64,000 bases of DNA. It comes from Cyanobacteria bacterium P01_A01_bin.123. Its GTDB lineage: Bacteria; Cyanobacteriota; Cyanobacteriia; Phormidesmidales; Phormidesmidaceae. The position numbers were made by a program, and so were the translations under genes. The stretch spans positions 206,149-270,148 of the forward strand of contig JBCBZT010000001.1 of NCBI GenBank assembly GCA_039815185.1. Reading direction: 5' to 3'. Numbering within the stretch: position 1 is the stretch's first letter; each line of letters opens with the position of its first letter. The notes below the pieces were generated by a model. The model worked only from the letters and a program-made list of their open reading frames with translations, made no database searches and was not told the origin of the DNA. This document shows positions 1 to 64,000 of this stretch, piece after piece.

Positions 1-594
1 GAAGGCATTGACAGCACCCTGCTGATTTTGAGTCATCGGCTCAAACCTAGCGATAACTTCACCGGTGTTGAAATAGTCAAAGCCTACGGTGATTTACCGC
101 CAGTGGAATGCTACCCCGGTCAGCTGAATCAAGTGTTCATGAATATTTTGGCGAATGGGATTGATGCCTTAGAGGAGTCAGGAGTCAGGCGTCAGACGTT
201 AGAAGTCGATCGTCAGGCATTAGGCGTCAGATCCACCAAGCCCTCATTCTCCTACGCCCCGACTATCACTATCCGCACTCAGCACATCAGCCCCAACCGC
301 ATTCGTATCTGCATTACCGATAACGGTCCCGGTGTTCCTCCAGCGGTGCAGGCCAAGCTATTTGATCCCTTTTTCACGACCAAAGGCGTTGGCAAAGGGA
401 CGGGTTTAGGCCTTTCTATCAGCTATCAGATTATTACCGAGCATCACGGTGGTACCCTGAGCTGCCAGTCAGAACCCTGGCAGGGAACTCAGTTTGTCAT
501 TGAAATCCCGATTCGGCAAGGCGATCGCGAAGATTCTCCCCTCACCGGGAAACCTAATGGGAGAGAAGGGATGATGATATCTTCCCCGACTTAA
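1..594 (+). CDS. Sensor histidine kinase, C-terminal HATPase part (5' partial)
   Basis: Frame is open from base 1 (EGIDSTLLILSH...). Has N box QLNQVFMNILANGIDA, G1 DNGPG and F/G2 FDPFFTTKGVGKGTGLGL. Confidence 0.9.
   Translation, partial: EGIDSTLLILSHRLKPSDNFTGVEIVKAYGDLPPVECYPGQLNQVFMNILANGIDALEESGVRRQTLEVDRQALGVRSTKPSFSYAPTITIRTQHISPNRIRICITDNGPGVPPAVQAKLFDPFFTTKGVGKGTGLGLSISYQIITEHHGGTLSCQSEPWQGTQFVIEIPIRQGDREDSPLTGKPNGREGMMISSPT
174..229. repeat. Eight degenerate tandem heptamers (GGAGTCA-like, STRR-type) inside the kinase gene
   Basis: ggagtca ggagtca ggcgtca gacgtta gaagtcg atcgtca ggcatta ggcgtca. Confidence 0.75.
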
Positions 595-695
595 ATGAGT
601 CAGTTCGCCAAGCTGCCCTGCTGCCCTATCCGCCACTGATCAACGATGGGGCTCCTTAAATTTTGTCTGCACCGCCGTTACTACAGCCATATTGC

Positions 696-3518
696 ATGAA
701 TACCCAAGCCTCAGCTACATCTCAATCCTCTCAAGATCGCACTTTGCTAAACCGAACCAAAGGTTGGCTCAATCATCTCAAGGTTGGTCACAAGATTACC
801 CTAGGCTATGCCATGGCATTGGGCATCGCCCTTGTCGGTACGGTAGCGGGCGTTAGCATGGGTAATCTTTATGAACGCAAGGCATCTGCGGTTCAAGAGG
901 ACGCTATCGAAGAAATTCTTGAGTTAAAACGCTTAGAAACAGCCTTGATCAAAATCGGCGTGAATGAAAGAGATTTAGTCACCTGGCTCGATAATCCTGA
1001 ACAATTTCGAGCAACCTATAACGCCTATCAAGAAAATGTTCTGCAATTTCAAGAAGACTGGTCTGAGCTACTAGAAGAGTATGCAGAAGATACAGAAGCA
1101 GGGGTTGAGAGAGAAGAAGAACTCGAATTTTTGGAGGATTTAATCGAAACCTACGACGGGGTTTTAGAATCCTATTTGCAGGAAGTCAATAGCTTGATCG
1201 CAAGTTTAGAGCTTGCTGAATTACAAGGGGCAAAACTTTCCCAAGCCCGCCAAGACTTAATTGAGTTAAATCGTCGCCCTGCCTCCTTAGCGCTAAAGCA
1301 ATTCTCAGAGCAGCTTTCTGAATTTGTTGAATCGATTGAGACAATCGAGTTAACCGAAGCCAGGGAGGGGGTTGAACAAGCCGCCCAGATCCGGCTCCAG
1401 ATCATCGCCATTAGCATCTTGCTTTCGCTGATTGTTTCAGGGCTACTGGCCTTACGAGCTAGTCGCGCCATTAATCGCCCCCTAAAAGCCCTAGAAGAAA
1501 CCGCATTGCAGGTGACGCAAGACGAAAACTTTGATCTACGGGCCACGGTACTCAGCAAAGATGAGATCGGCACGCTGGCAATGGCGCTGAATCAGCTGAT
1601 CGAATGGGTCGGAACCCATACCCGTTCTCTAAAAGTGACCCAGCAAAATCTAGAGCGTCAGACTCAAGAACTCAATGCCATTATCGACAACTTAGGGGAT
1701 GGGCTGTTGGTCACCGATCCCCAAGGGAGCATTACTCGCTCTAATCCAGCCCTGCGACGCATGTTTGACCTTGAGGACACTACCTTAAGCGGTCAGTCAG
1801 TCGAGACGATTTTTGATGAATGCATTACCCAACTCATCAGCCAAAATCAGGAAGATTCAAAGGCAAACCTGAGCACAGAGTTAGCGCTAGATGCAGACCG
1901 AGTCGGGCAAGCCCGAGTAACAACCATCATCCCTAATACAGAGATAGCTAAAGGGGATGAAGTTCAATCCACAGGTTCTGTCGTCTTGATTCGGGATATT
2001 ACCGCTGAGAAAGAAGTGGATCAAATGAAGACAGACTTTATTTCCACCGTCTCCCACGAGTTGCGGACTCCACTAACTTCGGTGCTGGGTTTTGCCAGGC
2101 TGATTCAGAAAAAACTAGAAGATGCCGTGCTGCCAGCGGTGACCGTCGAAAACAAAAAGACTGAGCGGGCTGTGCGTCAGGTCAGAGAAAACCTGCACAT
2201 CATTTTGTCTGAAGGGGAACGCTTAACCTCACTGATCAACGATGTGCTAGATATCGCCAAGATTGAGGCGGGCAAAATCGAGTGGAATATGCAGCCAATA
2301 GTCGTTTCGGAGATTATTGAACGGGCGATCGCCGCCACATCAGTCCTGGCCCAAAATAGTGACCTGGCGATCATTCGCGATATCGAACCCGAGTTACCAG
2401 AAGTCATAGGCGATCGCGATCGCTTGTTGCAAGTGGTGATTAACCTACTTTCCAACGCCATCAAATTTACCGACAGCGGTTCAGTCACCTGCCGGGCCTA
2501 CCCACAAGATGATGGCATTACCATTAGCGTCATTGATACTGGCATGGGTCTAGCCACGGAGGATGTCGATAAAGTCTTCGAGAAATTCAAGCAAGTAGGC
2601 GAAGTCATGACCGATAAGCCCAAAGGCACAGGTCTAGGGTTGCCCATCTGTAAGCAAATCGTTGAACACCACGGCGGGCGGATCTGGGCTGAAAGTAAAC
2701 TGGGTCACGGCAGCACCTTCTCCTTTACGTTACCTTTAAGCATTGCACCAGAAGCTGAGGTTGCTAAAATCAACCTGCAAAGTCTGGTACAGCAACTCAA
2801 AGAGAATGTAGGCCGCGCCGTCACGCCAGATGAGAAAACCCAGAAAACGATTCTGGTCGTCGATGATGAACCCCACATTCGCAAACTGCTACGTCAAGAG
2901 CTAGAGTCCGCGGGTTATCAAGTAAAAGAAGCTAAAGACGGTATGGATGCCCTCAAGCAGGTCAAGCTTACCCCCCCGGATTTAGTCATCATGGATGTGA
3001 TGATGCCCAACATCAATGGTTTCGACCTAGCTGCCGTGCTGAAGAACAACCCCGCCACTATGGATATTCCCACCATTGTGCTTTCGATTATTCAAGATCA
3101 AGAGCGGGGCTATCGTCTGGGCGTCGATCGCTATCTGAGTAAGCCTATCGATACCAACGTATTACTACGGGATATCAAAACCCTCTTGTCTAAGGGAACG
3201 TCCAGTCGCAAAGTTTTGGTGGTCGACGTAGACACCTCCACAACCAAAACCCTAACCGAGGTGTTGATTTCAAAGGGGTATACCGTCACCGAAGCAACCA
3301 GTGGTCACGAGGGTATTGAAAAAGCCCTCTCGCTTAAGCCCGACATGATTATCGTCGATTCGGCCATTTCCACTGAGCACAACCTAGTCAAAACCCTGCG
3401 GTTCGACAACGGTTTAGAAAATATCTTTTTCATCATGGTGAATCAGTTGCCGCCCGGACAGAACCCGCAAACTGACAATCGTGAACTAACCGTTACGTCT
3501 GGCGACGTCGTGATGTGA
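696..3518 (+). CDS. Membrane hybrid histidine kinase (TM-sensor-TM-HAMP-PAS-HisKA-HATPase-REC-degenerate REC)
   Basis: Two hydrophobic segments, H box VSHELRTPL, NLLSNAIKFT, GTGLGL, REC with VVDDE/MDVMMP/KP. The second REC is degenerate. ORF track starts at 663; ATG at 696 preferred. Confidence 0.9.
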   Translation: MNTQASATSQSSQDRTLLNRTKGWLNHLKVGHKITLGYAMALGIALVGTVAGVSMGNLYERKASAVQEDAIEEILELKRLETALIKIGVNERDLVTWLDNPEQFRATYNAYQENVLQFQEDWSELLEEYAEDTEAGVEREEELEFLEDLIETYDGVLESYLQEVNSLIASLELAELQGAKLSQARQDLIELNRRPASLALKQFSEQLSEFVESIETIELTEAREGVEQAAQIRLQIIAISILLSLIVSGLLALRASRAINRPLKALEETALQVTQDENFDLRATVLSKDEIGTLAMALNQLIEWVGTHTRSLKVTQQNLERQTQELNAIIDNLGDGLLVTDPQGSITRSNPALRRMFDLEDTTLSGQSVETIFDECITQLISQNQEDSKANLSTELALDADRVGQARVTTIIPNTEIAKGDEVQSTGSVVLIRDITAEKEVDQMKTDFISTVSHELRTPLTSVLGFARLIQKKLEDAVLPAVTVENKKTERAVRQVRENLHIILSEGERLTSLINDVLDIAKIEAGKIEWNMQPIVVSEIIERAIAATSVLAQNSDLAIIRDIEPELPEVIGDRDRLLQVVINLLSNAIKFTDSGSVTCRAYPQDDGITISVIDTGMGLATEDVDKVFEKFKQVGEVMTDKPKGTGLGLPICKQIVEHHGGRIWAESKLGHGSTFSFTLPLSIAPEAEVAKINLQSLVQQLKENVGRAVTPDEKTQKTILVVDDEPHIRKLLRQELESAGYQVKEAKDGMDALKQVKLTPPDLVIMDVMMPNINGFDLAAVLKNNPATMDIPTIVLSIIQDQERGYRLGVDRYLSKPIDTNVLLRDIKTLLSKGTSSRKVLVVDVDTSTTKTLTEVLISKGYTVTEATSGHEGIEKALSLKPDMIIVDSAISTEHNLVKTLRFDNGLENIFFIMVNQLPPGQNPQTDNRELTVTSGDVVM

Positions 3519-3550
3519 TTTTCCCTGTTTGATTCTCTCTTTTGCCTATT

Positions 3551-3931
3551 ATGAACAAAAGCATTTTGATTGTTGATGACGAAGCCTACATCCGCGTGCT
3601 GATGGAACAAACCCTAGAAGATCTTGAAGACGAAGGGGTTGAACTGCTGACAGCCTCAAATGGGGCAGAGGCATTAGCGCTGATCCAGACCGAAAAACCT
3701 GATCTGGTTTTTCTAGACGTGATGATGCCTAAAATGAACGGATTTGAAGTGTGCCAGGCCGTCAAACAAGATACGACTATCCAAAACACCTACATCATCA
3801 TGCTGACAGCTAAAGGCCAGGAATTTGACCAACAGCAGGGGCACGAAGTTGGTGCAGACTTGTACATGACCAAGCCCTTCGATCCTGATCAGGTGTTGGC
3901 CACAGCCACACAGATTTTAGTGCATGGATAG
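3551..3931 (+). CDS. Single-domain response regulator
   Basis: ILIVDDE, FLDVMMP, MLTAKG, TKPF. ORF track starts at 3542. Confidence 0.9.
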   Translation: MNKSILIVDDEAYIRVLMEQTLEDLEDEGVELLTASNGAEALALIQTEKPDLVFLDVMMPKMNGFEVCQAVKQDTTIQNTYIIMLTAKGQEFDQQQGHEVGADLYMTKPFDPDQVLATATQILVHG

Positions 3932-4163
3932 GGCCTTAGGGGCTGGTATGAATCTCATCCCCAACTTAATAATAGACATGCAAATGCCCGTCATGAACGG
4001 CTATGAGGCAACTCAGCAGATCAAAGTCCGACGCCAGGGACAGGCAACTACCATCATTGCCTTGACCGTCAGCATCTTAGAAGAGGAGGATTTGTTTGTG
4101 CTTGCTGTCGGGTGCGATGATTTTGTTAGCTCACAATACGCATTTTCTCGCTGGCTAAGATGA
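3924..4163 (+). pseudogene. Receiver-domain fragment
   Basis: IDMQMPVMNGYEATQQIK...IIALT...GCDDFV is present. The N-terminal acidic strand and the KP motif are missing. Confidence 0.7.
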
Positions 4164-4167
4164 CCGC

Positions 4168-4197
4168 AAATTAACCATTATTAAATTAACCATTATT
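4168..4197. repeat. 15-bp tandem duplication abutting the dispersed repeat
   Basis: AAATTAACCATTATT x2. Confidence 0.85.
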
Positions 4198-4304
4198 TAT
4201 AGCGGTAGCCACAAAGCTTTGTGCGCTACCGCGAGCTAGATTGCTTGTGGACTCAGCATCCTGACGATGCTCGGTGCATTAAGCAATCTGGCCAGCGCTA
4301 TAAC
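4196..4304 (-). repeat. ~109-bp structured dispersed repeat (MITE-like), copy 1
   Basis: Reverse complement closely matches 59281-59389 and 14790-14898; ends TATAGC...GCTATA. Confidence 0.85.
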
Positions 4305-4336
4305 TTAAAAATTTAGACATACGGCTAGCGTTACCC

Positions 4337-6553
4337 ATGCAACATTCCGTTGATGACCCTATTTCTTCATCAAGTACTGGCCGTAAATCTAAGTCAGTAT
4401 CCACCAATAACAAGATTCTGGTGATCGATGACTCTCCGGGCAATCTCCGAGTACTCTCTGTAGCCCTAGCTCACCACGATTATGACGTGCGCTGTGCCAA
4501 AAGCGGAGCCATGGCTTTTCAGTCGATGGCGCAAGAGCTCCCCAATTTAATCCTGCTGGATATCCGTATGCCCGACATAGATGGCTATACGGTTTGTCGG
4601 CAGATCAAAGCTAATCCCATGACTCAAGAAATCCCCGTGATTTTCATCAGCGCTTCGGATGAAGTTCTAGATAAAGTCCAAGCTTTTGCCAGTGGTGGTG
4701 TTGACTACATTGCCAAACCCTTTCAGATAGAAGAGGTTTTGGTCCGAGTCAGAAATCAACTGGAACTGCAATCAACTCGGGCCAGACTTGATCAACTCAA
4801 CAATGAGCTTGAACAACGAGTGTTACTCCGCACGCAGCAACTCCAATCGGTGAATCAACGACTTAAGGCCAGTGAAGAGAGGTTAGAAAGCATTTTAGAT
4901 ACGCTCGAAGATGTGGTTTGGTCAGCGTCGATCGATCCGTTTCAAATCTTGTATCTCAACCCAGCCGCTGCAACCCTTTATCAACGCCCCATAGAAGATT
5001 TCTTAATGAATAGTAATCTGTGGTTCGAGGTGATTCATCCTAGCAATCGGGCGGAGGTGATGGAGTCTATCAGAACGATTGCAAGTCGAGGTAATCTCGA
5101 TATTGAATACCGCATTCTCTGCCATAGTGGGGAAACTCGTTGGGTGCGAAATCGCAGTCGCCTAATTGCCACCGACGATGCTTTGCCGCTTCGGATAGAA
5201 GGCATTATCTCTGACATCAGCGATCGCAAACGGGCAGAACAGCAACTCATGCATGATGCTCTGCATGACGCTCTCACCCAACTCCCGAATCGCACCCTGT
5301 TTATTGAGCGCATTGAGCGTGCCTTGAAGCGCAAAAATCGGCAGCCAGACTATACCTTTGCCATTCTTTTTATTGATCTGGATCGCTTCAAAGTTGTCAA
5401 CGATAGCTTAGGTCATGGGGTAGGCGATCGCCTCCTAGTCGAAGTTGCCAAGCGCCTACTGCAATGCACTCGCCCAGAAGATACCGTTGCCCGTTTGGGA
5501 GGGGATGAATTTACCGTCCTATTAGATGAGATTACCGATACGGCTAATGTCATTACCTGTGTGCGGCGAATTCAGACTGAACTCAGCTTACCCCTTAACA
5601 TCGCTGGAAACACCGTATTTACAAGCGCTAGCATTGGCATTGCCATCGCCACTGAGGCTTACACAGCCGCATCAGACCTGCTACGGGATGCCGATATTGC
5701 CATGTATCGTGCCAAAGAAACTCGAAAATTTGGCTATGAGTTGTTTGACCAAGTCATGTATGCCCAAACAATGCGGCGTTTAAAGCTAGAGAACGATCTT
5801 CGCATCAGTCTAGAACGCCAGGAATTTCAACTCTACTACCAGCCAATTATCTCGCTGTCAGACCAGAAAATTTTAGGATTTGAAGCGCTACTACGATGGC
5901 AACATCCTGAAGAAGGCATGATTAGCCCTGTTGAATTTATCAATATTGCCGAGGAAACAGGGCTGATTGTTCCCCTGGGCGACTGGATTTTAGCGCAAGC
6001 CTGCCGCCAAGTCCGGCAATGGCAACAAGCTTATGAAAATCACCGTCACCTGAAAGTCAATATCAACGTTGCCAGCCAACAAATCCGTGAGCCAACCTTA
6101 CTCGACACGTTAGACGAGATCCTACGTGATGTTGGCCTGTCGGGAAATTATCTGCGTCTGGAAATTACAGAAGGCACGCTAATGCAGCAGACGGAAACCA
6201 CTATCAAAACCCTGAGGCAAATTCGCCAACGGGATATTCAAATCAGCATTGATGATTTTGGTACCGGCTATTCATCTCTCAGCTATCTCAGCCGATTTCC
6301 GATTAATAATCTCAAAATCGATCAATCCTTTGTGAGTCGGATGCATCTTGATCCAGATAGCTTTGAAATTGTGCGAACCATTACGGCCCTAGCCCATACC
6401 TTAGGGATGGATGTAACCGCTGAGGGCATTGAGCTCATCGAGCAGCTTGATCAACTCAATGTGCTGGGTTGTGAGTTAGGCCAGGGCTATTTTTTCTCAC
6501 ACCCCTTAGAAGCTACTGCTGCTGAAACGCTGTTGGCCACTTGGTCTCGTTAA
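4337..6553 (+). CDS. REC-PAS-GGDEF-EAL diguanylate cyclase/phosphodiesterase
   Basis: REC (VIDDS, LLDIRMP), PAS/PAC, RLGGDEF, EALLRW, DDFGTGYSSL, AEGIE. Confidence 0.92.
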   Translation: MQHSVDDPISSSSTGRKSKSVSTNNKILVIDDSPGNLRVLSVALAHHDYDVRCAKSGAMAFQSMAQELPNLILLDIRMPDIDGYTVCRQIKANPMTQEIPVIFISASDEVLDKVQAFASGGVDYIAKPFQIEEVLVRVRNQLELQSTRARLDQLNNELEQRVLLRTQQLQSVNQRLKASEERLESILDTLEDVVWSASIDPFQILYLNPAAATLYQRPIEDFLMNSNLWFEVIHPSNRAEVMESIRTIASRGNLDIEYRILCHSGETRWVRNRSRLIATDDALPLRIEGIISDISDRKRAEQQLMHDALHDALTQLPNRTLFIERIERALKRKNRQPDYTFAILFIDLDRFKVVNDSLGHGVGDRLLVEVAKRLLQCTRPEDTVARLGGDEFTVLLDEITDTANVITCVRRIQTELSLPLNIAGNTVFTSASIGIAIATEAYTAASDLLRDADIAMYRAKETRKFGYELFDQVMYAQTMRRLKLENDLRISLERQEFQLYYQPIISLSDQKILGFEALLRWQHPEEGMISPVEFINIAEETGLIVPLGDWILAQACRQVRQWQQAYENHRHLKVNINVASQQIREPTLLDTLDEILRDVGLSGNYLRLEITEGTLMQQTETTIKTLRQIRQRDIQISIDDFGTGYSSLSYLSRFPINNLKIDQSFVSRMHLDPDSFEIVRTITALAHTLGMDVTAEGIELIEQLDQLNVLGCELGQGYFFSHPLEATAAETLLATWSR

Positions 6554-6634
6554 TGAGCGTTAACCTGCGTCCAGAACCCAACGTGGAAACGGTTGATACC
6601 TCAATAACACTTGGGGAATTGCGTTTGGCTGGGG

Positions 6635-8023
6635 TCAAGGTTTAGAACAAGCGTTAACTAATTTTTCGGGTAACTCAATCCGGTGCCCCCATTGCAGGTG
6701 AATGTAGGACGCGTGGACATTATGAGAAGCCCAGCCTTCTGAGTTGATCGGACTTTGGGGATGATAGCCACGCGTTTCGTAAAGTGGAGCAGGGGGAGAA
6801 TGGCTGAGGTGAGAGCGATGAAATTCGTGTCCCCAAACTTCAGCACCTGAATTCACGAGGGGGGTGTCTTGTTGGGCGATCGCGCGTCGATAGCCCAATA
6901 CTAAGCGATCGCCCATAATTGCGTCTGTCGCTAAACTGCCTGCCATAGCCCAGGATTTACCTTCAAAATCGGTGAGGGAGTGACACAGGTACATCAAGCC
7001 ACCACATTCGGCGTAGGTGGGCAGTCCAGCGGCGATCGCAGCACGGACGGCTTCACGGCCAGGTTGGTTATCGCTCAAGGCATCTGCAAAAACTTCGGGG
7101 AACCCCCCGCCAAAATATAACCCCCGGGTGCCTGGGGGTAAAGCAACCTCATCCAGGGGACTCCAAGGGATCAATTCGGCTCCCAGCCGTTCTAATGTGG
7201 TGAGATTGTCGGCATAGTAAAAGCTAAAAGCGCGATCGCGGGCAACGGCAATACGTGGACGGGGGTTTGGAAGTTCTACCGCCGCTGGCCGTGAATGATG
7301 GGGCACGGGCGCAGTTGGATGCACCTGCATTGGATGTGCCTGTAACAGTGGCGTCAACTGTGACCAGTCAAAGCAAGTGCGTCCCAGTTCTGCCAGTTGA
7401 GCCACAATGTGAGCAAAGTCTTGCAGCTCGGCAGTCGGCACCAACCCGAGGTGACGATCGGGTAAAGCAATCGCCTTGTGGCGGCGCAACACGCCCAAAA
7501 TGGGTAGGTGGATTGCTGCTAAAGCGGCTTGCAGCAGTTCTAGATGCCGATCGCTGGCGACTCGATTTAACACTACTCCCACTAGATTAATCTGGGGATC
7601 TAGGGTGCGAAATCCGTGGGCGATCGCTGCCACAGAGCCCGACAAGCGACTGCAATCGAGCACCAACAGCACAGGTACGTCTAGTAGACGGGCAATGTGG
7701 GCTGTGCTGCCCCAGGCATCGGTTGCAGAAGCACCACTAGCGGCCCCGTCAAACAACCCCATGACACCTTCAATTAAGCAAAAATCAGCCCCATAGCCCT
7801 GCTGCTGATAGCACTGACACACATAAGCTTCGCTGGTGAGCACTGGGTCTAGGTTAAAGCTGGGTCGCCCAGTGACCGCTTGGTGAAACATGGGGTCGAT
7901 GTAGTCTGGGCCGACCTTAAAGGCTTGGATGGACTGTCTTCGTTGGGCGATCGCGGCCAGCAGTGCCAGGGTTACCGTGGTTTTACCCACTCCACTTCGT
8001 TCCCCCGCCACGATCAACCCCAT
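6635..8023 (-). CDS. cbiA: Cobyrinate a,c-diamide synthase (CbiA/CobB)
   Basis: SGVGKTT, FKVGPDYIDP, IEGVMGLFDG, GATase motifs AECGGLMYL and GHEFH. Confidence 0.93.
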   Translation of the reverse strand: MGLIVAGERSGVGKTTVTLALLAAIAQRRQSIQAFKVGPDYIDPMFHQAVTGRPSFNLDPVLTSEAYVCQCYQQQGYGADFCLIEGVMGLFDGAASGASATDAWGSTAHIARLLDVPVLLVLDCSRLSGSVAAIAHGFRTLDPQINLVGVVLNRVASDRHLELLQAALAAIHLPILGVLRRHKAIALPDRHLGLVPTAELQDFAHIVAQLAELGRTCFDWSQLTPLLQAHPMQVHPTAPVPHHSRPAAVELPNPRPRIAVARDRAFSFYYADNLTTLERLGAELIPWSPLDEVALPPGTRGLYFGGGFPEVFADALSDNQPGREAVRAAIAAGLPTYAECGGLMYLCHSLTDFEGKSWAMAGSLATDAIMGDRLVLGYRRAIAQQDTPLVNSGAEVWGHEFHRSHLSHSPPAPLYETRGYHPQSPINSEGWASHNVHASYIHLQWGHRIELPEKLVNACSKP

Positions 8024-8029
8024 TATCTT

Positions 8030-9598
8030 TTAGTCCACGGCAAACGTTTCAACACCAGATTGGTCAGCCTTAGAGAGGGCCGTTGTCCCCACGGTGGGTT
8101 GTAGCAGCGGCGTCCGCAAAATGGAATCATTGGCTAACGTGAACAATGGATTCGACAAAATGCCTGCTAATGAAGTGGCAACCACCGCCAATACCAAGCT
8201 CACCTGGAGGGGACGCATTCCCGGCAGTTCCCAGCGAATTTCAGGATAATTTTTCACTGCGTCAGACATTTCTTGGGGTTCTTTCACCACCATCATCTTG
8301 ATAACGCGAATGTAGTAATAAATCGAAATGACGCTGGTAAATAACCCCACCAGCACGAGGCCATAGGCCTCTGCTTGCCAACCCGCCCAAAAAATATAAA
8401 GCTTGCCAAAAAAGCCAGCCAGGGGTGGAATCCCGCCAAGCGAAAGCAAGCATACGGTCAATCCCAAGGTCAGCAGCGGGTCTTTTTGATACAAACCGCT
8501 ATATTCGCTGATTTGGTCAGTCCCTGTTCTCAAGGAGAACAGAATCACGCAGGTAAACCCGCCCAGGTTCATAAATAGGTAAATCAGCAGATAAAACACC
8601 ATGCTGGCGTAACCCGCATCAGTACCCACGATCAACCCAATCATCACAAATCCGGCCTGCCCGATAGAAGAGTAGGCCAACATCCGCTTCATACTGGTTT
8701 GGGCCAGGGCGACTACATTACCTAGCACCATGCTGAGAATGGCCAAGGCCGTGAACACAAAGTGCCATTGCTCAGACACCAAGGGAAATGCAGTGACCAG
8801 TAGGCGAATAGCTAGGGCAAAGCCAGCCGCCTTAGACCCGACCGACAAGAAGGCCACCACTGGGGTGGGGGAGCCCTCATAAACATCGGGTGTCCACTGG
8901 TGGAAGGGCACAGCCGCAATTTTGAAGGCGATACCCGCAATCACAAACACCAAGGCCACCACCAAACCGATGGGTGCCTCGCTGCCATCCGCGAAAATAT
9001 TGGCCGCGATCGCAGACAATTCCGTCTCGCCACCCGACAACCCGTAAAGCAAAGAAATGCCGTACAGGAAAATTGCCGAACTCGCTGCCCCAATCAGCAA
9101 GTACTTCAAGGCCGCTTCGTTAGAGCGCGGATCCCGCTTCATGTATCCCGTTAGCAGATACGACGAAATACTCAGGGTTTCCAACGACACAAAGATCATG
9201 ACCAACTCATCAGCGCCAGAGAGGAACATGCCCCCTAGGGTAGCCGTGAGCAAAATCACCAAAAACTCTGCCAGAGAGGTGCCCGATTGCTCAATATAGC
9301 GAATAGACATAGGCACCGTTGTCGCCGCTGCCAGGGCAATAATGCCCCGAAATACGACACTTAAGTCATCACCGTTGAAGGCGCCTAAGAAGGCCACAGG
9401 TGAGGTCGCACCCCACTGAAAGGCGAGGGCTACGACGGCGGTAATTAAACCCGCGATCGCCACATAAGGCGTCCATTTGGCAGAACTGCGACCCACAATC
9501 AGGTCGCCGACTAAGATCACAAGCAACGTCACGATGACAATGCCCTCAGGCAAAATCGCCCCGGCGTTGAGTTGGGCAGTGAGATTGGCAAAATCCAT
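8030..9598 (-). CDS. ndhB: NAD(P)H-quinone oxidoreductase subunit 2 (NdhB/NuoN)
   Basis: Polytopic; [52 protein letters not shown]. Confidence 0.96.
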
Positions 9599-10152
9599 AT
9601 ATTTTCGGCGATCGGGACAGTAAGGTCTCAGGGATAATGCTAAGGCAAATTCTGATCCGCAATGACAGCAGCCCTAGATAGAACGGGCTCTGAGAGCAAA
9701 TTCAAATTAGACAGCCTTACATTGAGTTTCTTAACTTCAGTGTATTCGCTTTGGATTTTACCGCGGATCTTTGCGTAACCTGAGATCCATGGGGTGTATT
9801 TTCCTGATTTTCTTTAATCTCCCGCTCAAGTAGACCACAATAAGGCCGTGGCAAGGTTAAACCGCGTTGCCAGAGCAGTAAGTAGGACTCGCAACCACAC
9901 AAACCACGATGTCAATTGCTATAAGTGAGAAAAAATGCGGCGATCGCACTGCGGGCACAATTGCTGTGGACGGGAGTCTCGCTTTCGAGATATCGGTATA
10001 TATATGATATCTGGGTAGATTCATAGGTATGGTATCTGAGCAGGCTCCCAAATCTGCCCTAGATTATTGAGATTCTCAAGCAACCCTTGACATTAGCCAA
10101 GGATTGAAATCTGAATTAGTTTTGAATAACCGTCTGAAACCTCTGCAGCCCT

Positions 10153-12948
10153 ATGTCCACTCTGGTCATCGTTGAGTCACCGACAAAAGCCAAAACCATT
10201 CGCAACTACTTGCCACCGGGATATCGTGTCGAGGCATCCATGGGGCATGTCCGCGATCTACCCAGATCTGCCAGCGAAATTCCGCCTGCGGTTAAAGGCG
10301 AAAAGTGGGCTCAGCTCGGCGTTAATCCCGATGCTGATTTTGACCCCCTTTACGTGGTACCCAAAGATAAAAAAAAGGTTGTCAAAGGGCTCAAAGATGC
10401 CCTCAAAGGGGTGGATGAGCTGGTGCTGGCCACTGACGAAGACCGCGAGGGAGAGAGCATCAGCTGGCACTTGCTGCAAGTGCTCAAGCCCAAGGTGCCG
10501 ATCAAGCGCATGGTCTTTCACGAAATTACTGAAACTGCCATTCAGAACGCGCTTCAAAATTGCCGCAGCATTGATGATCAGTTAGTCCGAGCCCAGGAAA
10601 CGCGCCGGATTCTTGATCGCTTGGTGGGTTACACGTTATCGCCCCTACTTTGGAAAAAAATTGCTTTTGGCCTTTCGGCTGGACGGGTGCAGTCAGTAGC
10701 CGTCCGGTTGCTCGTTAAGCGTGAGCGCCAGCGACGCGCCTTTAGGCGAGGCTCCTACTGGGATCTCAAAGCTACCCTGCACCACGAACAAAGCGACTTT
10801 GAATCCAAACTGGTTGCCCTCGGCGGCAAGCGGCTCGCCACAGGAAGCGACTTCGACGAATCCACTGGACGCATCACTGAAGGGCGCGATGTGTTGCTGC
10901 TGGGTGAATCAGAAGCCCGGGCCCTGCAACAGCGTCTCGCCGAAAGCCCTTGGACTGTTACCAACCTGGAAGAACGGCCGTCGACTCGCAAACCGTCACC
11001 CCCGTTTACCACCTCAACCCTGCAGCAAGAGGCCAACCGCAAGCTACGCCTCTCGGCCCGTGAAACCATGCGAGTTGCCCAAAATCTCTATGAGCAGGGC
11101 TACATCACCTACATGAGGACAGATTCAGTAAATTTGTCCCAGCAGGCTGTTGCCGCCGCCCGCAGCTGTGTGGAAGCCAAATATGGCAAAAACTATCTCA
11201 GCCCCAAACCCCGGCAATACGCCACCAAATCTAAGGGGGCTCAAGAAGCACACGAAGCCATTCGGCCCGCTGGCGGAATTTTTCGCACCCCCCAAGAGAC
11301 CGGGCTTTCTGGTCGAGAACTTAACCTCTATGATCTAATTTGGAAACGCACCGTCGCCACCCAAATGGCGGAGGCACGGCAGACTCACATCACCGCCCAT
11401 ATCGAAGTGGACGACGCTAGCTTTAGATCCACAGGCAAACGGATTGACTTCCCCGGCTTCTTTCGCGCCTATGTTGAGGGGTCGGATGATCCCGATGCGG
11501 CTTTGGAAGACCGGGAGGTGGTTCTACCTAATCTGAAAGCTGGCGATCACCCCGAATGCCGAGAACTGGAGCCCATCGGCCATGAAACTCAACCCCCGGC
11601 TCGCTTCACTGAAGCATCTCTCGTCAAGACTCTAGAGAGTGAAGGCATTGGGCGGCCGAGTACTTATGCCAGTGTGATTGGCACCATCATTGATCGGGGT
11701 TATGCCCAACTGATCAACAACAGCTTGACCCCCACGTTCACTGCTTTTGCAGTGACCGAACTGTTAGAAAAGCATTTCCCTGACCTGGTTGATCTGGGTT
11801 TCACGGCTCGCATGGAGCAAACCCTAGATGATATTTCTACTGGGGAGGCTGCCTGGCTACCTTACCTCAAAGATTTTTATTCTGGTGATGATGGCTTAGC
11901 GGGCCAAGTTAACCAGCGCCAAGATCAAATCGACCCTGCTGAGGCCCGTACAGTGGATTTGTCCGATTTGGATGCGAAGGTGCGCATTGGTCGCTATGGT
12001 GCCTATCTGGAAGTCGAAAAAGAAGATGGCCCGGTCAAAGCTTCCATTCCTCAAGATGTGACCCCAGCAGATCTAGACCCTGCCCAGGTAGAACTGCTGC
12101 TGAAGCAAAAAACAGAAGGCCCTGATAAGGTCGGCCTCCATCCCGAGACAGGAGAGCCCATTTACGTGTTAGTAGGCACCTATGGCCCCTATGTGCAGCT
12201 GGGTGATGTCACTGAGGAAGTACCCAAACCCAAACGCGCTTCCCTGCCTAAAGGGGTAGGGTTAACGGATGTCACATTAGAGATGGCCGTTGGCCTGTTG
12301 GCTTTGCCTAGGCTCTTGGGTCTCCACCCTGAAACGGGGGCAAAAATTAAGGCTAGTCTGGGGCGATTTGGCCCCTATGTGGTTCACGATCAAGGCAAAG
12401 AGGGCAAAGACTATCGGTCGATCAAAGGCGATGATGACGTACTCACCATCACCCTAGAGCGGGCTTTGCAGATGTTGGCAGAACCTAAAGCCACACGCGG
12501 TCGACGCAAGGCAGCCACGCCGCTGCGAGAGTTGGGCAACCATCCTGAAGACGAAGAACCGATCAATATTTACGACGGTCCCTACGGTCTCTACATCAAG
12601 CATGGCAAAACAAATGCCTCCTTACCGGAGGGTAAAAAGGCTGAGGACATGACCTTAGCGCTAGCCTTAGAACTGCTTGAGGCGAAGGAATCAACTAAAA
12701 AGACCCGTCGCAAATCAACAGCTAACAGTAAGAAGTCTTCAACGACGAAGGCAAAGACGGGCACCAAAACGACACGCACCAAGAAGTCTTCGACGACAGC
12801 TAAAACGACTAAGGCCAGCAGTTCTAAAACAGGGACGACTAAAACAGGAACAACCAAAACTAGCGCATCAAAGTCCAAGACCACAGCTAAGAAATCCACA
12901 AGCCGCAAGTCACCTTCCTCTGAGTCGGAAGACTCCAAAGCATCATAG
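10153..12948 (+). CDS. topA: DNA topoisomerase I
   Basis: [27 protein letters not shown], active-site [11 protein letters not shown]-terminal GR(F/Y)GPY repeats and a Lys/Thr/Ser-rich tail. Confidence 0.97.
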
Positions 12949-12956
12949 GCTAATGC

Positions 12957-12986
12957 AAAGAAAAAGCCCCTGAATTTCAGGGGCTT
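12957..12986 (-). terminator. Intrinsic terminator hairpin between convergent genes
   Basis: AAGCCCCTGAA-T-TTCAGGGGCTT, preceded by an A-run that reads as a U-tract on the minus strand. Confidence 0.7.
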
Positions 12987-13037
12987 GCACTCGTTGTGTA
13001 ATCTCTCAAATGTTCGGGCTGAGGCAAAGGGAAATTT

Positions 13038-13256
13038 TTATGCGATCGCAGACAGTTTGTTTACGATCCGAAATTGACCGAGGCTAGCAGCCCTGAGTAA
13101 ACGATTCAAGGCTAGGCGTTCGTCATCAGTCAAGTTCTCGTTAAAAGTAGCGGCAAGCAAACCATATCGATCAGCTAAGGTGATCTCACCCGTCTGGGTA
13201 ATTTGAGCAAACAGTTCAGAGATGGCTTGGGGTAGGAGGCACATTGTCAGAGTCAT
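13038..13256 (-). CDS. Small cyanobacterial hypothetical protein
   Basis: LLPQAISELFAQ..TGEITLADRYGLLAA pattern recalled from cyanobacterial small proteins; followed by a terminator. Confidence 0.7.
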   Translation of the reverse strand: MTLTMCLLPQAISELFAQITQTGEITLADRYGLLAATFNENLTDDERLALNRLLRAASLGQFRIVNKLSAIA

Positions 13257-13449
13257 GGCAGCTAGCGCGGTGAGGCGTTCAGTTCGTCGATAGTTCTATT
13301 GTGCTGGATGATGATTCTTTTCTGGGTGACCTTAAAACGCTGACACTGTGATGTTTTAGCTGCTGTGAGGTAATCCAAATCGCGCTGGGGTGTGATCTGG
13401 ATTACGACTTCCCTATACACTACTGGAATGGATTCAAAGGCCCCTCGCG

Positions 13450-14034
13450 ATGAAATCCCCATGGCGTTTGCGTGACTATGTGTTTGCTGCCTTCATGACC
13501 ATCGGTATGGTGGCGTCAGTGTTTGTGATTGGGCCGTTTGTCCCACCGTTTCTAGATTTGGTGGCTTGGGCACCGTTTGGCGGCATTTTTTTAACCCTAG
13601 GCATGGCTAGGCTCCAACACAGGGGTAGTATTGCCCTGATGATTTTGCCCCTAGCGCTTTTACTAGCACCGCTGTCTCTCTTCATTACGCTCTATCTGGT
13701 GCTGACGACAGTGGTGGCTGAGGTAGTTGTGTTTTTCTGTGGCAATTATCGCGCTAAGCGCAATCGCTTACTGGGCACCGTTGTCTTCTTTGTCAGCGCT
13801 GTTGTGATTGGGCTAGGCAGCATTGTACTGTTGGCAAATCTGGTTAATGCTGGCACGGTACCGGGCGATGGATTAGCGGAAATGCTGAGCAAATTTGCTA
13901 CCCTTTTGAACAACCCTTGGCTGATTGGGGTATTGGCTATCGTGACAGGCATACTGGGCACAGTTGGCTGGTGGATGGGCGAAAAAATTGTGCAGCAGTT
14001 GAGACGAGCGGGCAAGCTGGATGCTGACTCGTAA
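13450..14034 (+). CDS. Putative ECF transporter S component (MptD-like)
   Basis: Multi-TM protein ending QLRRAGK; overlaps the downstream EcfT gene. Confidence 0.65.
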   Translation: MKSPWRLRDYVFAAFMTIGMVASVFVIGPFVPPFLDLVAWAPFGGIFLTLGMARLQHRGSIALMILPLALLLAPLSLFITLYLVLTTVVAEVVVFFCGNYRAKRNRLLGTVVFFVSAVVIGLGSIVLLANLVNAGTVPGDGLAEMLSKFATLLNNPWLIGVLAIVTGILGTVGWWMGEKIVQQLRRAGKLDADS

Positions 14035-14722
14035 GCGATCGCCGCGTCAGGATCGCCTACTGAACTCAGTCAATCCTTTTCTCAAGATGGGCTTGAGTCT
14101 GATTTTGCTGGGGTTAGCCCTGTTCTTAAAGCAGATTTGGACAATGCTGGCCCTAGTTGGCGGGTTGCTGCTGCTATTGACTCAGATTCAAGTCTCCCGG
14201 TTTGCACTGCTCTATGGGGTGTTGACGTTGGCGATGTTTACCGCCACCTCGGCTTGGCTGTTAGGCGATTGGGGGATTGCTGCATTCAGTACGTTGCGAC
14301 TGCTGGCGATCGTGTTACCTACCCCCGTTCTGACCCTAACGACCCCGCCAGCGGATTTGATTCGAGCGCTGCAAACCATCCGCCTGCCCAGCTTTTTGAC
14401 CCTGGGCTTGATGCTAATCTGGCGATTTTTCCCGTTGATGCAGCAAGAACTCCAGCGAATTTGGGAAGCTAACCAACTGCGGGGCATTGATCTCAGCTGT
14501 CGGCCGACCCAGTGGTTTTCGGGGTTGATGGTGCCGCTGGTGTTTCAAATGGTGGCCTATGCCGATGAGGTCACCATTGGCTTGCAAACGCGCGGGTATT
14601 CGCCGACGGAGCGGCGCAGCAACAGCCAGCCGATGGCGTGGGGGGGGAGGGATACGGTGTTTTGTGTCGGGGCGTTGTTGTGTGTGGGCGTGGTGGGGTA
14701 TCTGGAGTGGGGGACCGGGTGA
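14021..14722 (+). CDS. ECF transporter transmembrane component T (EcfT/CbiQ)
   Basis: LTTPPADLIRAL, RFFPLM..E..RIWEANQLRG and GLQTRGY (the two xRG motifs). Confidence 0.88.
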   Translation: MLTRKRSPRQDRLLNSVNPFLKMGLSLILLGLALFLKQIWTMLALVGGLLLLLTQIQVSRFALLYGVLTLAMFTATSAWLLGDWGIAAFSTLRLLAIVLPTPVLTLTTPPADLIRALQTIRLPSFLTLGLMLIWRFFPLMQQELQRIWEANQLRGIDLSCRPTQWFSGLMVPLVFQMVAYADEVTIGLQTRGYSPTERRSNSQPMAWGGRDTVFCVGALLCVGVVGYLEWGTG

Positions 14723-14789
14723 CAAAAGACGCTCAATGTTGAAGCTGCTTAGACGGAGTGAATGAACTACCAGCGATCGCCTCGTAGAA

Positions 14790-14898
14790 GATATAGCGCT
14801 GGCCAGATTGCTTAATGCACCTAGTCTCGCTGGGATGCTGAGTACACAAGCAATCTGGCTTGCCGTAGCGCACGAAGCTTTGTGGCCACGGCTATATC
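14790..14898 (+). repeat. ~109-bp structured dispersed repeat, copy 2
   Basis: GATATAGCGCTGGCCAGATTGCTT...AAGCAATCTGGC...GCTATATC. Confidence 0.85.
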
Positions 14899-15078
14899 CT
14901 GCAAGCCCCTTGCCATTGAAACGCAACGAATCATAACTTTACAAAAATTAGTTTCCATAGGCGAACTGTTTGAGCGCCGGGAATACTTAGCGCATTAATT
15001 CAGTTCGAGTTTCCTAGAATCTCAAAGCCATCTATACCTAAAACCCTAAGATTCATTTCATTCAAGCTCTTTTTAGAC

Positions 15079-17268
15079 ATGTCCCTATCCAACTTTAGAG
15101 AACCACCCTATCCTCAACAAACGCATCAAATTAATCACGAGGTTTTGTTACGTCGCATAATCTATCGGATTCGTCAGTCCCTAGATCTCCAGGTTATTCT
15201 TGACACCACAGCCCATGAACTTCAAAAATTCTTAGCCGTTGATCGGGTCAAGATTTATCAGTTTCATGCTGATCAAAGTGGTTATGTGGTAGCTGAAGCG
15301 TGCTCACTCGATTGTCCATTGCCCTCCTTGAAAGACTTAAATTTTCCCGCGGATGATATTCCGCCAGAAGCTCGCCAACTGTTTGTTGAAGCGCGTGTCC
15401 GCAATATTGTAGATGTTGAATCTGGCATCATTGGGCAGAGTCGGCAGCTCAATCCAGAAACGGGTAAACCCATCGCTGAGGATTGGGTCTATCGCCCCTT
15501 AGATCCCTGCCATGCTGAATATTTAACGACCATGGGGGTCAAGGCTAGTGTCGTTTCGCCCATCTCCCATGGTGAGCACCTTTGGGGTTTGTTGGTGATC
15601 CATCACACTGTCCCACGAGAACTAAATCCCCAGCAGATAGAGGCTATGCAGCTAGTGGTTGGGCAGCTTTCCATGGCGATCTCCCAAGCTAATTTGCTGA
15701 CCAAAACTCGAGAACACGCAGCCCGAGAGTCGGTCATTAGCCAAGTGACTGTGTTGCTAAATGGACTCACAACCCTTGACCTGGCATCCGCTTTAGAAAA
15801 AACAACCCTAGCCTTACAAGGGGTAGGCAGTCGTCTATTTATTCCTGCCCTGGCTGACTCAACCGGAATCCGTCAGCCAGATTGTAGCGTGGTGTCTAAT
15901 GCGTTACATGTCTTTGGAATACAACCTGTAGGTGATGATCTCAGTACCCAGAAGCCTATGGAGTTGCGCCATGGAATACAGGCACACTTGAAGGAGACAA
16001 ACGATGCACCTTGGGCTGTTGATGATGTGTTTGAGGTTAGCAGCCTGCGAAATTTGCAGCTTTCATTTCAGCGGGCAGGGCTGCGGGGGTGGTTAATGAT
16101 TCCCCTGAAAAACCGTCAACACGTGATTGCTTACCTCAGCATTTTTAGACCTGCGCGAGAAACCGAAACCCTCTGGGCAGGGAAGTTTGATCCAGATACT
16201 CGGCAAGATTTTCCTCGCCAATCCTTCGAGATCTGGCGGCACACCCAGCAGGGGCAAATCTATCCGTGGGGCCATACCGATGTCGATTTGGCAACCAGTC
16301 TAGGAACTCAGTTTGCCATTGCCATTGAACAGCATCGTCTCTATCAAGAGATTCAAACCCTCAATAACTCACTTGAGAAACAGGTTCAAACCCGAACTGC
16401 CGAACTGCAAAAGACCTTAAAGGATCTCCAACAGGCCCAGACTCAACTCATCCATACTGAAAAGATGTCAAGTTTGGGACAGTTAGTGGCCGGCATTGCC
16501 CACGAAATTAACAATCCTATTAACTTCATTCATGGTAATCTGACTCACCTTGAGTATTACGCCACTGAGCTGCTGGAGTTGCTGGCACTTTATCAGCAAC
16601 ATGTCCCCGAACCGAATACCGAAATTTTCAATAAATCGCAATCTCTAGATTTGGATTTTGTTGCCCAAGATTTTCCAAAAATCCTAGCGTCGATGGCTGT
16701 CGGAACGAAGCGCATTCAGGGCATTGTCCTGTCACTACGCAGTTTTTCGCGGTTAGATCAAGCTGCCAAAAAAGCTGTAGACCTCCATGAAGGCATTGAA
16801 AGCACTTTGATGATCTTGCAGCATCGCCTTCAGAAAACATCAGGAAGGAAGGCGATTCAAATCGTCAAAGAATATGGTGATTTGCCCCTAGTTGAGTGTT
16901 TGGCAAGTCAACTCAACCAGGTATTTATGAACATCCTCAGCAATGCCATTGATGCCCTAGAGACAATAAACGAACGGCGACTCCCCCAGACTGCTGACCT
17001 AAATCCACCCACTATTCGCATCCACACGGCGCAACTTGATGATCATTGGGTAGCCATTCAGATCTCAGACAACGGTCAAGGGATACCTCAAGATATTCAA
17101 GCTCGACTTTTCAATCCTTTTTTCACCACTAAGCCCGTCGGTAAAGGAACGGGGCTAGGACTTTCGATCAGCCATCAAATTGTGGTAGGTAAGCATGGCG
17201 GCAAGTTAGAGTGCGTCTCTTCACCAGGACAAGGCACAACTTTTACCATTACGATTCCTGTTAACTAG
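15079..17268 (+). CDS. Knotless (PAS-less, Cph2-like) phytochrome histidine kinase
   Basis: GAF with FPADDIP and PCH (bilin Cys-His). Second domain has tongue motifs WAG and PRQSFEIW. H box AHEINNP and HATPase follow. Confidence 0.85.
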   Translation: MSLSNFREPPYPQQTHQINHEVLLRRIIYRIRQSLDLQVILDTTAHELQKFLAVDRVKIYQFHADQSGYVVAEACSLDCPLPSLKDLNFPADDIPPEARQLFVEARVRNIVDVESGIIGQSRQLNPETGKPIAEDWVYRPLDPCHAEYLTTMGVKASVVSPISHGEHLWGLLVIHHTVPRELNPQQIEAMQLVVGQLSMAISQANLLTKTREHAARESVISQVTVLLNGLTTLDLASALEKTTLALQGVGSRLFIPALADSTGIRQPDCSVVSNALHVFGIQPVGDDLSTQKPMELRHGIQAHLKETNDAPWAVDDVFEVSSLRNLQLSFQRAGLRGWLMIPLKNRQHVIAYLSIFRPARETETLWAGKFDPDTRQDFPRQSFEIWRHTQQGQIYPWGHTDVDLATSLGTQFAIAIEQHRLYQEIQTLNNSLEKQVQTRTAELQKTLKDLQQAQTQLIHTEKMSSLGQLVAGIAHEINNPINFIHGNLTHLEYYATELLELLALYQQHVPEPNTEIFNKSQSLDLDFVAQDFPKILASMAVGTKRIQGIVLSLRSFSRLDQAAKKAVDLHEGIESTLMILQHRLQKTSGRKAIQIVKEYGDLPLVECLASQLNQVFMNILSNAIDALETINERRLPQTADLNPPTIRIHTAQLDDHWVAIQISDNGQGIPQDIQARLFNPFFTTKPVGKGTGLGLSISHQIVVGKHGGKLECVSSPGQGTTFTITIPVN

Positions 17269-17304
17269 CTGTGGATCCCCAGGGACCCGCATGCAAACTA
17301 ACAG

Positions 17305-18705
17305 GTGAATCAGGTAGGTATGGCTAAAGAGACTAAAACAAGTACCAACCCTCCCCTGCTGGAGGTCTGCAATCTTAGCTTTACCCACGTAGGCCAGCCG
17401 CAGCCGACAATCCAAGACATTCACCTCACCTTAAATCCGGGCGAGCTGATTGTGCTTGCAGGGGCAACCGGGAGCGGCAAAAGCACACTTTTAAACTGCT
17501 TAACCGGGATTGCGCCAGAACACACGGGGGGAAAGCTCTCAGGGCAGGTGCGCTATCGCGGGCAAGACATTACCGATTGGTCAATTCGGCAGCGATCGCA
17601 GGTAATGGGCATTTTGCTGCAAAACGTAGAAACCCAGATCTTTACCGATCGAGTGTGGGAAGAACTGGTGTTTGGTCTGGAAAATTGGAACTTGCCCCCA
17701 GAGACGATCAAAACCCTCACCCATCAAGCGCTGCATGGATTTGATTTAGTGTGCCAACAAGACTGGCAAATCCGTCAGCTTTCGGCGGGGCAAAAACAGC
17801 GGCTGTTGCTGGCGTGTCTGCTCACCCGAAATCCTGAGATGTTGTTGCTAGATGAGCCTTTTGCCTTTTTGGACGGGGCTGGGGTGCAGTTGCTGCTAAA
17901 CCTGATTCAGCGGCGAGTCGAACAGGGGCAGGCAGTGTTGGTAATTGAGCATCGATTGGAGCTATTGCAGCCGATCTGCGATCGCGTTTATCGCATTCTT
18001 GACGGTTGTGTTACTCCCTGGGCGTTATCTCAACGCCCTGCTCAAATTGATGTGGAAAATCCCATGACTGCCTTGTCCCTAAGTCAATCCGAGGCTGCTC
18101 TAGCGTCAGGGCTGCTTTTGCAAACCCATAATCTCAGTTGGGGTGGCTATCCGCCATTTCCCAATTTGCAGGTTCAAAGTGGAGAGATTGTCTTGATCAA
18201 GGGTGATAATGGCTGCGGCAAGACTACGTTGTTAAAGTTGCTGAGCGGATTGCTCAAACCCACCACAGGCCACCTTGATATTTTAGGTCGCGACGCCACC
18301 CGCAAACGCGTCGTGCAAATCGCTAAAACCGTAGGGTTCGTCTTGCAAAATCCCAACCATCAGCTATTTGCTGAAAGTGTCCAGGCAGAGGTTAGGCAAC
18401 CTGGTGTATCTGCGCCCCAAGCATTGACTCTGCTTGAACAGCTCAACCTGACCCACTGTGCAGACAAACATCCCCATGCGCTATCCCAAGGCCAAAAACG
18501 TCGCCTTGCCCTCGGGGCTGTGCTGGCCCGCCGCCCCCAAATTTGTCTGTTAGATGAGATTATGGTGGGCCAAGATCCCCAGTCTTTAGCGTTAATGCTG
18601 CAAACGCTAAAGACGTTTACTAACCAAGGGGGTGTACTAATTTTTACCTCCCATGACCCCGGCGTGGCCAAGAGATTGGGAGGGCGTGTTGTTGCAGTTG
18701 GTTAA
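17305..18705 (+). CDS. ECF-type ABC ATPase with two nucleotide-binding domains
   Basis: GATGSGKS/LSAGQKQR/LLLDEP and GDNGCGKT/QNPNHQLF/LSQGQKRR/LLDE. Confidence 0.9.
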   Translation: MNQVGMAKETKTSTNPPLLEVCNLSFTHVGQPQPTIQDIHLTLNPGELIVLAGATGSGKSTLLNCLTGIAPEHTGGKLSGQVRYRGQDITDWSIRQRSQVMGILLQNVETQIFTDRVWEELVFGLENWNLPPETIKTLTHQALHGFDLVCQQDWQIRQLSAGQKQRLLLACLLTRNPEMLLLDEPFAFLDGAGVQLLLNLIQRRVEQGQAVLVIEHRLELLQPICDRVYRILDGCVTPWALSQRPAQIDVENPMTALSLSQSEAALASGLLLQTHNLSWGGYPPFPNLQVQSGEIVLIKGDNGCGKTTLLKLLSGLLKPTTGHLDILGRDATRKRVVQIAKTVGFVLQNPNHQLFAESVQAEVRQPGVSAPQALTLLEQLNLTHCADKHPHALSQGQKRRLALGAVLARRPQICLLDEIMVGQDPQSLALMLQTLKTFTNQGGVLIFTSHDPGVAKRLGGRVVAVG

Positions 18706-18806
18706 GATTTTCTGTAACTCACATTGGATGACACCGGACAACAGATCCCTCAGTAACATCCCTTAGAATGTAAGGATAGATTCTTCCGGGGGACAGCTCC
18801 TATACT

Positions 18807-21800
18807 TTGGAAAAACCCTCATATAGCCCCTATCAAATTCGCCCTATGCTTTACGTGGAGGGGTATCGCCTCCTAGAAGAGTTACATAACGGATCCAATT
18901 CTCAGGTTTATCGAGCTTACCGTGAATCTGACAGAGCGTCTGTGGTTCTAAAATTCTTAAGGCCCGAGTATCCCAGCCCGGAGCAGATTGCCCGTTTTCG
19001 CCTTGAATATGATCTTACCCGTAGTTTTGACATTCCCGGCATTATTCTGACCTATGGGCTTGAAGCCTATCAAAATACCTTTGTCTTAATTCTGGAAGAT
19101 TTTGGCGCTTTTCCCCTCAAACAAGCGTTCCAAGATAAGCCACTTTCAACCTTTGACTTTTTGCAACAGGCCTTGCAAATCACAGAGGCATTGGCAGCCA
19201 TCCACCAAAAAGACATCATTCATAAGGACATCAATTCCACCAACATTCTGATTAACCCCGAAACCCAGGCGGTCAAAATCATTGATTTTGGCATTTCAAC
19301 TCAACTCTCCCAAGAACAAGCTGCTATTACCAATCTGCATCAGTTGGAAGGTACCCTGGCCTATATTTCCCCAGAACAGACTGGGCGGATGAATCGGAGT
19401 CTGGACTATCGCACTGATTTTTATTCCCTGGGAGTCACTTTCTACGAAATGCTGACCCAGCGGCTGCCGTTTGAGAACCAGGATGTGGTGGAGTTGGTTC
19501 ACAGCCATATCGCCCGTCAGCCGCGTCCCCCCCACGAGCTGAATCCTCAGGTGCCGCCGATCCTGTCACAAATTGTCATGCGGTTACTTGAGAAAAATGC
19601 CGAGGCCCGCTATCAGAGCACGTTTGGACTCAAGACAGATTTGCAACGTTGTCTAGAGAGTTGGACCACTATCGGCAGGATTGCCCCCTTTGACCTGGGT
19701 GCCCAGGATCAGGTTGAGCGTTTTCACTTACCCCAAAAACTCTACGGTCGAGAACAAGAGGTGATTACCTTACTGACGGCCTTTGAGCGAGCCAGTCGAG
19801 GGCGCAGTGAAGTGATGTTGGTGGCTGGGTATTCTGGCATTGGTAAATCTGTCCTAGTTCAAGAAATATATAAGCCGATTACCCAGAAGCGGGGCTACTT
19901 TATCACCGGTAAATTTGATCAGTTCCAACGCAACATCCCTTACAGCGCTCTAATTCAAGCGTTTCAGACTTTGATTCGTCAATGCTTGGCCAGTAGCATT
20001 GAAGAGATTGAACGCTGGCGTGCGGCCTTGCTCGAAGCCTTGACGCCCAACGCCCAAATTATTATCGATGTCATTCCTGAAGTGGAAGTGATTATTGGGC
20101 CCCAACCCCCTGCGGCTGAACTGCCGCCTCAAGAAGCCCAGAACCGCTTTAATCTAGTCTTTCAAAACTTCATTCAGGTATTTACGCAAAAGCAGCACCC
20201 CTTAGCAATTTTTTTGGATGACTTGCAGTGGGCTGACAGTGCTTCTCTGCAATTAATCCAAACCTTAATGGGAGAAGCGAATACCCGACACCTGCTATTT
20301 ATTGGCGCTTACCGAGATAATGAAGTCGGGGATACCCATCCCCTCCAAGCCACCCTGGCAGACCTCCAGGCGTTTGGGGTACCCCTGCGTACGATTCACC
20401 TCACACCCCTGGAACCTGCCGATATTCGTCAACTCCTGCAAGACACTTTTTTGATCCAGGACGAGACTCAAGTTTTGCCCTTGGTCAGGTTGCTGAAGGA
20501 AAAGACCCAAGGCAACCCGTTCTTTATGGGGGAATTTTTAAAGTCTCTCTATGTCGATGGCCATGTCACTTTTGACCGGCATCAAAGGCAATGGGTTTGG
20601 GATCTAGAACAAATTCAATCGGCTCAGATGACCAATAATGTGGTCGAGCTGATGGCGGGCAAAATTCAACGCTTGTCGGCATCATCCCAACAGGCGCTAA
20701 AGGTAGCAGCCTGTGTCGGCAATCAATTTTCCCTCTCTGTCTTGGCTATTGTCTTAGAGTTGCCCCAGGCGACAGTGGCGGCAGATCTGTGGGCAGCCAT
20801 GAAAATGGGCTTAATCACAGCCGAGGGCGATGATTACAAACTGCTCCAGGTGGACGATGCTTCAGTGGTGGCTCAACTGGCTGAAATGGAAGTGGTGTAT
20901 CACTTTATCCACGATCGCGTCCAACAAGCTGCTTACACCTTAATTCCTGATGAAGCCAGACAGATGGCTCATTTCCGGGTGGGTCAACTGTTGCTGCAAA
21001 GTATGACCCCTGAGCAGCAGGGTGAGAATATTTTTGACCTTGTGAACCAGCTTAACTTTGGCCTGACTCTAATGCCCACGGTGGAAAAGCGGCAAGAGTT
21101 GGCTGAATTGAACTTAAAAGCTGGCACCAAAGCGATCGCGGCGGCGGCCTATGGCCCAGCCCTCAACTATCTGCTCACTGGGATTTGCAGCTTAGAGCCC
21201 GATCGCTGGCAACAACAGTATGCTTTGGCCTTGGCCTTACACCACACCGCTACTGAAGCGGCCCTGATGGTGGGCGATTTTGAGGAAATGGATCGTCTGA
21301 TTGAGACGGTGCTGAACCGGGCTAAAACAGTTTTAGATTGTATCCCCGTCTATACCGTCCAGATCCAGGCTTTGGTTGCCCGCCATGAACTGCTAGCCGC
21401 AGTCCAGGTTGGGTTGCGAGTGCTGCGGTTATTGGGTTTCCCGCTTCCTGAAAAGCCAAGCCAGCTACAGGTGTTGTTGGGTTTGCTGAAATCCAAAATT
21501 GGGTTATGGGGAAAATCCGTAGCGCGTTTGGCAGAACGCCCTGCCATGACCGATCCAAAAGCATTGGCGGCCACCCAAATTTTAGCCAGCATTGCCTCTG
21601 CTACCTATTTAACGGCCCCCAAAGTATTTCCCCTAACGGTATTTAAGCAGGTGGGCTTGACGGTGAAGTACGGCAATACACCGATCTCAGCCTTTGCCTA
21701 TGCCACCTATGCCCTGATTTTGTGTGGCGTGGTGCAAGACCTCAAATCCGGATATCGGTTCGGAGATTTGGCCTTGAAGGTGTTAGATCGCTTTAATACT

Positions 21801-24188
21801 CGCGCCATCCGCGCTAAAACCCTTTTAGTGGTGAATGCCTTTGTGCGCCACTGGCGGGAGCCCTTGAAAAATACACTTCCCGCTTTTCAGGAAGCATTTC
21901 AAGTGGGGGCTGAAACAGGGGATACCGAATATGCCTCTTTCTCGGCTCAGGTCGCAGTGATGCATGGATTCTACAGTGGCCAAGCGCTTTCTGCCCTGGA
22001 TAAACAAGCAGTGACGCAAGAAGAAGCGGTTCACAAATTTAAGAAGCAGCCAATTGTGGAGCTGATGCAGGTGCATCGTCAAGCGATCGCCAACCTCCGG
22101 GGACAAAATGATGACCCCCGTCAGCTGATTGGGGAGATTTATAACGCCCCCGCCATGCTACCGGGCTACCTTGAAGGCAATTATCGTACGGCGCTGTTTT
22201 ACATCTATTCCCACTATGTCTCACTGAACTATTGGTTTGAAGACTATGCGGCGGCAGTGGATTACGGTGAGAAGGCAGTGCCTTATTTGGATTCTGTCAT
22301 TGCCCTTTATGTGGTGCCAGCGTTTTACTTTTACGATGCCCTCGCTTGCCTAGCCCTAGTGAATCAGGGAACCGATGCGAAACGGCAAGCCGCATTGTTG
22401 AAGCGAGTCAATAGAACCCGTAAACAGCTGCAACGATGGGCAAAAGCTGCCCCTAAGAACTATGGTCATAAGCTGGCCTTAATTGAGGCCGAAATGTACC
22501 GTCGCCAGGGCGCAATTTCCCTAGCGGGTGCCGCTTACGATCAAGCCATTGATCTCGCATTTGCGAATCAGTATGGGCACGAAGCTGCCCTTGCTAATGA
22601 ACTCGCCGCCAAGTTTTACTTGAGCCAGCGACGATCGAAGGTGGCCTCGGTTTACCTGCAAGATGCGCGCTATCTCTATGCTCAGTGGGGGGCAACGGCA
22701 AAAGTCCAGGCTCTAGAAGCAACCTATCCCCAACTGCGTCGCCGAGACTCTAATCGAGGCACGCTATCGACCCTATCAACGACTGGTGCTACCAGTACAC
22801 TACCCTCCCTAGATACAACCAGCGGTCAGGACGACACCTTAGATTTGGCTACGGTGATGAAAGCGGCTCAAACCTTATCGGGAGAAATTCAGCTAGATCG
22901 GTTGCTGTCCAGTTTGATGCGGCTATTGATTGAAAATGCTGGGGCTCAACGGGGGTTCATGCTACTGGAGACGGATCAACAATTCCGAGTTGAAGCCCAA
23001 TGGAATGTAGATCAGGAAACGGTTGAAGTTTCCGAATCCTTAGACCTGGAAAGCTGCAATCTGGTCTCGCCTGCAATCGTTAACTATGTTGCGCGCACCC
23101 AATCTAGTGTGGTGTTGAGTGATGCTTCGGCAGAAGGTGACTTCGTCCTGGATGCGTATATTCGACAACATCAACCCCGGTCTGTTTTGTGTGCGCCTTT
23201 AATCAATCAGGGGAAATTGGCAGGCATTGTTTATCTGGAAAATAACCTGACAACGGGAGCTTTTACGGCGGATCGGTTGGAACTGCTCAACGTACTGTCA
23301 GCCCAAGCCGCGATTTCGATTGAAAATGCTCGTCTGTATACAAACCTAGCCACCCTCAACCAGGATTTGATTACGCTCAACAAGTCCTATGAGCGGTTTG
23401 TGCCGCGTCAGTTTCTTAAGCTGCTCGATAAAGACAGTATTACAGAGGTGGAACTGGGCAATAGTGTCAAACAAGATATGTCAGTTTTATTTTCCGACAT
23501 TCGGGACTTCACCAGCCTTTCGGAGAAAATGTCCCCTGAGGATAATTTCCGGCTGATTAATGCCTTTCTTTCTCGCATGGACAAGGTGATTGCTGAGCAC
23601 AATGGCTTTATCGACAAATATATTGGCGATGCCCTAATGGCTCTATTCAATGGCCCTGCGGATGATGCAGTCCGCGCAGGATTGGCCATGCTAGAGGCAT
23701 TGAAAATCTACAACGAAAAGCGCGTCCGGTCTAACTATCAACCCCTGCGAATTGGCATCGGTATCAATACAGGGTCTTTGATGTTAGGAACGGTTGGTGG
23801 ACTCAACCGAATGGATGGCACGGTCATCAGTGATGCTGTGAACCTATCGGCTCGCATGGAAGGATTGACGAAATTTTACGGCGTTCCGCTCTTGATCACT
23901 GATAATACGTTCATGAGCTTGAAGAGTTACAGTCAGTATTATTTCCGAATTATTGATCGTGTCAAGGTTAAGGGCAAATCTAAAGCCGTTACGGTCTATG
24001 AGATTTTCAACCACGATGAACCCGCGTTACGGGATGCCAAGATGCGCACTAAGATGATGTTTGAAGAGGGGATTCTACTCTACAACAATCAGCAATTTAA
24101 TCAGGCTTATCGGTGTTTTGATGAGTGTTTTTCCTATAATCCAGACGATCATATTGCGTTGAACTATGCTCAGCGATCGCGCCGCTAA
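18807..24188 (+). CDS. Ser/Thr kinase-AAA ATPase-GAF-class III adenylate cyclase fusion
   Basis: IIHKDIN, IDFG, YISPEQTGR; P-loop GYSGIGKS with FLDDLQWAD; GAF; cyclase FSDIRDFT, DKYIGDA, DAVNLSARME. The start may be the ATG at 18846. Confidence 0.9.
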   Translation: MEKPSYSPYQIRPMLYVEGYRLLEELHNGSNSQVYRAYRESDRASVVLKFLRPEYPSPEQIARFRLEYDLTRSFDIPGIILTYGLEAYQNTFVLILEDFGAFPLKQAFQDKPLSTFDFLQQALQITEALAAIHQKDIIHKDINSTNILINPETQAVKIIDFGISTQLSQEQAAITNLHQLEGTLAYISPEQTGRMNRSLDYRTDFYSLGVTFYEMLTQRLPFENQDVVELVHSHIARQPRPPHELNPQVPPILSQIVMRLLEKNAEARYQSTFGLKTDLQRCLESWTTIGRIAPFDLGAQDQVERFHLPQKLYGREQEVITLLTAFERASRGRSEVMLVAGYSGIGKSVLVQEIYKPITQKRGYFITGKFDQFQRNIPYSALIQAFQTLIRQCLASSIEEIERWRAALLEALTPNAQIIIDVIPEVEVIIGPQPPAAELPPQEAQNRFNLVFQNFIQVFTQKQHPLAIFLDDLQWADSASLQLIQTLMGEANTRHLLFIGAYRDNEVGDTHPLQATLADLQAFGVPLRTIHLTPLEPADIRQLLQDTFLIQDETQVLPLVRLLKEKTQGNPFFMGEFLKSLYVDGHVTFDRHQRQWVWDLEQIQSAQMTNNVVELMAGKIQRLSASSQQALKVAACVGNQFSLSVLAIVLELPQATVAADLWAAMKMGLITAEGDDYKLLQVDDASVVAQLAEMEVVYHFIHDRVQQAAYTLIPDEARQMAHFRVGQLLLQSMTPEQQGENIFDLVNQLNFGLTLMPTVEKRQELAELNLKAGTKAIAAAAYGPALNYLLTGICSLEPDRWQQQYALALALHHTATEAALMVGDFEEMDRLIETVLNRAKTVLDCIPVYTVQIQALVARHELLAAVQVGLRVLRLLGFPLPEKPSQLQVLLGLLKSKIGLWGKSVARLAERPAMTDPKALAATQILASIASATYLTAPKVFPLTVFKQVGLTVKYGNTPISAFAYATYALILCGVVQDLKSGYRFGDLALKVLDRFNTRAIRAKTLLVVNAFVRHWREPLKNTLPAFQEAFQVGAETGDTEYASFSAQVAVMHGFYSGQALSALDKQAVTQEEAVHKFKKQPIVELMQVHRQAIANLRGQNDDPRQLIGEIYNAPAMLPGYLEGNYRTALFYIYSHYVSLNYWFEDYAAAVDYGEKAVPYLDSVIALYVVPAFYFYDALACLALVNQGTDAKRQAALLKRVNRTRKQLQRWAKAAPKNYGHKLALIEAEMYRRQGAISLAGAAYDQAIDLAFANQYGHEAALANELAAKFYLSQRRSKVASVYLQDARYLYAQWGATAKVQALEATYPQLRRRDSNRGTLSTLSTTGATSTLPSLDTTSGQDDTLDLATVMKAAQTLSGEIQLDRLLSSLMRLLIENAGAQRGFMLLETDQQFRVEAQWNVDQETVEVSESLDLESCNLVSPAIVNYVARTQSSVVLSDASAEGDFVLDAYIRQHQPRSVLCAPLINQGKLAGIVYLENNLTTGAFTADRLELLNVLSAQAAISIENARLYTNLATLNQDLITLNKSYERFVPRQFLKLLDKDSITEVELGNSVKQDMSVLFSDIRDFTSLSEKMSPEDNFRLINAFLSRMDKVIAEHNGFIDKYIGDALMALFNGPADDAVRAGLAMLEALKIYNEKRVRSNYQPLRIGIGINTGSLMLGTVGGLNRMDGTVISDAVNLSARMEGLTKFYGVPLLITDNTFMSLKSYSQYYFRIIDRVKVKGKSKAVTVYEIFNHDEPALRDAKMRTKMMFEEGILLYNNQQFNQAYRCFDECFSYNPDDHIALNYAQRSRR

Positions 24189-24232
24189 AAAATTACTGCC
24201 ATGCAGATGTACTGCATTATTGGTTGAGGGGT

Positions 24233-24427
24233 TTATCTATTCTCTAGCCAATCGAACATATAGCTCACCTCATCAAGCGTTACCAGACCATATTTCCATA
24301 GGATGATCGGCAACAAACTAAAGTCACCATCGTAATGTCTTAGGGCAAGTGAAACAGAAGCGTTAGAAAGCGATAGATCACTTTCTAAAAATTGAATAAA
24401 TTGGGATTCAAAGATAGATGTCATCAC
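24233..24427 (-). CDS. DUF2949-like small protein
   Basis: LPIILWKYGLVTLDEV..MFDWLE motif. Confidence 0.8.
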   Translation of the reverse strand: MMTSIFESQFIQFLESDLSLSNASVSLALRHYDGDFSLLPIILWKYGLVTLDEVSYMFDWLENR

Positions 24428-24589
24428 AGGTTATCCACAAACTTTAAATCTTGGTTGCCTCCAGCCCCGTAGATCGTCCTGAGTTAAAACTCAAGTTTTC
24501 AAATCGGATGGGGTGCGTGGGTTGTTTTAAACCCAACCCTAATCTGCCAGAGACTCAAGAAATGAGCCCTTGACCTTATATAGATAAGA

Positions 24590-24624
24590 ATTGTGGAGAA
24601 GAGTTGTGAGGAAACTGTGAGGAA
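24590..24624 (-). promoter_or_regulatory. Putative wHTH operator/promoter motif A, facing the DUF2949 gene
   Basis: Minus strand TTCCTCACAGTTTCCTCACAACTCTTCTCCACAAT; TCACA repeated at 11-bp period; 27/35 identical to 28293-28327. Confidence 0.55.
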
Positions 24625-24746
24625 CACGAACATAATTAAAGTTAGGTGACTATATCAAACAAAATATTTCTCAGCTAATTTTCATCATAGTCAGCTTCCC
24701 ATTGCCAATGGGGTCATCGCTACACAATCCTCTTTAGGAGGCCATC

Positions 24747-27700
24747 GTGAAGATTCTGGTTGTAGAAGACGATCCAACGGTTGCGCAGACCTTACAACAT
24801 CTGCTCTCTAGCTACCACTACGCAGTTGATACTGCAGCCGATGGCGAAGTTGGGCTGCAAATGGCAGATGCCTTTGACTATGACTTGATGTTGCTCGACA
24901 TCTTGTTGCCTCGATTAGATGGAATTAGCCTGTGCCAACAGTTACGGGCCAGCGGGTCTCAGATCCCTATTTTATTGTTGACGGGCCAAGGGGGCGGGCA
25001 TCAAAAAGCAACTGCGCTCAATATCGGTGCGGATGATTATATTGTTAAGCCCTTTGATGCTGAGGAGCTGATTGCGCGGGTGCAGGCCCTACTGCGTCGC
25101 GGGGGGCCTAAAAACCAACCGATATTAGCGTGGGGTAATCTATCGATTGATCCCAGTCGGCGTCGGGTGATTTATGATACTCACCTCATCTCTGTGACGC
25201 CAAAAGAGTACGCCATTTTAGAGTTATTTTTGCGAAATAATCAGACGGTGTTTAGCGCCAGCGCGATCCTAGACCATGTTTGGGAGTCTGCTGAATCTCC
25301 AGGAGAAGAAGCCGTGCGGGTTCACATCAAGGAGATCCGGCAAAAATTGAAAGCTGCTGGTGCCCCCAAGGACTTGATTAAAACCATACATCGGGTGGGT
25401 TATCGGCTAAATCCACTGTATTCGTCCTTCCTGGCGACTCAGCGTGAGCAACCCTTGACCCCAGGGCAAATTGCTGAACTCAAATCAGTGAATGGAGAAT
25501 TGCGAGTAGCGCTAGAACAACTGCGATCGACCCAGGCAGAGCTCCACCAGAAAAATCAAGAGTTAGCGATCGCCTATCAAACACTTGAACAAGAGCAGCA
25601 GCAATTACAAACCGCTCGGGATCAACTGGAAGGTCGGGTAGCAGAGCGCACTGCGAAATTAGCTGAGGCTGATCACCAACGCCAGCAACAAGATCATCAA
25701 TGGCAAGCGCTATTTGAACGAGAACAGCTGATTACTGAAATTACCGATTCAATTCGGCAAACCCTTGATTTAGATCAGATCTTGCATTCCGCAGTGGATC
25801 AGGTCCGGCAAATTCTGCAAACTGATCGGGTGATCATCTTTCGATTCCAACCCGATTGGAAAGGCAAGGTCGTTGCCGAATCTGTGTCATCGGATTGGAC
25901 TGCGATTTTATCCACAAAAATCCATGATCCCTGTCTGGGCAAAAACTATACGGAACGTTATCGCCAGGGGCGGGTCACGGTGACGCCAGACCTGCACGCA
26001 GCAAACATCAGCCCATGCTATCTAGAACTGCTAAATCATTTTCAGGTACGGGCGAACTTGGTAGTGCCCATCTTGCAAGGCGAAAAATTGTGGGGATTGC
26101 TAATTGCCCATCACTGTTCGGCACCCCGACAGTGGGAAACTGACAATATTCAGCTGCTCCAGCAAGTGGCAATTCAGCTCGGGATTGCCCTCCAACAGGC
26201 AGAGCTCTATCAAAGAACACACCGTGAGTTGCAAGAACGACGCCAAATCCAAGATGCCCTCCAAGAAAGTGAAGAACGCTTTCGATCCCTTAGTGTCTTT
26301 GCCCCCGTCGGCATCTATCAAACGGATATTGATGGTCATTTCGTATATACCAATCCCCGCTGGCAAGAAATTGCCGGTTTAACCTTCGAAGAGAGCCTGG
26401 GAGCAGGCTGGGAGCAAGGTATCCACCCAGATGATCAAAAAATGGTCTTTACTGCGTGGCATCAACTTATTTGTCAGAAAAATGACTTTTCCCTGGAGTT
26501 TCGCTTCCTCACGCCTGAAGGCAAGGAGCGCTGGGTTTTTGGACAGGCGACAGCTATTCGCTCAGTCACAGGACAAGTGATTGGCTATGTCGGCGTGAAC
26601 GAAGACATCACTGAACAAAAGCAGGCTGAAATCGCGTTGCATGAAAGCGAAGCCCGTTTTCGCCAGATGGCCGCCTTATTAGATATTTCCCCCGATGCCA
26701 TTTTTGTGCGCGATCTCGACCAGCACATTCTCTATTGGAATCAGGGTGCCGAGCGGCTGTATGGCTGGCAAGCCGCAGAGGCAATTGGTCAGAGAGCGAA
26801 TGAACTTTTGCAAAACGAGGATACTCAGACCCAGAAGATTTTGCAAACGCTGCTGGAGCAGGGTGAGTGGCGGGGGGAACTCCGCAAAGTGACCAAAGCG
26901 GGTCAGGAAGTTATCACTGAAGGCCGTTGGACGTTAGCGCGGGATGAGACCGGTCAACCCAAATTTATTCTGTCAGTCGATACTGACGTGACTGAAAAGA
27001 AACAACTAGAAGCTCAGTTTTATCAAGCCCAACGACTGGAGAGCCTGGGTAGATTGGCTAGCGGTATTGCCCACGACCTTAACAATGTATTGACCCCGAT
27101 CTTGACCATTACTCAGCTTTTACGCCTGACGCAGCCAGATCTCGATAAAACCACTCGGGAGCGGTTGAAACTGGTAGAGGACAGCGCTAAACGGGGGGCT
27201 GATATGGTCAAACAAGTGCTGACCTTCACCCAGGGCAGCAGTCGGGAGCGAACCCCAGTGGCCCTTGCCCCACTCTTGCAAGAAGTGACCAGCATGGCGC
27301 GACAAAGTTTTCCAAAATCCATCAAAATTCGCCAAAAGTTTTCAGCATCAGAGCACCCAAAGCGATCGCTGGGGGCTGTTGCGGCTGATCCAACTCACCT
27401 ACATCAGGTGTTGATGAACCTGTGTATTAATGCCCGTGATGCGATGCCCCATGGCGGCACGCTGACCCTCTCCGCCGAAAATAACTTCGTTGATGAGACC
27501 ACTGCCCAGCGAAATTGGGGTGCCCAGGTTGGCAATCATGTGGTCATTACCATTGCCGACACCGGCACTGGGATTGCGCCTGAAGTGCGCGATCGCATGT
27601 TTGATCCCTTTTTTACGACTAAAGAGACAGGCCAAGGTATTGGCCTCGGCCTTGCCACAGTTTTAGGGATTGTCAAAAACTACGGTGGGTTTTTGCAAGT

Positions 27701-28166
27701 CTTCAGCGAAGTTGGCCAGGGAACTCAAGTGAAGGTGTATTTACCCGCCATTGAAGCCGCTTCAACTGAAGACAATCCGTCAAGCGAGCAGTTTAACGGA
27801 CAGGGAGAACTGGTTTTAATTGTGGATGATGACAATGCGGTGCAACAAACGACTCAAACGCTGCTAGAAAGCCACCACTATACGACGTTATTGGCTAATG
27901 ATGGTGTGGAGGCGATCGCCCTGTTTACCCATTATCACAATGACATCAAACTGGTCGTCTTAGATGTGATGATGCCTAATATGGGCGGCATCCCCCTAAT
28001 TCAAAGACTTAAGGCCTTGAATCCGATAATTAAAATCATTGCCATCAGTGGATTACCTGCTAATCGAGCTCCAGTTTTAGCCGCAGGAGCCAATGCCTTT
28101 TTGCCCAAGCCTTATCCCATAGAAAACTTTTTAAGGGCTGTAGAACTAGCCCATACGCAATCGTAA
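24747..28166 (+). CDS. REC-wHTH-GAF(CBCR-like)-PAS-PAS-HK-REC hybrid regulator/kinase
   Basis: OmpR-type N-terminus (VTPKEYAILELF, VRVHIKEIRQKL, IHRVGYRL); GAF with HDPCL and SPCYLELL; two PAS; AHDLNNVL; HATPase; C-terminal REC. Confidence 0.88.
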   Translation: MKILVVEDDPTVAQTLQHLLSSYHYAVDTAADGEVGLQMADAFDYDLMLLDILLPRLDGISLCQQLRASGSQIPILLLTGQGGGHQKATALNIGADDYIVKPFDAEELIARVQALLRRGGPKNQPILAWGNLSIDPSRRRVIYDTHLISVTPKEYAILELFLRNNQTVFSASAILDHVWESAESPGEEAVRVHIKEIRQKLKAAGAPKDLIKTIHRVGYRLNPLYSSFLATQREQPLTPGQIAELKSVNGELRVALEQLRSTQAELHQKNQELAIAYQTLEQEQQQLQTARDQLEGRVAERTAKLAEADHQRQQQDHQWQALFEREQLITEITDSIRQTLDLDQILHSAVDQVRQILQTDRVIIFRFQPDWKGKVVAESVSSDWTAILSTKIHDPCLGKNYTERYRQGRVTVTPDLHAANISPCYLELLNHFQVRANLVVPILQGEKLWGLLIAHHCSAPRQWETDNIQLLQQVAIQLGIALQQAELYQRTHRELQERRQIQDALQESEERFRSLSVFAPVGIYQTDIDGHFVYTNPRWQEIAGLTFEESLGAGWEQGIHPDDQKMVFTAWHQLICQKNDFSLEFRFLTPEGKERWVFGQATAIRSVTGQVIGYVGVNEDITEQKQAEIALHESEARFRQMAALLDISPDAIFVRDLDQHILYWNQGAERLYGWQAAEAIGQRANELLQNEDTQTQKILQTLLEQGEWRGELRKVTKAGQEVITEGRWTLARDETGQPKFILSVDTDVTEKKQLEAQFYQAQRLESLGRLASGIAHDLNNVLTPILTITQLLRLTQPDLDKTTRERLKLVEDSAKRGADMVKQVLTFTQGSSRERTPVALAPLLQEVTSMARQSFPKSIKIRQKFSASEHPKRSLGAVAADPTHLHQVLMNLCINARDAMPHGGTLTLSAENNFVDETTAQRNWGAQVGNHVVITIADTGTGIAPEVRDRMFDPFFTTKETGQGIGLGLATVLGIVKNYGGFLQVFSEVGQGTQVKVYLPAIEAASTEDNPSSEQFNGQGELVLIVDDDNAVQQTTQTLLESHHYTTLLANDGVEAIALFTHYHNDIKLVVLDVMMPNMGGIPLIQRLKALNPIIKIIAISGLPANRAPVLAAGANAFLPKPYPIENFLRAVELAHTQS

Positions 28167-28292
28167 CGAGACCCAGCAGAATTGTGTGTCGGCATTTTGC
28201 ATACCCCTGATTCCAGGCTACCGCAGCTTCAGATCCGGTTTGCACTTGCCGGAAGCGTTACAAAATATTTCGGCGTACTCCCAACATCTACA

Positions 28293-28327
28293 TTCCTCAC
28301 AGCTTTTTCACAATTGCTCCCCATAAT
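28293..28327 (+). promoter_or_regulatory. Putative wHTH operator/promoter motif B, facing the DUF1816 gene
   Basis: TTCCTCACAGCTTTTTCACAATTGCTCCCCATAAT, ending in a -10-like CATAAT. Confidence 0.55.
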
Positions 28328-28525
28328 GATTTTTAACAGTTCTGGAGTTGCTTATTCCTGATTAAGAATTGTTAGAATCCTGACAACTTCTTTATAAGCG
28401 CTCACCATAATTATTCTATAGACTGAGCTTGTTCATAATTCATTAAAGAATGTTTACAAACATTTTTCATGGAGTTGAACTGCCACTAGGGTATCAATCC
28501 TTAATTTAAATCAGAGATTAAAACC

Positions 28526-28843
28526 ATGATCGCATCTGTAAAAGAGCAAAAAGAACAACCAAAATCCCAACAGATTGAAGCCCTTTCATTAGCTTGGTGG
28601 CTTCAGTTTGAAGCTTCAAACCCAACCTGCATATACTTCTGCGGCCCATTTGAGAGTCAACAAGAAGCAGACGCTTCTATAGATCTCTATTTGGAAAACT
28701 TCAAGCAAGAACATGAGCAAATCGTCAATGTCAGCAGCAGATTTTGCCAGCCCCGGCAATCTATGATCACCGAGTGTGAATTAACCTTTGCAGACTTGGC
28801 AAATTCGTCTCTCCCATTTTTTAGGTGCTTAATCAAGCATTAA
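28526..28843 (+). CDS. DUF1816-like protein
   Basis: LAWWLQF...PTCIYFCGPFES..EA......E...E....CQP...T pattern. Confidence 0.75.
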   Translation: MIASVKEQKEQPKSQQIEALSLAWWLQFEASNPTCIYFCGPFESQQEADASIDLYLENFKQEHEQIVNVSSRFCQPRQSMITECELTFADLANSSLPFFRCLIKH

Positions 28844-28895
28844 TCACAGGGGTATGTGTCTCAAAGCGCTTGAGGCACTGCGCAAAGCTATTATC

Positions 28896-28929
28896 AAACC
28901 GCCACAATGCATCGCGCTGTGGCGGTTTT
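28896..28929. terminator. Intrinsic terminator hairpin
   Basis: AAACCGCCACA...TGTGGCGGTTTT between convergent genes. Confidence 0.7.
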
Positions 28930-28933
28930 GAAT

Positions 28934-28997
28934 TATGGTGCTGGCCAGATTGCTTAATGCACCGAGTATCGCCAGACTTCTGAGTATGCAAGCAATC
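28934..28997 (+). repeat. Partial copy (left hairpin) of the dispersed repeat
   Basis: GCTGGCCAGATTGCTTAATGCACCGAGTATCGCCA...AAGCAATC. Confidence 0.8.
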
Positions 28998-29006
28998 ATT
29001 TGAACT

Positions 29007-29483
29007 TTACATCTCCTCAGCCAACGGTGGGAGCCGTTGCTGAATGGGTGACGACTGAATCAAGGATGTGTTGGTTTGAGCATAAGGGATCAGCCGATCG
29101 ATGATGGGTTCAAGTTCATCGGCAGACCTAATATAAACTTTGGCAATGAAACAGTCATCGCCCGTAATCCGATCGCACGACACAATCTCAGCGATCTCAG
29201 TGATGAGAGAAACAACTTTTGAAAGTTGCCCGGGGAGAGGCCGAATTCGAATATAGAACGCTAGAGAGTAGCCCAGCATTTGGGGATTGATTTCGATTGT
29301 AAAGGCTTGGATGAGGCCAGACTCCTCTAGTCGGCGTAGGCGCTCAGACACGCTTGGGGCAGACATATTGAGCAATCTAGCCAAATCTGCAATAGAGGTT
29401 CTGGCGTCTGTCTTTAAGGCATAGAGTAGTTTAATGTCTACGCTGTCTAATCTAGCTTTTTGCATTCGAAGGCGTTTTTCCAT
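29007..29483 (-). CDS. Lrp/AsnC family transcriptional regulator
   Basis: LDSVDIKLL..L..DAR.S..DLA..LNMSAPSVSERLRRLE; RITGDDCF. Confidence 0.92.
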   Translation of the reverse strand: MEKRLRMQKARLDSVDIKLLYALKTDARTSIADLARLLNMSAPSVSERLRRLEESGLIQAFTIEINPQMLGYSLAFYIRIRPLPGQLSKVVSLITEIAEIVSCDRITGDDCFIAKVYIRSADELEPIIDRLIPYAQTNTSLIQSSPIQQRLPPLAEEM

Positions 29484-29568
29484 TTTTCCCTTGATTACTT
29501 AGCCAAAACTTCTATACTGACTTTGAATTGGCATGTCAAGCGCCAAAAAGCATTGATACGATTAGCGC

Positions 29569-30456
29569 ATGAAAATACCCAGCGTTATATCGTCCCGTGC
29601 GGCAGCAGCACCGCCACACCTTTGGTTCGTCATCAGCGCCATCTTCCACTATTTAGGGCCGTCATTCGCTGTCCTGCTTTTCCAACATGTGGGTGTCTTA
29701 GGCGTGGCTTGGTTTCGGATTACCAGTGCAGCATTGATTTTTGCCATTTGGACAAAGCCCTGGCAAACGTTTCGTTCGGCAAGTCGAGACGTCATTGTTC
29801 TGTTATTGCTGCTGGGGGCCTGCCTTGCAGTCATGAACAGCACGTTTTACTTGGCCATTGATCGTTTGCCACTCAGCCTGGTGGCGGCAATCGAGTTTGT
29901 GGGCACAATTGCGATCGCGCTGTTTGGATTAAGGTCGCGGCACAACTATATGGCGTTGTTACTGGCCATAGTCGGCGTCTTTATTCTGACTGATGTACGT
30001 TGGTCTAGCGATCCGCTAGGACTTGCCTTTGCCGTTATAAATGGCTTGTTGTTCATGGCTTACATCGTGCTGGGTCATCGCATTGCACACCATGGCGCAG
30101 GGGAGGGCGTAGGACGTTTGGGCGCTGCTATGGCGGCAGCTTTTATTTTTGTGATGCCCATTGGACTCTCTGACGCGATCGCGGCCCTTCCTCATCCCGC
30201 ACTTATTTTTGCAGGCATTGGGGTCGGTGTCAGTTCTTCAGTGATTCCCTACATTTGTGACCAACTGGCGATGTCTCGACTGCCGCGAAATTCATTTGCG
30301 CTCCTACTGGCGTTGCTGCCTGCCACTGCAACAATAGTCGGTGCAATCGTATTGGGTCAGATTCCAACCTTGAAAGATATCATCGGCATTTTATTGGTGA
30401 TGGCTGGTGTAGCCTTGCACAAACCTGCAACATCAATCCCATCCGATAGGGTGTAA
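29569..30456 (+). CDS. EamA/RhtA-like amino-acid exporter (DMT family)
   Basis: About 10 TM segments, FYLAIDRLPL..AIEFVG, SSVIPY; divergent from the Lrp gene. Confidence 0.88.
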   Translation: MKIPSVISSRAAAAPPHLWFVISAIFHYLGPSFAVLLFQHVGVLGVAWFRITSAALIFAIWTKPWQTFRSASRDVIVLLLLLGACLAVMNSTFYLAIDRLPLSLVAAIEFVGTIAIALFGLRSRHNYMALLLAIVGVFILTDVRWSSDPLGLAFAVINGLLFMAYIVLGHRIAHHGAGEGVGRLGAAMAAAFIFVMPIGLSDAIAALPHPALIFAGIGVGVSSSVIPYICDQLAMSRLPRNSFALLLALLPATATIVGAIVLGQIPTLKDIIGILLVMAGVALHKPATSIPSDRV

Positions 30457-30471
30457 AGTGCAATCTTGTCA

Positions 30472-31911
30472 CTACTGATCGTTGAGCTGTTGGCGGATAT
30501 TCAACATCTCGGATTCTAATTGAGCTAGTTTCGCCTTCAGGGCAGCAATGTTAGGATGCGGAGCAGCCCCCTCTGGCTTTTGAGGCAAACGATTCACTAG
30601 CGATTGAGGCATTTGAGACTTTGCTCGAACCTGAAGCTGACTCTCCCTGCCCTTTTGAGGTAATTGGCTCACGATTCCCTGAGATAGGCGAGCCCTTGCT
30701 TGAGCCTCGGTCTGAACCCCCTCGACAATCTGTTCAAAATCAGCTTGCCTGCTGGTAAACGCCTGGCTAAAGCCATTGGCATAGGGACGCACTAACTCAG
30801 CCTGGGGCGGACTCAAAATTGCCAGAATCTGCTCAAACAACAACCGATTCGCTAACGCCGTCAATTCCCATTTGACCCCGATCGCCGGATTCACCATGAC
30901 GAACAAGGGGACAAGCTCATCTTCGATCGGTGACAGGCTTTCCTCTAAGAAGGACAGCCAAAAATAAGCCTGGGCCATCTGCAGATCGCGGATGGAAGAG
31001 TGAGCTACTTCTGGATCGCTGAGGAGTCCACGACGGCTGTAATGATGGGGTAATTGCGCTATCAACTGGTTGTGAACTTGATGGGCGATCGCCTGACTTT
31101 GGGGTAGACAGTGCTCAACAATAGCAAATATAGGACTGTCCAGCTCGTGAAGACTCGCTGCCAAGCAAACACGCTGCCAAGGTAGGGCAACCTGTTCTTC
31201 AACAAATCTAAAATAAGGGTAGATCAATACCTGTTCTGGCTTCGATAGGCCCTGAAGCAGTAGCTTGTTGCAGAAATTCAGCAGCGTCGTTAGAAAACCC
31301 AGAGTACGCCAGTTTTTCGAGAGGATATGCTGCTGTTGAAACTCGACCAGTAGCGGTTCTAGATCCATAGCCAACTGCTCAATGGGGGGCATTCCCCAAG
31401 TTTCCATAGAGAGATTTGCCCACGCCGAAGCAACACTGCCTTTGCGATCAGTGCCTCGGGGAATATACATAATCTTTTGCTTGTCAGCGACAGTGGGTGA
31501 AAGCTGATGATAGATTTCAGCCAGTTGTAGATAGATCAGCAAGGCAAATTCGGAGAGTCGTCGGGCATCACTAAGATTGACGACATTTGCAAGATAAGAA
31601 TAAAGAGATTTGGTTTGCAGGCTAGCCATTTGGCATTTGAGCACGACCACATTTTTAGTGATCTTAGAAGCTGTTTTGTAGCGACCTCTAATGGATGCCG
31701 TCTCAATCAGAGATTTTCGAAACTCTACTGTGTCTTCTATTTTTGATAGCGATGATAGATCGGGTATGTAACGTTGTCCCCAAATCTGAATCAATCGCTT
31801 GACTGATGGAGTTTGAGCCTGCGGTAACGACGGAATTAGCATAAGTGTGTGTGATGGTGATAATCGGAGAGAACACTCAGAAGATCTGACTGAGAAATAA
31901 GATTTGGCCAA
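30472..31911 (-). CDS. Hypothetical all-helical protein, possibly phycobiliprotein/globin-like fold, with C-terminal coiled coil
   Basis: 479-aa ORF. SSIRDLQMAQAYFWLSFLEESLSPIEDEL resembles the CxRD...PIEE helix pair of phycobiliproteins. The start may be the ATG near 31842. Confidence 0.6.
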   Translation of the reverse strand: MAKSYFSVRSSECSLRLSPSHTLMLIPSLPQAQTPSVKRLIQIWGQRYIPDLSSLSKIEDTVEFRKSLIETASIRGRYKTASKITKNVVVLKCQMASLQTKSLYSYLANVVNLSDARRLSEFALLIYLQLAEIYHQLSPTVADKQKIMYIPRGTDRKGSVASAWANLSMETWGMPPIEQLAMDLEPLLVEFQQQHILSKNWRTLGFLTTLLNFCNKLLLQGLSKPEQVLIYPYFRFVEEQVALPWQRVCLAASLHELDSPIFAIVEHCLPQSQAIAHQVHNQLIAQLPHHYSRRGLLSDPEVAHSSIRDLQMAQAYFWLSFLEESLSPIEDELVPLFVMVNPAIGVKWELTALANRLLFEQILAILSPPQAELVRPYANGFSQAFTSRQADFEQIVEGVQTEAQARARLSQGIVSQLPQKGRESQLQVRAKSQMPQSLVNRLPQKPEGAAPHPNIAALKAKLAQLESEMLNIRQQLNDQ

Positions 31912-32085
31912 TGCGGTTTACAGGTAGTAAAAATTAACCGGTGCAGGCAACACGGTGGCGAGCAAGAGAGGCATCGCAAGGCTAAAAGCATTTAAGATGT
32001 GTCTGGCTTTTGGGGTTTGTATAGCTTGTTACCAGATGACTCTCCCTAGTTTGACCCAGGCATTCAGCCATTCATAAGTATTCAT

Positions 32086-32370
32086 TCAGCCGTTAGAAGT
32101 TTCTATTAATTCTTCTAAATGTGAAGCGTTTATGCCTAGCCATTCCACTGTTTGATTAAATCCCCAGCCGCGATATTGAGCGATTGCTTGAATCTGTTTG
32201 AGAGTGATGGGTGTCCACTTAGAAGGCGACTGTACCCTCAGCCAGTCATTGAGAATGTTGCTTGGAATATGTAAGCTATCTGCTAATTCGTCAGGGCTTT
32301 TTCCTCTAGATACTTCGAGTTCTAACCAAGCCACCAATACTTGAATATTCCAAGGATAGTAGTTATACAT
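32086..32370 (-). CDS. Small XRE-like helix-turn-helix protein
   Basis: KSPDELADSLHIPSNILNDWL...ITLKQIQAIA fits an XRE HTH pattern. Confidence 0.55.
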   Translation of the reverse strand: MYNYYPWNIQVLVAWLELEVSRGKSPDELADSLHIPSNILNDWLRVQSPSKWTPITLKQIQAIAQYRGWGFNQTVEWLGINASHLEELIETSNG

Positions 32371-32440
32371 TGTTAGGCATCTTTCATATCATTGTTTTCT
32401 CTTTAGATGCACTCATTTTGTCAACACAGGCTAATGAAAC

Positions 32441-33580
32441 CTATAACAAATTTGGGCATAAAACCTTGAAGAATTGAGCTTCTACAGGCGTCATATCAGT
32501 CTGAATTAACAATTGTTGGAAGTTGCGAATGATAGCGCTGCAACGCTGAATAAAACGATATATCCAATGTTTAAGATCTTTTCGTTGATTTACATCCAAA
32601 TCCTTTGATTTTGCCAAGCTCAACACGAGCTTACGATCTTTATAGGGTTCAATCGGAACTAGCCAAGGTGTCTTAGGTTTTGTTTCGTTCCAATATCTAG
32701 CAGTTAAAGTTTCTCCTAGAAATTTCTGTGCAGTTTTGTTGAGGATAGTCATAACGGTTAAGTAAGAAGCTAGCTCTGTTGGCTGACTATTGAGCTGTGA
32801 GGAGATTAAGACTGTTGCTTGGCGCGAGGGCAGTGGCTTTGACAATAAATAGCCTTGACCATACGCACACCCTAAAGCCTTCATAGCAATTAGCTGCTCA
32901 TCAGTCTCAATACCTTTCGGAATGACTTGAATATTAGCCTTGCTAGCTATTGATATGGTCGTTTTTAAGAAATCCTCCATGCACAAGCTATTTGATAGTT
33001 GATACATATCAATCTTGCTGATTTTAAGCGCTTTAATTGGCAAGCTAAACCAGTCTTGATAAGAGAGATCTGAAAAATGTAAGTCATCTATGCAAATTGA
33101 AATCCCCGCTCTCTTAAATCGGTTAATGGCAGTCTTTGCATCTGATCGATTTTGCATTACCCATTGCGCAGGAATTTCTAATTGTAGATAACCAGGTGCT
33201 ATTCCGATTGAAGTTAGCGACTGTTCTATAAACTCAGCAAAATACGAGCAGAATAATGGTTTAACAGAGAGATCAATGCTCAAGCATGAGAGGACATCTC
33301 CTACATATTGCATCTGCCATGATTGTAGTTGTCGGCAAGCTTCATCAAGTACCCATTGGTGAAAGGGAATATCTAATTGAGATTTCTCTGCCCGTGTCAG
33401 TGGATTAGATGAATAGAGTCTTGCCTTATCTGGCTGCCAGTAGGTGAGACCTTCAAAAGAATATAGGTTCTGAGTTTCAAGGCAGATAATCGGCTGATAG
33501 CAAAGCCGAAATTCTCGTTTGAAGTAAGATGATGCAACGCTAGCGTCGGTTGAATACCGAATTGCCATTTCTCGGTTCAC
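32441..33580 (-). CDS. Degenerate EAL-domain protein with C-terminal unknown domain
   Basis: LCYQPII and GQGYLLSKPL are retained. EAL>EGL, DDFGTG>DDLHFS, KID>KIS, AEGVE>PKGIE. Confidence 0.8.
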   Translation of the reverse strand: MNREMAIRYSTDASVASSYFKREFRLCYQPIICLETQNLYSFEGLTYWQPDKARLYSSNPLTRAEKSQLDIPFHQWVLDEACRQLQSWQMQYVGDVLSCLSIDLSVKPLFCSYFAEFIEQSLTSIGIAPGYLQLEIPAQWVMQNRSDAKTAINRFKRAGISICIDDLHFSDLSYQDWFSLPIKALKISKIDMYQLSNSLCMEDFLKTTISIASKANIQVIPKGIETDEQLIAMKALGCAYGQGYLLSKPLPSRQATVLISSQLNSQPTELASYLTVMTILNKTAQKFLGETLTARYWNETKPKTPWLVPIEPYKDRKLVLSLAKSKDLDVNQRKDLKHWIYRFIQRCSAIIRNFQQLLIQTDMTPVEAQFFKVLCPNLL

Positions 33581-34641
33581 TGTAGCTGTATTCCTTAAAA
33601 ACTGACTTGTTATACAAAAATTCCTTAAAAAAATGACTCCTCAGACTCATCATTCCCTATAGTCTGATCGGCACAACAGCCTTTCCAAAACTAGTGTAAA
33701 AATCAGGCAAATTCAAATAAATGTCAACTCTTAGAAAATTCAAATCCCTTTCATAGCAAAGATTTTAGAATTTGTAAATATATATCAACACATAAAACAT
33801 AGAAAAACATTTAAATAGCATTTTCAGTCTTTCAAGCCTACGACAACATCCACATATTCTCTGGCAAGAGATATGTAGAATGGCGCAAGCCCATTAAGTA
33901 TTTTTCAGGCGTTAGGAGTGTGTTTGATCTATTTAGATCTGTCTATACATTAGTGGATATGGCATCTATAGCTATCAGGCAGATTTATTGAAATAAACTT
34001 ACCTTATCTGGATAAAATCCTATCATGGCATTAGGAGTAATAGGGAAAATAGGGGCTGAAAGTCATTATCTTTATAAGCATTTAAAACGTTTCGCCAATA
34101 GCAATACTCATTAGTAATTCTCTGCACAGAGATTTTTTAAGCGCTACAGCCAACAGGGAGTGCTTAATTCTTCCAAAAAAATAGCTATTACGCTAGCTAT
34201 CTCAAGTTCGAGAAAGCAATAAAATGCTTGCTGCGCAAAGGTTATAACTGAGTCTTAAGCACTATTCTTTTTTTGAAAAATAATTAATGGATGTTCCTGG
34301 TTAGGGGTTCCCCTGATCAAAACTAGATTTGCAAGCAATTTAGAAAACCTTTTGAGGCGATGCTAACCCTTTAAGTTTCGTTAATTGCCAAGTTGGGCAA
34401 GAGCCAAAACCGCACTCTTGTCCAGCTTTATGTGGACAGTCTTTATCCCATTCCTGAACACGTTAGGCTAGATACAGCTAATCAGATTAGCTTCAATCGC
34501 CAATGAAAAAAGTGTGAGAGTTTTCTTATATTCATGAGAGTTTTCTCATGTTCAATACGGTTTCAGGATTGAGCCTATTGGACTTACTCACTACACCCAA
34601 TTTGTGCTTAGCTTATTAATTGATTATATGCAAATTTAGGG

Positions 34642-34681
34642 CCTAGAGAGGATGTTTGTTTCGACAAATATCCTCTCTAGG
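34642..34681. promoter_or_regulatory. 40-bp inverted repeat directly upstream of marR (candidate operator or leader hairpin)
   Basis: CCTAGAGAGGATGTTTGT-TTCG-ACAAATATCCTCTCTAGG, 18-bp arms with one G-T. Confidence 0.6.
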
Positions 34682-34693
34682 TACATTTGTCGC

Positions 34694-35173
34694 ATGGAAC
34701 AAGCCACCCCCGACCTGCAGCAAGAATTGGAGACTCAACCTTTCGAGTTGCCTGAGCAAGAAGCTTACCTCAACCTGGTACACACTCACTCAGTCCTTGA
34801 AAGCGAGTTTGCTCGCCTGTTTAAGCAACATGGGTTGTCCCAACCCCTCTATAACGTCCTAAAGGTAGTGATTCGAGCGGGAAGTCAGGGGGTTCCCAGT
34901 CAATCGATTGCCCAGTATATGCTGGCAAACGACCCAGACATCACGCGCTTGGTTGATCGGCTCGAAAAGATCGGACTGGTCACGCGAGAGCGGGGCACCC
35001 AAGATCGGCGATTGGTGTGGGTCAAAATTACCGATGACGGCTGTCGTCAGATTGAGGCATTGGAAGCCCTGGTCAAGGCACTCCATAAGCGCCAACTGAG
35101 CCATATGAGCGCAGCCAAGCTAGCACAACTGAACCAGTTATTAGTCGAAGCAAGGCATCCCCCAATGCCCTAG
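34694..35173 (+). CDS. MarR family transcriptional regulator
   Basis: GLSQPLYNVL, DPDITRLVDRLEK.GLV.RER...DRR. The ORF-track start (34652) lies inside the hairpin, so ATG 34694 is preferred. Confidence 0.9.
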   Translation: MEQATPDLQQELETQPFELPEQEAYLNLVHTHSVLESEFARLFKQHGLSQPLYNVLKVVIRAGSQGVPSQSIAQYMLANDPDITRLVDRLEKIGLVTRERGTQDRRLVWVKITDDGCRQIEALEALVKALHKRQLSHMSAAKLAQLNQLLVEARHPPMP

Positions 35174-35181
35174 CCCATCTA

Positions 35182-35223
35182 TCTTGTTAGGACATCAATC
35201 TTTCTTGTTAGGACATCAATCTT
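35182..35223. repeat. Perfect 21-bp tandem duplication
   Basis: TCTTGTTAGGACATCAATCTT x2. Confidence 0.9.
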
Positions 35224-35361
35224 TTTTCTGATTTAATTGTTTTAACAACTATGTTGACAACCAAAGCCTGTGCAGGGCAGATCAAGACTGCTGAATTTAA
35301 CCCTCTTGAATTTGCATCGGTCTTTCTGAACCAGGTGTGAATCAAGCCAGTCGTGTGAAGA

Positions 35362-37425
35362 TTATGCGGTCTGTGTCTGCTTTTGCCGCAAAAAGTTAGC
35401 TGTATTCTGCGGATCGAGTGCTTTGGCAAACAGAAAACCTTGTCCGATGTCACACCCGATTGCTTTCAGATGACAGAGTTGAGCTTCATTTTCAACGCCC
35501 TCTGCAATCACATCCATCTTCAGGCTATGGGCCAGTGAAACAATAGTTTGAATGATTTCTAAATCTTCATCTTGAGTCCCTAGACGATGGGTGAACGATC
35601 GGTCAATTTTGAGGGTATGGACGGGGAAGCGCCGTAAGTAGCTGAGAGAAGAATAACCTGTCCCAAAATCATCCATGGCCAACCGAATTGAGGACGCTTC
35701 TAGGTCTTGGAAAATTGAAGTCGCTGCAGTTGGATTTTCCATCAACAAGCTTTCTGTAATTTCCAGCTGTAGATAATGTGGATCTAAACCTATTTCTGAT
35801 AAGACTTTGAGGATTTGAGTCGCGAGTTGTGGATTAGATAGCTGTTTGCCAGAAAGGTTAACGCTAATCGTAAAGGGAAATGGCAACAACGCTTGCTTCA
35901 ACCAGCTTTCCACCTGCTGACAGGCTTGCAACAACACATATTGACCAATGGGAATAATCAGCCCAGTTTCCTCAGCAATAGGGATAAATTGCTCTGGGGA
36001 AATAAGGCCTTTTTGGGGATGATGCCAGCGCAATAGCGCCTCAAGCCCCACTAGCCGATTAGAGGTTAGGGCAATGAGGGGCTGATAGTGAACCTTAAGT
36101 TCTTGACGTTCGATCGCGTATCTTAAATCAGTTTCGAGCTGTAGACGCAACATTGCTTGGTAATGCATCTCTTGGTCGAAGATTGCATAACAAGCGCCTC
36201 CCTTAGCTTTGGCTCGATACATAGCAGTATCTGCTTCTCGGATTAAATCCCCAGGATGCTTTAAATCTGGTCGCCCTAAGGCAATCCCAATGCTGGCACT
36301 GGTGAAAACTTCACGGCCCTCCAGTGCAAAAGGTTTCGTCAGGGCCGTATTAATCCGTTCTGCGACCTGAGTGACATCATCTATATGGCTTAATTCCTCT
36401 AGCAAAATTGCAAATTCATCACCACTCAAACGGGCTAGCATATCACTTGCCCTGAGTTGATGTTGAATTCGGAGTGCAAAACGACTCAAAAGTTGATCCC
36501 CTGCCCTATGCCCCAAGCTGTCGTTGATCACCTTAAACTGATCTAAGTCAATAAAGAGGAGTGCAAAGTGACAATGAGAATGCCGTTGAGATAGGTCAAT
36601 AACATGTTGCAGGCGTTCATTGAATAGAACCCGATTAGGAAGGCGGGTTAAGGCATCATAGACCTGCCTACGTTCAGTGAGTTCTCTTAGGGAAATGAGA
36701 TAGGCTGGCGCTCCCTGCCAAATAATTTCATTGCAGACAAAGTCAACCCAGATCGGCTTCAGCCCTGGACGATAAATATCAATTTCTGCTTGGCTATTAA
36801 CAGTAACAGGAATGCCTAAAGATTGCCCCAGTAGTTCAGTGGCTGGCCGATTGAAAAGCTTCTCTGCAGCCTGATTTGCAAAAATAACATCTCCATCCTG
36901 GTTAACAACCACAAGACCATCAACCATACTTTGCAGGATTATCCGTAAATCATTCTCTTGTCTTTGGAGCGAGTCTTGGATGGTTTTTTGCTCAGTGATA
37001 TCGTTTTGGATCCCCAAAAAGTGGGTTAAATTCCCTTCTAGATCGTGGATTGGTGTGATATACAGATCATTCCAAAATGGTGTTCCATCTTTGCGAAAGT
37101 TTTGCAAAATGACATGGCAATCCTGCTTCTTTTGAATCGCTGTGTTGAGTTGATACCGAGCTAACTGTTCTCGCTCTTCGCCCTGTAAGAAGCGACAGTT
37201 GCGATTCAAAACCTCCTCAGCCGTATATCCTGTAATGCGTTCAAAGGCCGGATTTACATAAATAATTGGGTTATTAGGTTGAGTCGGATCTGTAATCACA
37301 ATGCCATTGCTAGCATAAGCCACAGCACGTTGCATTAAATCGAACCAAGATGCTTTATCCAAAGGGCTCTGGTCTAAAGATCGCAAAGATTGTGTAAGAG
37401 AATGAGCCACGGTGCGTGCCCGCAA
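35362..37425 (-). CDS. LOV-PAS-GGDEF-EAL protein (blue-light c-di-GMP enzyme candidate)
   Basis: NPIIYVNPAF..ITGY..EEVLNRNCRFLQG, NFRKDGTPFWN; SGDEF; EALLRW; DDFGTGYSSL. Start uncertain. Confidence 0.9.
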   Translation of the reverse strand: MRARTVAHSLTQSLRSLDQSPLDKASWFDLMQRAVAYASNGIVITDPTQPNNPIIYVNPAFERITGYTAEEVLNRNCRFLQGEEREQLARYQLNTAIQKKQDCHVILQNFRKDGTPFWNDLYITPIHDLEGNLTHFLGIQNDITEQKTIQDSLQRQENDLRIILQSMVDGLVVVNQDGDVIFANQAAEKLFNRPATELLGQSLGIPVTVNSQAEIDIYRPGLKPIWVDFVCNEIIWQGAPAYLISLRELTERRQVYDALTRLPNRVLFNERLQHVIDLSQRHSHCHFALLFIDLDQFKVINDSLGHRAGDQLLSRFALRIQHQLRASDMLARLSGDEFAILLEELSHIDDVTQVAERINTALTKPFALEGREVFTSASIGIALGRPDLKHPGDLIREADTAMYRAKAKGGACYAIFDQEMHYQAMLRLQLETDLRYAIERQELKVHYQPLIALTSNRLVGLEALLRWHHPQKGLISPEQFIPIAEETGLIIPIGQYVLLQACQQVESWLKQALLPFPFTISVNLSGKQLSNPQLATQILKVLSEIGLDPHYLQLEITESLLMENPTAATSIFQDLEASSIRLAMDDFGTGYSSLSYLRRFPVHTLKIDRSFTHRLGTQDEDLEIIQTIVSLAHSLKMDVIAEGVENEAQLCHLKAIGCDIGQGFLFAKALDPQNTANFLRQKQTQTA

Positions 37426-37933
37426 CAGTTCAGACGAAATATTAAGGGCTTGACTCTATTACTCATTTAGTCCCCAATCATAAATCCCATAGCATTGGTT
37501 TGACGGTAGAAAAAACAAAAAATTTATATTCGCAGCTAATGTAAAAAGCCACGGGTTTCTTCAAGAATTCATATCTATAATTGTCGTGATTTTACGGATT
37601 CACTATCAGCAATTTTGATATGCATAGATTTTTCTTGATCTGCATTGCCGTAATTTTTCGGATGCAACATCAGCTGATTGAATGAGTTTTAGCTTTTCCG
37701 TAATTGCACCTTTATGATTGGGTAAATTATTTAAGCTTTACATGCAACCTTTCCCCATCCCGCACTTATTTTTGCAAAGTCAACGTCATGGGGATGTAAG
37801 TGATGGCACGATCGCCCTTTTCTCGATAATTCAATCAAGGGCGATCGCGATCTGTTGTGCTGACATGGGTTAAGGAATCTGCTAGCCTCTGCCCCATAGA
37901 TGTTGCAGTCTTGAAATCTTCTGGGCGTTTGCC

Positions 37934-38776
37934 GTGAACCCTCAAATTGAATCAGCGCGCTTGTGGGAACCCAATTTACCCGGCATCGAGCTTTTCGAAG
38001 CACAGTTGCTTCACCATCGGTTCAATAAACACTTTCATGAGGCTTACACCATTGGCCTAAATGAACGGGGACAAGGGTGTTGTCAGCATCATGGCGAGAA
38101 TTATTTCCATTATCCCGGCAGTTTTAACCTGATCAATCCGGGGGACCTGCATACAGGCCAAGTTGCGTCTGCTGACGGCTGGACTTTTCGCAATTTATAC
38201 GTTGGTCTGCCGCTGATTGAACAAATGCTGACTCAGCTGGAGTGGTCAGGTCAGGGGATTCCCTACTTTAAGGCGCCCGTTGTCTGGGAATCTTCCCTAC
38301 GTCCCATCTTCTACCAGCTTTTTAATGCCCTGAGCGAATCGAACGCTCAGCTTGCGCAGCAATCGCTTTTGCTTGAACTGCTGTCGGGGTTATTTCGAGT
38401 CAATGCTGAGCAACGCTTTCATTTGAGACCCCCCAAACCAGAATCAAAAGCAGTTGCCCGTATCCGTGCCTATCTTGAAGCCCACTACGCTGCGAACGTC
38501 GCTATTGATGACTTAGCGCAACTGGTTAATCTGAGTCCGTATTATTTAATCCGCTGTTTTCGTCAGCAAGTCGGTTGTCCACCCCATCAGTACCAACGGC
38601 ATTGGCAGCTTCGGCGGGTCAAACAAGCTTTACGAACCTCGAAATCCCTCTCCGCCATTGCCATAGAGCATGGATTTTATGACCAAAGTCATCTGAATCG
38701 CGTGTTTAAGCAAACCTTTGGTGTTACGCCAGGACAGTATCAAAAAGGCAATTCTGTCCAATACGGTTCAGCTTAA
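37934..38776 (+). CDS. AraC family transcriptional regulator
   Basis: Cupin FNKHFHE; C-terminal double HTH ending GFYDQSHLNRVFKQTFGVTPGQY. Confidence 0.92.
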   Translation: MNPQIESARLWEPNLPGIELFEAQLLHHRFNKHFHEAYTIGLNERGQGCCQHHGENYFHYPGSFNLINPGDLHTGQVASADGWTFRNLYVGLPLIEQMLTQLEWSGQGIPYFKAPVVWESSLRPIFYQLFNALSESNAQLAQQSLLLELLSGLFRVNAEQRFHLRPPKPESKAVARIRAYLEAHYAANVAIDDLAQLVNLSPYYLIRCFRQQVGCPPHQYQRHWQLRRVKQALRTSKSLSAIAIEHGFYDQSHLNRVFKQTFGVTPGQYQKGNSVQYGSA

Positions 38777-38833
38777 GCAGCCATAGTCTGGAGCGAGTGG
38801 GTAAAGCTCTCCAGATCGCGCTTGGATGGACTG

Positions 38834-40024
38834 ATGACTATTTTCAAAGATTTCTCAATTTCTGCGGTGATCGCAGGGTTTGTCACGATATTAGTGGGGT
38901 TTACCAGTGCAGCGGTTATTGTTTTTCAGGCCGCGCAAGCCCTGGGCGCATCGCCTACCGAGCTGGGCTCCTGGCTGTGGGCGCTGGGCTTAGGCATGGG
39001 ACTCACGGGCATTACCCTATCGCTGCGCTATCGGGTTCCCATCGTGATTGCTTGGTCTACGCCGGGGGCTGCCATGCTGATCACTGCCGCCGCTGGGGTG
39101 ACGATGGAAGAGGCTATTGGTGCTTTTCTAATCTCCGCAGGGTTAATCACGGTTTCTGGCTTCACGGGTTGGTTTGAACGAATGATGGATCACCTCCCCG
39201 TCTCATTGGCTGCTGGAATGCTGGCAGGGGTGTTATTACCGTTTGGCCTAGAGGTTTTCACCGCGATGCAAACCCAGTTCTGGATGGTGTTTGCCATGTT
39301 TTGCGCATACCTGATCATGCGCTGTAGCGTACCCCGTTACGCGGTTATTGTCGCCTTAGCCATGGGAGTGATCATTGCAGGAAGTCAGGGGTTACTGCAA
39401 CTGGAGGGGCTGCAGATCCAATGGGCAACCCCGGTATTCACAGGCCCAACCTTTTCAATTAACGCTTTGGTGGGCATTGCGTTGCCATTATTTATGGTGA
39501 CGATGGCTTCCCAAAATGTGCCTGGTGTGGCAACCATTCGGGCTTTTGGCTATACCGTGCCCAGCTCTCCCCTGATTGGCTGGACTGGACTAGCAACCCT
39601 AATATTGGCGCCATTTGGTGCATTTGCGATCAACCTTTCGGCGATTACCGCAGCGATTTCGATGGGGCGAGAAGCCCACGAAAATCCAGAGAAGCGCTAT
39701 GTTGCAGCCCTCACCGTCGGTGTTCTCTACATTGTGATTGGGCTTTTTGGCGCAACTGTTAGTTCCATCTTTGCGGCACTGCCTCAAGAATTGGTGCTAG
39801 CCATTGCGGGACTGGCGCTTTTAGGCACGATTGGGAATGGGTTGGTTACCGCATTGGCTCAGGAAAAGGAACGTGAACCAGCACTGATTACCTTTCTCGT
39901 AACCGCATCCGGCGTCACCCTATTGGGCATCGGGTCAGCTTTCTGGGGGTTGATGGCGGGTATTTTGGCAATAGTCATCTCACGATTGAGCCACCAAGCA
40001 ATGCATTGGCAAGTGAAGAAGTAG
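38834..40024 (+). CDS. BenE family (benzoate/H+ symporter-like) transporter
   Basis: AWSTPGAA, TMASQNVPG, NLSAITAAI, TFLVTASG..LLGIGSAFWGL. ORF track starts at 38822. Confidence 0.9.
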   Translation: MTIFKDFSISAVIAGFVTILVGFTSAAVIVFQAAQALGASPTELGSWLWALGLGMGLTGITLSLRYRVPIVIAWSTPGAAMLITAAAGVTMEEAIGAFLISAGLITVSGFTGWFERMMDHLPVSLAAGMLAGVLLPFGLEVFTAMQTQFWMVFAMFCAYLIMRCSVPRYAVIVALAMGVIIAGSQGLLQLEGLQIQWATPVFTGPTFSINALVGIALPLFMVTMASQNVPGVATIRAFGYTVPSSPLIGWTGLATLILAPFGAFAINLSAITAAISMGREAHENPEKRYVAALTVGVLYIVIGLFGATVSSIFAALPQELVLAIAGLALLGTIGNGLVTALAQEKEREPALITFLVTASGVTLLGIGSAFWGLMAGILAIVISRLSHQAMHWQVKK

Positions 40025-40328
40025 TCTGATGCTGTTGGCGAAACAGTAACGCGTTCCTTTGATGTATTGTTCACGTATTGCGTTGGCTCAGACCCATCAA
40101 ACCGGCTTGAAGAGTAATGTAATTTGGGCCAGACATCAAAGTTTATAAAGCCACACAATCCCTTACGAACTGTAGCCTAGTGAACTTTTCCAAACGGGTT
40201 TCATCAATTCGTTATGGAAGGGTTAATGTGAGACTAACGCAGTTTGGAACATCCTAACCATGAGGTTTACAGGCGATGAGATGCCTGCGGAGCCCCATTG
40301 TTATCCCTTCAAAAAAAGGATGGATTTT

Positions 40329-42368
40329 ATGAATAGTAAAGCCTTATCGGGCTCACGGAATGTGGCGATTGTGGGTCCGTATTCCAGCGGGAAGACGACG
40401 CTTCTAGAAAGTCTATTGTCGGTATCCGGAGCTATTTCTCGTAAGGGTAGAATCGAAGATGGCAATACCGTTGGAGATGGGTCACCTGAAGCCCGCGATC
40501 GCCAGATGAGTGTTGAAATCAATGCCGCCAGTACTGAGTACGGCGGCATTCGTTTTACGTTTGTAGACTGCCCCGGTTCTGTTGAGCTTTGCCAAGAAGC
40601 CTACAACGCCCTAATTGGTGTAGACGCTGCCGTGGTCATCTGCGAACCTGACCCTAGTCGGGTGCTGACTCTGTCGCCACTATTCCAGTTTTTGGACACT
40701 TGGGAAATTCCCCACCTGATATTCCTCAACCGCATGGATCGGGCCACAGCTCCCTTCGCTGAGGTCTTAGCGGCACTAAGAACTGTTTCGAGACGTCCGG
40801 TCATTCCCCACCAGTACCCCATTCGTCAAGGGCCAGAACTCGTGGGCTTTATCGATTTGGTTACTGAGCAAGCCTTTCACTATCACCCTGGTGCACCAGC
40901 AGATCCCGTGCCGCTACCCGATGCATTGCAGGCCCAAGAAAAAGCTGCCCGCACCGAAATGCTCGAAACCCTAGCTGACTTTGATGACCATCTGCTCGAA
41001 GAACTGCTTGAAGAAATCGAACCCCCTGAAACAGAAATTTTGCAAGACTTAAAGATGGAACTGGGTGCAGACCTAATTGTGCCTTTGTTCATGGGCATCT
41101 CCACCCGAGACTATGGCGTCCGCCCTCTACTAGATGCCTTGGTACGCGAAGCGCCAGAACCCGAAATTACTGCTGAACGCCGGGGGCTAGATCTGGCAAA
41201 CGAGACAGCCGAAACGCTGGCCCAGGTGCTCAAAACTTATTACACTCCCCAGGGCGGCAAGTTGTCGTTAGTCCGCATCTGGCAAGGGTCTTTACAAGAT
41301 GGCGACTGTCTCAATGGCGATCGCATGGGTGGGCTCTATCACCTCACTGGGCAACAGCAAACCAGCCTATCTCGGGCTGAGGCAGGGGCAATTGTCGCGA
41401 TCGCGCGGCTTGAAGGTGCCCATACCGGTGTCACGCTCAGCACAGCTACCCCATCGGTGGAACTGCCCCAAGCAGCACGATTAGATCCTGTATATGCGTT
41501 AGCCATTGCCCCTGAAAAGCGCAGCGATGAAGTCAAACTCAGCAGTGCCTTAACTAAACTGCTAGAAGAAGATCCATCCCTCTTGTGGGAACAACACGGT
41601 GACACCCACGAAGTGATCTTGTGGGGCCAAGGGGATGTGCACCTCAACATTGCTATGGATCGACTGCGACGCAAATACAACCTGCCCATGGGCACCCACC
41701 TACCCCGTGTACCCTATAAAGAAACGATTCGCAAAGCCCGAGAAAATATCCACGGTCGCTACAAACATCAAAGTGGTGGCCACGGTCAATTTGGTGATGT
41801 GTATCTCAACATCACCCCAGTGAATCGCGGCGGTGGCTTTAGCTTTAGCAACACTATTGTCGGTGGTGTGGTGCCTAAGCAGTACATTCCTGGGGTTGAA
41901 ACGGGCGTCCGCGAATATCTCACCCATGGGCCATTGGGCTTCCCGGTGGTGGATGTGTCAGTCACGTTGACCAACGGCTCTTACCATTCAGTGGACAGTT
42001 CGGAGCAGGCTTTTAAGCAAGCTGCCCGGATGGCTATGCAAACGGGTATGAAAGCCTGTGAACCTACCCTGCTTGAACCGGTAGCTTTAGTCGATATCTC
42101 CGTGCCCAATAGCTTCACCTCGAATGTCTTGAAGCTCGTCAGTGGCCGTCGCGGTCAGATCTTGGGCTACAGCGTCAAGGAGCATTGGGCTGGGTGGGAT
42201 CAGGTATCCGCCTATTTACCTGAGGCTGAAATGCAAACGCTGATCTTAGAGCTGCGATCGCTAACGATGGGTGTTGGTTTCTTCAATTGGAAGCCGGATC
42301 ACTTGCAGCCTGTCCCTGACAAGTTGCAAGCACGCATCCTAGCGACTGTTGGCGAAGCTGAAGGCTAG
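40329..42368 (+). CDS. Elongation factor G paralog (EF-G2-like)
   Basis: GPYSSGKTT, DCPGS, NRMD; domains III-V motifs KHQSGGHGQFG, GSYHSVDSSE, LLEP. AAGGA RBS before ATG 40329 (ORF track 40260). Confidence 0.88.
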   Translation: MNSKALSGSRNVAIVGPYSSGKTTLLESLLSVSGAISRKGRIEDGNTVGDGSPEARDRQMSVEINAASTEYGGIRFTFVDCPGSVELCQEAYNALIGVDAAVVICEPDPSRVLTLSPLFQFLDTWEIPHLIFLNRMDRATAPFAEVLAALRTVSRRPVIPHQYPIRQGPELVGFIDLVTEQAFHYHPGAPADPVPLPDALQAQEKAARTEMLETLADFDDHLLEELLEEIEPPETEILQDLKMELGADLIVPLFMGISTRDYGVRPLLDALVREAPEPEITAERRGLDLANETAETLAQVLKTYYTPQGGKLSLVRIWQGSLQDGDCLNGDRMGGLYHLTGQQQTSLSRAEAGAIVAIARLEGAHTGVTLSTATPSVELPQAARLDPVYALAIAPEKRSDEVKLSSALTKLLEEDPSLLWEQHGDTHEVILWGQGDVHLNIAMDRLRRKYNLPMGTHLPRVPYKETIRKARENIHGRYKHQSGGHGQFGDVYLNITPVNRGGGFSFSNTIVGGVVPKQYIPGVETGVREYLTHGPLGFPVVDVSVTLTNGSYHSVDSSEQAFKQAARMAMQTGMKACEPTLLEPVALVDISVPNSFTSNVLKLVSGRRGQILGYSVKEHWAGWDQVSAYLPEAEMQTLILELRSLTMGVGFFNWKPDHLQPVPDKLQARILATVGEAEG

Positions 42369-42391
42369 ATATTGCCTGTGAAGACGGGGAT

Positions 42392-42430
42392 GTTCCCCTG
42401 GTTGGTCTTTGCAGACATAACTAGGGGAAC
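42392..42430. terminator. Hairpin after the EF-G paralog
   Basis: GTTCCCCTGGTT...AACTAGGGGAAC; no clear U-tract. Confidence 0.4.
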
Positions 42431-42678
42431 CTACAAGTTTTCAGAGTGCTGTCCACAAAGCTCCCAAACAAGTGGTTGAATCTGACGCATGATTTCGCTG
42501 CCATATTTTGCTACCCAACGGCGATTCCTAATAATTGTTGGGCATCAGCATCCATATCTCTAATTTTCTCCAGATGCTTTTTTAGCTGTCTCGAATGAGC
42601 TAATCAATGCTGCTTTGGTAACAGGTTCGGCGATACTCACTGAAGCAATGTGGCCAAAGCCATAACTCAGTTGACTAG

Positions 42679-43068
42679 CTAATTTATTTCTCCTTCAGGA
42701 CTGGGGGGTGGGGGGGGACAGCCTTCAGGATCTTCGGCTTCTCCCTCAGGCCGGGGGGGCGGGGGCGGGCATCCTTCGGCATTATCCATCTCTCCTTCAG
42801 GCCGGGGTGGCGGCGGTGGACAGCCTTCAGAATCAACTGCTTCTCCCTCAGGCCGGGGTGGCGGTGGTGGACATCCCTCGGCATCAATCGCTACACCTTG
42901 AGGTTGGTGTGGTCTTTTGTTAGAGGCTAGACCTTTAAGCCCTTCACTGGGTTGAGCAAGGAATACAGACTGAGGGCTAGCAGTTGCGTTTTGTTTAGAA
43001 AACTCGGCACCTAAGAGTCCAACAGCAACAACTGTTGTTGCAAATAACAAACTTCGTTGAATTGACAT
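42679..43068 (-). CDS. Secreted small protein with four Cys/Pro-rich 17-aa repeats
   Basis: Signal-peptide-like N-terminus; EGCPPPPP(R/S)PEGE x4; GGAG RBS upstream. Confidence 0.75.
   Translation of the reverse strand: MSIQRSLLFATTVVAVGLLGAEFSKQNATASPQSVFLAQPSEGLKGLASNKRPHQPQGVAIDAEGCPPPPPRPEGEAVDSEGCPPPPPRPEGEMDNAEGCPPPPPRPEGEAEDPEGCPPPPPSPEGEIN
42682..42879. repeat. 51-bp coding tandem repeat, about 4 units
   Basis: Units differ mostly at synonymous positions of the EGCPPPPPRPEGE frame. Confidence 0.85.
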
Positions 43069-43187
43069 GACTTCAGCTCCTTAGATTAAGGCATTACGTT
43101 AGTGATGGACGAATCCTTGTTTGCGAATTATTTGTTTGAGCTGTTCTTACTATCGCGAAAATTTGCAGCAGAAAAAATCCTGAGAAG

Positions 43188-43225
43188 TTCAGGTTTGTTC
43201 AGGTTTAAATTCAGATTTATTCAGG
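43188..43225. promoter_or_regulatory. Four TTCAG direct repeats at 10-12 bp period (candidate regulator site)
   Basis: TTCAG at 43188, 43198, 43210 and 43220, in the divergent intergenic region. Confidence 0.45.
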
Positions 43226-43354
43226 AAGTCTCAAGCCTAGAGCGTTAGTTCAAATTCTTGCGATCGCCGACACACCACATCCATCCCATTAGAAACTAAC
43301 GACCCAACTGAATCGTCCTAAGCATAGATTGGGTTGCATTGGGAGGAGATTAAA

Positions 43355-43879
43355 ATGCCACCTTCAAGACTGTTAGTCACTATCATTATCCCCATTGTTG
43401 TCGGCATAGCCGGATGCCCATCAAGCACTGCCAAAACGCCGGCTTCACCGACAATGCTGATCGAAGCAACAACTTACCGTGGCGTGCTCTTCAGCGCCAC
43501 CGAAGCAGAACGGCAACGCCTTGACGCGCCGATGACCGCTGATACTCTCGAATTCTGGTCGCCTTCAGCCGAAGACGTTGCCCGTATGGAAGCACAGATT
43601 CTACCCGCCCTACTGACTGACGAGCGGTTAAGCGACGGGGTTGGCTGGAACCCGGTGCAGTCCTTAGAGGCAGCCCTGCCTGACTATACTCGTCAGTATT
43701 TCGGCTATTTCACCGCCGATGGCGAAGCAGTCATCTATACCAGCTTTTTCTGTGATGTTCCGATTGAGGAACTCACAATGGGGGTTGCCATTGACGATGG
43801 GGGGGACTGTTTCTTTCAGATTCACTACAATACCGACACAGACGAATACTTCGATCTGCACGTCAACGGTGAGGCCTGA
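43355..43879 (+). CDS. Hypothetical lipoprotein
   Basis: Lipobox IAG-C after a hydrophobic stretch; YTRQYFG, FFC, DGGDCFF, VNGEA. GGAGGAG RBS precedes ATG 43355. Confidence 0.75.
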   Translation: MPPSRLLVTIIIPIVVGIAGCPSSTAKTPASPTMLIEATTYRGVLFSATEAERQRLDAPMTADTLEFWSPSAEDVARMEAQILPALLTDERLSDGVGWNPVQSLEAALPDYTRQYFGYFTADGEAVIYTSFFCDVPIEELTMGVAIDDGGDCFFQIHYNTDTDEYFDLHVNGEA

Positions 43880-43899
43880 ACCTTTATCGTCAAGACTTT

Positions 43900-45147
43900 T
43901 TAGACCGCAACCCAGGTGATGTTATTGGGTTGGTGGGGTGAGTTCATCAGGCTTTGCAACGCCTCAGTTATGCGAGGCATGGCGTTTAGATCGAGCTGAT
44001 AGTCAGCGGAACTGGTCACCGATGGCTGATTGGGTGCGCCGCTCTGTAGGTGCGCCGCCCGCAGCTCTTGCCGTAATGCTGCCGCTAGCCGCTGGGGGGT
44101 TAACTCGTTAGGGTGGATGGTCGCAAACAACCCCAGCTCAGCCATACGCCGGGCCCGTATCCATTGCTCTTGGACTGGTTCAGTGCGGGGTACAACCACG
44201 GCACGTTTTTGCAAAGTTACAATTTCACCCACCGTGTTGTAGCCACCCATCGATACCACTGCATCTGCAGCAGCCATATAGCTGGCTAGGTCATCCGTAA
44301 ATTCTAGCCAGTGCAGGTTGGGGGTTTGGTTAATGCGCTCTAACAGACTGCGCTTCTGGGGGGCGGGCATTTCAGGGCCACCGACAATCAAGCTGACCGT
44401 AGGCTGTTCCGCAGCCAGGGTAGCTTGGGCTTCAAGGTAGGTGTCTGCCAAACGGAAACCATCGCCGCCCCCACCTGGCGTCACCAAGATCAAGCGATCC
44501 TGCTGGGTTAATCCTAGCGATCGCCGGACTTCAGAGGGATCCCGTAGACCATTACTCCGCCGGATGTAACCCATAAAGCGCGTCTTCGCCGACAAGCCGA
44601 CCGGGAAGCAATATTCTCGAGGAGTATCAAAGATATCAGGGGTGCCCACAATCCACACTTGGTCATACAGAGATTCAGTTAGCGCGTAATAGTTTTCCTG
44701 TTGCCATTGGGCAATGGTGACCGTAGGGGTATCGAGAATATCCCGTAGCAGCAGCACCAAACGAGTCTTTGGGGAATGAGCTTTGAGGTAGTCCACCGTG
44801 GGCTGGAGTTCACCCCACAAACCGTTGGGTTTCTTATCCACCAGTAGCAGATCGGGCTGAAAGTGGACAGCGGCAGTCTGGATGAGTTTCTCTCTGAGTT
44901 TGAGCGCTTCTTGCAGCTCAGTCCTGAGGAACCTAACCCCCATCTTGCCCGCTTCATCGCGGCTCAGGCAGGGCAGTTTAATGTAGTCCAACCCTTCTGG
45001 TAGCCGCAGTTGATGGAGGACAGGTGAACCAGAGATGACCAGAACAGATAGATCGGGAATTGCTTTGAGTAGGTAATCGCAGATAGCGACCATGCGACGG
45101 ATATTGCCTAACCCAAACGCATCGTGGGAATAGACCATTAATTTCAT
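43900..45147 (-). CDS. Predicted GT-B glycosyltransferase (GT28 C-terminal-like)
   Basis: YSHDAFGLGNIRR, VTPGGGGDG, VSMGGYNTV.E, VVPR..P..EQ.IRA. Confidence 0.85.
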   Translation of the reverse strand: MKLMVYSHDAFGLGNIRRMVAICDYLLKAIPDLSVLVISGSPVLHQLRLPEGLDYIKLPCLSRDEAGKMGVRFLRTELQEALKLREKLIQTAAVHFQPDLLLVDKKPNGLWGELQPTVDYLKAHSPKTRLVLLLRDILDTPTVTIAQWQQENYYALTESLYDQVWIVGTPDIFDTPREYCFPVGLSAKTRFMGYIRRSNGLRDPSEVRRSLGLTQQDRLILVTPGGGGDGFRLADTYLEAQATLAAEQPTVSLIVGGPEMPAPQKRSLLERINQTPNLHWLEFTDDLASYMAAADAVVSMGGYNTVGEIVTLQKRAVVVPRTEPVQEQWIRARRMAELGLFATIHPNELTPQRLAAALRQELRAAHLQSGAPNQPSVTSSADYQLDLNAMPRITEALQSLMNSPHQPNNITWVAV

Positions 45148-45390
45148 GAGAATGTGCCGATGAGGATTGAATAAGCGAGGGAAAGCAGAGAAGTGGAGGA
45201 ACGAGGGAGAACCACGGAGAGACAGAAAATTCTGTTTCCTTAGGGTGTGTCATCAATTAAACGCGAAAAGCTTTATGGCTGAGCCTTGCCGCGTCCGACC
45301 CAACTAAACGAACTAAGGGCTGTAACCGTTGTTCTAAAAGCAATGAACAATCTAATTAATCACAGCCTTTAGTGGCTCAACTCTGGGCGA

Positions 45391-45660
45391 TTAAATTTGA
45401 TTTGAGTAGTTGAAATCGTGAAATTCAGGTCAGTCAGTAACAGCTACGAGGACATCACTATCAGCTGCAAGTTGTTTTGGAGTCTGACACAGCTTGACCG
45501 CATCAGGAATACTAGGGTGGCCGTTATTGATATCAATCGGATCGTAGGCTTTGACCTTAGTCGCATTGTTATCAACGCAGATGACATTGTGGCCAATATG
45601 GGCCAGGGATGCACCTGTGACTAGGCCGACATATCCGGTTCCAATCACGCAAATACGCAT
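45391..45660 (-). pseudogene. ugd: UDP-glucose 6-dehydrogenase remnant with large internal deletion and nonsense codon
   Basis: N-terminal ICVIGTGYVGLVTG..LA.IGH.V.CVD is joined directly to C-terminal KAYDP...DVLVAVTD*PEF; the stop replaces W of VTDWPEF. Confidence 0.8.
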
Positions 45661-45897
45661 GGTTACGTTTCTCTAAGTGGGAGCTGACTTGTCCCTACTT
45701 TCCCTTGCCTGCGTAAGAACACAGTGAAGCATTGATGAGAACCAATTCATGAGATTTAATTCATGCTTGATCGGCAGTCTTCTTTTAACGTTTAACCTAG
45801 AGGGCATTAGAACCTTTAAACTCAAACTTACGTCAACAAAACCGCAGTGAGTTCGTCATTTCTTTACAGAACTGTACAGCAGATATAAAGGCGACCT

Positions 45898-47385
45898 GTG
45901 AAAAGTACTCTCCCTTCCCCAACCATCCCACCGATTGCTGCGAGTTCGTCACTAAGGCAACGGTGGCGTCATCTGTTTGGTTCCACCCGTACCCGTATCT
46001 TGCTGCTCTATGCCTTGACAATGCTGGGGGTGGTTGCAATGGCAGTGCCGATCTTTCGCATCCTGCTATTTGCCCAAGTAGATGAGCGGGTCCGCGCCGA
46101 CCTACGAGAGGAACTTGAGGAATTTCAATCTACCTATGAAGTCTGGGATGCTCAGAACCCCGACACTGAGGATGCGTTGAGCACCTTCATAGATGATTTT
46201 TTGGCTGAAGAAGTCCCTGAGGACGACAACTTTAACATCATCATTCTCGATGGAGAGTTTTACCGGGCCAAACCCATGCCACTACCCGAAGCCATTGGCG
46301 TTGACTCCCAACTGATGGCGCAATGGACTGATTTGGAAGAACCTGTTAGAGCTATCGTATCGGTAGATAATCCAAATATAGGCAGCATCATATATAAAAC
46401 ATACATCCTTGAAATTAACAACGAACCTGAGGGCGTCTTTGTAACGGCCCATCTCTCCGCTGGGGAACGATCGGAGGCTCTGGCAGGCGTTTATGTTTTC
46501 GTCCGAGTGGCGATTGTCGTTGTTTTAGCAGCTTTCTTGCTGGCTTGGGTTGCCAGCAATCAAATCCTCAAACCCGTCCAGCAGTTGGCGACAACTGCAA
46601 AAAGTATCAATGAAAATAACCTATCCCAACGCTTAATAGTGGATGGAACAGGGGAGCTGGCAGAACTGGCGGAGACGTTTAATACGATGATGAACCGAGT
46701 GCAAAGCGCCTTTGATAGCCAGCGCAACTTTATCAACGATGCCAGCCACGAGTTACGCACCCCGCTAACCATTATTCAAGGACACCTAGAGTTGATGGGT
46801 GAAGATCCTGAAGAGCAGCAGGAAACCCTAACCATCGTGATGGACGAAATTGATCGCATGGGGCGGTTTGTCAACGATCTGATTTTGTTGGCTAAGGCTG
46901 AGCGCACTGACTTTTTGCAACTCGAAACCCTTGATATTCCCACATTGACGGAAGAGATATTCCACAAGGCAGCAGTGCTGGCTGAACGTAACTGGACGCT
47001 TAAAAACTTGGAAAGCGGCACTTTTATCGGCGATCGCCAGCGGGTGACAGGGGCACTGATTAATCTCGCTAATAATGCCGTCCAGCATACTCAAGCAGAG
47101 GCTACGATTGAACTAGGAGTCGCCGTTTCAGAAAAAACTGTGTGCTTTTGGGTGCGCGATACTGGCGAGGGCATTAGTCTGGCCGATCAGCACCGAATTT
47201 TTGATCGCTTTGCCCGGGCTGCTAATAGTTATCGCCGTTCTGATGGGGCAGGGCTGGGTTTAGCGATTGTCAAGGCGATTGTTGATGCTCACGGCGGACG
47301 CATTGAGCTGACGAGCAAGGTGGGACTCGGATCAACATTTACCCTATGCTTTCCGCTTGATCCGTCTCGGGAGGGTCGCCGATGA
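45898..47385 (+). CDS. Membrane sensor histidine kinase (HAMP)
   Basis: Two TMs, HAMP, DASHELRTPL, NLANNAVQHT, DTGEGI, GAGLGL. Confidence 0.92.
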   Translation: MKSTLPSPTIPPIAASSSLRQRWRHLFGSTRTRILLLYALTMLGVVAMAVPIFRILLFAQVDERVRADLREELEEFQSTYEVWDAQNPDTEDALSTFIDDFLAEEVPEDDNFNIIILDGEFYRAKPMPLPEAIGVDSQLMAQWTDLEEPVRAIVSVDNPNIGSIIYKTYILEINNEPEGVFVTAHLSAGERSEALAGVYVFVRVAIVVVLAAFLLAWVASNQILKPVQQLATTAKSINENNLSQRLIVDGTGELAELAETFNTMMNRVQSAFDSQRNFINDASHELRTPLTIIQGHLELMGEDPEEQQETLTIVMDEIDRMGRFVNDLILLAKAERTDFLQLETLDIPTLTEEIFHKAAVLAERNWTLKNLESGTFIGDRQRVTGALINLANNAVQHTQAEATIELGVAVSEKTVCFWVRDTGEGISLADQHRIFDRFARAANSYRRSDGAGLGLAIVKAIVDAHGGRIELTSKVGLGSTFTLCFPLDPSREGRR

Positions 47386-48053
47386 CTCACATCCTGATTG
47401 TTGAAGACGAACTCCGAATCATCGCGTTTTTGGAAAAAGGATTGCAGGCGAACGGATTCATTACCACTAAAGCAACCCACAGCCAAGAGGCAATTGCAGT
47501 TGCCCTAGATGGCAGCATTGATTTAATGGTTTTAGATTTAGGTATTCCGGGCCAGGATGGGCTGGAACTACTTGAAGATTTGCGAGGGCAAGGATTTTTA
47601 GCCCCAGTGATTATTCTCACCGCTCGTGATGACATTCAAGACAAAGTCGCGGGGTTTGAAGTCGGTGCCGACGACTACATGACCAAGCCTTTTCGATTTG
47701 AAGAACTATTGGCCCGGATTCGAGCTCGCCTGAGAACCCCAACCACCGCTCACAACGGTCAATCAGATTCCATATTGCAGATTCGTGATGTCGAACTCAA
47801 TTTGCTGACCCGACAACTGAAAGTTAATGGAGAACTCATTGATTTATCAGCCCGAGAGTTTATTCTCGCAGAAACTTTTATGCGCCACCCTAATCAGGTC
47901 ATGAGTCGGGAGCAGCTCTTGGATATGGTGTGGGGTTATGACTATTCTCCAGGTTCTAATGTGGTGGATGTCTATGTCGGCTATCTCCGAAAAAAACTAG
48001 GCAGCGACTTAATTGAAACCGTCCGAGGCATGGGCTATCGCCTGCGTTCATAA
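47382..48053 (+). CDS. OmpR family response regulator
   Basis: REC plus wHTH (SNVVDVYVGYLRKKL, ETVRGMGY); 4-bp overlap with the kinase gene. Confidence 0.94.
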   Translation: MTHILIVEDELRIIAFLEKGLQANGFITTKATHSQEAIAVALDGSIDLMVLDLGIPGQDGLELLEDLRGQGFLAPVIILTARDDIQDKVAGFEVGADDYMTKPFRFEELLARIRARLRTPTTAHNGQSDSILQIRDVELNLLTRQLKVNGELIDLSAREFILAETFMRHPNQVMSREQLLDMVWGYDYSPGSNVVDVYVGYLRKKLGSDLIETVRGMGYRLRS

Positions 48054-48310
48054 GAAGATTCTCATCTTACCCTTAACTGCATCTTAGGTTCAGTTGCTTG
48101 TATGGATTAGACCTGTTGGTCAGAAAAAATGAGCCTACAGCCTAGGGTTAATGTTGTGTTCTTGTTCTATGACTTGAGGCATTTAGCATCGCTGAGTCGT
48201 TTTGCTAGACCAGCATTGTGGCAGTTGATATAGTCTGCTGATCATGCCCTAGAGGGTCTGGTTGACCCTTTGCGCTGCTGTGCTGGCAGCGTCCTAGGAG
48301 GCAGAAAAGC

Positions 48311-48685
48311 ATGTACCGAATTTTGATTGTGGAAGATGAGCCCCGCATTGTGGCATTTATCCAAAAAGGCTTGCAGCGTGCCGGGTTCACAACAGAGGTG
48401 ACCTACGATGGCGAAACAGCTTTGGCCGTGGTTCAAACCCAATCCTTCGATTTAATGCTGCTCGATTTAGGGCTACCCCTAAAGGACGGCCAGACTTTGC
48501 TGGAGGAAATGCGATCGCAGGGAATTACCTTACCTGTGATTATCTTGACTGCTCGATCGATGGATGATTCAGGCATGAGCCCTATCTTAGCTTCAGCACG
48601 CCGGTTCATCCGAAAACCGTTTCGGATGGGTGAACTGGTTCAAGCTATGCAACAAGTTTTACAACCTGATCACGGTAATCGATAA
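48311..48685 (+). CDS. Single-domain response regulator resembling the upstream OmpR REC domain
   Basis: ILIVEDEPRIVAFIQKGL, LLDLGLP, VIILTAR, KPF. Confidence 0.88.
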   Translation: MYRILIVEDEPRIVAFIQKGLQRAGFTTEVTYDGETALAVVQTQSFDLMLLDLGLPLKDGQTLLEEMRSQGITLPVIILTARSMDDSGMSPILASARRFIRKPFRMGELVQAMQQVLQPDHGNR

Positions 48686-48849
48686 GGAATACTTGGAAGT
48701 AAAGGATACTTAGAAGTATCTGTTTGTACGAATGCAATTGGCTGATTATGAAAAAGTGACAGCATGCTCCCAAACCTGACCAGGATATGTCTCAGGTGTC
48801 AGCTCCCATGGTGTTGTTCAATCACTTTGCCAATGCTCGGGTATGGCAA

Positions 48850-48939
48850 TCACTCAGGGATGCTAGGCATGTGGGTTAACTCTAGCTTCAAACCATCCGG
48901 GTCGGTGAAAAACACAGCGTAGTAACCAGGAGCATAGTT
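48850..48939 (-). pseudogene. VOC/glyoxalase family C-terminal fragment
   Basis: Minus strand reads NYAPGYYAVFFTDPDGLKLELTHMPSIPE*; no N-terminal half visible. Confidence 0.7.
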
Positions 48940-49291
48940 TTTCACAAGATGGGTGTGAGAGCCAGTGAACTGATACTCGCTCTAGAAAACTGGGTCAAGG
49001 AAGCCGCAGATCAACCGCTAATCCACACGTACGGGGCAAATAGATCAGTGTCTTGATACAAAAAACACACCCCTTACGCACAACTTTCACACAAAACACC
49101 ACAGCCTTATCTCATGTATCGGTGCACAATGATGTTCAGTAAACATGCTGAATACAAGAGCTAGGTTGCTGAAAGATAAATAAGTATCGCTGAGCGCACA
49201 GACCGCTTTCGAGTGGAGCGCGATTAGGATACCCAACCACTTTCATGCCCTACGCCCTTGGGGTTAGCGACACACACTAGGCGGGATACCG

Positions 49292-49501
49292 ATGATTCTG
49301 AACGGCACTTTGATCTTTTATACCTCCGTCACGATGGCTCTATCGATCTATCTCTTGACGCTCTTCTTAAGAGATCAAACCACACCCAAAACACACGTTA
49401 TGAGTTGGGTTGTTTGTATTTTGGCCTCACTTTTTTGGCCGTTAACGTTGCCCTCAGTTCTTCGCGTGAAGGGGTATGAGCTGAAGCCGGGAAAGGTATA
49501 G
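49292..49501 (+). CDS. Small two-TM protein, paralog 1 (premature stop relative to paralog 2)
   Basis: FLRDQTTPKTHVMSWVV..LASLFWPLTLPSV; homology to paralog 2 continues in frame past the TAG. Confidence 0.7.
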   Translation: MILNGTLIFYTSVTMALSIYLLTLFLRDQTTPKTHVMSWVVCILASLFWPLTLPSVLRVKGYELKPGKV

Positions 49502-49774
49502 CGGATCAAAAGTTTAACTGACATGCTTTTGATGACTTAAATCACGTCCAGCATTGGAGTTTCCTTACAAGCAAGGCTCCAGTTCTGGATGTAGAGGAGA
49601 TTTTTTCTAATCTAAATCTTTCAGACATTGCGCGGGATAAGTGGGCTAAGCCGCTAGAAAGCAGATGAATTCTTTGAGAAGGCGTGGTAGCTTTAAGGCG
49701 ATGCACAGTAGGGTGCATCGCTTGGTTTCACGCCTGTGCTTTTTGGTTCGCCCCACACACTAGACAGAATGCTG

Positions 49775-50050
49775 ATGATTCTGAACGGCCCTTTGGTTTT
49801 TTACGCCTCTGTGACGACGGCTCTATTCATCTATCTCTTAAACCTTTTTCTTAGGGATAAGACTACGCCCAACACGCATGTTATGAGTTGGGTTGTTTTG
49901 GTTTTGGCCTCGCTTGTTTGGCCATTAACGCTGCCTTCAGTCCTTTTGGTTAGGGGAATGCGTGTATTTAAGCCGAGAAAGGCAAGTAGCCCCAAGGACT
50001 TGACTGATGCGCTTTTGATGCCTTGTGGGATATGGGGCATTCTCCATTAG
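49775..50050 (+). CDS. Small two-TM protein, paralog 2
   Basis: FLRDKTTPNTHVMSWVV..LASLVWPLTLPSV. Start set by alignment to paralog 1 (ORF track 49736). Confidence 0.7.
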   Translation: MILNGPLVFYASVTTALFIYLLNLFLRDKTTPNTHVMSWVVLVLASLVWPLTLPSVLLVRGMRVFKPRKASSPKDLTDALLMPCGIWGILH

Positions 50051-50263
50051 GCTAAACCAATTTGACAATTTTCATGGGGGGCGTAAGGTCTTATGCCCAG
50101 ACAATGGAGTGCTATAGATTTGGATGTGAAGTAGCTCAAATACGCGATCGCCACGAATTATGCAAAACTAGCTATTTTCCTTAATCTAACCTAGAGCTGA
50201 TGTACAGATTGACTAAATTTGTTTACCTTAATCGAGGTACTTCAATGTCAATCGGAGAAGAAT

Positions 50264-50791
50264 ATGGGACTTTTGGATCAGGTACTCCAAGCCGTCGAGG
50301 ATCCCGATAAGCAGGCCAATATGGCCCAATTGGGGCAACTTGCTACTACTGTGCAACAACTTAGCCGCGACAACAATGCTGATGCTGGAGCGATGCAGCA
50401 AGTCATATCTGTCGTAGGCGGTTATGTTAAATCTTCGCTGAAGGAAAAACGTCAAACCGAAGGGAAAGAGACCGCTGAGGCGATTGTTAATCGAGGCAGT
50501 CAATCAGGGATGGCGGCACTGCAAGACTTGTTTAGCCCTGCCCAGCAGCAGCAAGTGGCCCAAGCCGCTGCCCAAAAGTCAGGCATCGACGTGAGCCAAG
50601 TTCAAAAGTTGCTGCCGATAATTTTGCCCGTCGTGATGCAGTTCCTAAATTCAGGGAGTTCTAAAACTGCAACAGCCCAACCTGGCAAAGGCACTGGCAA
50701 TGGGCTGCTCAATAGCTTCCTTGATGGCGACGGCGACGGCGATGTGGATATGGGCGATATGCTAGGCATGGCCAGTAAATTTATGAAGTAG
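50264..50791 (+). CDS. DUF937-like protein
   Basis: MGLLDQVL..., LLPIILPVVMQFL, C-terminal FLDGDGDGDVDMGD; GGAG RBS. ORF track starts at 50219. Confidence 0.75.
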   Translation: MGLLDQVLQAVEDPDKQANMAQLGQLATTVQQLSRDNNADAGAMQQVISVVGGYVKSSLKEKRQTEGKETAEAIVNRGSQSGMAALQDLFSPAQQQQVAQAAAQKSGIDVSQVQKLLPIILPVVMQFLNSGSSKTATAQPGKGTGNGLLNSFLDGDGDGDVDMGDMLGMASKFMK

Positions 50792-51165
50792 TGGATATTT
50801 TAGAGCGCATCAAAGCTGACTACGCTCGCTTCCCGGCAGATCAAAGCTATGAACTGTACGCACCAGATGTGTACTTTAAAGATCCGCTGAACGAGTTTCG
50901 TGGGGTGAATCGCTATCGCCAAATGATTGGGGTGATGGGGCAATGGTTAAAGCAGATTGAGCTAGAGCTTTATAGCATCGAGCGATCGCAGCCTGATACC
51001 CTAATCACCCGTTGGCAACTCAGTTGGGTTGCCCCGCTGCCCTGGCAACCCAAGATGGCCATTCCTGGCCGGAGTGAATTGAAGCTCAACGAACAGGGCT
51101 TGATTTGCTCCCACATCGACTATTGGGACTGCTCTCGCTTAGACGTGCTAAAGCAGCTCTTTTGA
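50791..51165 (+). CDS. DUF2358 / SnoaL-like protein
   Basis: LYAPDVYFKDPLNEFRG, RWQLSW...PW, SHIDYWD. Confidence 0.85.
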   Translation: MDILERIKADYARFPADQSYELYAPDVYFKDPLNEFRGVNRYRQMIGVMGQWLKQIELELYSIERSQPDTLITRWQLSWVAPLPWQPKMAIPGRSELKLNEQGLICSHIDYWDCSRLDVLKQLF

Positions 51166-51246
51166 ACGCCATAAACGCCATAACATACTCCATCCCTCTC
51201 CGATAGGTTATGGCTCATGGGCATTGAGAAACGATCAGCGCTTTTG

Positions 51247-51294
51247 CCAGATATAGCGGTAGCCACAAAACTTTGTGGCTACCGCTATATCTGG
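51247..51294. repeat. 48-bp palindrome built from two right ends of the dispersed repeat
   Basis: CCAGATATAGCGGTAGCCACAAA-AC-TTTGTGGCTACCGCTATATCTGG. Confidence 0.85.
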
Positions 51295-51342
51295 AACACC
51301 TAAGGTACGCCTGGGGAACGTTCAGGTTTCTACCGTTGAATC

Positions 51343-52557
51343 ATGCAATCCAAATTTGACTTGGAGGTCATGATGACAACATTACAGTCCACCACCACCA
51401 AAGACTATCAGGCCATTGCAGCAACCTTGGCCGATCAACTCAAGAAAACGGCGCTAGAGCGCGATCGCGCAGCGGGTATCCCCAACGATGAAGTGCGCCT
51501 GTTGCGCGAAGCCGGATTGTTACCCCTGGTCGTGCCCAATGTTTATGGTGGTGCTGGGGCCAACTGGATAGAGGCTATGGCCGTGATCAAAACGTTGGCA
51601 AAAGGTGATGCTGCTACCGCGCAGCTTTATGCCTATCATCTGCTGTTGAGTGCAACCCCCACGTTGTCGGGTACGCCCGATCAGGCCAAACGGTTCTACC
51701 AGGAAACGGCTCAGCACCATCTCTTTTGGGCTAACGCTATCAACATCCGCGATACCCGGTTGACGATTGAACCTGACGGTAACCAGTATCGAGTCAATGG
51801 GGTGAAATCTTTTTGCACTGGGGTTACGATTGCCGACCGGATTATTTGCACAGCCGTGGAAGCGGGCCATCCGATTCCAGTCTTGTTTGTGTTGCCCAGC
51901 GATCGCGCTGGCCTAACTTACAACCATGATTGGCATGTTATGGGTCAACGACGCACCGCTAGCGGTAGCTTCACCTTTGACCGGGTGATCGTGAAGGCCG
52001 AGGAGATTTTGGGACCGCCGACCAATCCCGAGGGTGCAGCGGCTACCTTTTTAGGCATTCATGGTCTGCTCCTCCTAAGCCATATTTTTCTGGGCATCGC
52101 CGAAGCCGCCTTTGAGGCAGCTCAGGACTATACCCACACCCAAACGCGGCCCTGGCTCACCGCTGGGGTTGACCAGGCCGTCAAAGATCCCTACTTGCAG
52201 CGTCACTATGGCCAGTTTTGGGCCCAGCTAAAGGGGGCAAACGCGTTGGCAAACCAAGTGGCTCAGCAAGTGCAGCAGGCTTGGGACAAGGGTGATGCGC
52301 TGACCCACGAGGAGCGGGGCGAGGTGGCGATCGCCGCCGCTGCCACCAAAGCAGTATCCACTGAGGTTGGGCTCACCATCACCAGTCGCATGTTTGAGCT
52401 CATGGGAGCGCGCTCGACTGCTACTCGCTATGGTTTCGACCGCTACTGGCGAGATCTGCGCACCCTCAGCCTCCACGATCCCTTAGACTACAAACTGCAA
52501 GAAATCGGGAATTGGGTGCTGACTGGCGAAGTGCCCATGCCGAGCCCGTATGCCTAA
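51343..52557 (+). CDS. Acyl-CoA dehydrogenase-fold flavin monooxygenase (DszC/SfnB-like)
   Basis: NGVKSFCTG, DWHVMGQRRTASGS, RPW..GV, FDRYWRDLRTLSLHDP. Confidence 0.85.
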   Translation: MQSKFDLEVMMTTLQSTTTKDYQAIAATLADQLKKTALERDRAAGIPNDEVRLLREAGLLPLVVPNVYGGAGANWIEAMAVIKTLAKGDAATAQLYAYHLLLSATPTLSGTPDQAKRFYQETAQHHLFWANAINIRDTRLTIEPDGNQYRVNGVKSFCTGVTIADRIICTAVEAGHPIPVLFVLPSDRAGLTYNHDWHVMGQRRTASGSFTFDRVIVKAEEILGPPTNPEGAAATFLGIHGLLLLSHIFLGIAEAAFEAAQDYTHTQTRPWLTAGVDQAVKDPYLQRHYGQFWAQLKGANALANQVAQQVQQAWDKGDALTHEERGEVAIAAAATKAVSTEVGLTITSRMFELMGARSTATRYGFDRYWRDLRTLSLHDPLDYKLQEIGNWVLTGEVPMPSPYA

Positions 52558-52746
52558 CTCAAGTCTTCTGAACATCAGCATCAGGCGTCAACAGGCACTT
52601 GTGCTTGATGCTTTCGTTGCAGTCAGCGATCTGATCGTTCATGACTGTGGAAAGGCCATATTTCTTCATAATGGAGGGAGCGTTTCCACCGATCTGACAG
52701 TGAGTAGCGCGGTTGATGCCCTATTCCAGGATCATGCAAGGAGTTT

Positions 52747-53469
52747 ATGGACACTGTGGCTGACATCTGGATCATCGGCGGCATCATTAGTTTAGCTTCT
52801 CTGATTCAAAGCCTGACTGGTTTTGGATTTGCCCTCGTAGCCGTTTCTTTCTTACCGCTGCTGCTGGATTTACAAACTATAGTGCCTTTGGTTGTACTGA
52901 CGTCCATGGTGGGGAACATCACACTGTGCTGGCATTATCGCGACAGTTTTGACTGGCGGGCTGTGGTGCGTTTGCTGGTCGCAGCGCTACCGACCATTCC
53001 CCTGGGGATTCTGGTTTTGCAGTATGTACCAGAACAGTTTGCCCTGCGGGTTTTGGGCTGTATCGTGCTGACCTATGTGCTCTATGATGGCCTGAAGTTC
53101 ACCCTGCCTAAACTATTGTCGCCCCATTGGGCCTATGCGTTTGGTGCGATGGCGGGGGTTTTAATTGGGGCATTTAATGCCGGGGGGCCACCGATTGTGA
53201 TTTATGCCAACTGCAATCGCTGGAGTCCTGAACGGTTCAGGAGCAATATCCCGGGTGTATTTTTGGCGAGTGCGCTGGTGGCCATAACAGGCCATTATTT
53301 TAGAGGCAACCTGACGGTGGATTTATTGCGCATGGCGCTCTATGTTACGCCGTTTTTTGTCAGTGGCCTATTGCTGGGAATATTCTTATCGAAGCGAATT
53401 GATGCCAGCGTGTTTCGACAAATTGTGCTGGTGTTATTAGGAATCATGAGTCTGCGACTCATGTGGTAA
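52747..53469 (+). CDS. TauE/SafE (TSUP) sulfite exporter family protein
   Basis: QSLTGFGFALV and GAFNAGGPP repeats; polytopic. Confidence 0.88.
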   Translation: MDTVADIWIIGGIISLASLIQSLTGFGFALVAVSFLPLLLDLQTIVPLVVLTSMVGNITLCWHYRDSFDWRAVVRLLVAALPTIPLGILVLQYVPEQFALRVLGCIVLTYVLYDGLKFTLPKLLSPHWAYAFGAMAGVLIGAFNAGGPPIVIYANCNRWSPERFRSNIPGVFLASALVAITGHYFRGNLTVDLLRMALYVTPFFVSGLLLGIFLSKRIDASVFRQIVLVLLGIMSLRLMW

Positions 53470-53481
53470 GCCGTGACGGGT

Positions 53482-54684
53482 TTATTTGATGTCATGATGG
53501 AGTTGCTCAAGCATGTCTAGCACTGACTGGAGTTGCGATCGTTGCTGATCTATCGATAGGTCTGCATCAACGAGTATTCTTTGAACATGGGTATACATCT
53601 GGTTCAATGAAGACGTCAGTCTCTTGCGATCGCAAACAACAGACTGCGAGGACGCAGATGAACGCCCGCCTACCGATAGATTTTGCGAGATAAGATGAGC
53701 AGGCTGGGCTTTTGATTGAAGCGAACCGTTTGAGGACGGCTGTTTTAACTGTTTTAACTCCATTTGCTGGATAGTTTGCTGTAGGTTTTCAATCACCCCA
53801 TACATTTCCATTGGGTCAAACACCCGCAATAAACTGGTTTGAGTAACGATGCCTAAACCTCTGCCCCAATTCCAGGACACCACCAAACGCCCCACCCGTC
53901 GTTGCTGCATTTCCTGATGGGCTGTCCATAGCGAGTCTTTGGGGTTAAGGAGCAGCAGTGGACTACTCATGACCGTCTGCGCTTCAGTTTGACCTAGATC
54001 AATCTGAAATGCTTGAAACTGTACAATATCTCGTTCAGTCACGATACCCACAGGCTGTTCGATCTCCTCTGCATCGAGTTGTGTGATCACCACGCAACTG
54101 ACGCGATGGATTGCCATTAACTGTGTCAGCTGCAAAATAGTCGTGGTCAACGGCGCATGAATGACGTCAGTTGTCATCACATCCGAAACACGGCGAAATC
54201 GCAGCAGGTTAGCCGGACGTAGCACCTGGCGAATGCTTTCGTGGGAAAGGACGCCCACTAACTGTGCTTGATCATCCACAATTGGTAAATGTCGAATGCG
54301 ATAGCGACGAAACAAAAACAGGGCCGCAAAAATATCCTGCACGGAGCGCTCAGGCAATGTGATCACAGGATGAACCATGACATCTGCCACGGTCACTGTT
54401 TGAAAGTCGATGACGTTGGCCGTCAATCGCACCACATCACGCTCAGTCAAAATGCCCAGTATTTCCCGCCCTTGCATGACAAGGACACAACTGGCACGCG
54501 CCGTTTTAGCACCGTCTGACGGCGTTACGTCCTCTGCTAAGCAGCAAGTATGGCGATGGGCCTGGCTAATGAGGGCGATCGCATCTACCAATAGCGTATC
54601 GGGTGAAACCGTCAGCGGTTGGCGCTCGATAGCATCTTCTAGATCGGGAACCCAGGAAAGTGTTGTCTCAAAGGGCATAGGCAT
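53482..54684 (-). CDS. Four-CBS-domain protein with helical C-terminus
   Basis: GILTERDVV, IRHLPIVD, GIVTERDIV, GIVTQTSLL. Confidence 0.88.
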   Translation of the reverse strand: MPMPFETTLSWVPDLEDAIERQPLTVSPDTLLVDAIALISQAHRHTCCLAEDVTPSDGAKTARASCVLVMQGREILGILTERDVVRLTANVIDFQTVTVADVMVHPVITLPERSVQDIFAALFLFRRYRIRHLPIVDDQAQLVGVLSHESIRQVLRPANLLRFRRVSDVMTTDVIHAPLTTTILQLTQLMAIHRVSCVVITQLDAEEIEQPVGIVTERDIVQFQAFQIDLGQTEAQTVMSSPLLLLNPKDSLWTAHQEMQQRRVGRLVVSWNWGRGLGIVTQTSLLRVFDPMEMYGVIENLQQTIQQMELKQLKQPSSNGSLQSKAQPAHLISQNLSVGGRSSASSQSVVCDRKRLTSSLNQMYTHVQRILVDADLSIDQQRSQLQSVLDMLEQLHHDIK

Positions 54685-54799
54685 TACCGAGCAAACTGTG
54701 CAGTTGGACGGAAAAAGGGAGTAAACTGCCGAGCGAAACCGTCGCCATCATAGCTATCCGAACGATTATGAGCTGCGGAATTGTCAATACTTTTATAGA

Positions 54800-54880
54800 G
54801 GGATGTAACGCTTTGGCCTCGGGAAAGCAATTTATCTATATCTTTGAACAAGATTTTGGTATATAATGGAGGGATGTTAC
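54800..54880 (+). promoter_or_regulatory. Conserved non-coding motif downstream of recombinase-domain gene 1
   Basis: GGGATGTAACGCTTT...AGATTTTGGTATATAATGGAGGGATGTTAC; repeated at 56493-56572. Confidence 0.55.
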
Positions 54881-54975
54881 AGATAAGGTCGTATAACTTC
54901 TGTTGAACCTGGCTCTGACACCTTTAAGGTTGCCAGAAGTTTCGTTGCTGAAGTCGAGGACGCTACTTTTAGAAG

Positions 54976-55323
54976 TCATGGGCTCTGAGGGTTGATGCCT
55001 CGCGTTCTAGGGGATCTGCCGTAGAGTCGATCCAATACGCGCTTTACGGAAATACGCTGCCAAGCCTGCCCCCGCTTAGTGGTGTAGCTCTGCTGGTTCA
55101 GCCAATCTGCGATTTTTTGCAAAGATTTGCCGGACTTATGGTGACGGCGAATCAGCTCAATGATCTCACATTCTGCTGGATCATCGATGAGTTCACCGTT
55201 GACTGATCTTTGCCCGAAGGCTGGTGAGCCGTAGCCCGCGTAGCCACCGCTACAAGCTTTGGCCTGCCGCCCTTGCTCAAGTCTTTTGAAAACCTCATGT
55301 CTTTTTAGATGTTCAGCGCTCAT
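54976..55323 (-). CDS. Stand-alone serine-recombinase 'Recombinase' (DNA-binding) domain protein, copy 1
   Basis: RLEQGRQAKA.SGGYAGYGSPAFG...SLQKIADWLNQQ.YTTKRG..W....V.RVL; no catalytic Y.RVS domain. Confidence 0.75.
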   Translation of the reverse strand: MSAEHLKRHEVFKRLEQGRQAKACSGGYAGYGSPAFGQRSVNGELIDDPAECEIIELIRRHHKSGKSLQKIADWLNQQSYTTKRGQAWQRISVKRVLDRLYGRSPRTRGINPQSP

Positions 55324-55389
55324 CGCCGTTGGCAGCTTATCGACCTTGCCCTCAGTGTATCAATATAAATTAGGTCAAAGAAAAGACGA

Positions 55390-55749
55390 ATGGAGAAGAA
55401 GTATCCAAGTGACTTAAGCGACAAACAGTGGGAAATTGTCCACAATTTTTACAAGCATCAATACGGTGGGAGAGGCCGTCCACCATCAAAACGGCTGCGC
55501 GAGATATGGAATGCGATCCTGTATATGAACCAGGGCGAGGTAAGTTGGCGGAAGCTGCCGAAAGACTTTCCGCCATGGCGTATCGTGTATAGTAATCTCC
55601 TCAAGCTATCGAAAAGCGGTAAGTATGAGATGATCATGCGTGCCTTGAACCAGGATGTGCATCTCAAGGTTAGTAAAGAAGCAAGCTCCTCGGTTGCTAT
55701 TGATGACCATCAATCGGTTAAAAGCGAGTCACCAAAAGAATTAGGCTAA
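55390..55749 (+). mobile_element. IS5-family transposase N-terminal fragment (DUF4096-like)
   Basis: YPSDLSDKQWE, GRP....REIWNAILY, WRKLPKDFPPW..VY; ends just after AID.QSVK. Confidence 0.8.
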
Positions 55750-55874
55750 AAGATTGGTAATTCTCAGCCCAGTAGCTAATTGGTGTGAGGTGATTTAGGA
55801 GGGCGCGAAGCGGAGAATTGCCCTATCCATGAATCATGCCCCAAACCGTTAACGAGATTGGGTAATACTCAAGG

Positions 55875-56190
55875 GGTAATGATGGAATTGTTAAAGTGAG
55901 ATCGCAGTCATTGCATCCTATCCATGCCCAGTTGCCCCAAATGTAGCACCGAGCGCACCGTCAAAAACGGGCGTATTCACATTGGTAAGTAGCGTTTCCT
56001 TTGTCAAGGCTGCGGTTATCAATTCGTCGAAAACCCCACCGATAAACGCATTGATCAGGCGACTCGGGAACTGATTGACCGACTGTTGCTAGAGCGGCTC
56101 CCCATGGCAGGCATTGCCCGAGCGGTGCAAGTCTCAGAGCAGTGGCTTCAGGATTATGTCAATTGTAAAGCCGCTCAAACCTCACGGAGA
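55875..56190 (+). mobile_element. IS1-family remnant (InsA-like, nonsense mutation)
   Basis: GGTAATGATG end; from 55924 MPSCPKC...VKNGRIHIGK*RFLCQGCGYQF...GIARAVQVS..WL, with TAG at 55990. Confidence 0.8.
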
Positions 56191-56426
56191 CTGTAAGCCT
56201 GCACCCAGCGATAGATCGTCGTGTGCTCAACCTCAACCCTGCGTTCAACCATCATCTCTTCTAAATCTCGGTAGCTCAAGCCATAGCGTAGGTACCACCG
56301 GACATTCAGCAGGATGATCTCAGCGTGAAAGTGACGCCATTTGAATGGGGGGGAAGCCGACATTTTGGGATAGATGCAATTGGCCTTACCATCAAACGAT
56401 CTACGCCCTGTTTTTGCAACAGAGCC
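56190..56426 (-). mobile_element. IS6-family remnant (left end plus transposase N-terminus)
   Basis: Terminal GGCTCTGTTGCAAA at 56426-56413; from ATG 56363 FKWRHF..EIILL.VRWYLRY.LSYRDLEEMM.ER...HTTIYRWVQ. Confidence 0.85.
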
Positions 56427-56492
56427 GAAAATCGTTGCTATCACAAACGTTTGAACCCATACGAATGACAGAGCCACGAATGCTCCTGACTG

Positions 56493-56572
56493 GGGATGTA
56501 ACGCTTTATTTCAGTTATGAGTTTAAAGATCAAGGTTTTTAACAGATTTAGGTATATACTGAGGGATGTTAC
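56493..56572 (+). promoter_or_regulatory. Conserved non-coding motif downstream of recombinase-domain gene 2
   Basis: GGGATGTAACGCTTT...AGATTTAGGTATATACTGAGGGATGTTAC. Confidence 0.55.
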
Positions 56573-56607
56573 GCGATAAATGCTCAACTGATTACCTCGC
56601 AAGGTTT

Positions 56608-57042
56608 TCAGCTCCCCATGGTTTCAACATTGCTATTGTCAGACATGAATTGAGCCATTTGGAGGTTCCTCGGCGTTTTTGCAGCGATTCCTTGGGTTCT
56701 GGGCGTTTTTCCATAGAGTCGATCTAACACTCGCTTAACGGAAATGCGCTGCCAAGATTGTCCTCGCTTGGTGGTGTAGCCCTGCTGGTTTAGCCAGTCT
56801 GCGATTTTTTGCAAAGACTTGCCGGACTTATGATGACGGCGAATCAGGTCAATGATTTGGCATTCTGTCGGATCATCTACCAGTTCACCGTCCACTGAGT
56901 TTTGCCCAAAGGCAGGCGATCCGTAGCCCGCATAGCCACCACTTCCTGCTTTTGCCCGTCTCCCTTGGTCTAGCCTTTCCCAAATTGCGCGGCTTTGTAG
57001 GTTTTCGGCACTCATAGCTGCAAGTAATGGGTGAGCATACAT
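56608..57042 (-). CDS. Stand-alone serine-recombinase 'Recombinase' domain protein, copy 2
   Basis: Highly similar to 54976-55323 from MSAE onward; no room for a catalytic domain before the ferredoxin gene. Confidence 0.78.
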   Translation of the reverse strand: MYAHPLLAAMSAENLQSRAIWERLDQGRRAKAGSGGYAGYGSPAFGQNSVDGELVDDPTECQIIDLIRRHHKSGKSLQKIADWLNQQGYTTKRGQSWQRISVKRVLDRLYGKTPRTQGIAAKTPRNLQMAQFMSDNSNVETMGS

Positions 57043-57082
57043 TTTAGTTTATCAGTTTCAGTTTTTTTAATTGGAGAAATTC

Positions 57083-57379
57083 ATGGCAACGTACAAAGTC
57101 CAACTTGTAAATAATGATGGGTTGGATGTCACTATAGATGTCCCAGACGATCAATACATTGTTGATGCGGCAGAAGAGCAGGGCGTTGATTTACCCGTTT
57201 CCTGCCGGGCTGGTTCTTGTTCTACTTGTGCAGGCAAGCTTGTTTCTGGTGAAGTTGATCAGTCAGATCAGGTATTTTTAGATAGCGATCAACTAGAGGC
57301 AGGGTTCGTATTAACCTGTGTTGCTTATCCCGTCTCAGACTGCAAAATTAAAACTCACGAAGAAGAAAATTTGTACTAA
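57083..57379 (+). CDS. petF: Plant-type [2Fe-2S] ferredoxin
   Basis: [37 protein letters not shown]. Confidence 0.93.
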
Positions 57380-57480
57380 GTTTTGGCCAAATTCAGATCT
57401 GGAAGTTTTTCTAAAAGAAAACTCCAAATCCCGAAATGGCCTTGATGGGGGCAACATATTATTTATTTGGAGATGCAGAT

Positions 57481-57804
57481 ATGGGTACGGCTACGTTTAT
57501 TCAAGATGAAACTGAATTTGATTCGCTCCTCGCGAATGAGACGCTATTAGTTGTAGACTGCACCGCTACTTGGTGTGGGCCCTGCAAGCTTGTGGCACCT
57601 TTGATGGATCAACTAGCTGATGACTATAGCGATCGCGTTAAGGTCTTCAAGGTAGATTTAGATGAGAATCGGCCTGTCGCCAAACGATTTGGCATTAAAA
57701 GCATCCCGGCTGTCTTGTTCTTTAAGCAAGGTGAATTGGCGGATACCGTTGTCGGTGCCAAACCGTATGAGGAATTTAGCGATGCGGTAAAACGCCTCTT
57801 ATAG
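57481..57804 (+). CDS. Thioredoxin
   Basis: WCGPC active site, SIPAV cis-Pro motif; GGAG RBS before ATG 57481. Confidence 0.93.
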   Translation: MGTATFIQDETEFDSLLANETLLVVDCTATWCGPCKLVAPLMDQLADDYSDRVKVFKVDLDENRPVAKRFGIKSIPAVLFFKQGELADTVVGAKPYEEFSDAVKRLL

Positions 57805-57875
57805 CGCCAGATTTTTGTGACGGATATCAGTGCATCGGCTTCAACCTAATCATCCTGACCCGCGGAGGTTCTGCT

Positions 57876-58124
57876 ATGTCAACTGTTCAAATTGTTCGAT
57901 GTCCCAACTGTGGCAGTTTGGCAGAACGTCAGTTGTTGAGCGATCGCCGAGTTCCCATCGACGATCAGGTCATTCAGACTGCATGCCCAGTTTGTGACTA
58001 CCTGATGGTGATGAGCGTATCAACCGGCAGCGTGATAGAAGCCTATGCACCGGGTCGATCCAGTCAGCCTAGCCACTATAGTCCGATAGCCAGTCAACCC
58101 CGTTTGCTTGTCCAAACTATCTAA
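57876..58124 (+). CDS. Small Zn-ribbon protein
   Basis: CPNCG...CPVCDYLM; GGAGG RBS; lies within the operon. Confidence 0.8.
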   Translation: MSTVQIVRCPNCGSLAERQLLSDRRVPIDDQVIQTACPVCDYLMVMSVSTGSVIEAYAPGRSSQPSHYSPIASQPRLLVQTI

Positions 58125-58153
58125 CGAGTCCTCTTCAATCCAGGTTAATACCC

Positions 58154-58768
58154 ATGATGAAAGCAGCAGACATCATGACCCGAGATGTGGTCACTATTCG
58201 CGGCTCTGCCACTGTTGCAGAAGCTGTGGAACTGATGAAAACCAGAGGATTGCGTGCCTTGATTGTTGAACCCCGACATGACGCTGATCCCTACGGCATG
58301 GTGACCGAAACCGACATTATTTATAAGATCGCTGCCTATGGGCATGATCCGAAGCAAATGCGGGTCTATGAGATTATGACCAAGCCTTGTATCGTGGTCA
58401 ACCCAGACCTGGGCGTTGAATACGTAGCCCGATTATTTGCTCAAACGCGAATTCGTCGGGCTCCGGTGATTCAAGGCTCTCTATTAGGCGTTATATCGAT
58501 TAGCGATATCCTTAACAAGAGTGATTTCGTTGAAAAGCCAAAGCCTCTATTTATCGAAGACCGAATTGAAGTTGCCCGTGAAGAAGCTCGGGCCATTTGC
58601 GAGCAGCAAGGTGCTACCTCACCTGCTTGTGCGGCAGCTTGGGATGTCGTTGAAGAACTTCAAATGGCAGCGGCCGATCAACGCGGTCAGAAGCAGGAAA
58701 AATCTGCTTTTCAATCGTATTGCGAAGAAAATCCTGATGCGCCAGAAGCGCGAGTTTATGAAGATTAA
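58154..58768 (+). CDS. CBS-CP12 fusion protein
   Basis: CBS pair followed by C(8)C-AAAWDVVEEL and YCEENPDAPEARVYED. Confidence 0.92.
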   Translation: MMKAADIMTRDVVTIRGSATVAEAVELMKTRGLRALIVEPRHDADPYGMVTETDIIYKIAAYGHDPKQMRVYEIMTKPCIVVNPDLGVEYVARLFAQTRIRRAPVIQGSLLGVISISDILNKSDFVEKPKPLFIEDRIEVAREEARAICEQQGATSPACAAAWDVVEELQMAAADQRGQKQEKSAFQSYCEENPDAPEARVYED

Positions 58769-58806
58769 GTTGCTTCATTCAGAGTTCAAAAGGGGGACAA
58801 AGCACC

Positions 58807-59262
58807 ATGATGAAAGCAGAACAGATCATGACCAAAAACGTGATCAAGATTCGTGGCTCCGCAACCGTTGCTGATGCGGTAGGACTGATGAAAGAGAAAG
58901 GCTTGCGTGCACTGATTGTTGAACCACGCAATGAATCTGATCCCTATGGGATGGTAACTGAGACAGATATTATCTATAAAATCGCGGCTTTTGGTCATGA
59001 CCCAAAACAGATGCGGGTCTATGAAATCATGACTAAGCCCTGTGTAGTGGTCAACCCAGAACTTGGCGTTGAGTATGTCGCTCGATTGTTTGCCCAAGCG
59101 CGAATCCGTCGTGCCCCTGTCATCAAAAATGGACTTCTGGGCATTATTTCTGTTAGCGATATTCTCAAGAAAAGTGACTTTGTCGAAAAGCCAAAGAGCA
59201 ACTTTGAACTGTACTGTGAAGATAATCCAAATGCTCTAGAAGCCCGAATTTATGAAGATTAA
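58807..59262 (+). CDS. CBS-pair paralog retaining only the CP12 C-terminal tail
   Basis: CBS pair nearly identical to the upstream gene; ends NFELYCEDNPNALEARIYED; lacks AWD.VEEL. Confidence 0.9.
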   Translation: MMKAEQIMTKNVIKIRGSATVADAVGLMKEKGLRALIVEPRNESDPYGMVTETDIIYKIAAFGHDPKQMRVYEIMTKPCVVVNPELGVEYVARLFAQARIRRAPVIKNGLLGIISVSDILKKSDFVEKPKSNFELYCEDNPNALEARIYED

Positions 59263-59280
59263 GTAGCAGGATAAAGATTA

Positions 59281-59389
59281 GATATAGCGCTGGCCAGATT
59301 GCTTAATGCACCGAGTATCGCCAAGATGCTGAGTCCACAAGCAATCTGGCTCGCGGTAGCGCACAAAGCTTTGTGGCTACCGCTATATC
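59281..59389 (+). repeat. ~109-bp structured dispersed repeat, best-preserved copy
   Basis: GATATAGCG...CGCTATATC termini with two internal hairpins. Confidence 0.88.
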
Positions 59390-59433
59390 TGCGGCTACCG
59401 ATGAGTCTTGCCAAGCAAGATATGACTGGCATA

Positions 59434-59472
59434 GCCCTTATGGACTTCTTACAGCAAGAAGTCCATAAGGGC
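59434..59472. terminator. Perfect 17-bp-stem hairpin between convergent genes
   Basis: GCCCTTATGGACTTCTT-ACAGC-AAGAAGTCCATAAGGGC; no U-tract. Confidence 0.5.
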
Positions 59473-59547
59473 ATTACCGCAACCTCCAGCAATAAAGCTG
59501 GTTGGCACCATAAACCACCTAGCCTTTACGGCACTATGTAGAAAAAC

Positions 59548-60186
59548 CTACCAGAGGGCGCGGGGGACTGACTCAGAAGCCTCAAGACGACGGGTAAGTT
59601 CAGCACTGGTACTGGGTGGAATGAGGACACGGTTGATGGCATGAATCACACCGTTACTGGCCGGTACGTCAGGCAAGATCACGCTACTGTCATTGACAAC
59701 AACCCGGTCAGGGTCAACACGAACAGCTACACCACCGTTAAGCGTATCAACAACGCCTGTTTCGAGTTCGTCAGATGTGACTTCGTCAGGGACGACATGA
59801 TACGTCAGGACTTCAGTCAGTAAGTCAAGATTTTCGGGCTCAAGCAGAGCTTCAAGAACGCCGTCGGGTAGGTCGTCAAATGCATCATCCGTAGGTGCAA
59901 AGACCGTGAAAGGGCCTTCACTCGATAGCGTATCAACTAAACCTGCCGCTTGGACAGCTTGTACAAGCGTGTCAAAGTTATCATTGCCGGCTGCAACATC
60001 CACAATTGTGCCGTCAGTTTGGGCCATCAACATCGGAGCAGCGGCAACCGTCGGTAAGTCGTCTGCCGACGGACGCGCGATCGCAGGGGCAGCCGTACCG
60101 ACAAAGCTGCCGGTGCCGATTAGCAAAGCGATCGCCCATGGCATAGAAGAAATGGGAAGAAATGACATAACTGATGACTCCCTCAC
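59548..60186 (-). CDS. Fasciclin (FAS1) domain protein, secreted
   Basis: Signal peptide; GPFTVFAPTDDAF, VLTYHVV, ASNGVIHAINRVLIP. Confidence 0.92.
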   Translation of the reverse strand: MRESSVMSFLPISSMPWAIALLIGTGSFVGTAAPAIARPSADDLPTVAAAPMLMAQTDGTIVDVAAGNDNFDTLVQAVQAAGLVDTLSSEGPFTVFAPTDDAFDDLPDGVLEALLEPENLDLLTEVLTYHVVPDEVTSDELETGVVDTLNGGVAVRVDPDRVVVNDSSVILPDVPASNGVIHAINRVLIPPSTSAELTRRLEASESVPRALW

Positions 60187-60353
60187 GTTTACATTCCGTT
60201 ACACCCATATTCTAGAGTTGTTTTCAATTTTCACCCACATGTCTATCTAGCATCGTAAGGCGCTAGCGTTACTTCCAGGATCTCTCCACCGGCGATGCGA
60301 CAGCCTCGACGACCCATTTCTGCATGATTTATGGGTTCCTTACCCCTCAAACC

Positions 60354-61430
60354 TCACACTTTACGTTTAGTCAGTAAGCCGCCCAGCCCAACCGCGATCG
60401 CCATGCCAACTACGCTGGCAGGTTCAGGTACCGATACCCCACCCGCATTGACTTGGCTGATAAAGGTGTCGAAAATTTGAGTATAGTCGCGGCTGCGTTC
60501 TTCAATTAGGCCAGGGAAAACTGTATTGATAAACGCTAGATTATCCGTCTCTGGGTCATGCCAGGTTGCTCCCCCAGGAACGAGTGGATTGGACGTTTGA
60601 GTATAGCCGTCGAGATCACCAATCTCCCAATTAGTCGCCTCAGCAGCGAGCACGGGAACCACACCATCAAAAGCTTCTAAATCACTACAGCAACCGGTTC
60701 CGGCAGGATAGAAGGGATTTAACCCTGGGTTGGTTCTAGCATCAATACCCAAATCCGCTGCGATATCCAACGCTACATCCCTAAACTGACCATCGCTGGG
60801 ATTATCTGCAGCTGAAGGCCCGGCATTCAGATATAGATAATCCCCTACGATCAAACTGTCCATATTGATCATGACAATCGTATTGTCAATCTCTTCTGGC
60901 GTCATGGTCGCGACATAGTGCTCTGAACCGATCAGCCCAATTTCTTCAGCGCCAAACAAAATGAACTTTACTGTGTGTCTAGAGTCAGGGTCGAGGCGTT
61001 CAGCCAACTCAAGCAAGACGCCGACGCCAGACGAATTGTCGTTGGTGCCTTGCAGATTAGTGCGGTCAATGGTGGCACTACTGGGAGCCGTGTCATAGTG
61101 GGCACCGACAATAATTTGTTGACCAGAGGTGCCTTGCCGTTCCGCAATGATATTGGCAGACGTCAATGATTCATCTCCAAAGTCAAATGTGAATTCCTGC
61201 AGCTCTGGGGTATAGCCAAAGTCTCCGAGTCGCCCGCTGAGGTATGCGATCGCTTCCTGTTCTTTGTCAGTGCCAATACTGCGACCCGCTAGATTTGTCG
61301 ATAGATAATAGATTTCTTGGATGGCTGTTTCGCCATAGGTAAAGCTAGCAGCTGAGGCAACACTTGCCAGCACGGCTTGGGTGGCAACGGGTAAAACAGC
61401 ACATCCTAAGAGTTTTGTAACGAAGTTCAT
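60354..61430 (-). CDS. M28 family aminopeptidase with PEP-CTERM sorting signal
   Basis: GAHYD, GTNDNSSG, GAEEIGL.GS, INMDS, WH; C-terminal VPEP-TM-KRK. Confidence 0.88.
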   Translation of the reverse strand: MNFVTKLLGCAVLPVATQAVLASVASAASFTYGETAIQEIYYLSTNLAGRSIGTDKEQEAIAYLSGRLGDFGYTPELQEFTFDFGDESLTSANIIAERQGTSGQQIIVGAHYDTAPSSATIDRTNLQGTNDNSSGVGVLLELAERLDPDSRHTVKFILFGAEEIGLIGSEHYVATMTPEEIDNTIVMINMDSLIVGDYLYLNAGPSAADNPSDGQFRDVALDIAADLGIDARTNPGLNPFYPAGTGCCSDLEAFDGVVPVLAAEATNWEIGDLDGYTQTSNPLVPGGATWHDPETDNLAFINTVFPGLIEERSRDYTQIFDTFISQVNAGGVSVPEPASVVGMAIAVGLGGLLTKRKV

Positions 61431-61933
61431 AATGTCCTTTGACTCACTTTATTTCTGCTACGGGGAACAGTCAGTTACTTAGGCTTGACTAGGCCAGATG
61501 GCCGACAGTCAATAGGCTCTAGGCAACAACCGAAAACATTTTTCTAGAATCAAGCTAGTTTCAGAGCGTATTCTTATCTTGGATGCCGTTCTGTTTCAGG
61601 CATTACAAAATCAAGTTTATAAGTATTAAACTTTACCGACTTTAGTATTGGAGTTCGGCTTGAAATGGAATTCAGCTTGAAATTGTTGCGTTTTATTTTG
61701 CCAATATTAATAATCAATAGAAATCAAACAAAACCATCCGGAAATTATCCGAAATATGCATAATAGCTGACAACTTTAGGACTGTGAACCTTCACATAAA
61801 TCTCGGGTTGCTGTCCACACGTTTAGCGCTATATTGATAAAATTCTATTGGTATAGTTGCCCGAACAAATAGCGTGTCTCGGTTGAGGCTACCATAATCA
61901 GCATCAGGATCTAGTCAGGCTTGTCAGTTTCCT

Positions 61934-62647
61934 ATGATTCAGTCAACCCAGCCAATCTATGTTCAAATTGCCAATCACCTAAGACAAAAGATTCAGCAGG
62001 GAACTTATCAAGCAGGGGATAGACTCCCAAGTCAAAAGCAATTAGGGAATCAGTTTGGAGTCAATCGTCACACGGTTCGGCAAGCCTTTGATCTGCTGAA
62101 AGCTGAGGGGTTGTTGCGCGTCAATCGGGGGTTAGGGGCGTTCATTGAAGAAGCCCCGATTCGTTACCCGATTGGTAAGCGGGTTCGGTATAACGAATTT
62201 TTGCAGACCCAAGGACACACCAGTGAATACAAGTTTTTGCAAGCGGCTGAGATACCCGCGAATGAAAAAATTGCCGATTACTTGAAGCTGCAAATTGGTG
62301 AACCTGTCGCTCAGGTAGACTTGCTGGGCTTAGCCGATGACCGACCGCTGATCGTGAGTACGAGCTATTTTCCATCACGTCAGTTCCCAGGCTTATTAGC
62401 GCAGGTTCGAACAATCCAATCAATATCTAAGCTGATGCAAGGGGTTTATGGCTGCGATCACATTCGCAGCCATACCTATATCTCAACCCGAGCGGTGAGA
62501 ACGCAAGATGCCAAATTACTACAGGTGCCGCTCAAGCAGCCTATTTTGCTGGTCCAGGCAATTAACGTCGATCAAAATAATCGAGTGATTGAGTACACGG
62601 TGACCCGATTCCGAGGCGATGGTGTGGAGCTGAGTTTTGAACACTAA
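61934..62647 (+). CDS. phnF: PhnF-like GntR/UTRA transcriptional regulator
   Basis: FGVNRHTVRQA, IRYPIGKRVRYNE, TRFRGD. Confidence 0.75.
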   Translation: MIQSTQPIYVQIANHLRQKIQQGTYQAGDRLPSQKQLGNQFGVNRHTVRQAFDLLKAEGLLRVNRGLGAFIEEAPIRYPIGKRVRYNEFLQTQGHTSEYKFLQAAEIPANEKIADYLKLQIGEPVAQVDLLGLADDRPLIVSTSYFPSRQFPGLLAQVRTIQSISKLMQGVYGCDHIRSHTYISTRAVRTQDAKLLQVPLKQPILLVQAINVDQNNRVIEYTVTRFRGDGVELSFEH

Positions 62648-62650
62648 TCC

Positions 62651-62770
62651 TTGGTGATCAATCTGCAATTCTCCACCCAAGGTGGCCCGGTAAAAATGCA
62701 TGAACTGTTTGCCCAGTATCTCGATGATGTGGGTCTGAATATGCAGCTCAAAGAGGTCACATTTAGCAAG
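62651..62770 (+). pseudogene. Possible internal fragment of an ABC solute-binding protein
   Basis: ELFAQYLDDVGLNMQLKEV resembles the family-5 SBP 'Q.L..VG+.+.+' segment; no credible start. Confidence 0.35.
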
Positions 62771-62782
62771 TTTCTAGATTTA

Positions 62783-62815
62783 GAACCGGGCTTCTCTGCC
62801 AGAGAAGCCCGGTTC
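62783..62815. repeat. Palindromic small dispersed repeat / hairpin
   Basis: GAACCGGGCTTCTCT-GCC-AGAGAAGCCCGGTTC. Confidence 0.65.
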
Positions 62816-62907
62816 CTGCGCTGTGAGTTCTAACGTACACATCCTTGCCGGATATGACGAAGCGCTAGAATTTCAAATTCTACAATTAGTAAAGCTAGCT
62901 AGATGCC

Positions 62908-62940
62908 GTAGGGTGCTGTTAGGCAACGCCGTAACGCAGC
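62908..62940 (+). repeat. GTAG-type REP-like element
   Basis: GTAG followed by an imperfect palindrome GGTGCTGTTA-GGCAACGCC-GTAACGCAGC. Confidence 0.55.
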
Positions 62941-63000
62941 GCTTCGAGACTTAAAGTATTTGATCGAGAAGACGGGGAGATTGGATAGCACCATAATAGA

Positions 63001-63121
63001 TGACGTATAACTCCCCTAGGTTGGTGCTTATTTGTCAAAAGTGACGTATAAGTACCTCACTCATCATAATTAACTGTCAAAAGTGACATTTAGCACCCTG
63101 CTTTCCCGGAGTTATACGTCA
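63001..63121 (+). other. attC-like imperfect palindrome 1
   Basis: 14-bp arms TGACGTATAACTCC/GGAGTTATACGTCA containing AAC/GTT cores; inner GGTGCT..TGTCA / TGACA..AGCACC pairing. Confidence 0.55.
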
Positions 63122-63129
63122 AAAATTGT

Positions 63130-63232
63130 ACATAAGTTCTGTAAATAAGGGTTTTATCACCCAAACGTGACAGATAAGATCCGGAAGTGTGGATCTTATC
63201 TGCCAGATCTGACGCTGAATATATAGTTATGT
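63130..63232 (+). other. attC-like site 2 (degenerate left core)
   Basis: ACATAAG...GTTATGT ends; internal hairpin CAGATAAGATCC/GGATCTTATCTG; followed by a GAGG RBS and an ATG 24 bp later. Confidence 0.45.
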
Positions 63233-63256
63233 TTTTTACCCATTGAGGTATAGAAA

Positions 63257-63905
63257 ATGAATAAATCGGAAGAGTTTTGGGACAATGCGTCTAAAAACTA
63301 TGACAAGACCGAAGAGCGATTTGAGTACATTCATAGTAAATCTAGAAAGAATACTAGAAGATTCCTGAAAGGTAGCGACACTGTTCTGGATTATGGATGT
63401 GGGACTGGAACAGCATCCTGTCAGTTTTCCAGTCAGGTTAAAGAGATTCATGCAATTGATATATCATCAAAGATGATTGAAATAGCTAAAGAGAAAGCAG
63501 CCGTTAGTAAAATTGAAAACGTAAATTTTGAGCAGTCTGATATTTTTGACAAAAAATATTCTAATGAATCATATGACATAATTCTGGCTTTTAATATGCT
63601 GCACACAGTCACTAGTCCCCGGGATGTGATGCAGCGAATAAATGAATTGTTAAAACCAGAAGGTATATTTATCTCTGTAACACCTTGCTTGCGCCAGAAA
63701 ATGTCGCTTTTAGTAAATCTTCAAATTCAGCTGGTTCGGGTATTGTGTAAATTAGGATTAATTCCCATTCCTATAAGAAGGATAACGAGCTCTGAGGTAG
63801 ACGATTTATTAGAAACTGGCGGGTTTCAAACGGTTGAATCTGAAGAGATATATAGAGGAGCATCTAGTTATTTTGTAGTGGCAAAGAAGTTACAAAACAT
63901 ATATA
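63257..63905 (+). CDS. Class I SAM-dependent methyltransferase (cassette-like; 3' end interrupted by an intron)
   Basis: VLDYGCGTG, IDISSKMI, YDIILAFNMLH, LKPEG. AT-rich. The ORF-track C-terminus beyond 63905 is antisense intron sequence. Confidence 0.85.
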
Positions 63906-64000
63906 ATCGGGATAGGGAGAATCCTCACGAATCCCCCCTCCCACACCACCCTGCAAGCGGGTCCGCACAGGGCGGTTCAGCATCACGGAGCAAACTCTAA
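63906..64000 (-). mobile_element. Class IIC group II intron, 3' end (domains V and VI; partial)
   Basis: Minus strand: DV GAACCGCCCTGTGCGGACCCGCTTGCAGGGTGGTGT (CGC triad) and DVI GGGAGGGGGGATTC...GGATTCTCCCTATCCCGAT with bulged A and AY end. Preceded by ...LEFAP* (possible end of the intron-encoded protein). Confidence 0.9.

What the first reader, a model, noticed from the sequence alone, without database searches (positions are those of the whole stretch)
54976..57042. Two catalytic-domain-less serine recombinase proteins next to a redox operon: possible domesticated regulators
Seen: both proteins align from MSAE, keep the end of helix E and the recombinase domain nearly unchanged at protein level despite many synonymous changes, and lack the catalytic Ser domain. 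Copy 2 starts only 40 bp from the divergent ferredoxin ATG. Known: this domain binds att DNA in large serine recombinases. Inference: a stand-alone DNA-binding family under purifying selection, perhaps regulating the Fd-Trx-CBS-CP12 operon.
Basis: partly seen in the sequence, partly recalled or inferred. Interest (0 to 1): 0.7.

Follow-up and report, generated by a model that had tools for sequence, protein, structure and literature searches.

The report
Recombinase fragment turned redox-operon regulator
These two genes belong to a conserved cyanobacterial family that keeps only the DNA-gripping end of a DNA-cutting recombinase and sits inside a known redox gene cluster, where it likely works as a repressor on a twin DNA motif at a predicted promoter that would read backwards through the gene itself.

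Summary
Observation largely confirmed; interpretation extended. Both ORFs are real and under purifying selection (dN/dS 0.10). They lack the catalytic domain and keep only half of the recombinase domain. They are not local remnants: 68 cyanobacterial loci carry the same short protein, 60 before a four-CBS gene and 57 divergent from the Trx/Fd/CBS-CP12 operon. Their nearest catalytic kin are ~230-aa resolvase-type recombinases, not large integrases.

New here: behind each copy, on the opposite strand, lies a -10 box followed by GA-GGGATGT(A/T)AC, with a second copy 70-71 bp upstream. The -10-plus-site element occurs in 90 of 109 related regions (shuffles 1.5), and the full 12-mer occurs nowhere else in this 8-Mb genome. 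In rearranged loci it moves with trx, so it is likely the operon's promoter, firing antisense through the gene. In one clade the recognition-helix Arg becomes Pro and the motif's last C becomes A.

Best reading: a domesticated two-operator repressor (0.5). Binding, transcript starts and the signal are untested. One cluster keeps the motif without the gene beside it.

The parts
54976..55323 (-). Copy 1 of the stand-alone half-recombinase-domain protein (115 aa)
   Evidence: groups with relatives from adk-type clusters
56608..57015 (-). Copy 2 (135 aa from the conserved MSAE start; the ORF finder extends it to 57042)
54800..54809 (+). Distal motif A, GGGATGTAAC (candidate auxiliary operator)
54862..54867 (+). 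Predicted -10 box TATAAT of promoter A, pointing antisense into copy 1
54871..54880 (+). Proximal motif A, GGGATGTTAC, 71 bp from distal A, over the predicted +1
56493..56502 (+). Distal motif B, GGGATGTAAC
56555..56560 (+). Predicted -10 box TATACT of promoter B, the likely promoter of the Fd-Trx-CBS-CP12 operon, about 515 nt upstream of the Fd ATG
56563..56572 (+). Proximal motif B, GGGATGTTAC, 70 bp from distal B
55354..55362 (-). Predicted extended -10 (TGATACACT) of copy 1; similarity to relatives ends at 55364, where the IS remnants begin
57046..57054 (-). Predicted extended -10 (TGATAAACT) of copy 2, facing promoter B
55390..55749 (+). IS5-family transposase fragment
   Evidence: NF033580 positions 1-109 of 258
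55924..56196 (+). IS1 InsA-like fragment with an internal stop
   Evidence: PF03811 E 0.015, below cut-off; weak
56175..56477 (-). IS6-family transposase fragment
   Evidence: NF033587 positions 1-52 of 202
53482..54684 (-). Four-CBS-domain protein, the most constant neighbour of the family
57083..57379 (+). Plant-type ferredoxin, first gene of the predicted target operon
57502..57804 (+). Thioredoxin (range used as query; the ORF may start a few codons earlier)
57876..58124 (+). Small Zn-ribbon protein conserved in the cluster
58154..58768 (+). CBS-CP12 fusion
58807..59262 (+). Second CBS-CP12 with a truncated CP12 domain

Best explanation
The two genes encode a conserved cyanobacterial protein made of the helix-E end and the helix-turn-helix half of a serine recombinase, which likely acts as a sequence-specific repressor that would bind two GA-GGGATGT(A/T)AC sites 70-71 bp apart, one of them over the predicted start of the ferredoxin-thioredoxin-CBS-CP12 operon transcript. 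Shown: the protein family, its selection, its place in the cluster, the twin motif and the -10 box beside it. Inferred: (a) the -10 box is the operon's promoter and its mRNA runs antisense through the whole regulator gene, head-on with the regulator's own promoter about 470 nt away (about 0.75); (b) this protein is what binds the motif (about 0.62); (c) binding represses by blocking the +1, perhaps with a short loop between the two sites (about 0.8 if b holds). The head-on promoters would form a mutual-inhibition switch: operon transcription silences the repressor gene, and the repressor silences the operon. The releasing signal is unknown; the protein has no sensor domain, and the linked four-CBS protein is a candidate by gene order only. 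The window holds a mosaic of two old lineages of the cluster, CBS4 with copy 1 and copy 2 with the operon, joined across IS remnants.
For: Family: 1034 proteins at E<=0.001 among 1036 candidates of 63-202 aa, the best 120 all 112-151 aa; the open frame upstream of the match is at most 77 codons in 68 of 68 loci; median dN/dS 0.074 over 212 pairs with dS 0.1-1.5. Synteny: CBS4 next downstream in 60 of 68, Trx/Fd/Zn divergent upstream in 57 of 68. Fold: pLDDT 80.6; the top ten matches are serine-integrase structures, E 0.008-0.05. Motif: -10 plus site on the antisense strand in 90 of 109 distinct downstream regions, on the sense strand in 2, shuffles mean 1.5; paired in 62, of which 59 at 70-72 bp. 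GAGGGATGTWAC occurs 3 times in 8.09 Mb, all here. The pair occurs in 10 of 401 genomes, 9 of them beside this gene. Promoter of trx: in L057, L060, L061, L064 and L068 the site lies 120-145 nt upstream of trx on its strand, and in L065 the pair lies upstream of the trx operon; L194 has an extra copy between adk and trx; the divergent spacer is 100 nt or less in 30 of 83 loci, down to 45 nt. Tie to the protein: the site stays beside the gene where no trx operon was found on the far side (L043, L045, L079, L088, L090, L093). Arg90 goes with final C in 68 of 68 scored loci and Pro90 with final A in 8 of 8, on one branch holding 1.6% of tree length. Residue 90 falls, by my inspection, in the register of the Bxb1 helix 231-237 that sets three target bases (10.1101/2024.05.09.593242, passages). 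The operon is light- and high-light-induced in Microcystis (PMC6142219, passages).
Against: No binding, transcript start, strand-specific read or mutant was obtained. L168 keeps the motif pair and -10 upstream of adk-Fd-Trx with no regulator gene beside it, and L191 keeps them beside a frameshifted copy; a second copy elsewhere in those genomes could not be checked. Gene and motif are inherited together in one cluster, so their co-occurrence is not independent, and many rows are near-identical Microcystis loci. The Arg/Pro and C/A change is a single event in one clade, and distal sites ending in A also occur beside Arg90 proteins (L027, L047, L048). 15 Arg90 loci had no scored proximal site. 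The core resembles one RpaB half-site, and high-light induction with a site at the +1 is also what RpaB repression gives (PMC6525291, passages). 70-71 bp is about 6.7 turns, not a whole number. No Foldseek match reached E 0.001.
Confidence: 0.5

Rival explanations
1. The motif is bound by a chromosomal factor such as RpaB, and the recombinase fragment binds elsewhere or has another role in the cluster.
For: The core GT(T/A)ACA matches one HLR1 half-site within 2 mismatches in 87 of 90 proximal and 62 of 62 distal sites; a partner 10 bp away is within 2 mismatches in 14 of 62 distal sites. RpaB sites near the TSS repress until high light (PMC6525291). The motif persists without an intact adjacent gene in L168 and L191.
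Against: HLR1 is a pair of octamers 2 nt apart (10.1101/443713, start of abstract). The partner is missing at most sites: 12 of 90 and 0 of 90 proximal, 5 of 62 and 14 of 62 distal. The conserved GA-GGG flank is not part of the recalled HLR1 consensus. The full motif has no other copy in the genome. The motif changes on the same branch as the protein's helix.
Confidence: 0.22
2. The protein binds the motif but activates or bends the promoter region, or mainly controls the divergent CBS4 gene and its own antisense RNA, rather than repressing the trx operon.
For: The distal site lies about 70 bp upstream of the predicted +1, an activator-like position. The motif stays with the gene and CBS4 where no trx operon was found on the far side. 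In L062 the pair stays upstream of CBS4. CBS4 is not co-expressed with trxA in Microcystis (PMC6142219).
Against: The proximal site overlaps the predicted +1 and is kept more often than the pair (90 against 62 of 109). The distance from the distal site to the CBS4 start varies from about 50 to 260 nt. In L065 the pair left CBS4 and went with trx.
Confidence: 0.18
3. The protein is a recombination accessory or dominant-negative partner of a catalytic serine recombinase, and the repeats are recombination sites.
For: It keeps part of helix E, the oligomerisation helix (established knowledge), and is 47-60% identical to the C-terminal half of intact ~230-aa recombinases. The cluster has a patchy distribution (24 of 401 genomes).
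Against: This genome has no ~230-aa relative (only two matches); its three Resolvase domains lie in 412-734 aa frames on other contigs. The repeats are direct, 70 bp apart and fixed to a -10 box, not inverted half-sites. The cluster carries no integrase or ends in the 68 loci as far as the neighbour clustering shows.
Confidence: 0.06
4. The two ORFs are decaying remnants of mobile recombinase genes.
For: IS fragments lie between them; one relative is frameshifted (L191).
Against: dN/dS 0.07-0.10, the same start point and length across the family, and fixed synteny.
Confidence: 0.02

Closest known systems
[quoted passage not shown] 2018, PMC6142219; passages read)
   Same: This is that cluster: CBS-CP12, thioredoxin, sometimes ferredoxin and adenylate kinase, with a four-CBS gene upstream.
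   Different: The main text has no occurrence of 'recombinase' or 'promoter' and names no regulator. Its Fig. 1 and supplement could not be seen and may draw this gene.
~230-aa serine recombinases with PF00239 plus the first half of PF07508 (L096, L098, L099, L101)
   Same: Same C-terminal half, 41-60% identical over about 100 residues, ending at the same helix.
   Different: They have the catalytic domain and lack the cluster and the strict motif in the 1.5-kb flanks fetched. The family here starts in the middle of helix E.
Recombinase domain of large serine integrases (Bxb1 9iu2, LI integrase 4kis, phiC31)
   Same: Best structural matches; the specificity helix is kept.
   Different: No catalytic domain, no second half of the domain, no zinc ribbon; the candidate sites are direct repeats at a promoter, not att half-sites.
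PrgX of plasmid pCF10 (PMC5552905; passages)
   Same: Works like it in the proposed model: two operators, one overlapping the promoter, repression by blocking polymerase. The facing promoter of prgX is recalled, not shown in the passages read.
   Different: Unrelated fold and a peptide sensor; operators 91 bp apart; looping shown by experiment there and untested here.
Excludons and noncontiguous operons (PMC12288877; passages)
   Same: Predicted overlap of an operon mRNA with an oppositely transcribed gene.
   Different: Here the gene would lie in the 5' leader rather than between operon genes, and would encode the operon's own regulator; the overlap is not shown.
RpaB and its HLR1 site (PMC6525291; passages)
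   Same: Similar core hexamer; a site near the TSS and high-light induction.
   Different: No tandem partner at most sites; the motif is confined to this cluster.

Membership tests
Large serine recombinase | N-terminal catalytic Resolvase domain with Ser nucleophile | tested here: not met
   No PF00239 match; at most 77 open codons upstream in 68 of 68 loci
Large serine recombinase | Complete recombinase domain | tested here: not met
   PF07508 positions 1-50 of 102 only
Large serine recombinase | Zinc ribbon and coiled coil | tested here: not met
   The protein's conserved part ends near residue 105
Large serine recombinase | Recombinase-domain fold with specificity helix | tested here: met
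   PF07508 over cut-off; top ten fold matches are serine integrases, though E 0.008-0.05
~230-aa resolvase-plus-half-RD recombinases | Catalytic domain fused to the half-RD | tested here: not met
   The C-terminal half is shared, the catalytic domain is absent
CBS-CP12/TrxA cluster | CBS-CP12 and thioredoxin adjacent, four-CBS gene upstream | tested here: met
Local two-operator transcription repressor | Conserved site overlapping a promoter plus an auxiliary site at fixed spacing | tested here: met
   By sequence only:
Local two-operator transcription repressor | The protein binds these sites | not testable with these tools
   Indirect only: one co-change of helix and motif
Local two-operator transcription repressor | Loss of the protein derepresses the target | not testable with these tools
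   Needs a mutant
RpaB HLR1 site | Two octamer direct repeats 2 nt apart | tested here: not met
   Partner within 2 mismatches in at most 12 of 90 proximal and 14 of 62 distal sites; consensus recalled
Excludon / noncontiguous operon | Overlapping opposite-strand transcripts | tested here: inconclusive
   RNA contigs of 4 runs span the Microcystis cluster but give no strand or start
Excludon / noncontiguous operon | Opposite gene lies between co-transcribed genes (strict noncontiguous operon) | tested here: not met
   The gene lies between the predicted promoter and the first operon gene
PF20552 recombinase-like HTH (HTH_62) | Score above the gathering cut-off of 27 bits | tested here: not met
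   16.5 and 17.9 bits

The most novel reading that the evidence does not exclude
A new family of bacterial transcription factors born by cutting the catalytic domain off a serine recombinase. It runs a self-contained switch: it loops two operators to shut the thioredoxin/CBS-CP12 operon, while that operon's mRNA passes antisense through the repressor's own gene, with the linked four-CBS protein feeding in the adenylate state. This would be the missing regulator of the light-induced CBS-CP12/TrxA cluster of bloom- and mat-forming cyanobacteria.
Probability: 0.4. Interest if true: 0.85.

Novelty: new variant of a known kind. Interest (0 to 1): 0.7.

Why it matters
It names a candidate regulator, its candidate operator and a candidate promoter for a cluster that tunes the Calvin-cycle enzyme phosphoribulokinase in Microcystis (PMC6142219) and for which the passages read name no regulator. 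It would also be a clean case of a recombinase DNA-binding module domesticated as a transcription factor, with its catalytic parent family still extant for comparison. Databases label these proteins recombinase or invertase, which hides them. A natural helix variant paired with a natural motif variant gives a ready specificity-swap test.

Tried and rejected
Recent tandem duplication: rejected; dS is about 0.9 and the copies sit on different branches. Recent horizontal transfer of the copy-2 block: not claimed. L041 is 98.9% identical over its whole contig while the other cluster of that MAG (L005) is 72%, which a misbinned contig explains as well. Structured RNA in the motif region: one window stretch folded well (z -3.4), but z was below -2 in only 2 of 23 loci on each strand, and Rfam gave nothing. 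Wider regulon: none found by the strict motif; the looser 10-mer has 7 scattered single copies elsewhere, not followed up. Control on other thioredoxins: no exact or -10-linked site in 20 of 20 regions, but none of these lies in a CBS-CP12 cluster, so the control is weak. Complex of two CBS4 chains with the protein: no verdict, used neither way. RNA runs: only contigs were offered, no strand or start. The built-in promoter scan missed both -10 boxes because it needs a -35 match. Sequence search of solved structures with the family profile found no real match. The careful tree did not finish; the quick tree and FastTree were used. Papers: ten searches found no description of this protein family; PMC5295598 (passages) and PMC3610870 (passages and three supplement files searched) held nothing on the cluster. 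Earlier scan notes: nothing bearing. Rows dropped before counts: three non-cyanobacterial hits (L069-L071), the window's own loci, the catalytic relatives L096-L101, duplicates, and the frameshifted L191 in the tree.

Full report
Observation. The two ORFs exist at the stated coordinates. From the shared MSAE start, 86 of 107 residues are identical, with dS 0.96 and dN 0.10. Both match PF07508 over its cut-off, but only at profile positions 1-50 of 102, and neither matches the catalytic Resolvase domain. NCBIfam places them on residues 134-227 of the CcrB model. The model has pLDDT 80.6, with a long N-terminal helix, a hairpin and three helices. Its ten best fold matches are serine integrase structures, with weak E-values of 0.008-0.05. 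Copy 2 likely starts at 57015: the box TG-A-TA(A/C)ACT ends 33 nt before the end of the MSAE ATG in both copies and 33-34 nt in their nearest relatives, while the looser TGnTAnnnT pattern was found in only 20 of 94 upstream regions (shuffles 7.8).

Family. A search of 63-202 aa proteins gave 1034 hits among 1036 candidates; the best 120 are 112-151 aa and 71-100% identical, and those with an organism name are cyanobacterial. Of 71 genome loci, 68 are cyanobacterial and were analysed. In 68 of 68 the open frame upstream of the match is 77 codons or less, so no catalytic domain is fused. Median dN/dS over 212 pairs with dS 0.1-1.5 is 0.074. The short form occurs in 24 of 401 sampled genomes of the phylum (E below 1e-50). 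The next tier of relatives are 220-260 aa proteins with PF00239 plus the same half domain. The family therefore derives from a small resolvase-type recombinase cut in helix E (inference), not from a large integrase.

Neighbourhood. The nearest recognised downstream gene is a four-CBS protein in 60 of 68 loci; the nearest recognised upstream gene is a divergent Trx (33), Fd (22) or Zn-ribbon gene (2), often with adenylate kinase first. This is the CBS-CP12/TrxA cluster of PMC6142219 (passages), which is light- and high-light-induced in Microcystis while its four-CBS gene is not co-expressed. That main text does not contain the word recombinase; its figure and supplement could not be seen. Of 80 metagenome loci fetched by CBS-CP12, 16 showed the gene, one long enough cluster lacked it (L168), one had only a trx fragment (L196), and the rest were too short or in other contexts.

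The motif. Aligning the two window copies showed conservation past the stop codons: GGGATGT(A/T)AC twice, 71 and 70 bp apart, on the strand opposite the gene. The proximal copy follows a TAnnnT box within a few bases. Across 109 distinct downstream regions, box plus site is present on the antisense strand in 90, on the sense strand in 2, and in 1.5 of shuffles on average; 62 have the pair, 59 of them at 70-72 bp. These regions are related, and many are Microcystis. The 12-mer GAGGGATGTWAC occurs 3 times in the 8.09-Mb genome, all here. The pair pattern hits 10 of 401 genomes: 9 beside this gene and one (G199) with neither gene nor -10 box; the reversed control pattern hit once. No conserved RNA structure was found.

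Whose promoter. In L057, L060, L061, L064 and L068, where trx lies downstream of the gene on the same strand, the site is flipped and sits 120-145 nt upstream of trx. In L065 the pair lies upstream of the relocated trx operon. L194 has an extra box and site between adk and trx, and L168 has the pair upstream of adk. In the usual layout the spacer between the gene and the operon is 100 nt or less in 30 of 83 loci, as short as 45 nt, and holds the motif in only 3 of 83. I infer that the element is the operon's promoter and that the mRNA crosses the whole gene antisense, facing the gene's own promoter. RNA contigs of four runs span the Microcystis cluster but cannot show strand or start.

Who binds. 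The site stays beside the gene in six loci where no trx operon was seen on the far side (L043 and L045 with 6-kb flanks; L079, L088, L090, L093 with 1.5-kb flanks). Among non-redundant loci, Arg90 goes with a final C in 68 of 68 scored and Pro90 with a final A in 8 of 8; 15 Arg90 and 1 Pro90 loci had no scored site and 2 rows were unassigned. The Pro90 proteins form one clade (support 99) whose branch is 1.6% of tree length and also carries G18A and Q69P at columns invariant in the other 82 of 82. By inspection, W88-QRISVKR is in register with the Bxb1 helix 231-237, which sets three target bases (10.1101/2024.05.09.593242, passages; the preceding Trp is recalled). This is one event, so it is suggestive only. 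Against: L168 keeps the pair with no gene beside it and L191 with a frameshifted gene, and A-ending distal sites occur with Arg90 proteins. The core resembles an RpaB half-site, but the tandem partner that defines HLR1 is missing at most sites.

Mechanism. The best reading is a repressor that occupies the +1 and an auxiliary site 70 bp upstream, in the manner shown for PrgX (PMC5552905, passages), inside an excludon-like overlap (PMC12288877, passages). Shown: family, selection, synteny, motif, -10 box. Inferred: promoter use, antisense read-through, binding, sign of control, looping. Unknown: the signal.

This window. Copy 1 with CBS4 matches adk-type clusters at 72-77% DNA identity up to 55364, where IS remnants begin. 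No adk is left in this cluster. Copy 2 with promoter B heads the Fd-Trx-Zn-CBS-CP12-CBS-CP12 operon and has no CBS4 of its own. The window is thus a mosaic of two old cluster lineages, each with its own motif pair. Promoter A now points into IS debris, and copy 1 may have lost its -35 region.

Verdict. Real, conserved, and not found described in ten literature searches. It is not a member of the large serine recombinases. It likely works as a local transcription repressor. New variant of a known kind; interest 0.7.

Noticed in passing
window about 59282-59390: A ~105-bp interspersed repeat just after the second CBS-CP12 gene has well over 100 blastn matches at 77-97% identity across many contigs of this genome.
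   Followed up: no
L168:2300-2960: Cluster with the regulator gene missing in cis but the motif pair and -10 box kept 334 nt upstream of adk; a short stretch resembles the start of the four-CBS gene.
   Followed up: partly
L191:2287-2894: Frameshifted family member beside an intact motif pair.
   Followed up: partly
L041:1-7952 against window 55471-63016: A MAG contig is 98.9% identical to this block while the same MAG holds a second, 72%-identical cluster (L005): misbinning or recent transfer.
   Followed up: partly
window 57876-58124: An 82-aa Zn-ribbon protein with no family over cut-off is conserved between trx and CBS-CP12 in 39 of 71 loci.
   Followed up: no
window 53482-54684: The four-CBS protein has an invariant W-N-W-G motif and a conserved helix after the last CBS pair, then a variable tail; its role is unknown.
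   Followed up: partly
P0141, P0155, P0158, P0255: Proteins of 550-850 aa carry five or six matches to this helix-turn-helix module, suggesting tandem arrays of it.
   Followed up: no
L014:5760-5800 and other Microcystis loci: The distal site has a second half-site 10 bp away and so resembles an RpaB HLR1 site in this clade; dual control is possible.
   Followed up: partly

Follow-up and report, generated by a model that had tools for sequence, protein, structure and literature searches.

An antisense IIC-attC intron end in the attC of a methyltransferase cassette from a cyanobacterium

Introduction

Integrons are known in cyanobacteria, and the IIC-attC introns, group II retroelements of class C that settle in the attC sites of integron cassettes, are known mainly from the resistance integrons of Proteobacteria. 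Class C is told by a domain V that is short and contains a CGC triad; in the IIC-attC members an outward promoter, Pout, is common without being universal. Hairpin-guided reverse splicing, reverse transcription primed at the replication fork and blocked transcription of downstream cassettes have been described for such introns (PMC3001079, PMC4424553, PMC8876359), with TTGT|T as the consensus insertion site (PMC7923331). In S.ma.I2, E.c.I7, Kl.pn.I1, N.e.I1 and G.s.I1 this site lies on the attC bottom strand, within the R'' box, and the intron runs opposite to the cassette gene (PMC3001079); the locus described here has the same arrangement.

Sequences and samples

The window is the whole 64,000-nt stretch analysed, from genome assembly G000. 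Its base 64000 is also the final base of contig C113, so that nothing past it is contiguous with the window, and the intron body beyond is unassembled. G000 is rated 5.99% contaminated and its smallest contig is 1795 nt; judged by its genes and by titled records that have the intron in common with it, the host is probably a filamentous cyanobacterium. Relatives were sought in 172 other genomes of the same family (G- and L-numbers denote genomes and loci), and one locus used repeatedly below, L061, is a contig of another, independent MAG. Metagenome contigs came from four runs in two studies; X1, X2 and X3 are runs of a single study, possibly close to where the assembly came from, and so are not three independent witnesses.

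The intron 3' end

Positions 63906..64000 (minus) carry the 3' end of a IIC-attC group II intron, with the end of domain IV followed by domains V and VI; the intron runs on past the contig end. Rfam Intron_gpII (RF00029) matches at 63977-63906 (minus; 41.2 bits against a gathering score of 40, E 1e-4), the sole match of any Rfam family within the 64-kb window, and the minus strand of 63985-63906 folds at -42.7 kcal/mol (z -4.45), as well as none of 200 shuffles. Domain V, seen both by Rfam and in the fold, spans 32 nt (63945..63976, minus), the short helix of class C, with its CGC triad at 63974-63972. In the fold domain VI (63908..63943, minus) has a bulged A at 63913, the putative branch point, and the intron ends AT, in agreement with the AY ending of group II introns. 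The boundary was fixed independently: the same 95 nt stand with 100% identity at the ends of eight contigs (C5, C14, C106, C111, C113, C121, C127 and C130), and the flanks diverge exactly there, all eight beginning with T. The earlier note, made from the letters alone, had read on the minus strand a domain V (CGC triad) and a domain VI ending CCCGAT at 63906, with a 3' exon starting TATAT; Rfam match, fold and copies all agree with it.

The boundary has a consequence for annotation. The ORF at 63257-64000 continues for 31 codons in antisense intron sequence before it stops at 63998-64000, and the note had taken the apparent C-terminus of the methyltransferase for nothing more than antisense intron. 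Those 31 codons are indeed intron, but insertion by itself normally keeps the stop, since the final A of TAA is provided by the intron when it lies antisense and ends AT, and in L061, with an identical intron end in the same cassette, the protein ends KKLQKT-stop. Compared with L061, G000 carries two extra bases ahead of the junction, and it is this local two-base indel which, by shifting the frame, accounts for the altered junction codons and the additional 31 residues. The 247-aa 'methyltransferase' is thus to be annotated with caution, as a cassette protein of 214-216 aa plus antisense intron.

The target site and the far flank

Immediately before the intron the window holds the left part of an attC R'' box (63901..63905, plus), in which IBS3 is base 63905 (a minus-strand T); the remainder of the attC is on contig C131, from base 137. 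When 61500-64000 was compared with the metagenomes, contigs of X1 and X3 continued the gene free of intron: in X3 all 24 nt shown are identical to the C131 exon and X1 shares the first 13, and none of the other six 5' exons of G000 has a start matching this continuation. An X2 contig matches the window up to 63903 and then goes on. C131 is the probable partner of C113 across the intron, as judged from intron-free alleles in other samples and not from a spanning read. Three other genomes (L221, L224 and L225) have intron-free homologues in which the attC starts in the same or nearly the same way.

The intron-less site computed from the two contigs is a 75-nt attC, whose bottom strand folds with an unpaired spacer between R box and L box, the latter having extrahelical bases (-14.4 kcal/mol; 0/300 mononucleotide shuffles as good). 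The insertion point is TTGT|T of its bottom strand, inside R''. Insertion at this motif had been anticipated in the note, and all seven 5' exons end TTGT and all eight 3' exons start with T; as also anticipated, gene and intron have opposite orientations, the gene on plus and the intron on minus. The prediction that the far flank would read ACAA on the plus strand, followed by a hairpin ending GTT, holds on C131, with the GTT core 75 nt on. The ordinary terminator that the note had named as evidence to the contrary was not encountered, this flank being an attC. Further along C131 there are two small genes, one of them DUF952, and two more sites that pass the attC screen.

In the relatives an attC-like long-range hairpin is present in 32 of 38 distinct 5' exons, compared with 25 of 250 random TTGT|T sites. 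The score is crude and fails to pick up three of the five G000 contig-end exons that are attC-like: among eight 5' exons of this genome only those of C131, C133 and C129 reach the cut-off, C47 and C123 scoring 9 and C21 scoring 6. On C21 (282-1164; L019) the attC before the intron 5' end appears to have been shortened by a transposase gene.

Two other pairings of contig ends were considered and rejected. C113 had been joined to C47 through GntR/UTRA and phosphonate-transport-like genes (names from ORF reading), and the metagenome contigs point to C131. C14 had been joined to C131 by perfect R''/R' complementarity, and the R' half in question belongs to the next cassette, which has its own matching R''.

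The cassette gene and the integron platform

The interrupted cassette carries a gene for a SAM-dependent methyltransferase (63257..63905, plus; Pfam Methyltransf_31, E 7e-29). Its homologues, present in five of the 172 family genomes at 69-88% identity, all stop at the junction; an attC-like site lies downstream in 5/5 and GTTAT upstream in the 4/4 that have upstream sequence. In the window a GTTATGT core, the same as in the homologues, stands at 63226..63232 (plus) as the crossover point of an attI-like site and the start of the cassette. Cassette exchange is seen here directly: contigs of all four metagenome runs leave the window at 63228/63229 and enter other sequences, and in G000 itself a different sequence follows the same platform on C14, C120, C129 and C131. 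There is one gene between core and R''; R'' pairs with one mismatch at this locus and fully in the intron-free alleles.

Upstream, the platform between intI and the attI-like site occupies 62960..63229, a region with 85% identity over 273 nt to C14 and with a long inverted repeat at about 63005-63120. The possibility that the repeat is itself an attC was rejected, since it belongs to the intI-attI platform. The C14 platform has a broken intI upstream, and partial platform copies are found on C120, C126, C8 and elsewhere. At 62951..62991 (minus) there is a frameshifted remnant of the first integron integrase codons, about 13 of them, reading SPRLLDQ and then a stop, where C14 reads MAPPKPPRLLDQV and the intact integrase of C36 reads METRPRKLLDQV. 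That on C36 is the one intact IntI of G000 (476 bits; cut-off 265); beside the attI-like site in the window only the remnant was found, so that this is not a complete integron. With the platform upstream, exchange at GTT and intI nearly deleted, the methyltransferase gene is the first cassette of an array that lacks its integrase. The note had interpreted the gene as a cassette, and replacement at GTT 63226-63228, together with intron-free homologues lying between a GTTAT core and an attC, bears this out.

A short repeat at 62908-62941, where intI breaks off, recurs on C15 and C133. Elsewhere in the window, at 58154-59262, there are two tandem, highly similar ORFs (204 and 151 aa), which from a reading of their sequence we take to be of CBS type.

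Other copies in the genome

That eight identical copies stand at different sites implies recent mobility. Matching 5' ends, GTACG after TTGT, are found at seven other contig ends (C11, C21, C47, C103, C123, C131 and C133); that on C21 matches RF02001 with 125.9 bits, and domains I-IV are thus seen on sister ends and C131, not contiguously with the window. The shared intron body has evidently been collapsed and lost in assembly. No class C RT was found in assembled G000, where there are three RVT_1 matches, none reaching E 1e-40 with a class C query; the match on C8 was tried as the intron's own RT and rejected as a distant long branch in the RT tree. A different group II intron on C8 (846-2261; L033), with a stop in its RT, has a 3' end that abuts a copy of the integron platform.

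The C14 locus again has the intron in the first attC, here after a glyoxalase-family cassette. Three of the eight 3' flanks of G000 copies are inside reading frames, outside attC. C106 and C11 together rebuild an amine oxidase gene, interrupted antisense by the intron, and C103 and C127 (L023, L028) rebuild a TPR-CHAT gene whose intron is in the sense strand, so that function of that gene would need splicing. The C121 copy is without a partner 5' end among the contig ends.

On C129, internal to the contig and in an attC, is a 690-nt ORF-less IIC-attC intron (7811-8501, minus; L031). Its 5' end is 96% identical to that of the mobile copy, its domains V-VI are different, and its point of deletion lies near the one in a family of ORF-less copies of 707-710 nt which share one deletion and sit at different attC sites in G027, G076, G118, G128 and G154. 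In G027 (L205, L206 and L207), a genome of three contigs and 99% completeness, there are at least two such copies, of 709 nt; other RTs are present there, none matching the class C query at E 1e-40, and the helper RT may have been lost or may be non-cognate.

It is tempting to combine these features into one scheme, in which a cyanobacterial IIC-attC sub-lineage marked by GTACG and YMDD is expanding in G000 with relaxed targeting, its RT also mobilizing the ORF-less mini-introns of 690-710 nt at different attC sites in several genera. We put this forward tentatively, as somewhat short of an even prospect. If true, the proposal that such introns help to build new cassettes could naturally be tried out in a single genome that has an intact IntI and copies both inside and outside attC.

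The full element, from its relatives

The 5' part of the intron has matches of E 1e-20 or below in 28 of the 172 genomes of the family, and all 28 distinct starts matched read GTACG, the pattern used having allowed both GTACG and GTGYG. The note had predicted GTGYG, and here it was mistaken, GTACG being also what stands at all seven contig ends. Its alternative of an isolated fragment with no RT or 5' end was not what was found, given these 5' ends and an RT frame in L061. In that contig 139/139 nt of the 3' end are identical, the exon is the same cassette, and an RT frame is open for 284 codons to the contig edge. Lengths are known for only eight of the 28, as the 3'-end pattern missed many copies; complete relatives of 1940 and 2010 nt have a 448-codon frame, and the 448-aa protein of G004 matches RVT_1 and GIIM only, with no endonuclease match. 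The RT/maturase ORF without endonuclease domain that the note expected is present in relatives, with an RT frame in L061 as well, but none is seen in the window's own copy. From these relatives we infer that this copy encodes an RT/maturase; most likely it has the full length of about 1.9-2.0 kb and belongs to a recent burst.

Among plasmids there is one match at 67% and then ltrA genes about 50% identical, and the three examined lie antiparallel among class 1 integron cassettes. In a tree of 33 RT rows, from which L126 was left out because the filter found no RT frame in it, a clade with support 100/100 unites five cyanobacterial rows with one from a metagenome, all YMDD. The clade falls with four integron-plasmid RTs in a 21-row group with support 93/90, which is under the tool's star threshold; the RTs used are those of relatives, and the named references (S.ma.I2 and so on) are not among the rows.

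The candidate EBS1 is ACAA in a terminal loop of domain I and makes on average 3.25 of 4 pairs with IBS1 over 28 copies, in line with the 3-4 bp EBS1-IBS1 pairing and upstream hairpin of class C. The pairing sum of 91, against a shuffle mean of 84, was reached in 95 of 5000 shuffles and is a weak signal, the sequences being related. Loops reading ACAC accompany GTGT targets in three of five cases, and a copy in G004 (C1:875435; L066) is inserted after GGTG with its EBS1 loop changed to CACA. At the usual place for P1out there is a -35 box, TTGCCT, with hexamers 16-18 nt on that are unlike a -10 box; an outward promoter with a good -10 was not found there, and the region of P2out is unassembled.

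One contig (G138:C2; L200-L204) holds five copies, of which four span 2.4-4 kb; insertions, or tandem repeats of part of the frame, split the RT. A 30-nt domain V stretch (L051, L056, L058, L059, L063, L064 and L065) is found exactly in records from Verrucomicrobia, Planctomycetaceae, Spirochaeta, Exilibacterium, Desulfomonilia and Oceanispirochaeta.

Explanation and alternatives

We hold with high confidence that a IIC-attC retroelement has inserted in the attC bottom strand of the methyltransferase cassette, the first behind the attI-like site of an integron from which nearly all of the integrase has been lost. By analogy with the family, intron RNA and RT/maturase would recognize the folded single-stranded attC together with IBS1 (TTGT, paired by the ACAA loop of domain I) and IBS3. 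Reverse splicing into DNA would be followed by copying by the RT, primed presumably at a replication fork, the element being without endonuclease. As the intron is antisense it would not be spliced from the cassette transcript, and it would separate downstream cassettes from an upstream promoter. Since it splits R'', the cassette is probably locked in place, a suggestion that is our own.

Is the window's copy intact? One might have the same site and lineage and yet a copy internally deleted, with no intact RT, which moved or moves by an RT acting in trans. Internally deleted relatives are common (785 nt in G014, with the same 3'-end type; 1371 nt in G094), the search of assembled G000 gave no class C RT, and with no contig under 1795 nt in the assembly, a collapsed body of small size would have been lost from it. 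However, longer sister ends encode an intact RT C-terminus, RDLWMKAQGYS, L061 with its identical end has the open RT frame, the linker that precedes domain V in the window resembles that of full-length copies and not the 707-nt mini type, and an active RT must exist somewhere to account for eight identical copies. We consider such a deletion unlikely.

Much less probable is that the 95 nt are an orphan domain V-VI fragment or an artefact of assembly at a contig end. So little sequence in an assembly with that contamination rating, and 3' remnants without 5' ends in relatives L053, L055, L069 and L070, would allow it, but matching 5' ends stand at seven other contig ends, two pairs of ends each rebuild one gene across the junction, and the same insertion is present in the independent MAG. 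Least credible of all is a generic class C intron after an ordinary terminator, with the methyltransferase a normal chromosomal gene: class C introns do mostly insert after terminators (PMC4424553), and IIC-attC introns retain terminator and non-attC targeting (PMC7923331), as 3/8 G000 copies outside attC illustrate, but here a 75-nt attC forms the flank, two further attC-like sites follow downstream, and the gene is patchy (5/172), flanked by GTTAT (4/4) and attC-like sites (5/5), and replaced at the same GTT.

Relation to known systems

In the literature searched no cyanobacterial IIC-attC intron was found; the surveys of Quiroga and Centron (2009) and Leon and Roy (2009) are known to us by citation only, so this host may already be in print. 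There is no cyanobacterium among the hosts in Table 3 of PMC3001079.

As for CALIN, or integrase-less arrays (PMC4889954), there are here at least three attC-like sites and no intact intI nearby, the intact IntI being on C36. In contrast to those described there, this array keeps an attI-like platform and a few intI codons, and for that reason visibly arose by integrase loss. Among generic class C introns the RT of GsI-IIC (PDB 6ar1) is the closest of solved structure (E 2e-133), and the target logic, a hairpin with short IBS1 and IBS3, is the same; the hairpin here, however, is an attC, and the RT stands apart from 11 other plasmid or metagenome rows that are class C-like.

It is the clinical IIC-attC introns that come closest. 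The Rfam families matched over domains I-IV are those in introns of a class 1 integron plasmid, the first-cassette position is that of S.ma.I2, E.c.I7 and Kl.pn.I1, and the length of about 1.9-2.0 kb with an RT/maturase lacking an endonuclease match, seen here in complete relatives, is also shared (PMC3001079). They differ in that the RTs of the present relatives are about 50% identical to theirs, the start is GTACG, the motif is YMDD and not YADD in all six rows of the clade, at least eight copies are present in one genome, the cassette encodes a methyltransferase and not resistance, and the -35 of P1out lacks a good -10. We place the element in the IIC-attC lineage, within a sub-clade from cyanobacteria with a GTACG start and YMDD; it is of established kind and mechanism and ordinary save for its host and its burst of copies. 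What it adds is host range, since the targeting rule is followed here among cyanobacterial cassettes too and several copies have spread recently, and possibly a test system.
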